Shown here piece by piece: positions 1 to 49,694 of a stretch of 49,694 nucleotides of DNA. Position 1 is the first letter of the stretch. The number at the start of each line of letters is the position of its first letter. The stretch is taken from the IMG/VR virus record IMGVR_UViG_3300028274_000012, positions 1 through 49,694 of that record; one strand, written 5' to 3'. A model generated the notes under the pieces. The model saw only the letters and a list, made by a program, of their open reading frames with translations. It did not search any database and was not told where the DNA came from. Origin of the DNA: a virus. Lineage: Duplodnaviria > Caudoviricetes. Made by a program: the position numbers and the translations under genes.

Positions 1-2
1 AC

Positions 3-212
3 TACGGCAATCTGGTCTTTGGCAAAAGGTCTGATGTAATATTAAGGTATGAAGGGCAGGATATAATTAAACACGCAATCACTCATATCCTTGATGATAA
101 TATGGATTTCTGGATGTATGATCCACAAGTGGAAACTTTTGTTTGGAAGTATGGTGAAAAACCGCCTTATTCCAAATATGATGAAATAAGAATTTTAAGG
201 ATGACAGTATGA
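3..212 (+). CDS. 5'-truncated hypothetical protein
   Basis: Open frame from the window edge to TGA at 210-212 (YGNLVFGK...ILRMTV*); its start lies outside the window. Confidence 0.55.
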   Translation, partial: YGNLVFGKRSDVILRYEGQDIIKHAITHILDDNMDFWMYDPQVETFVWKYGEKPPYSKYDEIRILRMTV

Positions 213-282
213 CAGACGATACGAACGTCTGTACGCCGATTGTATAGCTTGATAACTTTAGTTAAATAAAAAGGAGTAAATA

Positions 283-645
283 ATGGCAGGAATAAATAAC
301 TATCCCGGCTTTTTATCCGATATAGTTCAAGGAGATACAAAAGATTTTCGGATTGCTATTACTCTTGAAGGAGTTGCGGTTGATATAACCGGGAGTACGT
401 TTTATCTTACTCTTGATACAGATAAAGTAATTGCAACTGCCCCGGAGTTAGAGGTTACAATAACTTCACTTAGCGACCCAACAAACGGTATTACTACAGG
501 AACAATTACTGACACTGAAACTGCAGCGCTCACAGCCGGGACAATGTATTACTCACTGCGTTATGTTACTGCAGCGGGTAAAACTTACGTACTTGACATG
601 GGTGAAATTACAGTACTTCCAGGAGTCTCTTCAAGGATAGCATAA
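283..645 (+). CDS. tail-associated protein, BppU N-terminal-like Ig fold
   Basis: AAGGAG SD. The pattern QGDT...VDITG...G.ITGTIT.TETA.L.AG..YY.L resembles BppU-like modules. Lies directly upstream of the tail fibre. Confidence 0.55.
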   Translation: MAGINNYPGFLSDIVQGDTKDFRIAITLEGVAVDITGSTFYLTLDTDKVIATAPELEVTITSLSDPTNGITTGTITDTETAALTAGTMYYSLRYVTAAGKTYVLDMGEITVLPGVSSRIA

Positions 646-646
646 T

Positions 647-3600
647 ATGCCAGATTATACTTTTGACATAACTTCTAGTAGCATAGCAGCTAACATAACT
701 GAAGAAACTACAGCAGTTGAAGTAGCTGAAAATGTTTTAGAAGTAAATATAACTGAAAGTACTTTAGCAGCTGGGTTATCTGAAGATACCCTAACAACAA
801 ATATAACCACTGATTCACTGGATGTTATAATTGCTGAAGGGTATACTTTTGCGGTTTCTGGTACAACTTCGCTTAGTCTTGGTACAGTTGGTATTAACAC
901 AGTTGCAATTACGTCTGATGGAGGAGTTGACGATGTAACTCTTCCGGTGGCTACAAACGCTTCCGCAGGGATGGCTTCATCAGCACATATAACTAAACTT
1001 GAAGGTATACCATCTGATGCTACCGCTGATCAAACTTCTATTGTAGGAATATCCGGGACACTTGCGGAGTTTAATACTGCGTTGTCAGATGGGACTTTTG
1101 CAACTGGTGGAGGAACTGTAACAGGTACGAATACTGGGGTGAATACTGGAGATAATACTGTATGTACTTCTGGTACAGCAACAACTGCTACGACACTGGA
1201 AACCCCGAGAACCATTGGAGGAGTAGCATTCGATGGTAGTGCTAATATAAACCTTTCGGGAGTTAATATTATAGGTGATCAAGATACCACTGGAAATGCA
1301 TCCACTGCGACTACCGCAACTACAGTTTCAGACAACGCAATAACGCTAAGTAAGATGGCTTCAGGAACTACCGGGAATCTATTAACTTATGATACTCTTG
1401 GTGATCCAGCTTATGTTACAACCGGGTCAGCAACACAGGTATTAACAAGTAACGGTGTTGGAGCAGCTCCGACATTTCAAACAATTACTGCTTCACACGA
1501 TGTCGTGACTTTGAATACTACGGCGACTAATGGTGGGCTAAGTTTAGATGTTCAGGAGTTAAATTTTCGTGCGGCAACTGATGCTCAAACTGGTTATGCT
1601 ACTGCCGCACATATTCAAGCTATAACAGCAAATACAGCGAAAGTAACTAATTCTACTCATACCGGGGATGTTACTGGGTCAACTACGCTGACAATAGATA
1701 AGACTGCTATTACCGGACAAGATTTAGTAACCGCTTTAGGCACTGATTACGTTGTAATTTCAGATACTACAGATAGTGGAAATTTGAAAAAAGCTTTAAT
1801 TTCAGATGTTGCTAATGCTGGTGGTGAGACTGGTATATATTGGTTACTTGCAATGACCGACTATTGGGCGTCACCAATGACTGATTATTGGGATTCAGTA
1901 ATGGGTATATCAGTGAATGTAGTTTTAGAAGAAGGTGATGTAACTGAAACTACTGTGTCTGTTGTACCGGAAACTGGAACAAGTGCAGTGCTGGCATCGG
2001 CTTCGACTTTAAGAGCGGGTTTACTTTCAAAAGCTAAATTTGATGAGATTGAAGCAAATACTGCAAAGGTTGGTGCTGCAACATCTCTTTCTATGGGAAC
2101 TATTGGAGCGAATACTATAGCGATTACCTCCGATGGTGGAGTGGATGATGTAACTTTACCTGCTGCAACAGTTACTACAGCAGGAGTTGCAACTGCCGCA
2201 CAGATAACAGCTATTAGTCATACTGCCGGGATGGTAAGGGATAATGCTAATCCTTTATTAGGTTTGGATTTACATTCAACTGCTATAACTTCGCATTCAC
2301 TAGTTACTGTTGCGTCTGATGACTATATACTAATATCAGATACTAGTCATTCAGAGGTATTAAAAAAGATTTTAGTTAGCGATATACAAGCTAGTGGAAG
2401 TTTTGAGCTTGTGGATGATACTACTCCGGAGTTAGGTGGAACTTTACAGTTTGGTGCTAATGAGGCTACGGGACTTACCGGAAATAGGATGCTTGAGCAA
2501 TCAGCTGGTTCAGTAGTTTTTGGTTATAATACAGAATTTCCTGGTTATACATTAGTTTTGGGGAATGATTATGGCACAGTTCAATTTGGTGAGTGGATTG
2601 CAAGTGAGTTGTATTTTAGTCATCTTATAGACGATTTTGGAACACTAGGTATATCAGGTAAAAGTCTTAAAAATATTCATACAAGTAAAATAACTTTAGG
2701 TGGAGTAGAACGGTCGACCTGGCCGACAGTTACTGGTGGTCATGATCCGGTGACTTTAGCCGCTTCGGCTTTAGAGGAAGGTTTAGTTCTTTCAACACAG
2801 TCATTATCTTATAATAATCCGGCTAAAATTAAAATTGGTATTATAGGTGACTCACTTGCTGATGCGTTTATACCTTTAGGTTCGTGGGTTACTTACTTTA
2901 AAGCTTATGCAGAGCAGACTGGTGTTCAGATTACAATAGCAAATACGGCTGTTGGTGGGGCTTCTCTTGTAGCTAGATCTGGTACAACAAGTATATTAAC
3001 AACAGATACACATGGTTGGAATGGTGCTGCGGAAACTGATACTCAGTATGAAACTATTGTAGACTTTGCTCCTGATATAGTGTTTATAATAGTAGGTGCT
3101 AATGATACTTTAACACAACCTGCTACGGGGTATAATATAACTACTATAAAAACAGCGTCTAGAACATTAACTGATAGTTTAGATGCTGCGTTACCGGGAG
3201 TTAAATTAGTATACTTATCAGCTATTGGCTATGATAAGTATGATGCTGTATTAAATACTGATGGTGTTTTAATAGCTAATGTAGCTGCTTGGACACAAAA
3301 TAGTATAGTGCCGTATTTAATGGATGGTGTAGCACATCTTAATTTAGACGCTGGTGCATTTAATGTTAGAATAGGTGGTAATATATCACCAAATCCCTTT
3401 TTAACTGATGCTATATCTGTGTTGAATAGATATAATTATACTCAGTGGGATGCGTTAGATACTCACTTTAGAGCAGCTTCTACTGTAGATGCTGTAATAG
3501 ATATAAATATGTGGGATATTTATAGAGCTGGTAGTACATATGATACTGCTCATCCTGGTGAGTTTGGTGCTAGAATGATGGCAGTGCCTGTAGCTCAATG

Positions 3601-4147
3601 GTTTAATCAGTATTTATATGATAATAGTATTATATCTGGTACAGCTTTACATGCATTGTCTAGAGAAATAGCTATGGATGCTACAGCATTTCATCCGGCT
3701 GATGCAATATATGCTACTGATCCACAATCTGTTATGCAATATGGTAATAAGTTTAATGTGAATCTTGTTGGTAAACGAGGTTCTTGGATGTTTCAGGATT
3801 CGGCGTTAGAGTTTTATATTACACCTGATGTTTCTGAACCTAGACATATTGTGTATAGAGTTAAACATGCTTACCCCGGTGCAGAGGTATTAATAGGATT
3901 TGAACCAAGTTCTGCTGTATATGGTGGAGATGCGAATGACTTAGACGCCCAGAAAACACATACTATGTATGTTGATGCTAATGGATATTTTGAAATTTCT
4001 GCTGCGGTTGCTGATATTAGAGTAGCTTTTCCTGCGTATACTACATATGATGCTTGTATAGCAGTACAGGGTTCAACACCTGGTAGCGGTGTACTTAATA
4101 TGTGGAATGTTTATTATGAGCAAGTTACAATATATTTACCTTCATAG
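647..4147 (+). CDS. tail fibre/tailspike with C-terminal SGNH/GDSL esterase domain
   Basis: Thr/Gly/Ala-rich repetitive shaft. SGNH blocks: IIGDSL, NTAVGG, IVGAND, DTAHP. Confidence 0.8.
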   Translation: MPDYTFDITSSSIAANITEETTAVEVAENVLEVNITESTLAAGLSEDTLTTNITTDSLDVIIAEGYTFAVSGTTSLSLGTVGINTVAITSDGGVDDVTLPVATNASAGMASSAHITKLEGIPSDATADQTSIVGISGTLAEFNTALSDGTFATGGGTVTGTNTGVNTGDNTVCTSGTATTATTLETPRTIGGVAFDGSANINLSGVNIIGDQDTTGNASTATTATTVSDNAITLSKMASGTTGNLLTYDTLGDPAYVTTGSATQVLTSNGVGAAPTFQTITASHDVVTLNTTATNGGLSLDVQELNFRAATDAQTGYATAAHIQAITANTAKVTNSTHTGDVTGSTTLTIDKTAITGQDLVTALGTDYVVISDTTDSGNLKKALISDVANAGGETGIYWLLAMTDYWASPMTDYWDSVMGISVNVVLEEGDVTETTVSVVPETGTSAVLASASTLRAGLLSKAKFDEIEANTAKVGAATSLSMGTIGANTIAITSDGGVDDVTLPAATVTTAGVATAAQITAISHTAGMVRDNANPLLGLDLHSTAITSHSLVTVASDDYILISDTSHSEVLKKILVSDIQASGSFELVDDTTPELGGTLQFGANEATGLTGNRMLEQSAGSVVFGYNTEFPGYTLVLGNDYGTVQFGEWIASELYFSHLIDDFGTLGISGKSLKNIHTSKITLGGVERSTWPTVTGGHDPVTLAASALEEGLVLSTQSLSYNNPAKIKIGIIGDSLADAFIPLGSWVTYFKAYAEQTGVQITIANTAVGGASLVARSGTTSILTTDTHGWNGAAETDTQYETIVDFAPDIVFIIVGANDTLTQPATGYNITTIKTASRTLTDSLDAALPGVKLVYLSAIGYDKYDAVLNTDGVLIANVAAWTQNSIVPYLMDGVAHLNLDAGAFNVRIGGNISPNPFLTDAISVLNRYNYTQWDALDTHFRAASTVDAVIDINMWDIYRAGSTYDTAHPGEFGARMMAVPVAQWFNQYLYDNSIISGTALHALSREIAMDATAFHPADAIYATDPQSVMQYGNKFNVNLVGKRGSWMFQDSALEFYITPDVSEPRHIVYRVKHAYPGAEVLIGFEPSSAVYGGDANDLDAQKTHTMYVDANGYFEISAAVADIRVAFPAYTTYDACIAVQGSTPGSGVLNMWNVYYEQVTIYLPS

Positions 4148-4178
4148 AAATTTAACTTTCTAAATACGGAGCAATAAA

Positions 4179-4532
4179 ATGGCAACTGTAAAAGGAACTG
4201 ATCGCAGACAAAAGAGTATCTTTAATTATTTAGTACTTGCTTTATTTGCCGCATACGCAGCTCTTTATGCACAGCAAAATATGGTTATTGCGGATCAGAA
4301 AGATGATTTTAAAGCTGAACAGGTTAAAATCGAACAAAAATTAGCTGAAAAAGTTGATAATAAGGTTTTAAGTGAAATGATAAAAGCAATTCATATTCAA
4401 CAATCAATTGATAATGAACAGTGGAAAGAACAAAAAGTTACTAATGATAAAGTACTTGAGAATCTTCAAGAACTTAATATTAATGTAATTAGGTTAAATG
4501 ATAAGCTAGAAATGGAAAATAAAATTAAATGA
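4179..4532 (+). CDS. membrane-anchored coiled-coil protein in lysis cassette
   Basis: One N-terminal hydrophobic helix followed by a coiled coil; overlaps the endolysin start. Confidence 0.55.
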   Translation: MATVKGTDRRQKSIFNYLVLALFAAYAALYAQQNMVIADQKDDFKAEQVKIEQKLAEKVDNKVLSEMIKAIHIQQSIDNEQWKEQKVTNDKVLENLQELNINVIRLNDKLEMENKIK

Positions 4533-4876
4533 AACTCTCTGAAAAACAACAGGTATTTACGGTTTGTATAGGGAAGCTGATTTTATTCGCTTGTGATAAA
4601 GGTTATGGTTTAACACAAGGTGATGGATATAGGGATAAAAGAGTTTTTGGAGATTTTGGAGAAAAAAGAAGTTACTCAGCAGCAAAGAGTGTACATAAGA
4701 TTCGTCTTGCACATGACTTTAATTTATTTATAGATAATGAATATATCTCAAACGGTGGGCATTTAGCATGGTTAGAACTTGGGGAATACTGGGAAACTTT
4801 GCACTCAGATGCCCGGTGGGGTGGAAGATTTGATGACGCTAACCACTTTAGTTTTGAACATTGGGGGTGTAAGTAA
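4529..4876 (+). CDS. endolysin, peptidase M15 family (L-Ala-D-Glu peptidase-like)
   Basis: Motifs GDGYR, SVH..RLAHD and WGGRF.DANHFS (Zn ligands H, D, H). Confidence 0.85.
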   Translation: MKLSEKQQVFTVCIGKLILFACDKGYGLTQGDGYRDKRVFGDFGEKRSYSAAKSVHKIRLAHDFNLFIDNEYISNGGHLAWLELGEYWETLHSDARWGGRFDDANHFSFEHWGCK

Positions 4877-5319
4877 TGTTTGGAATAGGAACAGTTTTAG
4901 GAAAGGTTTTTGGTACCGATAAAGCAGCAGCTTCTTTAATAAACAACGTATCGTCTGGACTTGACAAGCTTGTTTATACCAGTGAAGAAAAAGCAGAAGA
5001 TCAAGCAAAGGCTATTACGGAAGCTAGAACAATGCTTGTTAACTGGATGGATGCGACTAAAGGACAGAATTTAGCAAGAAGACTTATTGCTTTAAGTATT
5101 GTATCTATTTGGTTATTTCAGTATATTGCTTGTATGTTTTTAAATGTTGTAGCTATTTGGGTAGCAAATTCAGATAAACTTATAGAGTCTGCAAATATTA
5201 TTGGTGGGTATGCGGAGAAGATGAATGGAGCGGTTATGCTTATTCTTGGTTTTTATTTTGCTGCCCCGTATATGGGTAAAATGGTAGATGGTGCAATGGC
5301 TAAGTTTAGTGGAAAATAA
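4876..5319 (+). CDS. putative holin
   Basis: Follows the endolysin. Amphipathic N-terminus plus hydrophobic segments ending in ILGFYF, resembling the GTA/3TM holin type. Confidence 0.65.
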   Translation: MFGIGTVLGKVFGTDKAAASLINNVSSGLDKLVYTSEEKAEDQAKAITEARTMLVNWMDATKGQNLARRLIALSIVSIWLFQYIACMFLNVVAIWVANSDKLIESANIIGGYAEKMNGAVMLILGFYFAAPYMGKMVDGAMAKFSGK

Positions 5320-5354
5320 ATGGAACTGAATACTGAAATAAATTTGTTTTGTAT

Positions 5355-5436
5355 AGGGGATAGGGTAGCTCCTGAATTTCGACTATCTTCGGTCGATTTC
5401 CCCTTATTAACCACGAAGAGTATTAGGAGAAATACT
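5355..5436 (+). promoter_or_regulatory. structured 5' leader: three-way junction, pseudoknot and SD-loop hairpin (copy 1)
   Basis: P1 AGGGGA/TCCCCT; P2 AGGG/TCCT; P3 TCGAC/GTCGA. Loop TCTTCG pairs with CGAAGA (5414-5419). AGTATT/AATACT encloses AGGAGA directly before ATG 5437. Confidence 0.65.
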
Positions 5437-5919
5437 ATGAAAGAGATAAAATTAACGCAAGGTAAGATAGCTAAAGTGGACGATAAAAATTATGAAAAAC
5501 TTATGCAGTATACCTGGGCTGCAGATCAGCATAGACAAAGATGGTATGCTGTAACTAATGTATTAAATGCTGGTAAGTGGACTAAACTATACATGCATAG
5601 ATTTATTATGAAACCTATTGATGAGGAAGAAGTAGATCATAAAGATAGAGATGGTCTTAATAATCAAGAATATAATATGAGAAATTGTAGTAGATCAATA
5701 AATGCTCAGAATCAAATAAGTAAAGATAGATTTCGTGGTGTATATGTTGATAAAAGAGATAATAGAATTTTTAGTTCTATTTGTGTGAATTATAAAAATA
5801 TTTCTCTTGGAAGATTTGGTACAAGAAAAGAAGCGGCACTAGCCTATAATGCGGCTGCTTTAAAGTATTTTGGTGAAAATGCTGCAATTAATTCTATGGA
5901 CGAAGAAAATAATGGATAA
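5437..5919 (+). CDS. HNH endonuclease with C-terminal AP2 DNA-binding domain (free-standing homing type)
   Basis: MKEIKLTQGK.A.VD N-terminus, MHRFIM...VDHKDRDGLNN...N, AP2-like FRGV...LGRF.T..EAA.AYN.AA..YFG. The AGGAG SD favours start 5437 over 5320. Confidence 0.88.
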   Translation: MKEIKLTQGKIAKVDDKNYEKLMQYTWAADQHRQRWYAVTNVLNAGKWTKLYMHRFIMKPIDEEEVDHKDRDGLNNQEYNMRNCSRSINAQNQISKDRFRGVYVDKRDNRIFSSICVNYKNISLGRFGTRKEAALAYNAAALKYFGENAAINSMDEENNG

Positions 5920-7381
5920 TGATCTTAATAAAACAGTTTTAGCGAAGCTTACTGAGTGGAAGAAAAGTGCTCTTACATTTGCAGTTGAGTGTATTAAAGT
6001 TACCCCTTCGACTCAGCAAATTGAACTTCTTCAAGCTATTTCAAACGAGAAAAGAGTTTCTGTACGAAGTGGTCATGGAGTTGGTAAAGATGCAAGTGCT
6101 TCGTGGATTGTACTGTGGTTTCTGGTTACCAGGCCTTATGCGAAAGTGGTTGTAACTGCACCGACAAATAGGCAGCTTAGAGATATATTTCTTTCTGAAA
6201 TATCTAAGTGGTTACGTCAATCTACTGTAGCGGATGAATTTATAGTTAGAAAAGACTCTATTCAACATAAAGAAGCTCCGAAAGAATATTGGATGCGGCT
6301 GATTTCTCCTTCTATTCGGGCTACAAAAGAAGAGCAGGGTGAAACTTTAGCTGGTTTACATGGCGATCACTTATTGATAGTCTGTGATGAGGCGAGTGGT
6401 ATTCCTGATCCAACTTACATACCTTTGGAGGGTGCAATTACTCAGCCTGATAATAAAGTACTTTTAATTGGTAATATGACTAAGAACTTTGGTTATTTCT
6501 ACGATACACATTTTCATGCTGAAATAAAAAAGCAGTGGAGAAAGTTTCATTGGGATTCAAGAAATTCCACAAACGTTGATCCAAGTATGCCTGAATACTT
6601 TGCTATGAAATATGGTCTTGATTCGAATGTGTTTAGGATTAGGGTTGAGGGAAATCCCCCGCTTCAGGATGAAAATACGCTTATACCGCTTTGGTCTGCA
6701 CAGCAATGTATTGGGCAACAGTTTGAAGTTGCTGAAGATGAGCCCCTTTACCTTGGTGTGGATGTAGCTAGATATGGTGATGATTGTTCTATTATTTTAC
6801 CGAGAAAAGGCTTACGAATTGATCCTTGGGAGACGTTTAGAAAGTTAAATACAATAGATCTTGGTGGGTTTATTAACCAGACTTATCAAGAGTTGAAAGC
6901 TGACGGGATTGGGATTGATTCTATTGGTGTTGGAGCCGGGGTTGCTGATTGGCTTGAGAAACGTAAGTTGAAGAATCTTTATCAAGTAAATGTAACTATG
7001 GCTTCAAGTAATATTGCAAAGTTTCATAAACTTCGGGATGAGCTTTGGTGTAGAGTTAGAGATAATTGTTTACTTGGAAAATATTCATTTCCTGATGTTA
7101 AGGTTAGTGGAGAGCCAGAAAGTCTTGGGCATCAGCTTGCAAATGAGCTTGCTACAGTTAGATATAGTTTTAATGCTCACGGCGGGTATGTTATAGAATC
7201 TAAAAAAGATTTAAAGACTAGAGGAATTGATAGTCCAAATATTGCTGATGCACTTTGTATTACAGAGTATTTTTCAAACGACAGCACAAGAGTGTTTGCT
7301 AAAGATAAGGAAAAATATTACTCGGAGTTTGGAAAGTATAGAGATTATCATAGTAGTGAATCTGCTTGGATGGGGAGTTAA
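5912..7381 (+). CDS. terL: terminase large subunit
   Basis: Walker A SGHGVGKD, Walker B IVCDEASG, coupling motif IGN, RNase H-like GVDVARYGDD and SPNIADAL. ATG 5912 is preferred to GTG 5870. Confidence 0.93.
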   Translation: MDNDLNKTVLAKLTEWKKSALTFAVECIKVTPSTQQIELLQAISNEKRVSVRSGHGVGKDASASWIVLWFLVTRPYAKVVVTAPTNRQLRDIFLSEISKWLRQSTVADEFIVRKDSIQHKEAPKEYWMRLISPSIRATKEEQGETLAGLHGDHLLIVCDEASGIPDPTYIPLEGAITQPDNKVLLIGNMTKNFGYFYDTHFHAEIKKQWRKFHWDSRNSTNVDPSMPEYFAMKYGLDSNVFRIRVEGNPPLQDENTLIPLWSAQQCIGQQFEVAEDEPLYLGVDVARYGDDCSIILPRKGLRIDPWETFRKLNTIDLGGFINQTYQELKADGIGIDSIGVGAGVADWLEKRKLKNLYQVNVTMASSNIAKFHKLRDELWCRVRDNCLLGKYSFPDVKVSGEPESLGHQLANELATVRYSFNAHGGYVIESKKDLKTRGIDSPNIADALCITEYFSNDSTRVFAKDKEKYYSEFGKYRDYHSSESAWMGS

Positions 7382-7387
7382 GGGAAA

Positions 7388-7579
7388 ATGGAAATAGTTA
7401 AGTATAATGAAAAGAAAAAAGTTTTATCTATGAAATTTAACACTGACGTTATATGGAAGTACAATGGTGTAGATAAAAAAGCGTATGATAAGCTTATATC
7501 TGCGAAGTCATTAGAAAAAGCTGTTAAAGATTTACTACATAAACCACTTATAGTTGGTACACATAAAGAGGTAAAATGA
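7388..7579 (+). CDS. KTSC-domain-like small protein
   Basis: Pattern Y......L...F.....W.Y.GV....Y..L..A.S resembles KTSC. Confidence 0.5.
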   Translation: MEIVKYNEKKKVLSMKFNTDVIWKYNGVDKKAYDKLISAKSLEKAVKDLLHKPLIVGTHKEVK

Positions 7580-9600
7580 TGAGCTCACAAGCGGATAGAA
7601 AAATTCTTAAAGAGGTCCAAGATAGGTTTACAAAAGCTGTTGATGAAGATGAAGAGAATAATCGACTTGCTCTTGATGATCTTAATTTTGTTGGTGTAGA
7701 TGGAGCTCAGTGGCCTGAAGAAGTAAAAGCTATGCGTACGGCTGATGGAAGACCTTGTTTAACTATTGATAAAATGTCCTCATTTATTGATCAGGTTGTT
7801 GGTGATCAGCGAATGAATAGGCCGTCTATTAAGGTTATTCCAGTAGATTCTAAAGGTGACCCCGAGGTTGCTAGGATTCTTGGTGGCTGGATTAAACATG
7901 TGCAGCATGTTTCGAAAGCGGATATAGCAATAGATCATGGCTTTGAACACGCAGTTACTTGTGGTGTCGGGGCTATGCGGGTTGTGACTAAATATATAAA
8001 TGATACTTCTTTTGACCAAGATGCTTATATTGAAAAGGTGGATAATGCGTTAGCTATTTATTGGGGTAAACATCTTGAGTATGATTGTTCAGACGCTAAA
8101 TATTGTATTGTTGTTTCTGATATGGATAGAGATGAGTATAAAGAAAAATATAATAAAGAACCGATGGAGTTTAATACAGTTAGTAACGAATATGTTGCTG
8201 GTTGGTGTACAAAAGATACTGTTAGACTGGTAGAGTACTTTGTAAAAGAACCCCGGAAACAGGTTATTTATTTGCTTGATGATGATAGGGTTGTGAGTAA
8301 GCTGGAAGAGGGTGATGTGGTAAGTCAGAAAAGACATATAGAATCTTATGATATTATGTGGTATCTTGTTTCAGGTAATGAAGTGCTTGAGAAGAAAAAA
8401 TGGGTAGGAAAGAAGTATATTCCTATTATTCCTATTTGGGGTAAAGAGTTAAACGTAGGTGGAAAGGTTAAAAGACGGGGTTTGATTAGAAAAGCTAAAG
8501 ATGCTCAGCGTATGTATAATTATTGGAGCTCTACAGACACTGAAATAGCTACATTGCAACCAAAAGTTCCTTATCTTGTTACTCCGAAACAGATATCTGG
8601 ACACGAGTCACAGTGGAATGAAGCACAGAGAAAGAATTATCCTTATCTGCTGGTTAACTTTGATGAGAAAGCACCGGGGTGGCCTAAGAGAGAAGTACCC
8701 CCGCAGGCTTCTAGTGCAATGATTGAGAGGATTCAGACCACTGACCAGGAAATGCGTGATACAGTTGGGTTGCAGAAAGCAAGCCTTGGTATGCAAAGTA
8801 ATGAAAGATCTGGAAAGGCTATTATAGAAAGGAAAAAAGAAGGTGATGTGGGGACTTTTTCTTTTGTGGATAATTTAGCTCGGTCTATTCAACAACTTGG
8901 TAGAGTACTTGTGGATATGGCTCCGGGGTTGCTTGATACAGAAAGAGTCATACGACTTGGTCTGGATAATGGGGAGCAAGAGTTTGTTGGTGTAAATCAA
9001 GAAGTAGAAGAGTCTGGAATTAAGCAAATTTTAAATGACACATCTGTAGGTACATATGATGTAGTAGTTACTGTTGGCCCAAGTTTTACTACACAAAGAA
9101 CAGAAGCCCGGCAGTCTATGTCAGAGTTCATTCAGTACTACCCACAAGCTGCTCCAATTATTGGTGACTTGTTTGCGAAAGCTATGGACTGGCCTGGAGC
9201 GGAGGAAGTTTCAGAGCGGCTTGAGTTTCTACTTCCACCCGAGGTTAAAGAAGCTAAAGCAGCTAAAGATGCTAAACAAAGTGGTGAGGCGCCTCCTCCA
9301 CCTACACCACCTCCTCCGCTCTCACCTGAAGATCAGCTTGCTATAGAAAATGGGAAGATTAAGCTCCAAGAAGGTCAGTTGAAATTACAGGCTGGGCAGG
9401 TTAAACTTCAAGAGGGAAATTTAGCACTTGAAGAACAAAAAGTTGCACTTGAAGAAGAAAAGGTTAAACTTGCTCAAGCGGAAGTAAAACTTATACAGAT
9501 ACGACAAGAGACGAAAATGAAAGCTGTTGATTTTATTGAAGGGAGGAAAGAGAAAAAAGAAGAAACAGCTAAGATTGAAAAGACTAAGATTGAAAAGTGA
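7576..9600 (+). CDS. portal protein, P22 gp1-like
   Basis: GAQWP...R...GRPCLTID, QVVGDQR.NRP, KDAQRMYNYW, SGKAI..R, G.YDV.V..GPSF.TQR; C-terminal coiled-coil barrel. Confidence 0.93.
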   Translation: MMSSQADRKILKEVQDRFTKAVDEDEENNRLALDDLNFVGVDGAQWPEEVKAMRTADGRPCLTIDKMSSFIDQVVGDQRMNRPSIKVIPVDSKGDPEVARILGGWIKHVQHVSKADIAIDHGFEHAVTCGVGAMRVVTKYINDTSFDQDAYIEKVDNALAIYWGKHLEYDCSDAKYCIVVSDMDRDEYKEKYNKEPMEFNTVSNEYVAGWCTKDTVRLVEYFVKEPRKQVIYLLDDDRVVSKLEEGDVVSQKRHIESYDIMWYLVSGNEVLEKKKWVGKKYIPIIPIWGKELNVGGKVKRRGLIRKAKDAQRMYNYWSSTDTEIATLQPKVPYLVTPKQISGHESQWNEAQRKNYPYLLVNFDEKAPGWPKREVPPQASSAMIERIQTTDQEMRDTVGLQKASLGMQSNERSGKAIIERKKEGDVGTFSFVDNLARSIQQLGRVLVDMAPGLLDTERVIRLGLDNGEQEFVGVNQEVEESGIKQILNDTSVGTYDVVVTVGPSFTTQRTEARQSMSEFIQYYPQAAPIIGDLFAKAMDWPGAEEVSERLEFLLPPEVKEAKAAKDAKQSGEAPPPPTPPPPLSPEDQLAIENGKIKLQEGQLKLQAGQVKLQEGNLALEEQKVALEEEKVKLAQAEVKLIQIRQETKMKAVDFIEGRKEKKEETAKIEKTKIEK

Positions 9601-9605
9601 AGTAA

Positions 9606-9624
9606 GAAAGGTCAAATTTTGACC
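9606..9624 (+). repeat. polar palindrome GAAASGTCAA-N3-TTGACC, copy 1 (intergenic)
   Basis: GAAAGGTCAAATTTTGACC. Confidence 0.85.
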
Positions 9625-9677
9625 AATTAACCCAACAAGTAGCTAAGCTGCTTGCAACAAGTCAAAGGAGACTTGCA

Positions 9678-10646
9678 ATGTTAAAGACGTTAAATGAAAT
9701 TAAAGATGCAGAAATGTTAGACCCAGGAGTTGTTAATGGAATTGATAATCCTAACTTAGATTCTGTTGATTCAACTGAACCTATTTCGTCTGATGGAGAC
9801 AATCTTACAGACGATGGAAAAGTTGCAGAAGGTGAAGTAAAAAAAGAGGAAAAGAATGACGAAAAAAAGACTGAAAAAAAGGTCGAAGAAGGGGTTAAAG
9901 CGGTCAAAGAAAAAAAAGAAGAGTCTGGTAAACCCAGCGAAGAACTTGATGTAAATGAAAGTGATTCAAAAACAGTACAAAAGCGAATTGGTAAGTTGAC
10001 TAAAAAGTGGCGTACTGCAGAGCGTGAAAGAGATCTTAAAGAAGAAAAGATTGCTAAGTTAGAAGCAGAATTGCAAAAAGCAACTGCGAAAATTCCGGAT
10101 GTAAGTAAACCGCTAAAAGTAGATTTTGAAGACGAAGATGATTTTATTGAAGCCTTGGCTGAATGGAAAGTTGATGCGAAGTTGAAAACTATTCAAAAAG
10201 GTGGAGAAAAGAAAGATGAAGAAAAAACTACAAAAAAAGATGTAGAAGAATCGTACGATGGGCTTGATGATGCAATGGATAGAGGAAAAGAAAAGTACAC
10301 AGACTTTGATGATCTTGTACTTGATGATACTCTCATTATTAGTTCAGAAGTTACGCGTATACTTTTAGACACGGAAAGCCCGGAAGATGTTTTGTATTAT
10401 CTTGCGAGTAATCCTGAAAAGTCTGAAAAAATATGTAACCTCAGTTTGGTAAAAGCTGCTAGAGAAATTGGTAAAATCGAAGTAAGTTTGGGGAAGGTAG
10501 AACCGAAGCCTAAGCCCAAGCCGAACAAAAAACAATCAAAGGCTCCAGCTCCAATATCTCCCGTCAGGACAGATGGTGTGGTCGATAAAGACCCTGATCA
10601 AATGTCCCCGAAGGAATATAAAGCTTGGAGAGAAAGTAAAAAATAG
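9678..10646 (+). CDS. capsid scaffolding protein
   Basis: Between portal and coat. Charged coiled coil with VQKRIGKLTKKWR..ER and a C-terminal MSPKEYKAWR helix. Confidence 0.85.
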   Translation: MLKTLNEIKDAEMLDPGVVNGIDNPNLDSVDSTEPISSDGDNLTDDGKVAEGEVKKEEKNDEKKTEKKVEEGVKAVKEKKEESGKPSEELDVNESDSKTVQKRIGKLTKKWRTAERERDLKEEKIAKLEAELQKATAKIPDVSKPLKVDFEDEDDFIEALAEWKVDAKLKTIQKGGEKKDEEKTTKKDVEESYDGLDDAMDRGKEKYTDFDDLVLDDTLIISSEVTRILLDTESPEDVLYYLASNPEKSEKICNLSLVKAAREIGKIEVSLGKVEPKPKPKPNKKQSKAPAPISPVRTDGVVDKDPDQMSPKEYKAWRESKK

Positions 10647-10657
10647 GAGAAAATAAC

Positions 10658-11875
10658 ATGGTTTCAAGTAATACATTATTGACTCCAACGATTATAGCAA
10701 AAGAAGCTTTAATGCAGTTGACTAATAATCTTGGTATGTCTCAGCACGTTTATCGTTCGTATAAGAATGAGTTTAGAAAAGTAGGTGAAACTATTACTAT
10801 ACGTAAACCTAATAAATTTAGAGTAACCAAAGCTCAGTCAAGAACTAATACCAATCTTTCTGAGCCTTCAACCACTCTGACTGTAAGTACACAGGCACAT
10901 GTCTCCTGGGCATTTAGCTCTGTAGAACTTACACAGAATATTGAACAGTACAGTGCGAGGTATATTACCCCGGCTGCTCAGGCACTTGCGAATCAGGTAG
11001 ATGCTGATCTTTGTGGCCTGTATGTTGATGTTTATAATTATGCTGGAACTCCTGGTACAACACCTGCAACTTTTAAGGTTCTTGGTGATTGTCAGACAAT
11101 TCTGGATAATGAATCTGCTCCTCAGGAAATGCGTTATGCAATGTTGAATCCTGCAGCACATTGGACTTTAGCTGATGGTTTGAAAGGTACATTTGCTGCG
11201 AAACCAGCACTTGATCTTCATACTAAAGGTTATCTTGGTACAGTTGCTAATCTGTCTCTGTATATGGATCAGAACATTAAAACCCATACTACTGGGGCAT
11301 TTACTACAAGTGCAACTCCGTTAGTTGATGCAACTGCACCGGCTACTGGAGCAACTACATTTTCAACTGATGGTTGGAATGCGAGCTCTAGTACAGTTAA
11401 AGCTGGTGATATTTTTACTGTAGCAACAGTTAATCAGGTTAATAATATGTCTGGTGTAAGTACCGGTAACCTACATAGATGGATTTGTACAGCGAATACT
11501 ACCTCTAGTGGTGGTAATATGGCAACCCTAGCAATTTCACCAACTATTACATTTGCTGGTAGTGGTAATCTTGCTTATGATAATGTAGACGCTCTTCCAG
11601 TAGATGGCGATGCAATGACTTTTGTTGGTACAGAATCTACTGCTTATGCACAGAACCTTGTATTTCATCCTAACGCGTTTTGCCTTGTAACCCTGCCGCT
11701 GGAAATGCCAGCTAATGTTTGGGGTTCACGACAAACTGATAAAGATGCCGGTGTTTCCATTAGAGTGGTAAAACAGTATGATATAGATGCCGACGAAGAG
11801 ATTATAAGGATGGACATATTGTACGGGATTAAGACTTTATACCCTGAACTTGCTGTAAGACTCTGGGGAGAATAG
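10658..11875 (+). CDS. major capsid protein, P22 gp5-like
   Basis: SNTLLTP.IIAKEAL..L.NNL, KVGETI.IRKP, PAAQALANQVD, NLVFHPNAF.L...PL, R.DILYG....PELAVRL. Confidence 0.93.
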   Translation: MVSSNTLLTPTIIAKEALMQLTNNLGMSQHVYRSYKNEFRKVGETITIRKPNKFRVTKAQSRTNTNLSEPSTTLTVSTQAHVSWAFSSVELTQNIEQYSARYITPAAQALANQVDADLCGLYVDVYNYAGTPGTTPATFKVLGDCQTILDNESAPQEMRYAMLNPAAHWTLADGLKGTFAAKPALDLHTKGYLGTVANLSLYMDQNIKTHTTGAFTTSATPLVDATAPATGATTFSTDGWNASSSTVKAGDIFTVATVNQVNNMSGVSTGNLHRWICTANTTSSGGNMATLAISPTITFAGSGNLAYDNVDALPVDGDAMTFVGTESTAYAQNLVFHPNAFCLVTLPLEMPANVWGSRQTDKDAGVSIRVVKQYDIDADEEIIRMDILYGIKTLYPELAVRLWGE

Positions 11876-11883
11876 TAGTAAAT

Positions 11884-11941
11884 TGGTAGGTGTAGCTGAC
11901 TAAGCCACAAGCTACATCTACCATAATTAAAGCAGGGCTTA
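11884..11941 (+). promoter_or_regulatory. 14-bp hairpin with H-type pseudoknot in the leader of the post-capsid gene
   Basis: TGGTAGGTGTAGCT/AGCTACATCTACCA stem; loop TAAGCC is complementary to GGCTTA (11936-11941) just before AGGAG. Confidence 0.55.
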
Positions 11942-11956
11942 ATAGGAGATAAGAAA

Positions 11957-13057
11957 ATGGGTTTAAATTTAAGATATAGTCCACTTGAGTGGGATGAAGC
12001 AACTAAAACATTGGAAATGGGAGCTGCTACTACGGGACTTTCATTAACTGGAGCTATTACTACACCGGTTTCAATAACTGGTGCTTTTACAACAGGTATT
12101 AATATAGCGGCTGATGGTACTACTGCTATAGCGGTTACCAGTGCGTTTACTGGTACAACTATGCTGTCGTTAGCCGGTACAGCAACAGATGGTATTAAAA
12201 TTAGTGGTATTTGTGCAGATGGTATTGAAATTTCTGCAGCTGCAACTACAACTGGTCTTAATGTTTCTGCAGATTGTGTGACGGGTATTACAGTAGCTGC
12301 TCAGACTACAGCTGGTATTACGATTGCAGCAACTGCTACTGGTTTACATATAACTGGTGCAACAACTACTGGTATTCATATTGCTGGAACTTCTACAACT
12401 GGTTTGAATATATCCGGTGCAGCTACAAATGATATTTCTTTACAGAACGGCGCTACGATTACAAATGGTGCTGCTGCAGTTTTGACTATTACAGAGCCTA
12501 CAGTTACAATGGCTTGCTCTACTAAATTCGATGTTAATGGTATGATTGATGTTGCTGATGTTCTGACTGGTGGAGCTTCTAATGGTAACATTATTAAGAA
12601 AACTCTTCAAGCCAGTGAAGATTATACAGGAACCACAGCAGGTTTAATGGTTAAATGTTATGGTGCTGATGGTACTGCGACAGTTTCAAGTGGTGAATTT
12701 ACAGGACTTTATGTGAATGTTAAAGGTTTACATACTTCTCCAGGTAATAACGCTTCGTTGATTTCTGCTCATGCTCATGCAAGTAATACTACTGTGATTC
12801 ATGCAGGATTATGGTTGTATGGAGATATGACTAATGGGGTGAAAGCCTCTGGTTCTACATTAACTTCTATGATTGATATATCAGAAGCTACAGCTGTAGC
12901 TAATTTTGCTGATTTTGCAGCGGGTTCACAGGGCACTCATTGCCTGTTTGCCGCTACAAATACCCCGGCGATTGCTACAACTCATGCTCTGCAAATTGAT
13001 GTTGGTGGAGTTGCTCATTATATTCCAGTCTATGATGATTATACATGGGCTAGTTAA
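11957..13057 (+). CDS. virion protein with ~11-aa TTG[IL]xIxG repeats (head fibre/decoration-like)
   Basis: Strong SD; follows the coat gene; periodic beta-strand repeats. Confidence 0.6.
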   Translation: MGLNLRYSPLEWDEATKTLEMGAATTGLSLTGAITTPVSITGAFTTGINIAADGTTAIAVTSAFTGTTMLSLAGTATDGIKISGICADGIEISAAATTTGLNVSADCVTGITVAAQTTAGITIAATATGLHITGATTTGIHIAGTSTTGLNISGAATNDISLQNGATITNGAAAVLTITEPTVTMACSTKFDVNGMIDVADVLTGGASNGNIIKKTLQASEDYTGTTAGLMVKCYGADGTATVSSGEFTGLYVNVKGLHTSPGNNASLISAHAHASNTTVIHAGLWLYGDMTNGVKASGSTLTSMIDISEATAVANFADFAAGSQGTHCLFAATNTPAIATTHALQIDVGGVAHYIPVYDDYTWAS

Positions 13058-13068
13058 ATAATTTATAC

Positions 13069-13143
13069 TCACGGGATAGGAAGTATACTCCGAAAGGTTG
13101 ATTCCTGGTCAGCCTTCCCGTGATTAACCCCAGGAAACAGGAG
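13069..13143 (+). promoter_or_regulatory. structured 5' leader: three-way junction and pseudoknot (copy 2)
   Basis: P1 TCACGGGA/TCCCGTGA; P2 GGA/TCC; P3 AGGTTGA/TCAGCCT. Loop TTCCTGG pairs with CCAGGAA (13130-13136), followed by AGGAG. Confidence 0.7.
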
Positions 13144-13152
13144 ATTAAAAAG

Positions 13153-13461
13153 ATGAAACTTGATGTAAGAGAAAGAATTATTTTAAGTCAGATTTTACCG
13201 AAAGAGGGGAGTTTTACAAATTTGAAACTTATTCGTGTAATGCAAGAGGAGTTATCATTTTCTGAGGCGGAGAATAAGATTTTAGACTTTAAACAAGCGG
13301 AAGATCGACTTACTTGGTCAGAGGATACTGTTGAGCAAAAAGATATTGAGTTTGGAGAGGTTATAGAAAAGCTTATAGTAAGTAAACTAACCGAGCTTGA
13401 TAAAGAAGAAAAATTAACAAATGAACACTTTTCTTTGTGTGAAAAATTTATGGAGAATTAA
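13153..13461 (+). CDS. hypothetical protein
   Basis: AGGAG SD before ATG 13153 (MKLDVRER); GTG 13120 lies inside the RNA structure. Confidence 0.7.
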   Translation: MKLDVRERIILSQILPKEGSFTNLKLIRVMQEELSFSEAENKILDFKQAEDRLTWSEDTVEQKDIEFGEVIEKLIVSKLTELDKEEKLTNEHFSLCEKFMEN

Positions 13462-13463
13462 AA

Positions 13464-13754
13464 ATGGTTAGTAAAAATAATTTACTTAACTCGGGAATCA
13501 GACACGAAAGAGAAAAGTTAAGTATCAAAGATTTTGAAGAAAATGGTTGGCCTAAGCGTCTTTATCACGAAGACTTTAGAGCTGGTAAAGTATTTCAAAC
13601 TTTAATAGAACAAGAAGAACAATTTAAAGAGGGTTGGGTTGAATCTCCAGCTGATCTTCCAGAAGAAGTAGAGGAAAAGGAAGAAGATTTCTTTAGTGCG
13701 TTTGAAGATAAGAAACCGAAGACTAGAAAAACTAGAAAGACTAAAAAAGGATAA
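13464..13754 (+). CDS. hypothetical protein (GW.ESP motif, basic tail)
   Basis: GGAG SD; tight packing in the head-completion region. Confidence 0.7.
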   Translation: MVSKNNLLNSGIRHEREKLSIKDFEENGWPKRLYHEDFRAGKVFQTLIEQEEQFKEGWVESPADLPEEVEEKEEDFFSAFEDKKPKTRKTRKTKKG

Positions 13755-13760
13755 ATAATT

Positions 13761-14474
13761 ATGCAAGTTTCCGCAATATTAAAATCAGCTGCAAGAAAAA
13801 TAGGTGTTGTTGCAAGTGGTGAATCGCTTACTTCAGACGAGCAATCCGATGCTTTGACTGCGCTGCAATCTATGTTGCGGTCATGGGCAGCAGAAAAGAT
13901 TAATGTTTTTTCTTCAGTAAGAGAGAATGTTACTTTGGTTGCTAGCACGTCTTTGTATACATGGGGTACTGGAGGAACTATATCTACGGCAAGACCTAAC
14001 CAGGTACTTAGTGCGTATATTGTAGATTCCTCCGGTACGTCTCATCCAGTAGATATTATTTCAGAGGGTAGATATAATCAGATTAGTTTAAAAACTCTTG
14101 TAAGAAGACCACACTCTCTTTATCCTCAGTACACTTTTCCAAGAGTAAATGTTTATTTATACCCTGTGCCGGATGCAGCAGAAACACTTACAATTACTAG
14201 TTTAAAACCATTTACAGAAACTAGTTCGTTTAGCTCTACATCTAGTACATTGTCTATGCCAGCGCAGTATGAAGAACCTATTATATATAATCTTGCTGTA
14301 CGGCTTGCCCCGGAGTTTGGTAAGACCGTATCTAGAGAACTTGCATTAACAGCAATGAATTCGTATAATAGGTTAACAACACTTAACTCAGCAAATTATG
14401 TTGAACCAGTAAAAATTGTTCTACCAGTAAGTGCTTCTGGTGGTTATAGTATAAATTCTGATTCTTATAGGTAG
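13761..14474 (+). CDS. head-tail adaptor, P22 gp4-like
   Basis: ILKSAARKIGV...GE......DAL..L..ML..W and YNLAVRLAPEFG; position upstream of the tail hub. Confidence 0.75.
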   Translation: MQVSAILKSAARKIGVVASGESLTSDEQSDALTALQSMLRSWAAEKINVFSSVRENVTLVASTSLYTWGTGGTISTARPNQVLSAYIVDSSGTSHPVDIISEGRYNQISLKTLVRRPHSLYPQYTFPRVNVYLYPVPDAAETLTITSLKPFTETSSFSSTSSTLSMPAQYEEPIIYNLAVRLAPEFGKTVSRELALTAMNSYNRLTTLNSANYVEPVKIVLPVSASGGYSINSDSYR

Positions 14475-14481
14475 GTAAAAG

Positions 14482-15894
14482 ATGGAGATTCCCTTTGTCG
14501 GTGGAGCCTACGAAGGTAGGTCAAAAGATATTAACGCACAGCGGAGTATTAACTTATTCCCCGTTGTAGATAATGAAGAGGCTAAATCTGTTGTGGCTAT
14601 GTATGGGACACCGGGGAATACTGTGTTTTGCACCTCAGGAACTACGGCTATAGTCAGAGGCATGCATGTTATGGGTAACTATTTATATTCGGTAGTTGGT
14701 AATACTGTATATCAAATAGTAGCTAATGGAACGCCGACAAGTCTTGGTGTTATTACCACAAGTACCGGGCATGTTGGAATGGCTGATAATGGTACACAAC
14801 TTTTAATTGTAGACGGTACAGCTTTTGGGCATATAGTAACAACTGATACACTTACGGATATTTCTGATGGAGATTTTCCAACAGCTACTGACTGTGCATT
14901 TTTTGATGGGTATTTTATAGTTACTGTTGGAAGTACAGGGAGAATTAATATATCAGGTCTTTATGAAGGTACAACCTGGGATGCTTTGGAATATACTACA
15001 GCGGAAGCAGTATCAGATGATCTTGTTGGGATAGGTACTACGTCACAGAATTTATGGCTACTTGGTGAAAGGTCTGTAGAGGTTTATTATAATTCTGGTA
15101 ATACAACATTTCCTTTTGCACGAGTACCGGGAGCTATTACACCAATTGGTTGCGGGGCTGTAGATTCGATAGTAGAAATAAATGAAAAAATTTACTGTCT
15201 CTCGAATAAAAAGTCTATTATGCGGAGCACGGGGTATAGTTTTGAAATTATATCTACTCCGACTATTAACTATCAAATTTCTTCGTATGCAACTATCAGT
15301 GATGCGTTGGCATTTACTTATACACTGGAAGGCCGAGAGTTTTATGTAATTCATTTTCCAACTCCTGATAAAACGTGGGCTTTAGATGTTGAGTCGCTGT
15401 ACTGGCATGAATGGCAAAGTCTTACGGGTTCCGTTGCAGGGGCATTTAGAGGAGTTACCGGTGTGGTTTTTAATTCTGCTCAGTTGGTAGGCGATAGTGC
15501 TAGTGGAAAAATATATACTCTTTCAATGAATACTTATACAGATAATGCTTTGAATATTAGACGAATAAGAAGAACACAAACTATAAACAAAGAAAAATTC
15601 AATGTAATACATCATCAGGTTGAGCTGGATTTTGAATCCGGTGTAGGGCTTGATGTTGCGTCAACTGCTGACGGGTATGACCCACAAGTTACTTTAAAGT
15701 GGTCAGATGATGGTGGAAATACTTGGAGTGATGGTGAAGCAGTTTCACTTGGTAAGTATCAGAAATATAGTACAAGACAGCGGTGGAGAAGACTTGGTAA
15801 AAGTAGAAATAGAGTTTATGAGGCAACTATTGAAACTCCGGTGAAGGTTGTTTTACTTGGTAGTTTTGCTGAACTAGAAGAATGTGGACATTAA
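14482..15894 (+). CDS. tail hub / packaged-DNA stabilisation protein, P22 gp10-like
   Basis: INLFP...GTPG, MADNGTQL, DGYFI, TAEA.SD, FTY..EG.EFY, WSDDGG.TW, WRRLG..R.R. Confidence 0.88.
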   Translation: MEIPFVGGAYEGRSKDINAQRSINLFPVVDNEEAKSVVAMYGTPGNTVFCTSGTTAIVRGMHVMGNYLYSVVGNTVYQIVANGTPTSLGVITTSTGHVGMADNGTQLLIVDGTAFGHIVTTDTLTDISDGDFPTATDCAFFDGYFIVTVGSTGRINISGLYEGTTWDALEYTTAEAVSDDLVGIGTTSQNLWLLGERSVEVYYNSGNTTFPFARVPGAITPIGCGAVDSIVEINEKIYCLSNKKSIMRSTGYSFEIISTPTINYQISSYATISDALAFTYTLEGREFYVIHFPTPDKTWALDVESLYWHEWQSLTGSVAGAFRGVTGVVFNSAQLVGDSASGKIYTLSMNTYTDNALNIRRIRRTQTINKEKFNVIHHQVELDFESGVGLDVASTADGYDPQVTLKWSDDGGNTWSDGEAVSLGKYQKYSTRQRWRRLGKSRNRVYEATIETPVKVVLLGSFAELEECGH

Positions 15895-15905
15895 AGGTGA
15901 TATAA

Positions 15906-17891
15906 ATGGGAATAGATTTATTAAGACCTCCTTTAGCTTCAACATTGTTTAATAAAGAAGGTAACATAACTCAAGTTTGGAATGAGTTTTTTACTTTGCT
16001 TGTTGGACAAACACAGATAGCTCAGATTGAAGATTTGTATGAGATTATAAATACTTCAGATGGGTTCTTTGCTGGGTCAGGTGCAACTAGAGTTCAGATG
16101 CAACCAGGTGTTGGCATATGGTGCGGGGCTGATGCAATTGGAGATGCTCCTTTTAGTGTAACAGTTGCAGGGGTTTTATCTGCTGCATCAGGTACAATAG
16201 GTGGGTGGACCTTATCGGCTACTACACTGTATTCTGCTAATATTGTTTTAGATCAAGCAAATGATAGGATTAGAGTAAATTCACTGGTTATTGATGGAGC
16301 TAATGATAGAATACAATCAGATAATTATGTATCAGGATACCTGGGATCGGGGTTTACTCTTTCTCCAGATTTACTTGAGGTGGGTAATATAGCTTGTCGA
16401 GGTATATTTAGAACAAGTGTTTTTCAAAAAGATACTATTAGTGTAGTTGGTGGAAATGTTCTTGTAATGGGTGGGGATGTTCTGGCTACGGATATGACAG
16501 CGGATGATGATTCTACACTGACCATAGAAGGAAACGAGACATTTGGTATAAATGATGTTCTTAGGATAAAAACAGGGGAACCGGGGGTACTTGGTGATGA
16601 TGAATGGCTTATAGTTAATAATATAAGCAATGCTCCCACGTATTCAGTTGCAAGAGATAAGGGTAATAACTATGGGGCAGATTCAAATCCTATATGGACA
16701 AAGGGTTCAGCTGTAGTTAATTATGGTAATGATGGAGATGGTGGGATTTATATGACATCTTCTGAAACTAATGCCCCGTATCTCTCTGTGCTTTCACATT
16801 ATGGCTCTCCGTGGTACGCAATAAGTACAAAGTTACGTCTTGGAAATCTTAATGGTTTTCTTGGTTATACTACAGATCTTTATGGTATAGCTATTGGGGA
16901 AGAATCCGAGTACCTCAAATACGATTCAACTAATGGACTTAGAATTAAAGGAACAGTTTTAATAGAATCTGGGTCTAGTATTGAAGGTGTAGATACCTCT
17001 GTTATAACAGGTTGGGTTCATCCGTCTGATACTACAAAAATAGATGGTGGAAGTATATATACCAATACAATTACAGCGGATATGTTTATATCTACTCTTT
17101 ATGGTGATTTAAATCAGGCAATGAGTTATGTAAAAACTGTGCTTGGTGCTGGAGATGAGTATAGTAATGCTATAGACGATACGGATTTGTCAGATGAAAC
17201 TTCGAGTCCCGTTACTATTGATGCGGATTCACATAGGGATTATGAATCTTCTGTTAGAATTGCAACGACAGTCTTATGGGATGAAGTTGGAGCAGTTTGG
17301 GATACAGGAACCTGGGATACACCGACTGAATCTACTGGGTCTATATATTTGCATGCTGATTTAGGTAGTTCACAAACAGTTCAAGCATCTTTTTTATATA
17401 CTTTGGAAGAAGATACCCCGGCGTCTACGTCTTATACTCTTTCTGCAATTTATTCAACAGATAATATAAATTGGGGAACAAACGCTGCTTTTGATGATGA
17501 TGTAGCTGAAGTATTAACTCCCGTGCAGGTTTCAGGAGATATTTATAAAATTTCAGGAACGCTTTTTACTTTTAGGTATGTAGCTATTTTTGTTGAGTTA
17601 GCTACTAGTAATACTGCACATAGAATTATATTACATAATATGATTATTTCAGGTAATGTAATTAATTTATTTAAACAAGTAACTGGACAGACAATAGCAG
17701 CCAGTGGTGGAACAACTATTAATTATTCTGGGTTTAATTCTACGCCAGCAATAACAGTAACACCAGTTGGAGCGACTGTGCTAGTTCCTTTGATTACTTC
17801 GCAATCTTCATCTTCAGCAACTATAAAATTATACAATATGTCGTCTACTGATGTAGGTGGTACTTGTAACATAACAATGATAGGAGTATAA
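15906..17891 (+). CDS. tail protein (needle/fibre-like)
   Basis: Beta-rich with SGTIGGW and RLGNLNG fibre-type motifs; follows the gp10-like gene. Confidence 0.65.
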   Translation: MGIDLLRPPLASTLFNKEGNITQVWNEFFTLLVGQTQIAQIEDLYEIINTSDGFFAGSGATRVQMQPGVGIWCGADAIGDAPFSVTVAGVLSAASGTIGGWTLSATTLYSANIVLDQANDRIRVNSLVIDGANDRIQSDNYVSGYLGSGFTLSPDLLEVGNIACRGIFRTSVFQKDTISVVGGNVLVMGGDVLATDMTADDDSTLTIEGNETFGINDVLRIKTGEPGVLGDDEWLIVNNISNAPTYSVARDKGNNYGADSNPIWTKGSAVVNYGNDGDGGIYMTSSETNAPYLSVLSHYGSPWYAISTKLRLGNLNGFLGYTTDLYGIAIGEESEYLKYDSTNGLRIKGTVLIESGSSIEGVDTSVITGWVHPSDTTKIDGGSIYTNTITADMFISTLYGDLNQAMSYVKTVLGAGDEYSNAIDDTDLSDETSSPVTIDADSHRDYESSVRIATTVLWDEVGAVWDTGTWDTPTESTGSIYLHADLGSSQTVQASFLYTLEEDTPASTSYTLSAIYSTDNINWGTNAAFDDDVAEVLTPVQVSGDIYKISGTLFTFRYVAIFVELATSNTAHRIILHNMIISGNVINLFKQVTGQTIAASGGTTINYSGFNSTPAITVTPVGATVLVPLITSQSSSSATIKLYNMSSTDVGGTCNITMIGV

Positions 17892-17892
17892 A

Positions 17893-18744
17893 ATGGCTTA
17901 TGACGGCGGAAAACCTGCAACAGATGGAAGTCTTGTTTCGGCAGATATAAGAGAAAATTTTAGAGCATTAAAAGAAGATGATATTGTTGAGGGTGTAGTA
18001 GCCTTGGGTATAGTAGCAGGAATGGTTGGTGCTGGAGCTATTACCGAGACTAAGCTTGGAGCAGCTGCTGTTGCGCAGGCGAAACTTAAAACCAGTATGG
18101 GGAGTGTAAATGTAACAGGAACGCAAGCGAATATAACTCTTCCCGGAGGGGAATACGGTTTTTATCCTCAGACGAAAACTAATAGTACTAGTACAACTAG
18201 AGAAGTTCTTGCTTCAATAGCCGGTGGAGATGGAACTACGGGGTCTACTTCTTACATTACTAATATCTTCCTTGGAAATGAAGACGCTTCGTTTATAGGT
18301 TATGCTCAGCAGCGCTATGTTACATCATCTGGTGAGGTATTTTGGGTTTTTATTCTTCGAGATAAATCTACTAAAGCTATAAAAGCTATGTACCAGGCCC
18401 CGGATCATCCTTGCTTTGGAAATGGTGGAGACCCGGTGATTGTTCCTCATCCGTTTAGAAGTTATGATAAATCAACTTATGAAATTATTGTTATTAATCC
18501 CTCGAAAGAAGAAGTTGAAGCTATGTATAAGATATGTGATGCTGCGGTGGGTAAAGATTTACTTGAGGTAATTATAGAAGAATATGAAGTGGATGAAGAA
18601 GCAAAGGCAGATTGGTCAACTATTCCTGTTACAGTTGGTTTACCAAGAAACTATGAAATTGGTAAAAGCGTTAAAACAATTAAAAAAGTTATTCCTAAGC
18701 CTGAATATATTAAAATAAAAAAGCTAAAGAAAAAGGTGGCTTAA
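17893..18744 (+). CDS. tail fibre-like structural protein
   Basis: N-terminal KP......SADIRENF.AL anchor-like motif and GAITETKL.AAAV..AKL repeat. Confidence 0.55.
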   Translation: MAYDGGKPATDGSLVSADIRENFRALKEDDIVEGVVALGIVAGMVGAGAITETKLGAAAVAQAKLKTSMGSVNVTGTQANITLPGGEYGFYPQTKTNSTSTTREVLASIAGGDGTTGSTSYITNIFLGNEDASFIGYAQQRYVTSSGEVFWVFILRDKSTKAIKAMYQAPDHPCFGNGGDPVIVPHPFRSYDKSTYEIIVINPSKEEVEAMYKICDAAVGKDLLEVIIEEYEVDEEAKADWSTIPVTVGLPRNYEIGKSVKTIKKVIPKPEYIKIKKLKKKVA

Positions 18745-19827
18745 TTGAAACTATGTCTTGTTTGCCATAAGTATGGAGTACCACTTGATGATATGTGCTG
18801 TTATCCGTTGGGGTTTATGTATGTTTCAGCGGTGTTAAAAGCTCAGGGGCATGAGGTAAAAGTATTAAATTATAACCTCTATGACTATGATTTTGTCAAG
18901 GAAGTTAAAGATCAAGATGCTGTACTTTTTACTGGTTTTGAAGAATTTATGCTACCTATTGTAAGGGATGCTAAGATATGTAAAGATCTTGAAATTTATA
19001 CAATAATTGGTGGAGCACTTGCTACGTTTATCCCGGAGATTATAGGGAAATATGTAGATCAGGTATGTGTCGGTGAGTTCGAAGAAACGTCAAATATTGA
19101 CCATATCCCTTGGCCCGATTACGAGGGCTTCGGCATTGACGAGTACCATAAAAGGCATAGTAAAAGATATATGTCTATTTTGACTTCTAGAGGTTGTCCG
19201 CATAACTGTACTTTTTGTTCACAGACCTGTGTGTTTAGAGTACGGAAACTGGATAAAGTGTTTGAAGAGATTCAGTACTATAAAGATAAGTATAAAATAG
19301 ATACAATAGTGTTTAATGATAATACTTTTAATTTGTCGAAGAAAAGGTTTTTGAAAATTTGTAGCTGGTTAAAAGGTAAAGATCTGGAATGGGGAGCAAG
19401 TTTACGTTGCGATATCTTTGATGAAGAAATGGCAAAGGCTGCAAAGGACAGCAATTGTAGCTATTTTATTGTAGGAATTGAGTCTTTTAATCAAAAAAGA
19501 TTAGATAAAATGTATAAGGGAATTACTGTAAAAGATATTTATAGAACTTTGGATTTACTGAAGAAATATAAAATTAACTACCATGGAAATATTCTTCTTG
19601 GCTTTGAGGATGAAAGTTATTTGGATATAGCAATGGAGGTTAATAAAATTCCAAAGGGTTATAATGTTTTTCCTACTTTGGTGCAGCCGTTTATAGGTAC
19701 AGAGAATGGGAAGACTCGCTTACTGACTGATCATGAGGTGGAGTATTTAAATGAGAATTTTCTCGAATATATAATAGATCAAGGGCTGTATCAGTACCCA
19801 GTTCTTGGAAAACTAAGGGTGGTGTAG
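18745..19827 (+). CDS. cobalamin-binding radical SAM protein (class B methyltransferase-like)
   Basis: YPLGFMYVSAVLK..GHEV and IIGG (B12 domain), TSRGCPHNCTFC (CxxxCxxC), FNDNTF, GIES. TTG start with AGGTGG SD. Confidence 0.9.
   Translation: MKLCLVCHKYGVPLDDMCCYPLGFMYVSAVLKAQGHEVKVLNYNLYDYDFVKEVKDQDAVLFTGFEEFMLPIVRDAKICKDLEIYTIIGGALATFIPEIIGKYVDQVCVGEFEETSNIDHIPWPDYEGFGIDEYHKRHSKRYMSILTSRGCPHNCTFCSQTCVFRVRKLDKVFEEIQYYKDKYKIDTIVFNDNTFNLSKKRFLKICSWLKGKDLEWGASLRCDIFDEEMAKAAKDSNCSYFIVGIESFNQKRLDKMYKGITVKDIYRTLDLLKKYKINYHGNILLGFEDESYLDIAMEVNKIPKGYNVFPTLVQPFIGTENGKTRLLTDHEVEYLNENFLEYIIDQGLYQYPVLGKLRVV
19084..19102 (+). repeat. polar palindrome copy 2 (inside the radical SAM gene)
   Basis: GAAACGTCAAATATTGACC. 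Confidence 0.75.
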
Positions 19828-19828
19828 T

Positions 19829-20275
19829 ATGATAAAAGAATGGACTGCAAAAGATGGTAGAGAAAGCATGAGACATACTGAATTTATGAAAGCTTTTGAA
19901 GAAGCTAGTGGTATGGTTAAGGTTAATATACAATACGCTCATGCTAGGTATCAAGAGTTACTTGAATCTGGAATTTGTAGAGTATTTTACGCCGAGACAG
20001 AAGATAAAATTATCCAAGGTTCTATAGGTTTTATTATTTCTAATGATTTACATGACGGGAAGAAAATTGCGATTGAAACTTTCTGGTTTGTTGACCCAAC
20101 TTATAGAGGAATCGGTAAGAAATTATTTAATAAATTTGAAGCTGAAGCACATAAACTTGGTTGTGAAAAACTTGCTATGATTCATATGGTTGACTCGTAT
20201 CCCGATACCCTTAAAGCTTTTTATGAAAAGAATGGGTATAAATTACTTGAATCACATTATATAAAGGAGATTTAG
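19829..20275 (+). CDS. GNAT-family acetyltransferase
   Basis: ETFWFVDPTYRGIG (acetyl-CoA loop) and FYEKNGY. Confidence 0.85.
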   Translation: MIKEWTAKDGRESMRHTEFMKAFEEASGMVKVNIQYAHARYQELLESGICRVFYAETEDKIIQGSIGFIISNDLHDGKKIAIETFWFVDPTYRGIGKKLFNKFEAEAHKLGCEKLAMIHMVDSYPDTLKAFYEKNGYKLLESHYIKEI

Positions 20276-20277
20276 TT

Positions 20278-20937
20278 ATGTCAGTAGTTTCTGGAATAGT
20301 AGGAGCAAAGGCATCTAAAAGTGCAGCGAGGGCTCAGTCTGATGCGAGTGTACGAGCTGCTGAAATTCAATCGGCTGCTAGTGATAGAGCAATTGCAGCT
20401 CAAATGGATATGTTTGAGACTGGTAATGAATTGACTAAACCGTGGCGGGAAGCTGGTGAAAAAGCACTTGGTACGCTGCAGGAGAAAATTAGTGCTGGAC
20501 CCGGGGAGTTTACTGAAGACCCAGGGTATCAGTTTAGACTTAGCGAAGGTCAAAAGGCTATAGACAGAGATGCATCTAGGCAGGGAAATGTGTTAAGTGG
20601 TAGTACAACAAAAGCTGCTACACAATTTGGACAAGACTATGCTACGCAGAGTTACGATAATTTTCTTAACAATTATTATAAAAGTTTAACCCCGTTGCAG
20701 AGTGTTGCTGGTGTTGGACAAACCAGTGCGGGACAAGCTGCTGGAGCTGCGGTGTCTACAGGTGCTGGGATTGCGGGAACTGAAAGAGCTACAGGTAATG
20801 CCATTGCAGGGTATACTATAAATGCTGGTGAAGCTCAAGCAGCCGGGGATATTAATACGGCTAATGTTATTTCAGGTGCTTCGAGTTCAGCAATGGATAA
20901 TTACTTGGCTTGGAAATATTTAAGTAAGTCAGGATAA
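20278..20937 (+). CDS. DNA ejection/transfer protein (P22 gp7-like position)
   Basis: Ala/Gly-rich with PW..AG..AL and DPGYQFRL.EG, G..LSG...KA...FGQ.YA. Confidence 0.75.
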   Translation: MSVVSGIVGAKASKSAARAQSDASVRAAEIQSAASDRAIAAQMDMFETGNELTKPWREAGEKALGTLQEKISAGPGEFTEDPGYQFRLSEGQKAIDRDASRQGNVLSGSTTKAATQFGQDYATQSYDNFLNNYYKSLTPLQSVAGVGQTSAGQAAGAAVSTGAGIAGTERATGNAIAGYTINAGEAQAAGDINTANVISGASSSAMDNYLAWKYLSKSG

Positions 20938-20948
20938 GGAGAAATAAA

Positions 20949-22178
20949 ATGCCAATACCACAATTAAATATACCGAAGTCTAACGCTTTAAATACTATTA
21001 TGAAGTTTAAACAGCTTGGTGAGTATGATGAATCGAGTGCTGATAGAAAAGTTAAAGCTGGGCAGAGGAATACTATTTTTGAGTTGGAGAAACAAAAGCT
21101 AGAGCATGAGTTAAGTCCAGAAACACAGAATTTTATTAAGTTAAAGGAAGAGGCTGAATTAGCTAAAGTTAAAGCTGATGCGGTTGGTAAAACTCTTGAT
21201 AATAAACAAAAATATGCGGAGGGTATTCAAAAAACTTTACTTGGTATACGAGCTAAACTTCGTACTGACGGCGGGGATCTTTTTAAATTTAAAGATATGG
21301 TTTTAAAAAATGAGGTTTTAAAAGATCATGCTTATATGATACCCGATATTTCTCAATTTGGAAAGCCAGATTCTTCCAGTGAGACAGGTTATCGGCTTGA
21401 CGAAACAGCAATGAATAATTTAAAGTCTGTACTTTTGAATCTATCTTTAGATGCTAAAACTATAGCGGAAGGTGGAACAGCTGGAAAACAAACAACAGTT
21501 TATATGCCGAATGGAAGAGGTGGGTATAATGCTACTGAGGTTAAGTTGAATTTAAAAACTGGTGATACCTTTGATCCAGTTGCGTATGGCTTACCGGAGG
21601 GTACTGTAACGGCTTTACCAAAAGAAGTGAAAGCCCCGAAGACCAGGACTATTAAAAAGGGTACTGAAACAATTACTGAAGAGTTTGTTGGCGGTACTTG
21701 GAAAGAAATTGGTAGAGGCCCTTCGTTTAAGCCTACAGAAGAAAAACCTTTGACAGAGGCTCAAATAGCTGCTGGGAAAAGATCTGATACAAAAAGACTT
21801 TCAGATATTAGTGAAAAGTTTTCTAAGATAGATAAAAATGGTTACTCGATTTTAACTGATAAAGATGCTGGTTCAACTCTTGCTGAAGAACATAATAAAC
21901 TTGCTGAAAAAGGTGGAAGTAAATTTAGATACGAGTGGAAAGAAAACGGCGTGGAAGTAGATAAAGATGGAAAGGTTGCTGCAGTACAAAGATTTTTTGG
22001 TGGTGATCCTGGAACAGAAACAATTCCTGGTTACGCTAAAGTAAAGGTTGGAGCTAAAGCAGATAAAGTAAAAACTGAGTTAAGTGATGCAGATCTTGCA
22101 GTTTATAGAGAAGCTTATCCAGGTAAATCAGATGAAGAAATTAGAGCGGCGTATAGTAAATTATCTCAAAAGGAGTAA
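20949..22178 (+). CDS. putative internal virion / ejection protein
   Basis: AAGGAG SD; lies between the gp7-like gene and the giant ejection gene. Confidence 0.6.
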   Translation: MPIPQLNIPKSNALNTIMKFKQLGEYDESSADRKVKAGQRNTIFELEKQKLEHELSPETQNFIKLKEEAELAKVKADAVGKTLDNKQKYAEGIQKTLLGIRAKLRTDGGDLFKFKDMVLKNEVLKDHAYMIPDISQFGKPDSSSETGYRLDETAMNNLKSVLLNLSLDAKTIAEGGTAGKQTTVYMPNGRGGYNATEVKLNLKTGDTFDPVAYGLPEGTVTALPKEVKAPKTRTIKKGTETITEEFVGGTWKEIGRGPSFKPTEEKPLTEAQIAAGKRSDTKRLSDISEKFSKIDKNGYSILTDKDAGSTLAEEHNKLAEKGGSKFRYEWKENGVEVDKDGKVAAVQRFFGGDPGTETIPGYAKVKVGAKADKVKTELSDADLAVYREAYPGKSDEEIRAAYSKLSQKE

Positions 22179-22181
22179 ATC

Positions 22182-25100
22182 ATGCCTACGTTAAAACTTG
22201 GTAATTTACCTGAACTTGATTTTAGTGGTGAAAAGTTTGGAAGTCTTCCGGGGTTGGATTTTGGAGAAAAAGAAGAAAAAGAAGAAAAGGGACTTTTCTC
22301 TAAGTTTGGTGTACCAGAATTAAAATTTGGGGAACCTACTGAAAAGTTAAATATTCCTGCGTCTAATCAAATTCCTGACATTGAAGGTGAGATAGCTATA
22401 CCAGTGGAAACACCGGGTCAAGTAGCTAAACAAAACGAAGTTACTCCTTTGATGAAAAGTATAGCTGATCCGTTTGGTGAGTTCGAAGACGAACTTGGTA
22501 AGATTAAGCAAAGAACTCCTGAAGAGCAGCTAATTGTACCACCTACTGGAGAAGAGCTTAACATAGAAAATAAAAGTTTAACACAGCAGAATGAAGAAAT
22601 AACTGATATTGCTGAAAAGCTTCAGTTTAAAGATAATGATTTAAGGGGTATGAGATTAGCACTGGAAAAAGAAAAACCTGAAAATAAAGAACAACTTGAA
22701 GGATACAACGCTAGAGTTGGTATGTATAAACAACTAGCTAATGATTTTACTACCAGTGTGAAAGAGTATAATAAAAGACTTAAAGTTATTGGTAAACAGA
22801 GTGAAGATTTTAACGCTAAAGTAAAAGAACATAATGATTTTTTAGCTCTTCCAGGACCTGAAGAATCAGTAAGAAAGAAGCTTCAAGGAGTAAAAGAAGT
22901 TGTTGCTAATGTGGTTGCAGGTGCCGCTACGTTTATACCAGTTGGGTTAGCTAAATACGGTACTATTGGAGCTTATAGGCTTGCGGATTATTTAGGTTTA
23001 TACCCCGAAAGTGAAAGAGTTTCAGATGAAGTTATAGAAGACTATAAAAAATTTATTGATGATAATGTTCCTAGTCTTGGCGGAGCTTTAACAGCTAAAA
23101 CGCAACTTGGTCAGAAAGCTCTTGAGAAAATTGCAGTACCTTTTGAAAAGTTACATGATTTTGCTAAAAACAAAGCTAGATTTATAGATGGAGAAAAGTA
23201 TCCGAATCTTAAAGAATTTGCTACGTTTGGTGTTGAAGTCTTTATGTTTGGTCTTGTTGGTAAAGGTGCTAGAGATGTTAAAGCAAAAATTAAAGAACAT
23301 ACGAAGATGTATGAGATTATAGTAGAAACTATTGAAAGAGATATTCCTCCAGAAATGATGCAAAGTGAGCTGATTCGAAAAGGGGTTGATAAAGGTATTG
23401 CAGCTGAAATAGCTATAGCTATGAAAGAAAGACCGGTTACTGCTATTATTAGTGAGAAGGTTAAGATACAAAAAGATAAACCAGTTATTGCTGCACTTAA
23501 AGAAAGACTTGGTATGGAACCAGGGGAGCAGGTTCAAGTTGGTAAAAAGTTTGACAGAAAAGTAGATTTGAAAGTAAAAAAATTACCGGAACTTGATTTT
23601 AAAAAACCAGTGAAGAAAGAAGTAAAGGCTGAAGTAAAAACTGAAGTAAAAGAAGTTAAATCTGATCTTTCAGGAGAAGCTTTTGATATAGCCGAGAAAG
23701 CAGCAGATGTTAAAAGAGCAAAAGTAGTACCAACTAAAGACCTTAAACCTGAACAAAAAACTTTTATAGAAAAGAGAGTTCAAAAGCTTGGTAGTCTTGA
23801 AAAAGTTAAAAAAGAGTATAAAAATGATGATCCTGTAAGTATCTTTGCCAGAGAAACTGCGGCGAAGGTTTTTGGTGGAGATGCTGATATTAAGGGATTA
23901 AAACCTACGATTAAAACCACCCCGTTGTCCACTGGGTTTGAGGTTCAGGGCAGGGGTATGGATAAAGCTGGTAAGCTTGTAGGGTTTAAACATAAATGGC
24001 AAGCAACTAGAGATATGAAAGTTGCAGCTCGGAAGTCTGGTGCTGATCCGGTGGAGTATGATGTGGTTGAAGGTGACAGTGGATGGACTTTTCAGAGAAG
24101 AGAGATTAAGGTTGAAAAGAAAGTAAAAATTCCTAGTAAATTATACAGAGGTTATGCTAAAGGAAAAGAGTTTAGAGGTGAAGGAAGCCCTATTTTCTTT
24201 TCAGTAAATAAAAAATCAGCTACTGGTTTTGCTAATGCGTCTAAACATCTTGGAGAGCCGGTAGTTGGAGAATATTCTGTTGACATTAAGAACCCAAAAG
24301 TATATTCAGGTCCACTAGAGAAAGGTAGATCTACTTTTGCTACGGGTAGTAAACAAGTTAAAGAACTTAAAAAAGAGGGTTATGATAGTGCGGTTTATGT
24401 TGAAAATGGAGTAGTTAAAGAAGTAATAACTTTTAATAAAAACCAGGTAATTAAAAAAGAAAAAGTTTTTTCTTTACAAACTCTCGGAAAACCCGGTTAT
24501 AAGAAAGGTAAAATAGTTCCTTGGAAGATGGAAAGCTTTGCTATAAAAGCTGCTGAAAAAGCCGGTGAAAATTGGGAGGTTAAAAAACTTGGTGAAAAAT
24601 CTTTTGTAATTGAAAAGTCGGGAGAAAGGTCAAAAATTGACCAAAAGTCTGAGAATATAATTGACGAAGCGAAAAGAGTACCAACAGAGCCACCATTGGA
24701 TTATAAGCCAATAGGAATTTATAACAAGAATTCTGGTATGATTTTTAAGCCGTCAGTAGAAGAAATTGGAAGCTTTACAAATCCTCTAACTTTACATTTT
24801 GACGGGACACATAGTGAGTTAGTAAACGCAGTTGATTTTAAATTAGCTTTAGATGATACAGCTGGGATGAAAAAAGCTTTAATTGATTTAGGCTATGATA
24901 GTATACAGTTTGTTAAGATTAAATACGGTAAAGTTTATTATAATGGGGATAAGATTAGTATTAAAAAGCCGGGATTAAAAGTTGAAAAGCCAAGTAGAAC
25001 TGTAACAACAAAAGAGATAGAAGAAGTCCTACAGTTTGTCCCTGAAGTTCCTGAATCAGTGGTAGAAATTGATCCTAAAACACAAACCCCGTATCAGCAA

Positions 25101-28100
25101 TTAAAGTTTCTTGGAAAAAAATACAAAATAGGTACTAGTCGAAGTTATTATATGTTAAACACCTGGGTTGATCGTTTAACAGAAGCTGGAGCGACTACAG
25201 AAGAAATAGCTCGCGTAACAGCTTGGAAAGATACTGTTAATAGAAGTAGAGACAAATGGAAAAAATTAAATGATGATGCTTTAGCAAAATTTAATAAAAA
25301 GAAAGAAAAGAAAGTAGAGAAAATAATAAAAAGTAGTAAAGATTTATATGGTACTGGTAAAATAGCAGCATCTATTAATCCAACATTACAAAAGAAACAG
25401 GCTTTAAAAGATATTCTTGGTGTTAATCCTACAAGAACTATTGTTGGAGAGCTTTTACAAAATTCGTTTGATGCTATGAGAGACTATACTACAAAACCAT
25501 TAGAAGTATATATAAATGATGGTATTTTAGCTATGACAGACTACGGTAAAGGTATGTCACCGCAAATTGCAACATCTGATCTTGTAACTTTATTTGAGCA
25601 AGGTACTAAAGGTGCTGAAGATATGGGCGGTTTTGGTCAAGCTAAACTTGCGTTTATGGGTTGGCCTGATTCGTTTGATATTGTTACTGTAGGTATTGAT
25701 CCTACAACAGGAAAGAAAGTACAAAGCAAAATCTGGGGTACCAGTGAAGATTATATGCTTAAGAATAATGTTAATAAAGAAATAAAAGAAGTAGCAGATA
25801 ATAGTAAAACCGGAACTAGAATTATACTTAAAAAGGGGCAAAATTCAATAGGTGAATATGGTATTCAACCACATAGAGTTCTTGCTGAACTAGAAACTTT
25901 TGGTGAAGGACTTAGAACTGGGCAAACAGTAAAAGTAATGAAAGATTTTAAGTCAGATAAAGAACTAAAAGAAACTGGATTAACCCCTGGTATAGATGTT
26001 AAAGTAGTTGATGTTAAATCACCTAAATGGGAAAATATAGATAGTATTTTTGATGTAGAAAAGTTTTCTGTTGAAGGTAGTGATGTAGAGATTAAATTTC
26101 CTAAAACCGAACCGTATGGTTGGTCTGGTGAAGAAATGAAAGACGTAAGAGTAAAAGTATTTAATAAAGGTCTTCTTTTACCTGACGTACCTAAACGTAG
26201 TAGTTTAAACTTTTCTATTGCTAAAAAACCTAATTTTGAAATTGAAATAAATTTTATTAAAACGCCAGAAGCTTCTGATATAGCAAATTATCCTTTTGTT
26301 GTAAATAGAACCACATTAACAGCTAAAGTTGAGTCAAAAGTTAAAAGTGCGATACGTAAAACTTTATCTGAATTAAATGAAAAAATTGCTGATACAACTA
26401 AAAAAGATATACAAAGACTTTTTAATTCAGCACCAAAAATAAGTGATACAAAATTTATTATTCCTATTACAGGATCTACTGTAGAAGCTGTAAAAGTGTT
26501 AAAGCAGTATCCAAAGATGTTTAGTGAACTTGGTGAAATTACTAAATTACATAGCGATACAATTGGTAAACAGACTAACGTACCCCAACAAAATGTAGCA
26601 ATTACAACTTACGCAGGTGTACACGGTTTTAGACCAAAAAGTGGTATACTTAAAGAGGATTATGTAGTGGTAAATCCGTTTACTTATTTAGATACGTTTT
26701 TAAAAGATGTAGATGGATTACCTTACGGTACAAAAACTATAAATGAATTAACACCGACACAAATTAAAGCAAAAGATAAAGAATTAGAAAGTGCAGCTAT
26801 TGGGTTAATTAGTACACTTACACATGAATACGCTCACACAAATGCAAATGGACATTATTTATCTTTTGTTCAAGAGTTTCATAGAATAGAAAGAGATTTA
26901 GGATTTTCAAAACATAAAATGGAGGCACAAGCTTATGAGTTCTTTAAAAAATACGAATCAGATATCAGACACGCTACAAAAGCTCTCGAAGATATACAAA
27001 AAGCAGGGACGATCTCTCCGATCTTCTCTGAATATGTCCCTGAACAACGAAGGGTTGGACAATTCTCCGACGAGAAAAAATCTACAACAGATGTTGAAAG
27101 ACATGGACAAGTACGGGATAGAGGTGGAGTAAAACTTACCTCCGGGTTTGATCCAGTTGAAGCTGTAAAAGCAATTCGGGACCTGGGAAAAGATATAAAA
27201 GCAGCAATTCCACACCTGGAAACTTTAGGAAAACATTATTATACAGGTGAAAAACAGCGGTACTTCGATTGGCAGAAAAAGATGAAAGGAGCTCTAGGGG
27301 ATCTGTGGACTAAGGTTAAGAAGTACATAGGTGAAGTTTGGAAAGGGTTAAAAAGACCCTTAAAAAATGAAAAGGGGGCTGTTACAATCCCGGTTAGAGA
27401 AATAAAAGCAGCTACAAAAAGAAACATTAAAAGAACTAAAAAATTACTAGATGAAAAACTTGGAGCACTCACTACCAGGCTTGAAAAGATAAGTCCAAGT
27501 ATAAAGAATAAAATAATCGAATTTGAGTTAGACACCGGGGTTAAGGTAGAAAAAATAGCTAAAGATGTAATGCTTCCGTTTATAGAAAAAACTACTAAAA
27601 TGTCTAAGAAAGATTATGATACTTTTGATCTTGCGAGGAAAGAGCGGAACAAAAAAGAAATAGATGATTTGGTAGAGAAGTACGGGATGGAAGAAGAGTA
27701 TAAAAAAGTTCGGGGTATGCTTGATGCTATTGGTAACGAAGCTAGAGCAGTTGGATATAAGTTTAATTATTTAAAAGATTACCATCCTCGGCAGATTATA
27801 GATTTTGAAGGTCTTATGGATTATTTGTATGAGACTGGTAATAGGTCTACGATAGAATTTTTTATTGAAGCTAAAGAGAAAAAACTTGGTAGAAAGCTAA
27901 CTAATGAGGAAGAAATTAAACTTGTAAATTCGTTGTTTAGAGGTTATGCTGATGAAAGAATTACGCTTTCTAAACCGGGACAACTAAAGCTTAGAAAGTT
28001 AAAGAAAATTGGCCCTGAAATAATGGAGTTTTACGGGGATTCTAACAGTGCTCTTTTACGCTATGTCAATGATATAGTTTTAGCAGTAGAAGCTAAAAAA

Positions 28101-29369
28101 CTTTTTGGAGACTATAAAATAGAGGGCCTGGATTTAAACGAAACTATCGGGGCGTATATTTTAAGGGTGTCTAAAGAGAAGAGACTTACCCCGAGCCAGG
28201 AACTTGAACTAAGGTCAATGCTTCATGCTAGATTTAACCCCGTTGGAACTAGTGGAATTGTTACCACCTTTAAAAACGTAGCTGTGATAGATGTTATGGG
28301 CTCCCCGGCGTCAGCACTTCGGCAAGTCGGTGATATTGGTTGGTCTATGATAGAGAACGGGACTTTTGCTTCAAGTAAAGCTTTTGGTAAGGCAATGGTC
28401 GGTAACTTTATTTCGCAAAAATACGGCTCGGAATTTACAAAAGAAGATCTTGGGATTAGTAAAATTGGGGCGGAATTTAGTGATAAAACTTTGTCTGCAA
28501 AAGCTGTAGATAGTGTATTTAGAGTTATTTGGCTGACGAAAATAGATGCTATTGGGAAAGAGGTGTTAATAAATGCTGCGTATGATATAGCAGTTAGAAA
28601 GGCAAAGAGTAAAGATATTAAGGTTAGAGATGCTTTTATAAATAAACTCATACCTATATTTGAAAATCGAACAGATGCTTTAATGGAAGATTTTAGAAGT
28701 GGGGTAAAATCAAGAGATGTTAAACTTTATCTACTAAGAAAATTATCAGAATATCAACCTGCTACGCTTTCTGAACTCCCGCAGGGGTTTATAGAAGGTG
28801 GAAATGCTAGAATAGCTTATATGCTTAAATCTTTTGACTTGAAAAAGTTTGATGTATATAGAAGAAAGGTTTTTCAGCAAATAGCCAAGCCTGGTACCAG
28901 AATACAAGGTATTAAAAACCTGTTTAAAATAGCATTCTTTTTAACCTTAATGGAAGCTACAGGGGATACTTTAATAGACTTGTTTCTTGGTAAACCTATT
29001 AATATATCAGACACTGTTGTGGGTAGAATTTCGGGGCTGGCTATATCACGATATACTACGAGTAAGATTAGAAGAGAAGGTCCCGGGGCACTGCTTGAAC
29101 AAATTCTTCCTCCTACACAGTTTATAAATTCTATATTCAGGGATGTGGTTTCAGCGGGTGACGGGAAGGGTCTTGAATTTACTAAGTCTATCCCGTTGGT
29201 AGGAAAGTTCTATTATTACCGTTGGGGTAAGGGACTTGAAAAAGTTGAAAAAGATAGAGAGAAGAATCAGAGTAAGAATGCTATTAGCAGAATTAGAAAG
29301 ATTCAAAAACCTAAGGGTAAAAATGCTATTAGAAAAATTCAAAGAAAGAAAAGAAAAATTTCAAGATAA
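22182..29369 (+). CDS. giant polyvalent internal virion/ejection protein (ART-like, GHKL ATPase and HExxH metallopeptidase motifs)
   Basis: 2395 aa, last late gene. Motifs LYRG...IFFS...A..FA...IKNP...GYDS...EVITF; ELLQNSFDA, DYGKGM, GGFGQA, GTRI; THEYAH....H. Confidence 0.8.
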   Translation: MPTLKLGNLPELDFSGEKFGSLPGLDFGEKEEKEEKGLFSKFGVPELKFGEPTEKLNIPASNQIPDIEGEIAIPVETPGQVAKQNEVTPLMKSIADPFGEFEDELGKIKQRTPEEQLIVPPTGEELNIENKSLTQQNEEITDIAEKLQFKDNDLRGMRLALEKEKPENKEQLEGYNARVGMYKQLANDFTTSVKEYNKRLKVIGKQSEDFNAKVKEHNDFLALPGPEESVRKKLQGVKEVVANVVAGAATFIPVGLAKYGTIGAYRLADYLGLYPESERVSDEVIEDYKKFIDDNVPSLGGALTAKTQLGQKALEKIAVPFEKLHDFAKNKARFIDGEKYPNLKEFATFGVEVFMFGLVGKGARDVKAKIKEHTKMYEIIVETIERDIPPEMMQSELIRKGVDKGIAAEIAIAMKERPVTAIISEKVKIQKDKPVIAALKERLGMEPGEQVQVGKKFDRKVDLKVKKLPELDFKKPVKKEVKAEVKTEVKEVKSDLSGEAFDIAEKAADVKRAKVVPTKDLKPEQKTFIEKRVQKLGSLEKVKKEYKNDDPVSIFARETAAKVFGGDADIKGLKPTIKTTPLSTGFEVQGRGMDKAGKLVGFKHKWQATRDMKVAARKSGADPVEYDVVEGDSGWTFQRREIKVEKKVKIPSKLYRGYAKGKEFRGEGSPIFFSVNKKSATGFANASKHLGEPVVGEYSVDIKNPKVYSGPLEKGRSTFATGSKQVKELKKEGYDSAVYVENGVVKEVITFNKNQVIKKEKVFSLQTLGKPGYKKGKIVPWKMESFAIKAAEKAGENWEVKKLGEKSFVIEKSGERSKIDQKSENIIDEAKRVPTEPPLDYKPIGIYNKNSGMIFKPSVEEIGSFTNPLTLHFDGTHSELVNAVDFKLALDDTAGMKKALIDLGYDSIQFVKIKYGKVYYNGDKISIKKPGLKVEKPSRTVTTKEIEEVLQFVPEVPESVVEIDPKTQTPYQQLKFLGKKYKIGTSRSYYMLNTWVDRLTEAGATTEEIARVTAWKDTVNRSRDKWKKLNDDALAKFNKKKEKKVEKIIKSSKDLYGTGKIAASINPTLQKKQALKDILGVNPTRTIVGELLQNSFDAMRDYTTKPLEVYINDGILAMTDYGKGMSPQIATSDLVTLFEQGTKGAEDMGGFGQAKLAFMGWPDSFDIVTVGIDPTTGKKVQSKIWGTSEDYMLKNNVNKEIKEVADNSKTGTRIILKKGQNSIGEYGIQPHRVLAELETFGEGLRTGQTVKVMKDFKSDKELKETGLTPGIDVKVVDVKSPKWENIDSIFDVEKFSVEGSDVEIKFPKTEPYGWSGEEMKDVRVKVFNKGLLLPDVPKRSSLNFSIAKKPNFEIEINFIKTPEASDIANYPFVVNRTTLTAKVESKVKSAIRKTLSELNEKIADTTKKDIQRLFNSAPKISDTKFIIPITGSTVEAVKVLKQYPKMFSELGEITKLHSDTIGKQTNVPQQNVAITTYAGVHGFRPKSGILKEDYVVVNPFTYLDTFLKDVDGLPYGTKTINELTPTQIKAKDKELESAAIGLISTLTHEYAHTNANGHYLSFVQEFHRIERDLGFSKHKMEAQAYEFFKKYESDIRHATKALEDIQKAGTISPIFSEYVPEQRRVGQFSDEKKSTTDVERHGQVRDRGGVKLTSGFDPVEAVKAIRDLGKDIKAAIPHLETLGKHYYTGEKQRYFDWQKKMKGALGDLWTKVKKYIGEVWKGLKRPLKNEKGAVTIPVREIKAATKRNIKRTKKLLDEKLGALTTRLEKISPSIKNKIIEFELDTGVKVEKIAKDVMLPFIEKTTKMSKKDYDTFDLARKERNKKEIDDLVEKYGMEEEYKKVRGMLDAIGNEARAVGYKFNYLKDYHPRQIIDFEGLMDYLYETGNRSTIEFFIEAKEKKLGRKLTNEEEIKLVNSLFRGYADERITLSKPGQLKLRKLKKIGPEIMEFYGDSNSALLRYVNDIVLAVEAKKLFGDYKIEGLDLNETIGAYILRVSKEKRLTPSQELELRSMLHARFNPVGTSGIVTTFKNVAVIDVMGSPASALRQVGDIGWSMIENGTFASSKAFGKAMVGNFISQKYGSEFTKEDLGISKIGAEFSDKTLSAKAVDSVFRVIWLTKIDAIGKEVLINAAYDIAVRKAKSKDIKVRDAFINKLIPIFENRTDALMEDFRSGVKSRDVKLYLLRKLSEYQPATLSELPQGFIEGGNARIAYMLKSFDLKKFDVYRRKVFQQIAKPGTRIQGIKNLFKIAFFLTLMEATGDTLIDLFLGKPINISDTVVGRISGLAISRYTTSKIRREGPGALLEQILPPTQFINSIFRDVVSAGDGKGLEFTKSIPLVGKFYYYRWGKGLEKVEKDREKNQSKNAISRIRKIQKPKGKNAIRKIQRKKRKISR
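24624..24642 (+). repeat. polar palindrome copy 3 (inside the giant gene)
   Basis: GAAAGGTCAAAAATTGACC. Confidence 0.8.
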
Positions 29370-29376
29370 GTAAAAC

Positions 29377-29395
29377 GGTCAAAGTTTGACCTTTC
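29377..29395 (-). repeat. polar palindrome copy 4 (convergence point)
   Basis: Minus strand reads GAAAGGTCAAACTTTGACC. Confidence 0.85.
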
Positions 29396-29422
29396 TTGGT
29401 GGATTTAGAAGGGTCAGCTTTT
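29387..29422 (+). terminator. putative intrinsic terminator of the late operon
   Basis: TGACCTTTCT/AGAAGGGTCA stem followed by GCTTTT, between convergent genes. Confidence 0.5.
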
Positions 29423-29711
29423 ACCACAAATCCTCACTATATAATTGTGTATGTGCTTGCTGATTAATTAATAAACTATTAGCTTTTGCATACGCAAGAG
29501 CTTCTAATCTGTTTAAAAATGTTCCATCATTTAAGTAAAATCCTGAATTAGATAATTTTTGGTGAATTGGTAGATCTAATTTAAGTGTATAGTAAGCATA
29601 ATAAATTACATCACTATGTCGATTAGGCTTTGGTAAACAAATATAAAGATCATTAAATTTTACTACCACGCCTATAATTTCTTTGTTCATTTTCTTTTCC
29701 TTTAAATTCAT
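29421..29711 (-). CDS. conserved phage hypothetical protein
   Basis: RH...GF....G.FL.R.EA...A......LYSEDLW pattern recalled from small phage proteins. The start may be the second Met (29690). Confidence 0.7.
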   Translation of the reverse strand: MNLKEKKMNKEIIGVVVKFNDLYICLPKPNRHSDVIYYAYYTLKLDLPIHQKLSNSGFYLNDGTFLNRLEALAYAKANSLLINQQAHTQLYSEDLW

Positions 29712-30932
29712 TTATCCCCTCCAGCAATACCAAACCCCTGGTTCAGAGTTAGGTCCTTTATACTCCCTGGAAATTTTACCAGTCTTAATAACCGTCTCAA
29801 TCACATTAGCGAATTTTGTAGCATCTATATCTCTCCAGATAATTGACATTAGATTATTTTCAGAAACCCATCCTGCCTTCTGGACTATTTGAAAAACCGT
29901 ATCTATTTCTGATGTGATTTCAGACTTGCCGATAGCTTTAAAAGCGTTTCCCATTACACCTTCTACTTGTTTTATAGCTTCGATAGCTTCCTTTACATGA
30001 TGCCACTCGATTGTAAGCTTTTGTGAAGTTGCGGCAGCTCTGATTATTGAAAGCTTTATTATATATGTAGGTTTTCTTGAATACCAACCTGAAAAAGACT
30101 TATCAGTACATATTCTTTCGCCTCCCTCGTCTTCATCATAGTTGTTGTACCAATTTACCCAGTTTAGTTTACATTCTTTAGACATCTGGTATTCACCGGA
30201 TATAAGGGAAATTTGATAAAGATCAGCTTCTAGAAGTTTTTGAAGCTTTTTTTCCTTTTCTGTCATTTCTGGAATAGCTTCCCGACGTTTCTTCTTTTCT
30301 GCCCAGATAAATAACACACGGGAAGTGAGGCCTCCACCAATTGCAGATGCGGGGAGAGAGTTCGCTAGGGAGTCGGGAGTGGTTGCTGCGAGAAGATTAA
30401 TCCAAGGTCTGACTATTACGTTAGAAGTACCGTGCCTGGTACGGCTTGACCAATCAGCCGGACAGTCAAAAAGATCTGTAAGTGCTGTAAGCATTCGGGT
30501 ATTTTCTTTTTTCTGTCCAAGAAATGATTCGAATTCTTTGGAGATTATATTCAGCGAAGAATGTCGGTAAATCCCAGCATTTGTTTTAAATTTATTATCT
30601 GGGTCGAGTTCGTCTATTGCGGAGTTTTCTATGTCATCTGTCATAGCTTCTTTTGTAGATGAATCTGCACAGGTTCGTATCTCGGGGATGGTGTCAAGGA
30701 AATTTATTCCAAATTTAATCGCCTGAGTTTTGCGAGCAATCCCGGGGTCTGCTACAAGTACAAGGTAGAGATTTGGGTAGTATGTTAGCCTGCCGAGTTG
30801 TAATTTAGCCTTTCGGCGAAGTGCTGCAGCTATTACAGAATATCCAACCCAGGTGTCAAAGATAGTAGCAGGTTCAGTGTTTTCTTGTAACTTTACATAT
30901 GAATCAAGCCAGTTTGGTAAGTTTCTAGGCAT
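29712..30932 (-). CDS. DUF3987/YfjI-like P-loop NTPase, probable replicative helicase
   Basis: YPNLY.VLVADPG.ARKT (degenerate Walker A), EFESF, LTDLFD, NLLAATTP, GGLTSR. Confidence 0.75.
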   Translation of the reverse strand: MPRNLPNWLDSYVKLQENTEPATIFDTWVGYSVIAAALRRKAKLQLGRLTYYPNLYLVLVADPGIARKTQAIKFGINFLDTIPEIRTCADSSTKEAMTDDIENSAIDELDPDNKFKTNAGIYRHSSLNIISKEFESFLGQKKENTRMLTALTDLFDCPADWSSRTRHGTSNVIVRPWINLLAATTPDSLANSLPASAIGGGLTSRVLFIWAEKKKRREAIPEMTEKEKKLQKLLEADLYQISLISGEYQMSKECKLNWVNWYNNYDEDEGGERICTDKSFSGWYSRKPTYIIKLSIIRAAATSQKLTIEWHHVKEAIEAIKQVEGVMGNAFKAIGKSEITSEIDTVFQIVQKAGWVSENNLMSIIWRDIDATKFANVIETVIKTGKISREYKGPNSEPGVWYCWRG

Positions 30933-30949
30933 TTTTAGAATATTCCTTT

Positions 30950-31180
30950 TTAGGATAATAGTTCTTTTGCTGATATTCTTCTGATTTTCTTTTTGGCTGC
31001 TGTGATGTTTTTGATGTATGTTTTAGTATCTACTGATTTTCCACTAGGAGATAAAATAATCAACCCATCTTTTAATTTTCTTTTTATAGCGATATGAGTT
31101 GGACCATAATAATCCTTAGCACATTCAAATGCAGCAAGTAGTCCACCTTTAGTAGTAACTGTTATTTTTTGAGCTTTCAT
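30950..31180 (-). CDS. hypothetical protein
   Basis: AAGGAG SD; operon packing. Confidence 0.65.
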   Translation of the reverse strand: MKAQKITVTTKGGLLAAFECAKDYYGPTHIAIKRKLKDGLIILSPSGKSVDTKTYIKNITAAKKKIRRISAKELLS

Positions 31181-31191
31181 TTTAATTCTCC

Positions 31192-31569
31192 TTAAAATAT
31201 AGTAGTTAAAGCTTTTCGTAAGTTCTCAGCACCTTTTGTACCTTTTATACTCTTTTTACCCTGTAGTACACAGAGTCTTCCGGTGAGCTTCACTAGTTTA
31301 TCAATAGTGTTATCAAGCCGGAAATCAACTGTACCTTCGATTGAATCAAGTGGAGAAAAGTCAAGCAGCACGGGAAGTACCACTACGACATATGTACTGA
31401 CAAGGATTTGCAGTCCACCTTTAATGTGGAATATTTTTATTCTATTCACTCGGTCTTTTTGTATAATGAATAGCTTGTTTTGTTTATTGGTGAGGGATTT
31501 ATAAAGGTCTTTTATAGTTTGATCCCGCTCCGGGATTGTATTCACTGAGATTAGTACAGTGTTATTCAC
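31192..31569 (-). CDS. hypothetical protein
   Basis: GTG start overlapping the upstream stop. Confidence 0.6.
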   Translation of the reverse strand: MNNTVLISVNTIPERDQTIKDLYKSLTNKQNKLFIIQKDRVNRIKIFHIKGGLQILVSTYVVVVLPVLLDFSPLDSIEGTVDFRLDNTIDKLVKLTGRLCVLQGKKSIKGTKGAENLRKALTTIF

Positions 31570-31798
31570 TTTCTTTTTTCCTCCATTCTATTATTCCATA
31601 TATAGCAAGTCCGGTATAAATAGTAAACAAAATACCTTGCATTGGAATCCCTTTGTAAAAATCAATCACAGCCCATGATGCATTTGTAAAGAACCATATG
31701 TAAAAACAAGCTATCTTCTTTTTTATGTTCAAGACTACGCCAGTCAGGGCCAGGATAGTTAAGGCTGCGGTGAATATTGTAAATGTATTTTGGTTCAT
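31562..31798 (-). CDS. small 3-TM membrane protein, PnuC-like half
   Basis: G..LN..K....F.IW...N..W...........Q..LF..Y...AIYG...W pattern. Confidence 0.6.
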   Translation of the reverse strand: MNQNTFTIFTAALTILALTGVVLNIKKKIACFYIWFFTNASWAVIDFYKGIPMQGILFTIYTGLAIYGIIEWRKKESE

Positions 31799-31986
31799 AG
31801 TTTGCTTACCTTGTTATAGTTTTTATACATATACGACTAATAATTGTTGTTGAATTTACCCGCAAAAAACCGGGCTAACTCCGGGCGGATCAAATACGGG
31901 GCGTTTGTTGGGGTCAAAATGGACGTTTTAAAAATTATTGATACCCGTATACCAACCAACCGAAAACCCCCCGTTAAAACGAATAT

Positions 31987-34392
31987 TTACACAAATCCAT
32001 TTTTCAGCTCTTCACTTCGCCAGCTTATATCCAATTCCTCGCCTTCTGCCCAGGAAGTCTTCACTTTGAAATCTACATCTACTATGAATTCTTCACCATA
32101 ATAGGTGAGTGGGTTTAACATCAGCTTTCGTAAATGCCTTACAGTATGATCTATATTTTCATCTTTTATCATTACATAAATAGCATCGTGGAGTTGGAGT
32201 AAGATTTCCATTTCATATGGCAGGGATGAAAGACTATCGTATACTTTTTTTAAGGCTACATTTAGTAGGTCCCCGATAGTTGACTGGGGTATGTATGAAT
32301 AAGCTGAACGAAAAAGTCCATCTCCCCAGCGATCCAAGAACCGGTGTTTTCTACCAAGAAGATTTGTTAAAGTTCTAGATCTTTTTAGATCATTCTGGAT
32401 AGAAGTATGCCATATGCGAAGCGTTGGATTTGCTCTATGGTAAAGCTCCATGTATACTTTAGCTTCGGAAAGTTTTATACCAAGTCGATTAGCTAGGACT
32501 GTCGGGCCAGCAGAATAAGAATTCGCATGCCTGACGGTTTTACCAATAGTTCTGATTTCTTTTGTTACCAGGGAGAAGTCAATTCCAAGCATGTCGGCGA
32601 TAGTCATTTTGTGAATGTCGTAGCCGAGGGCAGTTTTTTCACTATTAGAAAGACCGAAAGAATCTTTAAACATTTTCTTAAGTTTATGATCTCCAGTAAG
32701 GTGTGCAACTATTACTGCTTCAGCCTGGGCATAATCAGCTTCTATAATTTTCCACCCTTTTCTGGCCTTGTACATTTTCCTAGCCTCCGGTGGTATGTTC
32801 TGAAGGTTTCCACTTCCAAAGGGTAGGATTATAGATCCCGAAGAACTCCATCTACCGAAGCTACGTTTGGTTTTTTTAGTATCTTCCTCATCATCAGATG
32901 CTGCTCCGGTGATATTGTAACTGGTGTGTACGGTGTCGTTTTCAGATAGCTTTACATCAAGAAACTTAAGTAAAGTATTAGCTTTTTTATAATCTAAGAA
33001 TAAGTTAAAAATAGGGTTATCTGGTACAAGCCTGGATAATTTTCTGATAGCCGCAGCGTCAACAGTTTTAGTTCGCTTTTGGTTCTTGGACTTTCTTCTC
33101 TTCCACTGTATAGGGAGTTTAAGTTCATCGTATAAAAGTACTTGCATTTGTTGAGAAGAGTTGAAGTTTATCTCCCTGCCTACAATGGTGTTCAATTCAG
33201 AAAGCATCTTATCTCTTTTCTTTGTCCAGATTTCTATAAGCTTAGCTTGAATCTCCGTATCAACTTTTATACCCTGGAGCTGCATCATAAGAGCTACGGG
33301 GATTAAACTCATTTCGAACTCAAAGGTTGGGCGGACTTTTTGCTTATCGAGTTCTACATCAAGAACTTCGGCTATACCGAGTGTGTTAGCTGCGTCAGCC
33401 GGATTGTAATCTTGATCTTTTGCAGAACCGCCTTTCCAAGGCTTTACATCTAAGCATACCGAGCCGAGAAAGCCTAAGTCACGGGGAAGTTCCGGCCAGC
33501 ATACGTGGGCAGCTATCAGGGTATCCATGTAGAGATCTTTGCATAAAATATGCTGGTTGAACCAAAGTACCCCGGTGTCGTAAGCCCCGTTTTGCATTAC
33601 TAACTTTTTCATAGTTATTAATTTAGCAAAGGTTTGCCAGAGTAAAAGCTCATCTTTTTCCGGTAAAGCTGGAGCTCTGCCTTTGAGAAGAAATATAGAT
33701 ATACCAAAATCGGGATGGTGGCTAAGACCAAGTTCCTCAATATGAGAGCCGGGTTGGACAGTTTCTACATCTATGGCGAGCTTATCCCATTCCGGGTGCT
33801 CCATACACTCTTCCATATAGGTAATGAATCTTTGTAGACCTACGTTTGGAAGGAAAATGGATTTTGTTTCAGGAATCTCGGGGAATTTAGAATGAGTTAA
33901 AGCTTTGCGAAAATCTATTACTGTTTGAAAGTATAGTTTCCAATCATATGTGACTGACTGCGGGGAATAAATAGGAATTATTTTTAGACCTTTTACTAGC
34001 TTGCAAGGTAAAATATATCCACGGAAGATAGAGATTTTCTTCTCTCCAGTTAAAGCCCAGAGAGCGATGGGACCAAGAGCTATAATTATATTAGGTCTGT
34101 ATAATTCTAAATCCGCTTTTAATTCATCTACCCAGTACTGGAGTTTAGGCTTAGGTATGGTGCATTTTTTATCCTCGAAGAAGTAAGAGATTCTTCCGGC
34201 GGGAGGGTATTCTTTAGCTACGTTTGTTAAAAGGCATTTGTATCTGGCAATTTCAGCCTGTGTAAGTAAGTTATCAAGGGTTCGCCCCGGTGTTCCTGAA
34301 AACGGTAATCCTGTTTTAGAATCTTCTTCACTTGGGGCATCTCCGACAAGCATGATTTGAGCATCAGCGGGGCCTATGAGGTTTACTTGCAT
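31987..34392 (-). CDS. polA: family A DNA polymerase with N-terminal uracil-DNA-glycosylase-like domain and 3'-5' exonuclease
   Basis: UDG-like IMLVGDAP..E....G.PFSG.PG; Exo I AIDVET, Exo II QNGAYD, Exo III YN.ADA; GRWSSS, NLQNIP, motif A ADYAQAE, motif B RTIGKTVRHANSY, motif C LQLHDA. Confidence 0.93.
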   Translation of the reverse strand: MQVNLIGPADAQIMLVGDAPSEEDSKTGLPFSGTPGRTLDNLLTQAEIARYKCLLTNVAKEYPPAGRISYFFEDKKCTIPKPKLQYWVDELKADLELYRPNIIIALGPIALWALTGEKKISIFRGYILPCKLVKGLKIIPIYSPQSVTYDWKLYFQTVIDFRKALTHSKFPEIPETKSIFLPNVGLQRFITYMEECMEHPEWDKLAIDVETVQPGSHIEELGLSHHPDFGISIFLLKGRAPALPEKDELLLWQTFAKLITMKKLVMQNGAYDTGVLWFNQHILCKDLYMDTLIAAHVCWPELPRDLGFLGSVCLDVKPWKGGSAKDQDYNPADAANTLGIAEVLDVELDKQKVRPTFEFEMSLIPVALMMQLQGIKVDTEIQAKLIEIWTKKRDKMLSELNTIVGREINFNSSQQMQVLLYDELKLPIQWKRRKSKNQKRTKTVDAAAIRKLSRLVPDNPIFNLFLDYKKANTLLKFLDVKLSENDTVHTSYNITGAASDDEEDTKKTKRSFGRWSSSGSIILPFGSGNLQNIPPEARKMYKARKGWKIIEADYAQAEAVIVAHLTGDHKLKKMFKDSFGLSNSEKTALGYDIHKMTIADMLGIDFSLVTKEIRTIGKTVRHANSYSAGPTVLANRLGIKLSEAKVYMELYHRANPTLRIWHTSIQNDLKRSRTLTNLLGRKHRFLDRWGDGLFRSAYSYIPQSTIGDLLNVALKKVYDSLSSLPYEMEILLQLHDAIYVMIKDENIDHTVRHLRKLMLNPLTYYGEEFIVDVDFKVKTSWAEGEELDISWRSEELKNGFV

Positions 34393-34418
34393 TTTTTCTC
34401 CTTTTGTTTAAGGATTAT

Positions 34419-34437
34419 GGTCAAAGTTTGACCTTTC
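34419..34437 (-). repeat. polar palindrome copy 5 (upstream of polA)
   Basis: Minus strand reads GAAAGGTCAAACTTTGACC. Confidence 0.85.
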
Positions 34438-34647
34438 TTAATCTTGTTTCTTTTTTTCTCCTGCTTCCATAACCGAAGCTACAGTTAATATCGCACTACC
34501 GATTATACAGTCTACTAATCTATCAACTCCTTGAAGACCGGTTTTTTGACTAAGTTTTAATATTTGACAAAATATACTATTTAATAATACTTTTGCTTCT
34601 TTTGCAAGATCATCAGCTTGCTTTTGTAGGTCAGTGTTTTTATTCAT
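34438..34647 (-). CDS. hypothetical protein
   Basis: ATGA overlap with the upstream gene. Confidence 0.65.
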   Translation of the reverse strand: MNKNTDLQKQADDLAKEAKVLLNSIFCQILKLSQKTGLQGVDRLVDCIIGSAILTVASVMEAGEKKKQD

Positions 34648-34913
34648 CTTTCTTCTCCGTGTTTAAAGCCGTGTATAAATGCGGTTATATAGTGATGTTT
34701 ACAGGTTATGTAATCCTTTGAACCCTTTTCCATTCCAGTGTGAGCTTCAATGGTGGAGTATATAAAATCCCAGTGTTCTGCAGCAAGTTTTTCAGGCTTT
34801 GATAAGCGTTTTACTTTCTTTACTTGTTTTCCACACTTTATACAAGCCCCGGTTTTAGTTGTTTTTATTGCTTCTTTAGACACAGTGTTTGAACAATTAT
34901 CGCAGTAAGGCAT
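34644..34913 (-). CDS. hypothetical protein with CxxC...CxxC zinc ribbon
   Basis: CDNC...CIKC; AAGGAG SD. Confidence 0.7.
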   Translation of the reverse strand: MPYCDNCSNTVSKEAIKTTKTGACIKCGKQVKKVKRLSKPEKLAAEHWDFIYSTIEAHTGMEKGSKDYITCKHHYITAFIHGFKHGEER

Positions 34914-34926
34914 TTTATTTTCTCCT

Positions 34927-35247
34927 TTATGGCTTATAAATCCTTGGTTTAGGTATCACTATTAAGCTTTCATCCACCTTCTCTTCAAAACAAAAATCAT
35001 TTATCCAAGGTGGAATTACGGCTACTTCATCTGAATGTTTATCGGGTTTACGAAGTAGGCATCCTCGAAGATCAGTGATTTCACGTTTTATTTCTTTGTT
35101 GGATTTTCCAGTTTTAAACCTAACCACACGCTCCTCTGATATAGCCATATTTATAGCTTGTTGTGTCTGCCAAATCTGATCGTATTTAGGTTTCTTTACT
35201 TCATTAGATACGACTTTTTGACTCATGGTTATTTTGGGTTTAGGCAT
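34927..35247 (-). CDS. hypothetical protein
   Basis: GGAG SD; operon packing. Confidence 0.65.
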   Translation of the reverse strand: MPKPKITMSQKVVSNEVKKPKYDQIWQTQQAINMAISEERVVRFKTGKSNKEIKREITDLRGCLLRKPDKHSDEVAVIPPWINDFCFEEKVDESLIVIPKPRIYKP

Positions 35248-35313
35248 TTTAAATCTCCAATAAATCTATTGTTTGTATTACGGAAGAAAGTATAATTTTA
35301 CTTCGCTCTTCCA

Positions 35314-35631
35314 TCATTTTTCCTCTCCTTTTAAATATGTTTTTATTGTTTCTGCGTGACACTGTTTTGGGCTGCACCAACAAAAAAGATTAAGTTTATT
35401 ATATAATTTATACAGTTCTTTAAGCCTATCAAGTTCATCATGAAAGCGTTTATTTTCTGCTGAATAAGATTTAACTCTAACTTTAAAATACTTATCATAA
35501 TTACTACAGGCACTTTCTCTATCTCTTTTTGCATTTAAAATAAAAGGATTTCCTAGTGTGGAAGAACGATCTACTTTTACGTCCCAGGGATTTTTTAACT
35601 TCTCGTACCTTAAATTTTTAATTTTAATCAT
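35314..35631 (-). CDS. DUF4326-like protein
   Basis: VDR.S.LGNPF and L.CWCSP..CHA..I. Start ATG 35631 overlaps the methyltransferase stop. Confidence 0.78.
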   Translation of the reverse strand: MIKIKNLRYEKLKNPWDVKVDRSSTLGNPFILNAKRDRESACSNYDKYFKVRVKSYSAENKRFHDELDRLKELYKLYNKLNLFCWCSPKQCHAETIKTYLKGEEK

Positions 35632-36940
35632 TTTCCTCTCCTTCTTTCCATTTATTAAGTCTTGCGAGTGCTGTAGCAAAAGATTCAATACCTTTTTCAC
35701 AGCCTGTAGCTATAAGTTTCATTTCACAAGCAGCCTGGATAATAGCTCCGGAACCAGCAAAGGGATCATAGAGGGTATCTCCCGGCAAAGCTACTCTATT
35801 TATTAACTCTTTGCACAGTGTGACGGGTTTTTCAGCTTGGTGAGTTTTCTGTCCATGCGGGACTATATCACACTGAATCCAGTCTGGTTTACCTTGAAGT
35901 ATAACCTTTGAAGACGGTTTTCTAGCAAAGAGAATAGCTTCGTATGCAGAACTTGGCCAGCGATCTGGCTGGTTGTTTTGTCCAGAATTACCTTTTACCC
36001 AGACAATCGGCCATTTTAAGACATCCCATTTTGCCTTTAGCATAAGATCGTAAAGAAGGGCAAATATAAACCTATCCCGACCGCAGAATATATAAGCGTG
36101 TCCGGATTCCTTTGTGATACGGTACGATTCTTCTGCGAGCGTGGTTAGCAGCTTTGTAGCATATGCAAGATTATCTTCATATGTTATACCTGTGTTGGTG
36201 AGATTCCCGCCGGTTTTTCCTCCCGTGGTCATAGCATTTTTATCTATATCTATACCATAGGGAGGATCTGTAAACAAAAGATTAATAGAATTGGTTTTCA
36301 TACTTGGTAGGTGGGTTTCAGCAGGCATGTTTACTAAATTGAATCTTTTTTCATCCTTTAACTTAGTTTTAAAATCTGTTAAAGCGGTTATGTTTTGCTG
36401 GATTCTTTGTAAACCCTTGTATGACTTTTTAATCTCGGACTTGGTTTTACCCTGGGATAGATCTGGAAATTGTCTTAACATATCAGCCATCTGGATTGCT
36501 TCAATTACATTCCCTTTTGTTTTCCCGATAGCTTCTGCAGCATTTTCAAGCGTGTATCCGCCGGTTCTACCTTGAGTCGGTTTTCCATATTTCTTTTGTT
36601 TAAGCTGTACCAGGCTGTCTATGGCAAAGCACTCTTCTGCAGGGGTTAGAGCTTTCCGCTGGATGTTTTCTTCTAGCTCGAGTTCTTTTAAGGTAAGCGG
36701 GTCCATTTCATCAGAATAACATATTTTAGCTTGGAATCCACCGGCAAGGCAAGCAGCAAGTCGCCTTCCCCCGGCTATAAGTACCATGTCCCTGGTTACA
36801 ACTATTGGTTGAATTTGTCCGTAGGTTTGTATAGAGGCTATTAGTTTATTAATCTCCCCGATGTCTTTCCTTTGTCGGGGTTGAGCATCATCTATGATTA
36901 TAGTGGTTGGGTCTACTGTATGGAGCTTGTTGTCAAGCAT
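35624..36940 (-). CDS. ParB N-terminal domain fused to an amino (N6A/N4C) DNA methyltransferase
   Basis: QPIVV....LIAGGRRL.A and EEN.QR..L (ParB/Srx); DPPY, H.AEKP and DPFAGSG (beta-class order). Confidence 0.88.
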   Translation of the reverse strand: MLDNKLHTVDPTTIIIDDAQPRQRKDIGEINKLIASIQTYGQIQPIVVTRDMVLIAGGRRLAACLAGGFQAKICYSDEMDPLTLKELELEENIQRKALTPAEECFAIDSLVQLKQKKYGKPTQGRTGGYTLENAAEAIGKTKGNVIEAIQMADMLRQFPDLSQGKTKSEIKKSYKGLQRIQQNITALTDFKTKLKDEKRFNLVNMPAETHLPSMKTNSINLLFTDPPYGIDIDKNAMTTGGKTGGNLTNTGITYEDNLAYATKLLTTLAEESYRITKESGHAYIFCGRDRFIFALLYDLMLKAKWDVLKWPIVWVKGNSGQNNQPDRWPSSAYEAILFARKPSSKVILQGKPDWIQCDIVPHGQKTHQAEKPVTLCKELINRVALPGDTLYDPFAGSGAIIQAACEMKLIATGCEKGIESFATALARLNKWKEGEEND

Positions 36941-37181
36941 CGTTATAATCTCCTTTTCTCATAGCAAATATGTCTTTTTTCTTTAGTCCCATTAAAGTCA
37001 TTAAAACTTTTTCTTCTTCTGTTAACGGGGGATTTTTAGTTTTCGAAACCTTTTTAGGTTTAGGCCAGGTAGGAGTCTTTTCCATATCAATAGCCCGCTT
37101 TAAGCGGTATTCGGATACATACGCCGCTTGAGCTTCAGGAGAAGACTCCCCGAAATTTGTATATAAATTTTCTAGTTGCAT
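36933..37181 (-). CDS. hypothetical protein
   Basis: AAGGAGG SD. Confidence 0.7.
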   Translation of the reverse strand: MQLENLYTNFGESSPEAQAAYVSEYRLKRAIDMEKTPTWPKPKKVSKTKNPPLTEEEKVLMTLMGLKKKDIFAMRKGDYNDA

Positions 37182-37314
37182 TTTCCTCCTTTAAAGATTA
37201 CCCAGAGAAACCGGGGTTATTTAATTAGTTTTCTATGCGCTGACATAATAGCTAATTTCAATGATTCTCTTTTGGGCTTCTCTGGGTAAAAAGTTTTTTG
37301 TGTGGAGAGTGAAC

Positions 37315-37353
37315 TCACCTTCCTCTGCTTTTATTTCGGTCAGTCTTGTTCAT
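37315..37353 (-). CDS. 12-aa micro-ORF MNKTDRNKSRGR (element copy A)
   Basis: AAGGAG SD 8 nt upstream of ATG; 21 bp shared with copy B. Confidence 0.4.
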   Translation of the reverse strand: MNKTDRNKSRGR

Positions 37354-37371
37354 GGTAATTTCTCCTTTTAC

Positions 37372-37410
37372 GGTTAAGCGGCGTAGCCCGTCTTCAATAA
37401 TTTATTAGCC
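37372..37410 (-). mobile_element. truncated attC-like site (R' missing)
   Basis: GGCTAAT, 5-nt spacer, then ATT(G)AAG(A)CGG-loop-CCGCTTAA. Confidence 0.45.
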
Positions 37411-37422
37411 GTGCTTGCTGCG

Positions 37423-37476
37423 AGCTAATACGCATATCACCGGCGCGTAGCTGCCCGGTGTATTGGCTGATTATTT
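37423..37476 (-). mobile_element. attC-like site, AAT/ATT type
   Basis: AAATAAT (contains the upstream gene's TAA), CAGCC, AAT(A)CACCGG...CCGGTGATA, TGCGT, ATTAGCT. Confidence 0.6.
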
Positions 37477-37647
37477 TTCCTGCTCCTCTACTGAAACGCT
37501 GTCGAAGACGAATCGGTCATCATCATCAGGAATATCAACAGTGGTAAAAGTTGTTTTGGTTTTTATAGATGGCATTACCCCGGTTGATGTGTATTCGGTG
37601 TATGCCTCTGCCTTGTTCGTTCTGGTTATACGAATTACAATTTTCAT
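37471..37647 (-). CDS. cassette-like hypothetical protein
   Basis: GGAGG SD before ATG 37647; its stop codon lies in the R'' box of an attC-like site. Confidence 0.6.
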   Translation of the reverse strand: MKIVIRITRTNKAEAYTEYTSTGVMPSIKTKTTFTTVDIPDDDDRFVFDSVSVEEQEK

Positions 37648-37662
37648 CGAAGCCTCCAAGAA

Positions 37663-37791
37663 AAATAATGTCGGGGATCACCGATTTAAAGCCCTTCCAC
37701 ACTTTGAGCAGAAATCGAAACCCTTTTTTTGCCATTTCTTATGGTAGGAACGAGCGCAGGGCTTTAAACTCGTTGCATCTGAGTATTGGAC
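37663..37791 (-). mobile_element. long attC-like site, AAT/ATT type (129 bp)
   Basis: GTCCAAT, 5-nt spacer, GAT(G)CAACGA(G)TTTAAAGCCCT...AGGGCTTTAAATCGGTGATC, 6-nt spacer, ATTATTT. Confidence 0.65.
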
Positions 37792-37863
37792 GGCCCTTGG
37801 ATCAGGGCATCCACAGTCCCATAAGAAGGTATTATGTTTTTTGCACCACGGTTCATTATTCAT
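37678..37863 (-). CDS. Cys-rich hypothetical protein overlapping an attC-like site
   Basis: 61-aa ORF with C..H, CGC and C..C motifs. Confidence 0.45.
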   Translation of the reverse strand: MNNEPWCKKHNTFLWDCGCPDPRAVQYSDATSLKPCARSYHKKWQKKGFDFCSKCGRALNR

Positions 37864-37870
37864 TTAGTCC

Positions 37871-37936
37871 GTCCAATGTTAAAGTTGAGTGGTGCGGTAA
37901 TTTATCAACACTTTCCGCACCAAGGATTTGTTATGA
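37871..37936 (-). mobile_element. degenerate attC-like site
   Basis: TCATAAC...TGGTGCGG/CCGCACCA...ATTGGAC; the two arms are out of register. Confidence 0.35.
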
Positions 37937-38138
37937 TTTCATCACAACCTGAACACTTGCAAGTATTAGCATCCATCTCCAACTTTTTATTAGGAGACTC
38001 CTCTTCGAAGCTAACAACCTTTAGCAAACCTCTTTTTGTCGAAGCATCAGTGTAAAGTAAAATATCCAAGTTGTCGGGATTCATCCACTTGGGACCTAAG
38101 TCATTTTCGTTAAATTCCAATTCTACTAAAATTTTCAT
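37905..38138 (-). CDS. cassette-like hypothetical protein
   Basis: AGGAGG SD overlaps the R' box of the attC-like site at 38145-38203. Confidence 0.65.
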   Translation of the reverse strand: MKILVELEFNENDLGPKWMNPDNLDILLYTDASTKRGLLKVVSFEEESPNKKLEMDANTCKCSGCDEIITNPWCGKC

Positions 38139-38298
38139 AAGTCCTCCTAATGCAAAGATAAGTAGTGAGCGAAGCGATACCTATCTTCATCTTTTTATTG
38201 GTGGCGTTATGCCGCTTTTCTGTTTTGTCTACAGTCACCGCAGCTTTTAACTCTGTTGCAAGTTTTAAAACTTTTTGTCTAAACGTCATAATAACCAC
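38110..38298 (-). CDS. hypothetical protein running through an attC-like site
   Basis: GAGGTGG SD suits an internal ATG at 38289; the 3' part overlaps the hairpin and the next gene. Confidence 0.4.
   Translation of the reverse strand: MVIMTFRQKVLKLATELKAAVTVDKTEKRHNATNKKMKIGIASLTTYLCIRRTYENFSRIGI
38145..38203 (-). mobile_element. 59-bp attC-like site, AAT/ATT type
   Basis: CACCAAT, AAAAA, GAT(G)AAG(A)TAG...GCTTCGC...CTACTTATC, TTTGC, ATTAGGA; two extrahelical bases on one arm. Confidence 0.65.
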
Positions 38299-38316
38299 CT
38301 CTTTAAATTATATATA

Positions 38317-38592
38317 TTAGTTAGTTGAATCTATATATATTTCTTCAACGGATTTCCCACATATCTTACAAACTACATATTCATCATCGGCAAGATGTGA
38401 TTTTATATGCTCAACAAACTTTTCAGCAGAATCTATTTTTATTTTAATCTGACTTGACTTCATAATCTCGGTACAAGTTGCAAAACAAATAGGATACAAC
38501 AACCGTTGAAACCAATTTCTTTCAACAATCACACGATCAGCAGTATCATTGTGCCAAACTATGAAGCGTTCTTTTTTAAAAGGATTAAGCAT
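38317..38592 (-). CDS. hypothetical protein (C-terminal CKICGK)
   Basis: AAAGGA SD; tight packing. Confidence 0.65.
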   Translation of the reverse strand: MLNPFKKERFIVWHNDTADRVIVERNWFQRLLYPICFATCTEIMKSSQIKIKIDSAEKFVEHIKSHLADDEYVVCKICGKSVEEIYIDSTN

Positions 38593-38594
38593 TT

Positions 38595-38918
38595 TTATTT
38601 TCCTTTCATCTTTTCGATAACCCTATGATCAGGGTGCCGATAGTTTTTTAAAAATTCTGGCATTTTGGTAAGTTTGCCATTTTTTGTAGCCTGAATCCTT
38701 GTTCCAATATCTGGTTGGTTTGGAAAGGTATCTTGATATTCTTCAAGCAAGGAAGCCATTTGGTTCTGCCAATCATCGGGCATCGAGTGCATCAAAACTC
38801 TTGGAATAACTAAAAAACTGGCATAACTTAATTCAAACCATCCCCACAGTCTTTCTTTTCCATCATTGGTGGTGCATTGATTTTGCTCGATGATTGATTT
38901 ATCGCTGAAAATTTTCAT
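38595..38918 (-). CDS. hypothetical protein
   Basis: WGWFELSYASFLV.PRVLM..MP..WQ pattern; ATG 38918 is preferred to TTG 38939. Confidence 0.65.
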   Translation of the reverse strand: MKIFSDKSIIEQNQCTTNDGKERLWGWFELSYASFLVIPRVLMHSMPDDWQNQMASLLEEYQDTFPNQPDIGTRIQATKNGKLTKMPEFLKNYRHPDHRVIEKMKGK

Positions 38919-38986
38919 TTCCTTTTCCTTGAAGTTCAATTTAATACATCACATTGTTATATTATTTGGTTGAATGGGGAGTGAAC

Positions 38987-39019
38987 TCACCTTCCTCTGT
39001 GTTCGGTCACAGCAGTCAT
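38987..39019 (-). CDS. 10-aa micro-ORF MTAVTEHRGR (element copy B)
   Basis: GGAGAAGGA upstream; same RGR-TGA end as copy A. Confidence 0.35.
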   Translation of the reverse strand: MTAVTEHRGR

Positions 39020-39114
39020 CCGTTCGTATCCTTCTCCCCACACAAAAGTGTAAGTATTACTACTTACTTAGTAACCCTTCTGGGTGCGCCGAAGCGTGAA
39101 GGGTGTTGTTAAGC

Positions 39115-39642
39115 TTAATAAAGCAAGCTCTTTCTAATTCCACCAAGTTTAACTTTGGAATTAAACTTACCTTTGTACTCCTCAATAGCCACATCTACAT
39201 CAACTTCAATTCCAATCCAGATTCCCTCTTCTAATGCCTGAAGAATAACAGATGGAGTTGACATATCTATGTCGAGGATTTTACTGAACTCAGAAAGAGC
39301 ATTAATTTTCCACTGGCGTTTTGTGGACTTTCCTGAAGGGGTCATCAGATCTTCATCGCCGGGCCTGGGCAGAGAATTAACATACATTACATAAGCCCCG
39401 TCGATAGGTGTTTCATCATCGGATAATACTCCCCCGTTGTCGTGCAAGCAGATACTCCAGATAATGCTACAGGTTGCGGGGACAAATGATACCTTTGTAA
39501 CCACTCCGTGATAAGTACCATTTGGAACCAGCGGGTCAGCTTTATACTCGTCTTCTACGTTAAAGTTTAATCCACCGAGTGCACCTTCTTCTTCTGGATA
39601 ATTGTCTTCTACTTCTACTTTTGCTGTACTTCCTTTAGCCAT
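39115..39642 (-). CDS. putative single-stranded DNA-binding protein (DUF669-like)
   Basis: PLVP.GTY...V.KV...EEYKG...SKV OB-fold-like pattern; adjacent to the Sak4-like gene. Confidence 0.6.
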   Translation of the reverse strand: MAKGSTAKVEVEDNYPEEEGALGGLNFNVEDEYKADPLVPNGTYHGVVTKVSFVPATCSIIWSICLHDNGGVLSDDETPIDGAYVMYVNSLPRPGDEDLMTPSGKSTKRQWKINALSEFSKILDIDMSTPSVILQALEEGIWIGIEVDVDVAIEEYKGKFNSKVKLGGIRKSLLY

Positions 39643-39726
39643 TTTAAATCTCCTACGTTTTGTTAGTTTTTTGGTTTTCGTGATAGTCTTGTTTGGTTAG
39701 TTCATTAGTTTTTTACTGTGCCTATA

Positions 39727-40479
39727 TCACCTCCTTTGTGGTACTGGTTTAGCTTTCGGTTTTACTTTATCTCCAGTGAGATATGACATAACTTCAGTAT
39801 AATCATTTTCAATAATATCAGGTAATAGGCGTTCTTTTCCTGAAGCCCGGCTTCTTCCATGATTTCTACCTATTGGGATAGTTTGAATAAAGAATTTGGT
39901 ATCATTATTTACCTTTCTGGAAAAATGATAGTAAACTTCATCAAAGTACGCAGGGACATCTCCAGACAGCTTTCCAGTCAAGCTAGGTTCTACACCAATC
40001 ACCGCTCCTGCGTCATCATGGATAGTGTCAAGATGAGCTATAAATACCAAGTTGCAGTTGAGATTCAGCATTTGACGAAGCTTACCTTCCATGAGATTCT
40101 TAACCATAGAATAGTGCACTTGCCACAAGGGGCCGTTGGTAGCAGAGCGTTTTGGGTCAAGTTGCAAAGCTTTTTCCATACAAAGATCTGTCATTGAGCT
40201 AAGGTTATCAATTATTACAGTTTTGTATTCTTCGGCTAGGATAGCTTTTTTAACTTGGACAAAATCTTGCTCGAATTTACCCCAGCCGCGGGCAGTAAGC
40301 TCATATTGTTCATAGTTGAAATCTTTTCCCCTGTACGAAAGAATCTCTTTTCCAAAGTCAAAGATAAAGCCGGGGGTTGGAAAAGACGAAGCGAATACTG
40401 ATTTCCCTGTACCGGACTCTCCAACTGACATAATCTTTAACCATTCTGTGTTTATTGTAACGTCTTTAGCGTTTGGCAT
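39727..40479 (-). CDS. Sak4-like AAA_24 ATPase (ssDNA annealing)
   Basis: GESGTGKS, TVIIDNLS, LVFIAH, P.LTGKL....PAYFDEV. Confidence 0.82.
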   Translation of the reverse strand: MPNAKDVTINTEWLKIMSVGESGTGKSVFASSFPTPGFIFDFGKEILSYRGKDFNYEQYELTARGWGKFEQDFVQVKKAILAEEYKTVIIDNLSSMTDLCMEKALQLDPKRSATNGPLWQVHYSMVKNLMEGKLRQMLNLNCNLVFIAHLDTIHDDAGAVIGVEPSLTGKLSGDVPAYFDEVYYHFSRKVNNDTKFFIQTIPIGRNHGRSRASGKERLLPDIIENDYTEVMSYLTGDKVKPKAKPVPQRR

Positions 40480-40484
40480 TTTCT

Positions 40485-40772
40485 TTATTCCTCCGAACTA
40501 ACACAAAAAGTTTTTATTTTTTTGCATTTTTCTTTAAATTGTTTTCTTCGATAACTTGCTTTTAGTTTAAGTTCCTCAAGTTTTTCAACTATTTGTATAG
40601 CCTGATCAACCTGGATATGACTATAATGTTCAGGATCACAAGAAATATTATGTAAACAATTTCTGTGGAAATATTTTCTAAGACCTCCATAAATACCATA
40701 GCCATCAACATTACTTAAATTTGTATCTTTTTCATTACAAAGAACACATTTTTTAGTAAATGTAATAAACAT
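40485..40772 (-). CDS. hypothetical protein (CxxC...HxxC)
   Basis: AAGGAGG SD. Confidence 0.65.
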   Translation of the reverse strand: MFITFTKKCVLCNEKDTNLSNVDGYGIYGGLRKYFHRNCLHNISCDPEHYSHIQVDQAIQIVEKLEELKLKASYRRKQFKEKCKKIKTFCVSSEE

Positions 40773-40876
40773 TTTATTCCTCCTTAATTAGGTTAATATT
40801 ATAACTAAAATAGTTTCGACTGTAAAGCAAATAGTAAATGTGGTGTATAAGATTGTTTCCATTTTAAACTCTCCAT

Positions 40877-40895
40877 GGTCAAATTTTGACGTTTC
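40877..40895 (-). repeat. polar palindrome copy 6 (just 3' of the tRNA-like RNA)
   Basis: Minus strand reads GAAACGTCAAAATTTGACC. Confidence 0.8.
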
Positions 40896-40899
40896 TGTT

Positions 40900-40976
40900 T
40901 GGTTGCGGCGACCAGGAATCGAACCTGGCATTTGCGCTGGAACCATCCATAGCATCTCGCGAAGATAATCGCCGCA
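40900..40976 (-). ncRNA. tRNA-like RNA without a canonical anticodon loop
   Basis: 8-bp acceptor TGCGGCGA/TCGCCGCA plus A-CCA; T arm CCAGG-TTCGATT-CCTGG; short D arm ATCT/AGAT; bulged third arm with a 4-nt loop. Confidence 0.75.
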
Positions 40977-40982
40977 TATTTC

Positions 40983-41924
40983 TTATTCATCCAAGACATT
41001 CCAATGATTCACATGAAAGCCTTCAAAATTCAACTCCTCGTATGGTTTATGCTGTTGACAAAGATTAAGATAAGAACACGCACCGTATTGGTGGCAGTTA
41101 TCGAACGACTCCGGCCAGATGTTTTCTTTCAGCGACTGATAAATATCTCGTGCTGTACAGATAAATGAGAGTTTCCAAGCAGCAATATCCCCGGCAGTAT
41201 AAATCTGCGGGATTCTCCGAAAGTCAAATCTAACCTTTCCATAATTTCCAGTTACCCTGGATTTAGTTGAACCAAGGTAGCCGAATGAACAAAGACAGCC
41301 TTGGGGTTCAAAGTCTAGGATTTTCTTACCTGCATAGGAATAACCAATAAGCTGCGGGGAGCGGTTGGCTTTTGCAATGACCTGATCCAGTCTCCACCCG
41401 GTAGTTTTAAAATCCAGCAACCACTTTACATTGTCCATCTTAACACACTGGTCAATTTTACCAGTAAAGATAACCGGAGGCAGTTTATGAAGAAGCTTTT
41501 CCTCGGTGGGATTTTCAGGTTCAATCGGACACTCAAATTTCTTTTCAGTATGTATGATTTCCAGGTATTGTTTATCTTCTATAAAGTAATCTACATACGC
41601 ATTAAGCATATCTACAGCAGTATTGAAATTCTTATAGTCATCATAGAACTCTTTCTCTGCAGATTCTTTTATATAAGATTCATTACCCATAGTTAGACCA
41701 ACGCTGATTGCTGACATTTGATCAGTAGGATTGGTGGGCCAGCCGTTTTCCTTAACCCAATTATGATAACCTTCTTGAATTGCATGCCAACAGGAGCCGT
41801 AACGTAAAGCTGTGGAACCGAAGTTAGATTGCCAACCTTCGATAATTTGTAAGAAGTATTTCTTTTTACACTGACAGTAAGTTGATCTACCGGAGTTGTC
41901 CAAATACAATATTTCTTTTTCCAT
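40983..41924 (-). CDS. PD-(D/E)XK exonuclease, Cas4/RecB-like with Fe-S-type cysteines
   Basis: N-terminal Cys; G..WH, E..F, GKID, DFKTT, QL..Y; C-terminal C..Y..C.Y..LC. Confidence 0.85.
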   Translation of the reverse strand: MEKEILYLDNSGRSTYCQCKKKYFLQIIEGWQSNFGSTALRYGSCWHAIQEGYHNWVKENGWPTNPTDQMSAISVGLTMGNESYIKESAEKEFYDDYKNFNTAVDMLNAYVDYFIEDKQYLEIIHTEKKFECPIEPENPTEEKLLHKLPPVIFTGKIDQCVKMDNVKWLLDFKTTGWRLDQVIAKANRSPQLIGYSYAGKKILDFEPQGCLCSFGYLGSTKSRVTGNYGKVRFDFRRIPQIYTAGDIAAWKLSFICTARDIYQSLKENIWPESFDNCHQYGACSYLNLCQQHKPYEELNFEGFHVNHWNVLDE

Positions 41925-42040
41925 TTTAGTTCTTCCTTTTTTGTTAAAAGGTTGTGTAGGGAGAATTTGGTTAGAAACTCTCCCTACGGGGTTTCGGAGT
42001 TAATAAGGTAGCGGAAAACTAACTCCGTGGGTTGCTTGGT

Positions 42041-42451
42041 TTAGGCTACAATACCAAGTTTTTTCAGAAGCTGAGCTGCCAATTCTTTCTCCTTACCATC
42101 AGGCATATCAGCAAATTTTCCAAGAATGGATTTCTTTGAAATCTTCTCAGCTGCGGGGGCACGAACAGACCAGTTACCTTCTGACAGACCAGTCCAGACT
42201 TTGTTCATGGCCGCAATTGCTTCTGCTCCCTTTTTACCGGCTGCAGAATCCCCGATTTTCTGGCTTAAACCAAAGGGGCCTAAGAGGGCCTGGATGCCGT
42301 CTGGCAAAGTTGCAAAATCCAGGGAAAGAACTTCTCCTGTTTGACCTTCAGTGATTGTCAGAACAGTTCCATCAATTACCTTTTTGAGCCTTTTCTTTTT
42401 TGCTTTTGGAGCTGGTGTTTCTGCTGTTGTCTGTGGTTCATTCTTCGCCAT
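42041..42451 (-). CDS. hypothetical protein
   Basis: AGGAGG SD. Confidence 0.75.
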   Translation of the reverse strand: MAKNEPQTTAETPAPKAKKKRLKKVIDGTVLTITEGQTGEVLSLDFATLPDGIQALLGPFGLSQKIGDSAAGKKGAEAIAAMNKVWTGLSEGNWSVRAPAAEKISKKSILGKFADMPDGKEKELAAQLLKKLGIVA

Positions 42452-42452
42452 G

Positions 42453-42653
42453 TTATTTTCCTCCTGAGTTTAATTGTGATGAAGAGATATTCTTCACCTT
42501 TGGTGCTTCTTTTCTTATAAGGTTGTTCTCTATATAAGCTTTTAGAATATTAGAAATATGTTCTCTTACTGGTATTTGCAGTTTAACAGCCTCCATTTTT
42601 AGTCTTGTGTAGAGAGTTTTGTTTAAATATGAGTTGAAGTATGAAATTGACAT
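42453..42653 (-). CDS. ribbon-helix-helix-like DNA-binding protein
   Basis: SYFNSYL strand, LYTRLK.EA..L helix, VREHI..IL..YI helix. First gene after a promoter; ATG 42653. Confidence 0.55.
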   Translation of the reverse strand: MSISYFNSYLNKTLYTRLKMEAVKLQIPVREHISNILKAYIENNLIRKEAPKVKNISSSQLNSGGK

Positions 42654-42693
42654 CTGGGTTCCTGTGTTATGTTTGTGTTTTATTATTACAATG

Positions 42694-42722
42694 ATAATAT
42701 CACATTTTTGCCAGGAAGTCAA
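42694..42722 (-). promoter_or_regulatory. sigma70-type promoter
   Basis: TTGACT-17 bp-TATTAT with TGn extension. Confidence 0.7.
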
Positions 42723-42745
42723 GAAAAATATTCTAGTTTTAAAAA

Positions 42746-43153
42746 TTATTTCCCAGGAAAATACTCATTTTCTTCACTTTCAGTCAAACCATTCAAAGCC
42801 TCTTCAATTTCCTTTCTGGACTTTTTATCCTTCACCATAAGCATTAATTGTCTTTCTCTATCGGGATCAATAGTAAGTTTAGACAATTCTCCGTTGGTGG
42901 ACTTAAAAAAGGCTGTAAACGGGGCTCTGTATTTTCGCTCCAAAACCACATACTGCTTCATGTTTTTAAGTACTTTGTTTATAAACAGTTGTGAAGCGTG
43001 TACAGGTTTAAGATTTGAAAATAATTCTCTTTCTTTTTCCAGTGCAGTTGCTATATCATTCTGCTCAGATTTATTTGCTACCCGGATAAATATAGCTTCG
43101 TTTACTTCGAGTTTTCTAGCTTGGTTAAACCAGACTTTTGCTATTTCTGACAT
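42746..43153 (-). CDS. hypothetical protein (paralog of 48640-49107)
   Basis: AAGGAG SD before ATG 43153. Confidence 0.7.
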   Translation of the reverse strand: MSEIAKVWFNQARKLEVNEAIFIRVANKSEQNDIATALEKERELFSNLKPVHASQLFINKVLKNMKQYVVLERKYRAPFTAFFKSTNGELSKLTIDPDRERQLMLMVKDKKSRKEIEEALNGLTESEENEYFPGK

Positions 43154-43166
43154 TTGGAAGTCTCCT

Positions 43167-43370
43167 TTAAAATATTTTAGTATACCCCGGGAGTTTGACT
43201 TTAACCTCAGCATACCCCGCAAGCACCTTTTTTCTAATCCATTGAACTTCTTTTTCTCCGCATTTAAACCAGGTTCCGATGGAATACGCCTGAGTTGACG
43301 GGGCGTAGGATAAAAATCTATCTTCTTCTGGTTTGTATTGGAAATAGTTTGAGTGTATTTTTAGTAGCAT
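43167..43370 (-). CDS. hypothetical protein
   Basis: AAGGAG SD. Confidence 0.6.
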   Translation of the reverse strand: MLLKIHSNYFQYKPEEDRFLSYAPSTQAYSIGTWFKCGEKEVQWIRKKVLAGYAEVKVKLPGYTKIF

Positions 43371-43371
43371 T

Positions 43372-43629
43372 TTAGACTCCTTCTTTTATTAGATAATAAT
43401 AATGATCTACAAGTGATTCCCAGGATTTAAATTCATACCGAGAGCAGTCTGCGGTTTTAACTCCTGGTACAAGGGTAAGATAAAATTTTGCTTCTATTTC
43501 AGTTTCGTGACTATGTTGCCAGATACTGATTTCTATATTAACAGATACGTTGAGTTTTTTACTCAGATTTTGCACCATTGTTGGTATCTGGTGATATAGT
43601 GGTACTTTACTTCTACCTATTGTTTTCAT
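43372..43629 (-). CDS. hypothetical protein
   Basis: Operon packing with ATGA overlap. Confidence 0.6.
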   Translation of the reverse strand: MKTIGRSKVPLYHQIPTMVQNLSKKLNVSVNIEISIWQHSHETEIEAKFYLTLVPGVKTADCSRYEFKSWESLVDHYYYLIKEGV

Positions 43630-43799
43630 CTTTCTCTTCCCCCGTTAGCTAACCACCACCAGTTTTTTAGTCTTCCCCACCCTGACCAATCTTTAAGCGC
43701 TAAAGCTGCTATACCGCTGAAAGTAAATATAATCACTACCCATACAGCAACTCCGGTAGCTTGTATAACAATTCTAATTGCCTCAAATAAGGTTTCCAT
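43626..43799 (-). CDS. 57-aa membrane protein (absent from the ORF track)
   Basis: GAGGAG SD; METLFEAIRIVIQATGVAVWVVIIFTFSGIAALALKDW...; ATGA overlap with the next gene. Confidence 0.6.
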   Translation of the reverse strand: METLFEAIRIVIQATGVAVWVVIIFTFSGIAALALKDWSGWGRLKNWWWLANGGRER

Positions 43800-43812
43800 T
43801 TTCTTCTCCTCT

Positions 43813-44697
43813 TTAAAGTTCTTTATAAAATCTGCGGAATATAGGCTGCCGCGGGGCAGCTATTGAGCCGTATTGTTGATACTTAAAAGTTACAATTTTT
43901 CCAAGGAACTCTTCTTGGTTATTCCAGATGTCTAGCTTTTCCGAGTCGTTAAGTTTACCAGTACAGTTAAACGGTTTGTTCCAGAATGGGCACTGCAAGA
44001 TAAAACTCCCCAGCGTGCCGGCACCTACCTTTAAATCTTTATTCGAGGCTCTTTTCATAAGCCCCATTTCATCCTCAACCTGTGGATTAAAGTTAATCAT
44101 TTTCTCGTTGAAGCCTATAATCACAGCTTCTGCATCGGTAAGAGGTTTTCGTTTGAAAATATTCATCTCTTTGAATGTGGCTCTACCGGCTTTGTAGGTA
44201 GATTTTAAGGATCGAATCATAGCCCCTTCGTAGTTATCAGCTACGCATTGGTTAGTGTATTCGATTACCTCTTCTTTGTCATATAGTGGAGTTTGAGGAA
44301 GAATTACAACTCTTGGTAAAAGGTAGTCTTTTTTATCGGCTAAAAGCCACCGCTGTGCGTAAGGCTGATTCGGGTTTAGAAAGTTATCAAAGGTATAGAA
44401 GGTGAAATCCGGCTGACCGTATTTTCTACGCAAAGGCCCCGTGGACTTATTAAAGGCATCCTTGTCATTTGGTTCTCCAAGTACCAATTCACCGTCTAAG
44501 CCGTTTAACTTTGGATCTGATAGAGTTTCAAATACATACGGGTTAGGTTGAGGTTTCATAGAGCTGGTTCGCGGGGTTCCATCTATTAAACAACGGAAGC
44601 CGTCTATTTTTGGTGAGCCTAATACTGGATAAGGTAATAAATACAATTGACTATCTTCAATACTAAGTGTTGGTGCTTTTAAACAGCGTTTTAACAT
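43813..44697 (-). CDS. lig: ATP-dependent DNA ligase
   Basis: KIDGFR adenylation motif, LDGEL, FD, EGAMIR, KRK, and OB-fold G..GSF...KYQ......R.P.F. Confidence 0.92.
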   Translation of the reverse strand: MLKRCLKAPTLSIEDSQLYLLPYPVLGSPKIDGFRCLIDGTPRTSSMKPQPNPYVFETLSDPKLNGLDGELVLGEPNDKDAFNKSTGPLRRKYGQPDFTFYTFDNFLNPNQPYAQRWLLADKKDYLLPRVVILPQTPLYDKEEVIEYTNQCVADNYEGAMIRSLKSTYKAGRATFKEMNIFKRKPLTDAEAVIIGFNEKMINFNPQVEDEMGLMKRASNKDLKVGAGTLGSFILQCPFWNKPFNCTGKLNDSEKLDIWNNQEEFLGKIVTFKYQQYGSIAAPRQPIFRRFYKEL

Positions 44698-44807
44698 AAT
44701 ATTTCCTTTTCTTTATCTAAAATTTTAGTTGCGTTAATAAATAACTGCTCATATTCTTCTGGGTCAACCAGTGCTACTTGTCCCTGAGTCAATTCTATCT
44801 CTTTCAT
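44691..44807 (-). pseudogene. 38-aa remnant of an HNH-AP2 endonuclease N-terminus
   Basis: MKEIELTQGQVALVDPEEYEQL aligns with MKEIKLTQGKIAKVDDKNYEKL at 5437; AGGAG SD; no HNH motif follows. Confidence 0.7.
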
Positions 44808-44940
44808 TTTCTCTCCTACATTTTTCCATTACTGCAAAACGTATAAATTCTTGCATTTCCATTCCAAGTTCTGCTATTGTTTTCTTTACTTCTTTAAACT
44901 GTTCTGAATTTAAAGTACTATGTATATGCCTTGTAGTCAT
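44764..44940 (-). CDS. 58-aa ribbon-helix-helix-like regulator (absent from the ORF track)
   Basis: AGGAG SD; RHIHSTL strand, EQFKEVKK.IAELG helix, MQEFIRFAV helix. Confidence 0.6.
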   Translation of the reverse strand: MTTRHIHSTLNSEQFKEVKKTIAELGMEMQEFIRFAVMEKCRRENERDRIDSGTSSTG

Positions 44941-44967
44941 TATATTCTCCTATTTGGTTATATGATT

Positions 44968-44996
44968 ATAATACCATATGATTATACAGATAGCAA
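44968..44996 (-). promoter_or_regulatory. sigma70-type promoter overlapped by 11-bp direct repeats
   Basis: TTGCTA-17 bp-TATTAT; ATATGATTATA at 44960-44970 and 44976-44986. Confidence 0.6.
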
Positions 44997-45034
44997 GTTA
45001 TTTATGGTATCTAACAAAAATAAATTATAGTTGT

Positions 45035-45619
45035 TTAATTCTCCTTTTTTACTATGGTGAAACCTCGATCAAAATAGTTCATATTTAATTCTTCAAGTGT
45101 TTTTACAGGTGAAACAGTATGTAAAAACTCGCCTGTTTCTGTATTAACAAGATTAAAATCTGTAGTAACAATATAAGTATAATCTCTTTTCACTCTCATC
45201 CCAGGGTACAATAAAGTTTCTTTTTTATTCTTAACTATCGCTCCGGGGAAATGTCGCTCCATCCAGTCAAGATTATTTAAAAGTGTAGGGAAGGATGAAA
45301 GGTTTGCTTCAGTTGTCCATGTAGGGTTTTCTAATTCAGCTGCTGTACCATATTTATGCCTTTTAACCTCTTGTGTTAGCTTTAAAAACTCGTTTACGCT
45401 GGGATTTTCAGCTGCAATGTCATAAAGACTAAATGGTTTTACAACTCTATACTTTTCGAGTTCTTTGGGTTTTTCAGGTTCTCTTTCTACCTTTTCTATT
45501 CTATTTTGGCAATTAATAAACTGTTCAGTATACCTATCAAAACTTGTAGTACAGTGATTTAGTTTACTACTATCATAATGCTCGCAGTTTATATTACAGC
45601 ACTTTCTTATTTCAGTCAT
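45035..45619 (-). CDS. hypothetical protein, Cys-rich N-terminus
   Basis: AAGGAG SD; 194-aa ORF. Confidence 0.7.
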   Translation of the reverse strand: MTEIRKCCNINCEHYDSSKLNHCTTSFDRYTEQFINCQNRIEKVEREPEKPKELEKYRVVKPFSLYDIAAENPSVNEFLKLTQEVKRHKYGTAAELENPTWTTEANLSSFPTLLNNLDWMERHFPGAIVKNKKETLLYPGMRVKRDYTYIVTTDFNLVNTETGEFLHTVSPVKTLEELNMNYFDRGFTIVKKEN

Positions 45620-45827
45620 TTTTCTTCTCCTTCACTTTTAAAATCTTATAATTGTTAGAACCATAATTAACTTTATTTCGCACTGAAACCAAGCTTACAA
45701 AAAGCTTTCTGCTTAGCTGTGACATAGCGTTTTGAAGGGCATTTTGCTTAGTTCGAGTTGAGGTATAAAAACTATGGTTCTCTCCGTACCAGTTAATTGT
45801 AACTTTATACTTGGATTTTTCAACCAT
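45612..45827 (-). CDS. hypothetical protein
   Basis: AAGGAG SD before ATG 45827. Confidence 0.6.
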   Translation of the reverse strand: MVEKSKYKVTINWYGENHSFYTSTRTKQNALQNAMSQLSRKLFVSLVSVRNKVNYGSNNYKILKVKEKKND

Positions 45828-46051
45828 TAGTGATTCTCCTTCCACTTAAGATTAAAAACTCCCGGGTAAAAGATTCTTTCGAAGCCTTTTCTTACCACCA
45901 GTATCTTACCGGTAGAACTTGACTTATGAGGCGGAAATCCGCTTTTATAGGTAAACTTCTGTCCGTCTGCAGATTTTAAAACTTCATTAACTTTAACCTC
46001 CCTACCCCCGTCTTTATGTACTAAAACCCATCTTACTGTCCAGCCGCTCAT
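45827..46051 (-). CDS. hypothetical protein
   Basis: GGAGG SD; PPHK.SSTGKI...FYPGVF.L.W pattern. Confidence 0.65.
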   Translation of the reverse strand: MSGWTVRWVLVHKDGGREVKVNEVLKSADGQKFTYKSGFPPHKSSSTGKILVVRKGFERIFYPGVFNLKWKENH

Positions 46052-46052
46052 T

Positions 46053-46316
46053 TTAAGCCTCCTTTGTTTTCTTTTTGTATCTTTTTAAAGATTCAACTCT
46101 GTTTAGTTTAAAATCCAGCCGGTTGAGCTGATCCAAGGCTAAAAGCAGGGAAATTCTCTCGTTGGGTAAAGTGGATTCAGATAGAACCAGTTTTGTAATA
46201 GCAGTCTTGGTTCTGGCCAGAGTACCGGCGTTGTGGAATAGTCTTTCAAATGACCATTTCTGTGTGATAGTTTGAACTTTTTTCTTTTTGTACGGGTTTT
46301 TCCAGATTGTTACCAT
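46053..46316 (-). CDS. hypothetical protein
   Basis: AAGGAGG SD. Confidence 0.65.
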   Translation of the reverse strand: MVTIWKNPYKKKKVQTITQKWSFERLFHNAGTLARTKTAITKLVLSESTLPNERISLLLALDQLNRLDFKLNRVESLKRYKKKTKEA

Positions 46317-46327
46317 TTTATCCTCCT

Positions 46328-46567
46328 TTAATAATTATCATAAATTGTTCTTGCGTGTTCAAAGCAGAGTGTATCCAAGTTGTCCTTTCCAAATTCGGCT
46401 ATGAACATTTCTACTTGAACCGGGGTGAACTCTTTGTCAAAAAGAGAAATGGAAATAATTTCTACCTCGGCGTCATAGCCTGGGAAGTCGTAGCTCCGGG
46501 GCTCCCCTTCGTGAATTACATAGTCTATGGTTAATGGAAGCTCTATGTTGGTTTCTAATTCAGACAT
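46328..46567 (-). CDS. hypothetical acidic protein
   Basis: GGAG SD. Confidence 0.6.
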   Translation of the reverse strand: MSELETNIELPLTIDYVIHEGEPRSYDFPGYDAEVEIISISLFDKEFTPVQVEMFIAEFGKDNLDTLCFEHARTIYDNY

Positions 46568-46803
46568 TGTCTATTCTCCCTTTTTTCTTCTTCTTCTTTT
46601 TCAATCAAAAGTACGAACTTTACAAGTGTAGAGGCTAAAATCATTTCATTTTTTATACTGTGTGAAGATAGTATACAGCCCAAGGTTGCAAAAATTCTGG
46701 TATGGTGCTCAACCCCGGCTTCAGTTGAAAGATCGCATAGGCTAAATAAAACATCATGTACGCTTTTTAAATATTCTGTTGCTTCTTTTTCTGTGGTTAT
46801 CAT
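46555..46803 (-). CDS. hypothetical protein
   Basis: AAGGAGG SD. Confidence 0.6.
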   Translation of the reverse strand: MITTEKEATEYLKSVHDVLFSLCDLSTEAGVEHHTRIFATLGCILSSHSIKNEMILASTLVKFVLLIEKEEEEKRENRQCLN

Positions 46804-46815
46804 TTTAAGCCTCCT

Positions 46816-47082
46816 TTAAATACAAAATTCATGCGGATCAAAAGGAACAAATATTTTAGTAATAAATAATATTTTAGTAAAAATTTTATGCTCCTTTTTA
46901 ATTCTATTTTCACAAATTAACTTATTAGAATTACACTGCGGAGATAATAAAGAGTTATAAAAATAAATATTATTTTCATCGTCAGCTAACCAATACTTAT
47001 CTCGGTAAACTCTAAAAAATTCTCCTTTATCTGGAATTGCTTTTAATTCGTTTGCTTGTCTTTTTATTAAATATCTTTCCAT
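46816..47082 (-). CDS. hypothetical protein
   Basis: Operon packing; SPQCN motif. Confidence 0.6.
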   Translation of the reverse strand: MERYLIKRQANELKAIPDKGEFFRVYRDKYWLADDENNIYFYNSLLSPQCNSNKLICENRIKKEHKIFTKILFITKIFVPFDPHEFCI

Positions 47083-47093
47083 TTTAAATCCCT

Positions 47094-47288
47094 TTAAATA
47101 AAAAGTTTATCAAAACATTTTTCACAAAGCCCGGAGATTTTAAACTCTTTTCTTCCGGCGACTGAATAACAATTTGGTATTGCAAGTTCTTTGCAACTAA
47201 TACAGAAACCCTTATCCCGGTTCCGTTGAGCGTGTTTACCATAGGCTTTTTCTTGCGTTTCTTCTTTAAACTTTTGTAGGTTTGACAT
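47094..47288 (-). CDS. small zinc-binding hypothetical protein
   Basis: AAGGAG SD; CISC...EF.ISGLCEKCFD. Confidence 0.7.
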   Translation of the reverse strand: MSNLQKFKEETQEKAYGKHAQRNRDKGFCISCKELAIPNCYSVAGRKEFKISGLCEKCFDKLFI

Positions 47289-47317
47289 GTTAAGTCTCCT
47301 TTATTGGTTGTTGAAAT

Positions 47318-47336
47318 GGTCAAAATTTGACCTTTC
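47318..47336 (-). repeat. polar palindrome copy 7
   Basis: Minus strand reads GAAAGGTCAAATTTTGACC and includes the TGA of the upstream gene. Confidence 0.85.
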
Positions 47337-47523
47337 TCTGTTCTAATTCAGCTTCAATAAAACCAACAATTTGTTTATTGGTATTAAGTCTTTCTTCCAC
47401 TGATCCACCGGAATAAGACAGAATGTTTGTTAAAAGAGCTGCTTCACATATTGTGATGTCTTTTAGTGAATCCTCTCTATCTTTTAACAATTCTTCTGTT
47501 GATATGTTAGTGATTTTTGTCAT
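47320..47523 (-). CDS. hypothetical protein
   Basis: AGGAGGAG SD. Confidence 0.65.
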   Translation of the reverse strand: MTKITNISTEELLKDREDSLKDITICEAALLTNILSYSGGSVEERLNTNKQIVGFIEAELEQRKVKF

Positions 47524-47532
47524 TTTCTCCTC

Positions 47533-47727
47533 CTACCCCAATGGTGCTTTTTGTTTAAGTAAATGCTTCGGGGCTTTATGTTTTGAGTAACTTGGTGGTA
47601 TGTAATTCCAGTTTGACGGCCAAACGCTTTCAAACCGGGTTTGGGTATTTTGGTAATAGCCTTTCCAAGTATGCCCGATAAAGGTAAATGTAAGGGCTAT
47701 TATAAGATAAGTTAATAAAGTTTTCAT
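47533..47727 (-). CDS. small protein with hydrophobic N-terminus
   Basis: AAGGA SD; signal- or TM-like start. Confidence 0.55.
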   Translation of the reverse strand: MKTLLTYLIIALTFTFIGHTWKGYYQNTQTRFESVWPSNWNYIPPSYSKHKAPKHLLKQKAPLG

Positions 47728-47736
47728 CTTTTTCCT

Positions 47737-48045
47737 TTAAGCTGGCGGTAAAAGGTTTCTTTTTACTTTCAAACCTAATCTAACTCTTTTAGCTCTTTGC
47801 CGATGATCTATATAGTGACCTCGCCCGACTTCTTTATCTTTCCAGTGGGTATAACAAAGAGTATTCGGATTTTGTTTCTCGGTAAGTCTTTGTTTAATTT
47901 GTTTTTTACAAGAACTGTAGCTACAAATTGTACTTGATAAAATGTCAAAAGATAGTTTCATTTTAAGTCTCCTTTCATGGTAGAAATCTTCCTGAACGGC
48001 CTTCCACTTAATTAATAATTCTTCTAATTTTTTAAATTTATTCAT
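47737..48045 (-). CDS. hypothetical basic protein
   Basis: SD at the start plus an internal AAGGAG before MKLSF (alternative start). Confidence 0.55.
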   Translation of the reverse strand: MNKFKKLEELLIKWKAVQEDFYHERRLKMKLSFDILSSTICSYSSCKKQIKQRLTEKQNPNTLCYTHWKDKEVGRGHYIDHRQRAKRVRLGLKVKRNLLPPA

Positions 48046-48069
48046 AGTCCGCTCCTAATATTAAATTCA

Positions 48070-48330
48070 TCAGCAGCTTTGCTGCCTGTTGCAATGGTTA
48101 TTATTTCTCAGCCTCACGTCTTCTAAGATTTTAAAAGCTGCTTCAGTATCTCGACTGATCACGAATGAAGGTGGGGAAGGGGCTTCCATTTCGTACATAA
48201 TGCAAGCGAGTACTGCCATTTCACGCATTTCGGATGGGGTAAATTGATTAGCATATATCTGCGCTTTCATTGCGTCTACCATGCAGCGGTAAGCATTATC
48301 TTGGTCATATTTAGCCTTCATGGTTTTCAT
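48070..48330 (-). CDS. hypothetical protein
   Basis: AAGGAG SD. Confidence 0.65.
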   Translation of the reverse strand: MKTMKAKYDQDNAYRCMVDAMKAQIYANQFTPSEMREMAVLACIMYEMEAPSPPSFVISRDTEAAFKILEDVRLRNNNHCNRQQSC

Positions 48331-48532
48331 ATTTATCTCCTTTTTTATTAATACTGTTAAATTGTTTTCTTAAAGCAAAATCTGTTTCTACACAAAGTCT
48401 ATGTAATTCAAAAGCATCTTCTAAGTGCGGGTACTCGCTCGGAAGTGTTGCAATTATACTATTTATTACTCTGGTAAAACAAATTTGATTAAAGCCTGTT
48501 GGTAAATTTATATTTAATTTAAATGTTGGCAT
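48311..48532 (-). CDS. hypothetical protein
   Basis: AAGGAG SD. Confidence 0.6.
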   Translation of the reverse strand: MPTFKLNINLPTGFNQICFTRVINSIIATLPSEYPHLEDAFELHRLCVETDFALRKQFNSINKKGDKYENHEG

Positions 48533-48639
48533 TTTTTAATCTCCTTTTCTATTTCTATGTAAAGTAAAATTAATTCTATTAAAATCCAACCAAAATAGGT
48601 ATAAAAAATAAGGAAGAAAATCCACATCTTTATTCTTTT

Positions 48640-49107
48640 TTACTCCTCTTTCATCTCTTGTTCAAGAATCTTCTTCATCTCTTCTTTTTCGGTGTTTCTA
48701 TCTTCAGCAACCATTGCTTTTCTTTCTTCTTTTTCTTCCTCTCTTTTGCTTTCTATAAATTCTTCTATTTCTTCTTCAGTCCTACCATCACTTTTCATTA
48801 AACCTACAATCCTCTGCACTTCCGCATCTTCCATTATATCCATTTCCATAGGTATAATATTTCCATCTTTATCTAAAGTAAACAACTCTATCTTTGGGCG
48901 TTTAAAAACCTTAACATAAAGCAGCTTATCGGGTCCGGTAAGTTTAGTAATCCCGATGGTTTCAGACATACTTTTGTCGAGCATCTTCTTTTTAAGATGA
49001 TAAAGCATAATTCGAATTGATTCTTGGTTTTTAGTGTCTGCACATTTAATCAGTGTTGGTTTATTTGTAAGTAAAACTTTTCTTACTGCGTCTTCTAAAA
49101 CTGACAT
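48640..49107 (-). CDS. hypothetical protein (paralog of 42746-43153)
   Basis: AAGGAGGT SD; charged C-terminal tail. Confidence 0.75.
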   Translation of the reverse strand: MSVLEDAVRKVLLTNKPTLIKCADTKNQESIRIMLYHLKKKMLDKSMSETIGITKLTGPDKLLYVKVFKRPKIELFTLDKDGNIIPMEMDIMEDAEVQRIVGLMKSDGRTEEEIEEFIESKREEEKEERKAMVAEDRNTEKEEMKKILEQEMKEE

Positions 49108-49138
49108 TTTTACCTCCTTTTATTATACTCCGTTTGGT

Positions 49139-49369
49139 TTAATCTTCTTGAAATAAAAATCCTTCTGAAATAAACCCGCCTTTATCTAATTCATTAAGAG
49201 CATGGTGGGGAACGCTTTTACCGTATAACAAACCTGATAAATACATTCTGTTTATATTACTTATACTGGTAAGTCCGAGTTTTGTCCACCACCAAGCCCC
49301 GTCACCGGCATCTGCAACAGCAAGCTCTTCGTCTACCCAGTGTTGAAGTAGTAGTTTATTTTCTTCCAT
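49139..49369 (-). CDS. hypothetical protein, first early gene
   Basis: AAGGAGG SD; first ORF after a consensus promoter. Confidence 0.65.
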   Translation of the reverse strand: MEENKLLLQHWVDEELAVADAGDGAWWWTKLGLTSISNINRMYLSGLLYGKSVPHHALNELDKGGFISEGFLFQED

Positions 49370-49449
49370 TTAAACCTCCTTTTATTGTGTTTATAGCTTA
49401 GTCGCCGGGAATGGGTAATTTTATTTGTTATATTATTCATTATACTGGT

Positions 49450-49478
49450 AGTATACACCAATTTAGGTTAGATGTCAA
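49450..49478 (-). promoter_or_regulatory. near-consensus sigma70 early promoter
   Basis: TTGACA-17 bp-TATACT pointing into the early genes. Confidence 0.78.
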
Positions 49479-49635
49479 TGTAAATTTGTTAGTTTGTGCA
49501 TTTATATTGTAGTTACATTTATCGTGTAATATTGTTATGCATTTATACATTTATGATGTAAATGCCTATGGCTTCCCCACACATATTCTTTTGACCTTTC
49601 TTAGATCTCTTGTCCTCTAAGGCTTTTTCTTTACT

Positions 49636-49682
<47 letters not shown>

Positions 49683-49694
49683 TAAAATAAATAT

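Follow-up and report, generated by a model that had tools for sequence, protein, structure and literature searches.

The DNA analysed here, 49,694 nucleotides that we call the window, comprises most of the genome of a tailed phage. Scanning of its 61 open reading frames with PHROGs named a terminase, a portal, a major head protein, a DNA polymerase, a primase and a ligase, together with a Sak4-like annealing protein and a ParB–methyltransferase fusion. A preliminary description of this DNA had held that it encodes no tyrosine recombinase, and none is named among the best five PHROGs families for each of the 61 proteins. Some 11 kb of the phage may lie outside the window, because the protein of cassette 1 (Table 1) is also carried by a 61-kb contig. 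An ORF of 2395 residues at the end of the virion gene block (22182–29369) has no PHROGs family; a 22-nt near-palindromic motif, operator- or promoter-like, occurs in four copies at gene boundaries (29375, 34417, 40875 and 47316); and a 40-nt homopolymer run at the contig end (49637–49676) is probably an assembly artefact.

Four complete attC-like sites lie within 780 bp on the minus (coding) strand of the window. They were located with a geometry scanner that looks for R″, 5 nt, L″ with an extra base at position 4, a loop, L′, 5 or 6 nt, and R′. All four carry AAT/ATT in place of the conserved AAC/GTT, and the change is compensatory on both arms, as had been proposed. The three hairpins originally described as complete (S1, S3 and S4) are real and correctly placed, but the site at 37871–37936 that was thought to be degenerate (S2) is complete as well: the R″, at 37995–37989, is the complement of the R′ that precedes it, and L″ contains two extra bases. 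The supposedly truncated site at 37372–37410, with its 'empty unit' (37429–37367 together), turns out to be a leader of a kind that recurs before genes in other cassettes. Elsewhere in the window the scanner returned four scattered AAT matches and no AAC match.

Table 1. Features of the array and of the second AAT/ATT locus, in window coordinates
Feature	Position	Strand	Remarks
S1, complete attC	38145..38203	-	59 bp, AAT/ATT; R′ overlaps the SD of the next gene
S2, complete attC	37871..37995	-	125 bp, AAT/ATT
S3, complete attC	37663..37791	-	129 bp, AAT/ATT; breakpoints at R′
S4, complete attC	37423..37476	-	54 bp, AAT/ATT
Cassette 1	37877..38150	-	starts at TT in R′ of S1, stops at A in R′ of S2; ends complementary 7/7
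77-aa ORF in cassette 1	37905..38138	-	48-aa phage domain and 29-aa tail
Cassette 2	37669..37876	-	preceded by a different attC in runs X1 and X13
61-aa ORF in cassette 2	37863-37678	-	crosses S3 loop, ends in CxxC motif
Cassette 3	37429..37668	-	directly after S1 in L248 and L249; after cassette 4 in run X21
58-aa ORF in cassette 3	37647-37471	-	stop codon inside R″
Leader	37362..37429	-	complementary R′/R″ ends around a short gene-less stretch, R′-less hairpin with L″/L′, then SD
12-codon ORF stub	37315..37353	-	follows the leader and runs into a phage repeat; right edge of the block absent from L005
S6, second AAT/ATT locus	48053..48106	-	4-nt first spacer; outside the main array

Such a cluster is not expected by chance. 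Against the four non-overlapping sites observed, 1500 dinucleotide shuffles of positions 37300–38300 gave two at most; two was also the maximum in 300 shuffles when the best of all 64 triplets was allowed, and no other triplet yields more than two sites per 1 kb anywhere in the window. A hairpin at 39060–39125 on the minus strand starts with an AAC box after a stop codon; it has no matching L boxes and was not scored as attC.

The sites have the anatomy of the attC hairpin as defined in PMC5027507, with R″, spacer, L″, loop, L′, spacer and R′ in order and extrahelical bases on the L″ arm. On the coding strand these extra bases fall in the 5′ arm, which the same source describes as the canonical orientation, and on this ground, together with the breakpoints at R′ described below, we rejected the reverse orientation of the cassettes. 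A covariance model was trained on 48 AAC/GTT sites of canonical type, left from 51 candidates after removal of three near-duplicates. It places four of the AAT/ATT sites at the top of its hits in the window, S4 with 20.0, S6 with 19.6, S1 with 16.5 and S2 with 14.1 bits, the next hit scoring 9.9; the value for S4 is not independent, because the training set was found partly with S4-like arms. S3 was not detected by this model at E ≤ 5. Since the GTT core is treated as a fixed mark of integrons, model-based tools probably under-report ATT arrays, whose scores here are 14–20 bits. Folding of the bottom strands, suggested earlier as a check, gave a divided answer: in the predicted structures the R box is closed in S1 and S2 (p about 0.6–0.7) but not in S3 and S4 (0.09). 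No attI was recognised, and the part of the phage genome covered by the window shows no complete integron, with intI and attI on one element; IntI was not found on any phage record searched. If ATT-core sites are counted as attC, the array is a CALIN in the sense of PMC4889954, with at least two clustered attC sites and no intI nearby.

No Pfam family matches the three cassette ORFs, and no homologue was found for the 61-aa ORF of cassette 2. The complementary cassette ends quoted in the preliminary description are present where it placed them; its stop codon inside R″ and SD overlapping R′ were likewise recovered, and to these we add two ORFs that cross R″ and end inside the loops. At S6, L003 and L005 diverge from the window sequence at R′, and L005 continues at 285–630 with another cassette, which has complementary ends and an AAT site of its own. 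The layout of the leader recurs before genes in L044 (twice), L195 (three times), and L221, L226 and L248 (once each); no viral contig was found with a pattern for the sequence that follows the leader. In our reading the leader may have arisen when a mini-cassette without a gene was joined to a gene, which might be a step towards new cassettes.

The variable block is flanked by an 85-bp structured repeat, present in the window at 38958–39040 and as a half copy at 37292–37345, with further copies at L001 8073–8154 and L005 10168–10240; the loss of the block in L005 ends inside the repeat. Its outer stem is conserved and its inner hairpin is compensated, with z values of −2.2 to −4.1 for the RNA fold; it has no match in Rfam, and is possibly a small RNA or a module-exchange repeat. 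Across 29000–49694 Rfam gave three weak matches (E 3–4), none of them within the array.

Comparison with closely related phages reveals that the array is variable in nature. DNA of the array is present in seawater and marine metagenome runs, and gave no blastn match among 50,697 GenBank phage records. Sister phages that are 98–99% identical to the window nevertheless differ from it at the array. L005 is without the whole block, and the sister L044 has an extra 383-bp cassette at R′ of S4, the joint between window and L044 falling in nine shared letters that span the A–TT step of R′. Cassettes 1 and 2 are skipped together in run X15, L248 and L249, a new cassette follows S1 in L255, and in L250, a different phage, an identical S1 is followed by yet another gene. 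Contigs of seven runs, five of them from 2018 seawater and possibly from one campaign, were compared with L044. The joints 931>1414 and 1653>2037 were seen in them; S1 and S4 are followed by new cassettes, and other attC hairpins stand ahead of cassettes 2, 3 and 4; in run X21 cassette 4 precedes cassette 3, so that the order is reversed. The comparison of gene order between sites in relatives, which had been put forward as a check, therefore finds cassettes added, dropped and reordered.

Of 17 distinct breakpoints, 11 are within 7 nt of an R′ A, where the expected share is 0.06 (p about 4 × 10⁻¹⁰); the count was entered by hand for L044 875–2110 only, leaving aside breakpoints outside this segment and seven loose ends, and it includes both ends of single joints, which are not independent. 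Contigs with loose ends may come from other phages. Six breakpoints are not at R′: two are the ends of a cassette-1 homologue that has diverged, one falls where a gene end has diverged, one is the left edge, one is a deletion at 6 nt of microhomology, and one is a 13-nt slip within the arm of S4. The variant that has lost 13 nt of the right arm of S4 is common (L248 8260–8310, L249, and runs X13, X15, X19 and X21); the loss would fix cassette 3 to the next gene.

A second signature of site-specific exchange comes from the pairing of R boxes. Across 14 cassettes picked by hand, R′ on the upstream side is complementary to R″ on the downstream side at 47 of 56 variable positions, as expected if the sites are recombinant junctions; permutation gave a mean of 21, and in none of 100,000 permutations was the observed value reached. 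Within the window's own sites the complementarity is 4 of 16 variable positions. Both the breakpoints and this permutation rule place the crossover where it is canonically found, after the first base of R′ on the bottom strand. We conclude that the array of the window is real, naturally variable and attC-like in its working, and that it lacks the GTT triplet in a systematic, compensated way.

At its outer edges the block is joined to the flanking DNA by microhomology, and these joins are not of the integrase type. A deletion between direct repeats of 10 bp has removed 505 bp from the window just upstream of S1, and we therefore rejected an insertion of the array into the MTFRQK gene. A special attI-like head upstream of S1 was also rejected, as S1 closes a three-gene unit in the sisters; the corresponding 'head' pattern found 15 loci, seven of which are unrelated chance matches (L243, L244, L246, L252–L254 and L257).

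The longer sites have a second property, in that they encode protein. The domain of the 77-aa ORF is read through R″, and its tail, with two CxxC motifs, is encoded by the loop of S2. We examined 20 phage sites. Among the 15 short ones (48–60 nt) CxxC is never present in the upstream frame, which closes within two codons in 11; in four of the five long ones (124–136 nt) the upstream frame runs through the site and contains one or two CxxC motifs, the other frames containing none. About 48 residues are common to twelve homologues of the cassette-1 protein, which then diverge, ten of them with tails that contain three to five cysteines, and the domain is also found as a stand-alone gene of about 49 aa. 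Among 23 metagenome loci of this family the array is present only in L044 and in L045, which is the window's own contig; many of the others are stand-alone genes of this size without attC. Matches in the ESM Atlas (0.81–0.82) are labelled 'zinc-ribbon', which we take as a lead only. As judged from these sequences, exchange of attC bodies at R″ would account for a common domain with divergent tails, and the long sites would extend the cassette protein in frame by a tail that probably binds zinc. Recombination of the top strand is reported to be much weaker (PMC5027507).

Related motifs were seen in other settings. A cassette-1 homologue at L046 1523–1750 has a CxxC tail and no recognisable attC, perhaps a decayed site of which the coding tail was kept. 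A Cys/His motif resembling PCxHPGCxxHxxHPCExCGR lies inside the loop of an AAT site in L292 (about 2850–3120, minus orientation) and at the end of a phage gene in L231 (about 1845–2207).

AAT/ATT sites are present in other phages. A viral scan with one arm family, in which R′ was left free, gave 50 loci and 45 distinct sites, of which 26 are AAC/GTT, seven AAT/ATT, two AAC/ATT and none AAT/GTT, ten having no R′; the triplets thus covary across the arms (Fisher p 5 × 10⁻⁶). A looser arm pattern, run on 8 of 64 parts of the viral contigs, was set aside: its 120 loci are mostly chance matches and include four AAC-type sites and no AAT site. Arrays of AAT sites occur in phages of unrelated gene context (L195, L198, L221, L226 and L231) and single sites in L199, L204 and L292. 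L221 corresponds to L199 with cassettes added at one R′, one of them encoding a C5 methyltransferase, and unrelated phages have cassette genes in common, L044 with L195 and window 48070–48330 with L226. Arrays are pure with respect to their core: when 44 chosen loci were typed with the covariance model, the 24 with at least two core-typed hits divided into 21 AAC-only, three AAT-only and no mixed loci. In an alignment fitted to the model, the crossover pair is C–G in 97 cases, T–A in 12 and other in one.

A scan of a genome collection with the strict AAT pattern returned four loci, of which two are real; the others, L241 and L242, were rejected as chance matches in coding DNA. One of the real loci, L239, is a phage-like MAG contig. 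The other, L240, comes from a MAG titled delta proteobacterium (G008); its AAT/ATT site is 1.8 kb away from an IntI that is divergent and has an internal deletion. The region L240 7519–10850 has the appearance of a decayed integron with that single AAT/ATT site, its IntI being without about 105 model positions; the site is followed by an antitoxin–toxin-like pair that ends in an AAC box.

G008 belongs to a class of sulfate-reducing deltaproteobacteria, of which we scanned 401 genomes. The AAC/GTT pattern has 190 matches in 122 of the 401 genomes, and the arms and loops, judged by eye only, resemble those of the phage sites. The AAT/ATT pattern has 20 matches, at most one per genome and mostly non-hairpin, and those that resemble true hairpins are confined to G008 and G007, both found beforehand, and G211. 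All five members of the class tested for dsrA have it, and four of five tested for IntI have a full-score one. A search for IntI and AAT-type attC in the host had been suggested; in the inferred host class full-length IntI occurs, and the sites are almost all AAC/GTT. A phage-like AAT site lies inside the genome of G007, and in G241 an S1-like AAT site and a collapsed one occur in a phage-like gene run. The DNA of the array matched only two of the 401 genomes, in short pieces; two short matches in G241 were considered as CRISPR spacers and rejected. The site family and the binned contigs point to this class as the probable host of the phage, and the presence of IntI in it is consistent with use of a host integrase in trans.

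The consequence of the core change can be judged from engineered sites. According to Table 4 of PMC2811028, recombination of attC-ATT with attI1-ATT under IntI1 has a frequency of 1 relative to wild type, and that of attC-ATT with attI1 a relative frequency of 3.1 × 10⁻³; these are rates for attC with attI1, not attC with attC, and to carry them over to phage arrays is to extrapolate. The low rate of ATT with GTT has its cause in strand exchange, which requires a match at the first core base (PMC2811028). As IntI1 recombines ATT pairs at the wild-type frequency, an altered integrase is not needed: the triplet change alters the compatible partner sites, not which enzyme is required. Of the earlier proposal that the phage shuffles small genes with a host integrase, possibly one of altered preference, the changes of content at R′ are thus observed, the host enzyme is likely, and the altered preference can be dispensed with.

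Overall, we favour, with a probability of about 0.75, an integron-type array whose cassettes are gained, lost and reordered at the A–TT step, the likely agent being an ordinary integron integrase that the host supplies in trans. In the infected cell this IntI would bind the folded bottom strands, a cassette would be excised as a circle by recombination between two attC sites, and the circle would be inserted at another ATT site. From the rule that the first core base must match, cassettes with ATT would exchange freely between phage arrays and about 300-fold less with the GTT sites of the host, so that the phages would have a cassette pool largely of their own, with sites descended from the attC family of the host. 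Such insulation of the phage pool from that of the host is likely, and would fit both the purity of the arrays and the rarity of ATT in hosts.

Alternatively, the cassettes might be supplied and shuffled by a specialised integron of the host that has an attI of ATT type, or by an IntI whose core preference is altered, the phage only sampling a bacterial pool. The AAT/ATT site near the deleted IntI of L240 could be a trace of such a system, as could the further clear AAT site in G211; but IntI1 needs no change to recombine ATT pairs (PMC2811028), more than one AAT pattern match was seen in none of the 401 genomes, the next cassette in L240 ends in an AAC box, and the cargo of phage AAT arrays, DNA methyltransferases included, is phage-like. 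We regard this explanation as unlikely. Slightly less probable still is a recombinase of the phage itself, encoded in the unseen part of a genome that may exceed the window, or of a helper element. Two phages with AAT arrays do encode a tyrosine recombinase 2–3 kb from the array, but both enzymes resemble ordinary phage integrases and score 23 and 43 bits on an IntI model whose cut-off is 265. PF00589 has no match in any of five partial sister records and is absent from three of five other AAT phage records, and the site family matches that of host integrons.

The sites might, finally, be decayed attC relics that now serve as expression signals, the variation being due to microhomology recombination by the Sak4-like annealing protein. 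The gene for this protein and an exonuclease gene are 1.5–3 kb from the array, the outer edges and some internal joins use repeats of 6–10 nt, and the joint between window and L044 falls in nine shared letters. Several joints share only 3–5 letters, however, and most fall on the A–TT step; the reversed order and the complementary cassette ends point to circular intermediates; and the crossover pair has been kept as C–G or T–A with the single exception noted above for the fitted alignment. To this reading we give the least weight of the three.

The preferred reading, an integron-type array worked by a host integrase, can be extended further, although here we are tentative and think the extended version rather more likely to be wrong than right. 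By one change of the crossover base, phages of sulfate-reducing bacteria would use the host IntI while largely excluding host cassettes, defence genes among them, and keeping their own cassettes out of host attI; gene-less ATT mini-cassettes, fused as leaders to phage genes, would seed new cassettes; and attC loops would be an exchangeable library of zinc-ribbon tails for the proteins of the phages. If true, this would be a natural orthogonal recombination system with a visible route of cassette creation. Integrons reportedly store anti-phage genes (bioRxiv 10.1101/2024.07.02.601686 and 10.1101/2024.07.02.601719); phages, for their part, appear to turn the integron machinery to their own accessory genes, DNA methyltransferases included. 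A natural ATT pool would mean that a homology rule known from the laboratory can split one recombination system into bacterial and viral gene pools, and leaders and coding loops would be concrete intermediates for how cassettes are made.

Phage CALINs are already known; what is new here is the natural arrays with an AAT/ATT core. Those described in PMC9892861 are likewise attC clusters with small ORFs, no intI and in some cases methyltransferase cargo, for which a host IntI was proposed, but the six sites tested there are AAC/GTT (Table S3), five of them recombining with attI1. The present arrays differ in their core, in exchange seen in natural populations, and in long sites that encode protein tails. 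The ATT mutants of attC and attI1 engineered by Frumerie et al. (PMC2811028) also have the G1>A change, compensated on both arms, but are a laboratory construct, whereas the pool described here is natural and extends over several phages. Integron attC sites of the probable host class share the L″/L′ arm family, the loops and the orientation to genes, and differ in their AAC/GTT core (the 190 pattern matches), the ATT form being rare. The leader begins like a gene-less (ORF-less) integron cassette, with complementary ends; in contrast to such cassettes, its hairpin has no R′ and is fused to the downstream gene, and a second site, whose R″ matches, closes the whole unit. In our searches of the openly accessible literature, which included look-ups of terms in PMC8352920 and PMC8618304, neither natural arrays of AAT/ATT type nor attC loops that code for protein had been described.

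In distant relatives of the phage, with Sak4 60–74% identical, clusters of AAC/GTT attC sites are found on the strand opposite to Sak4, at L011 2159–2764 and L027 9563–9843.
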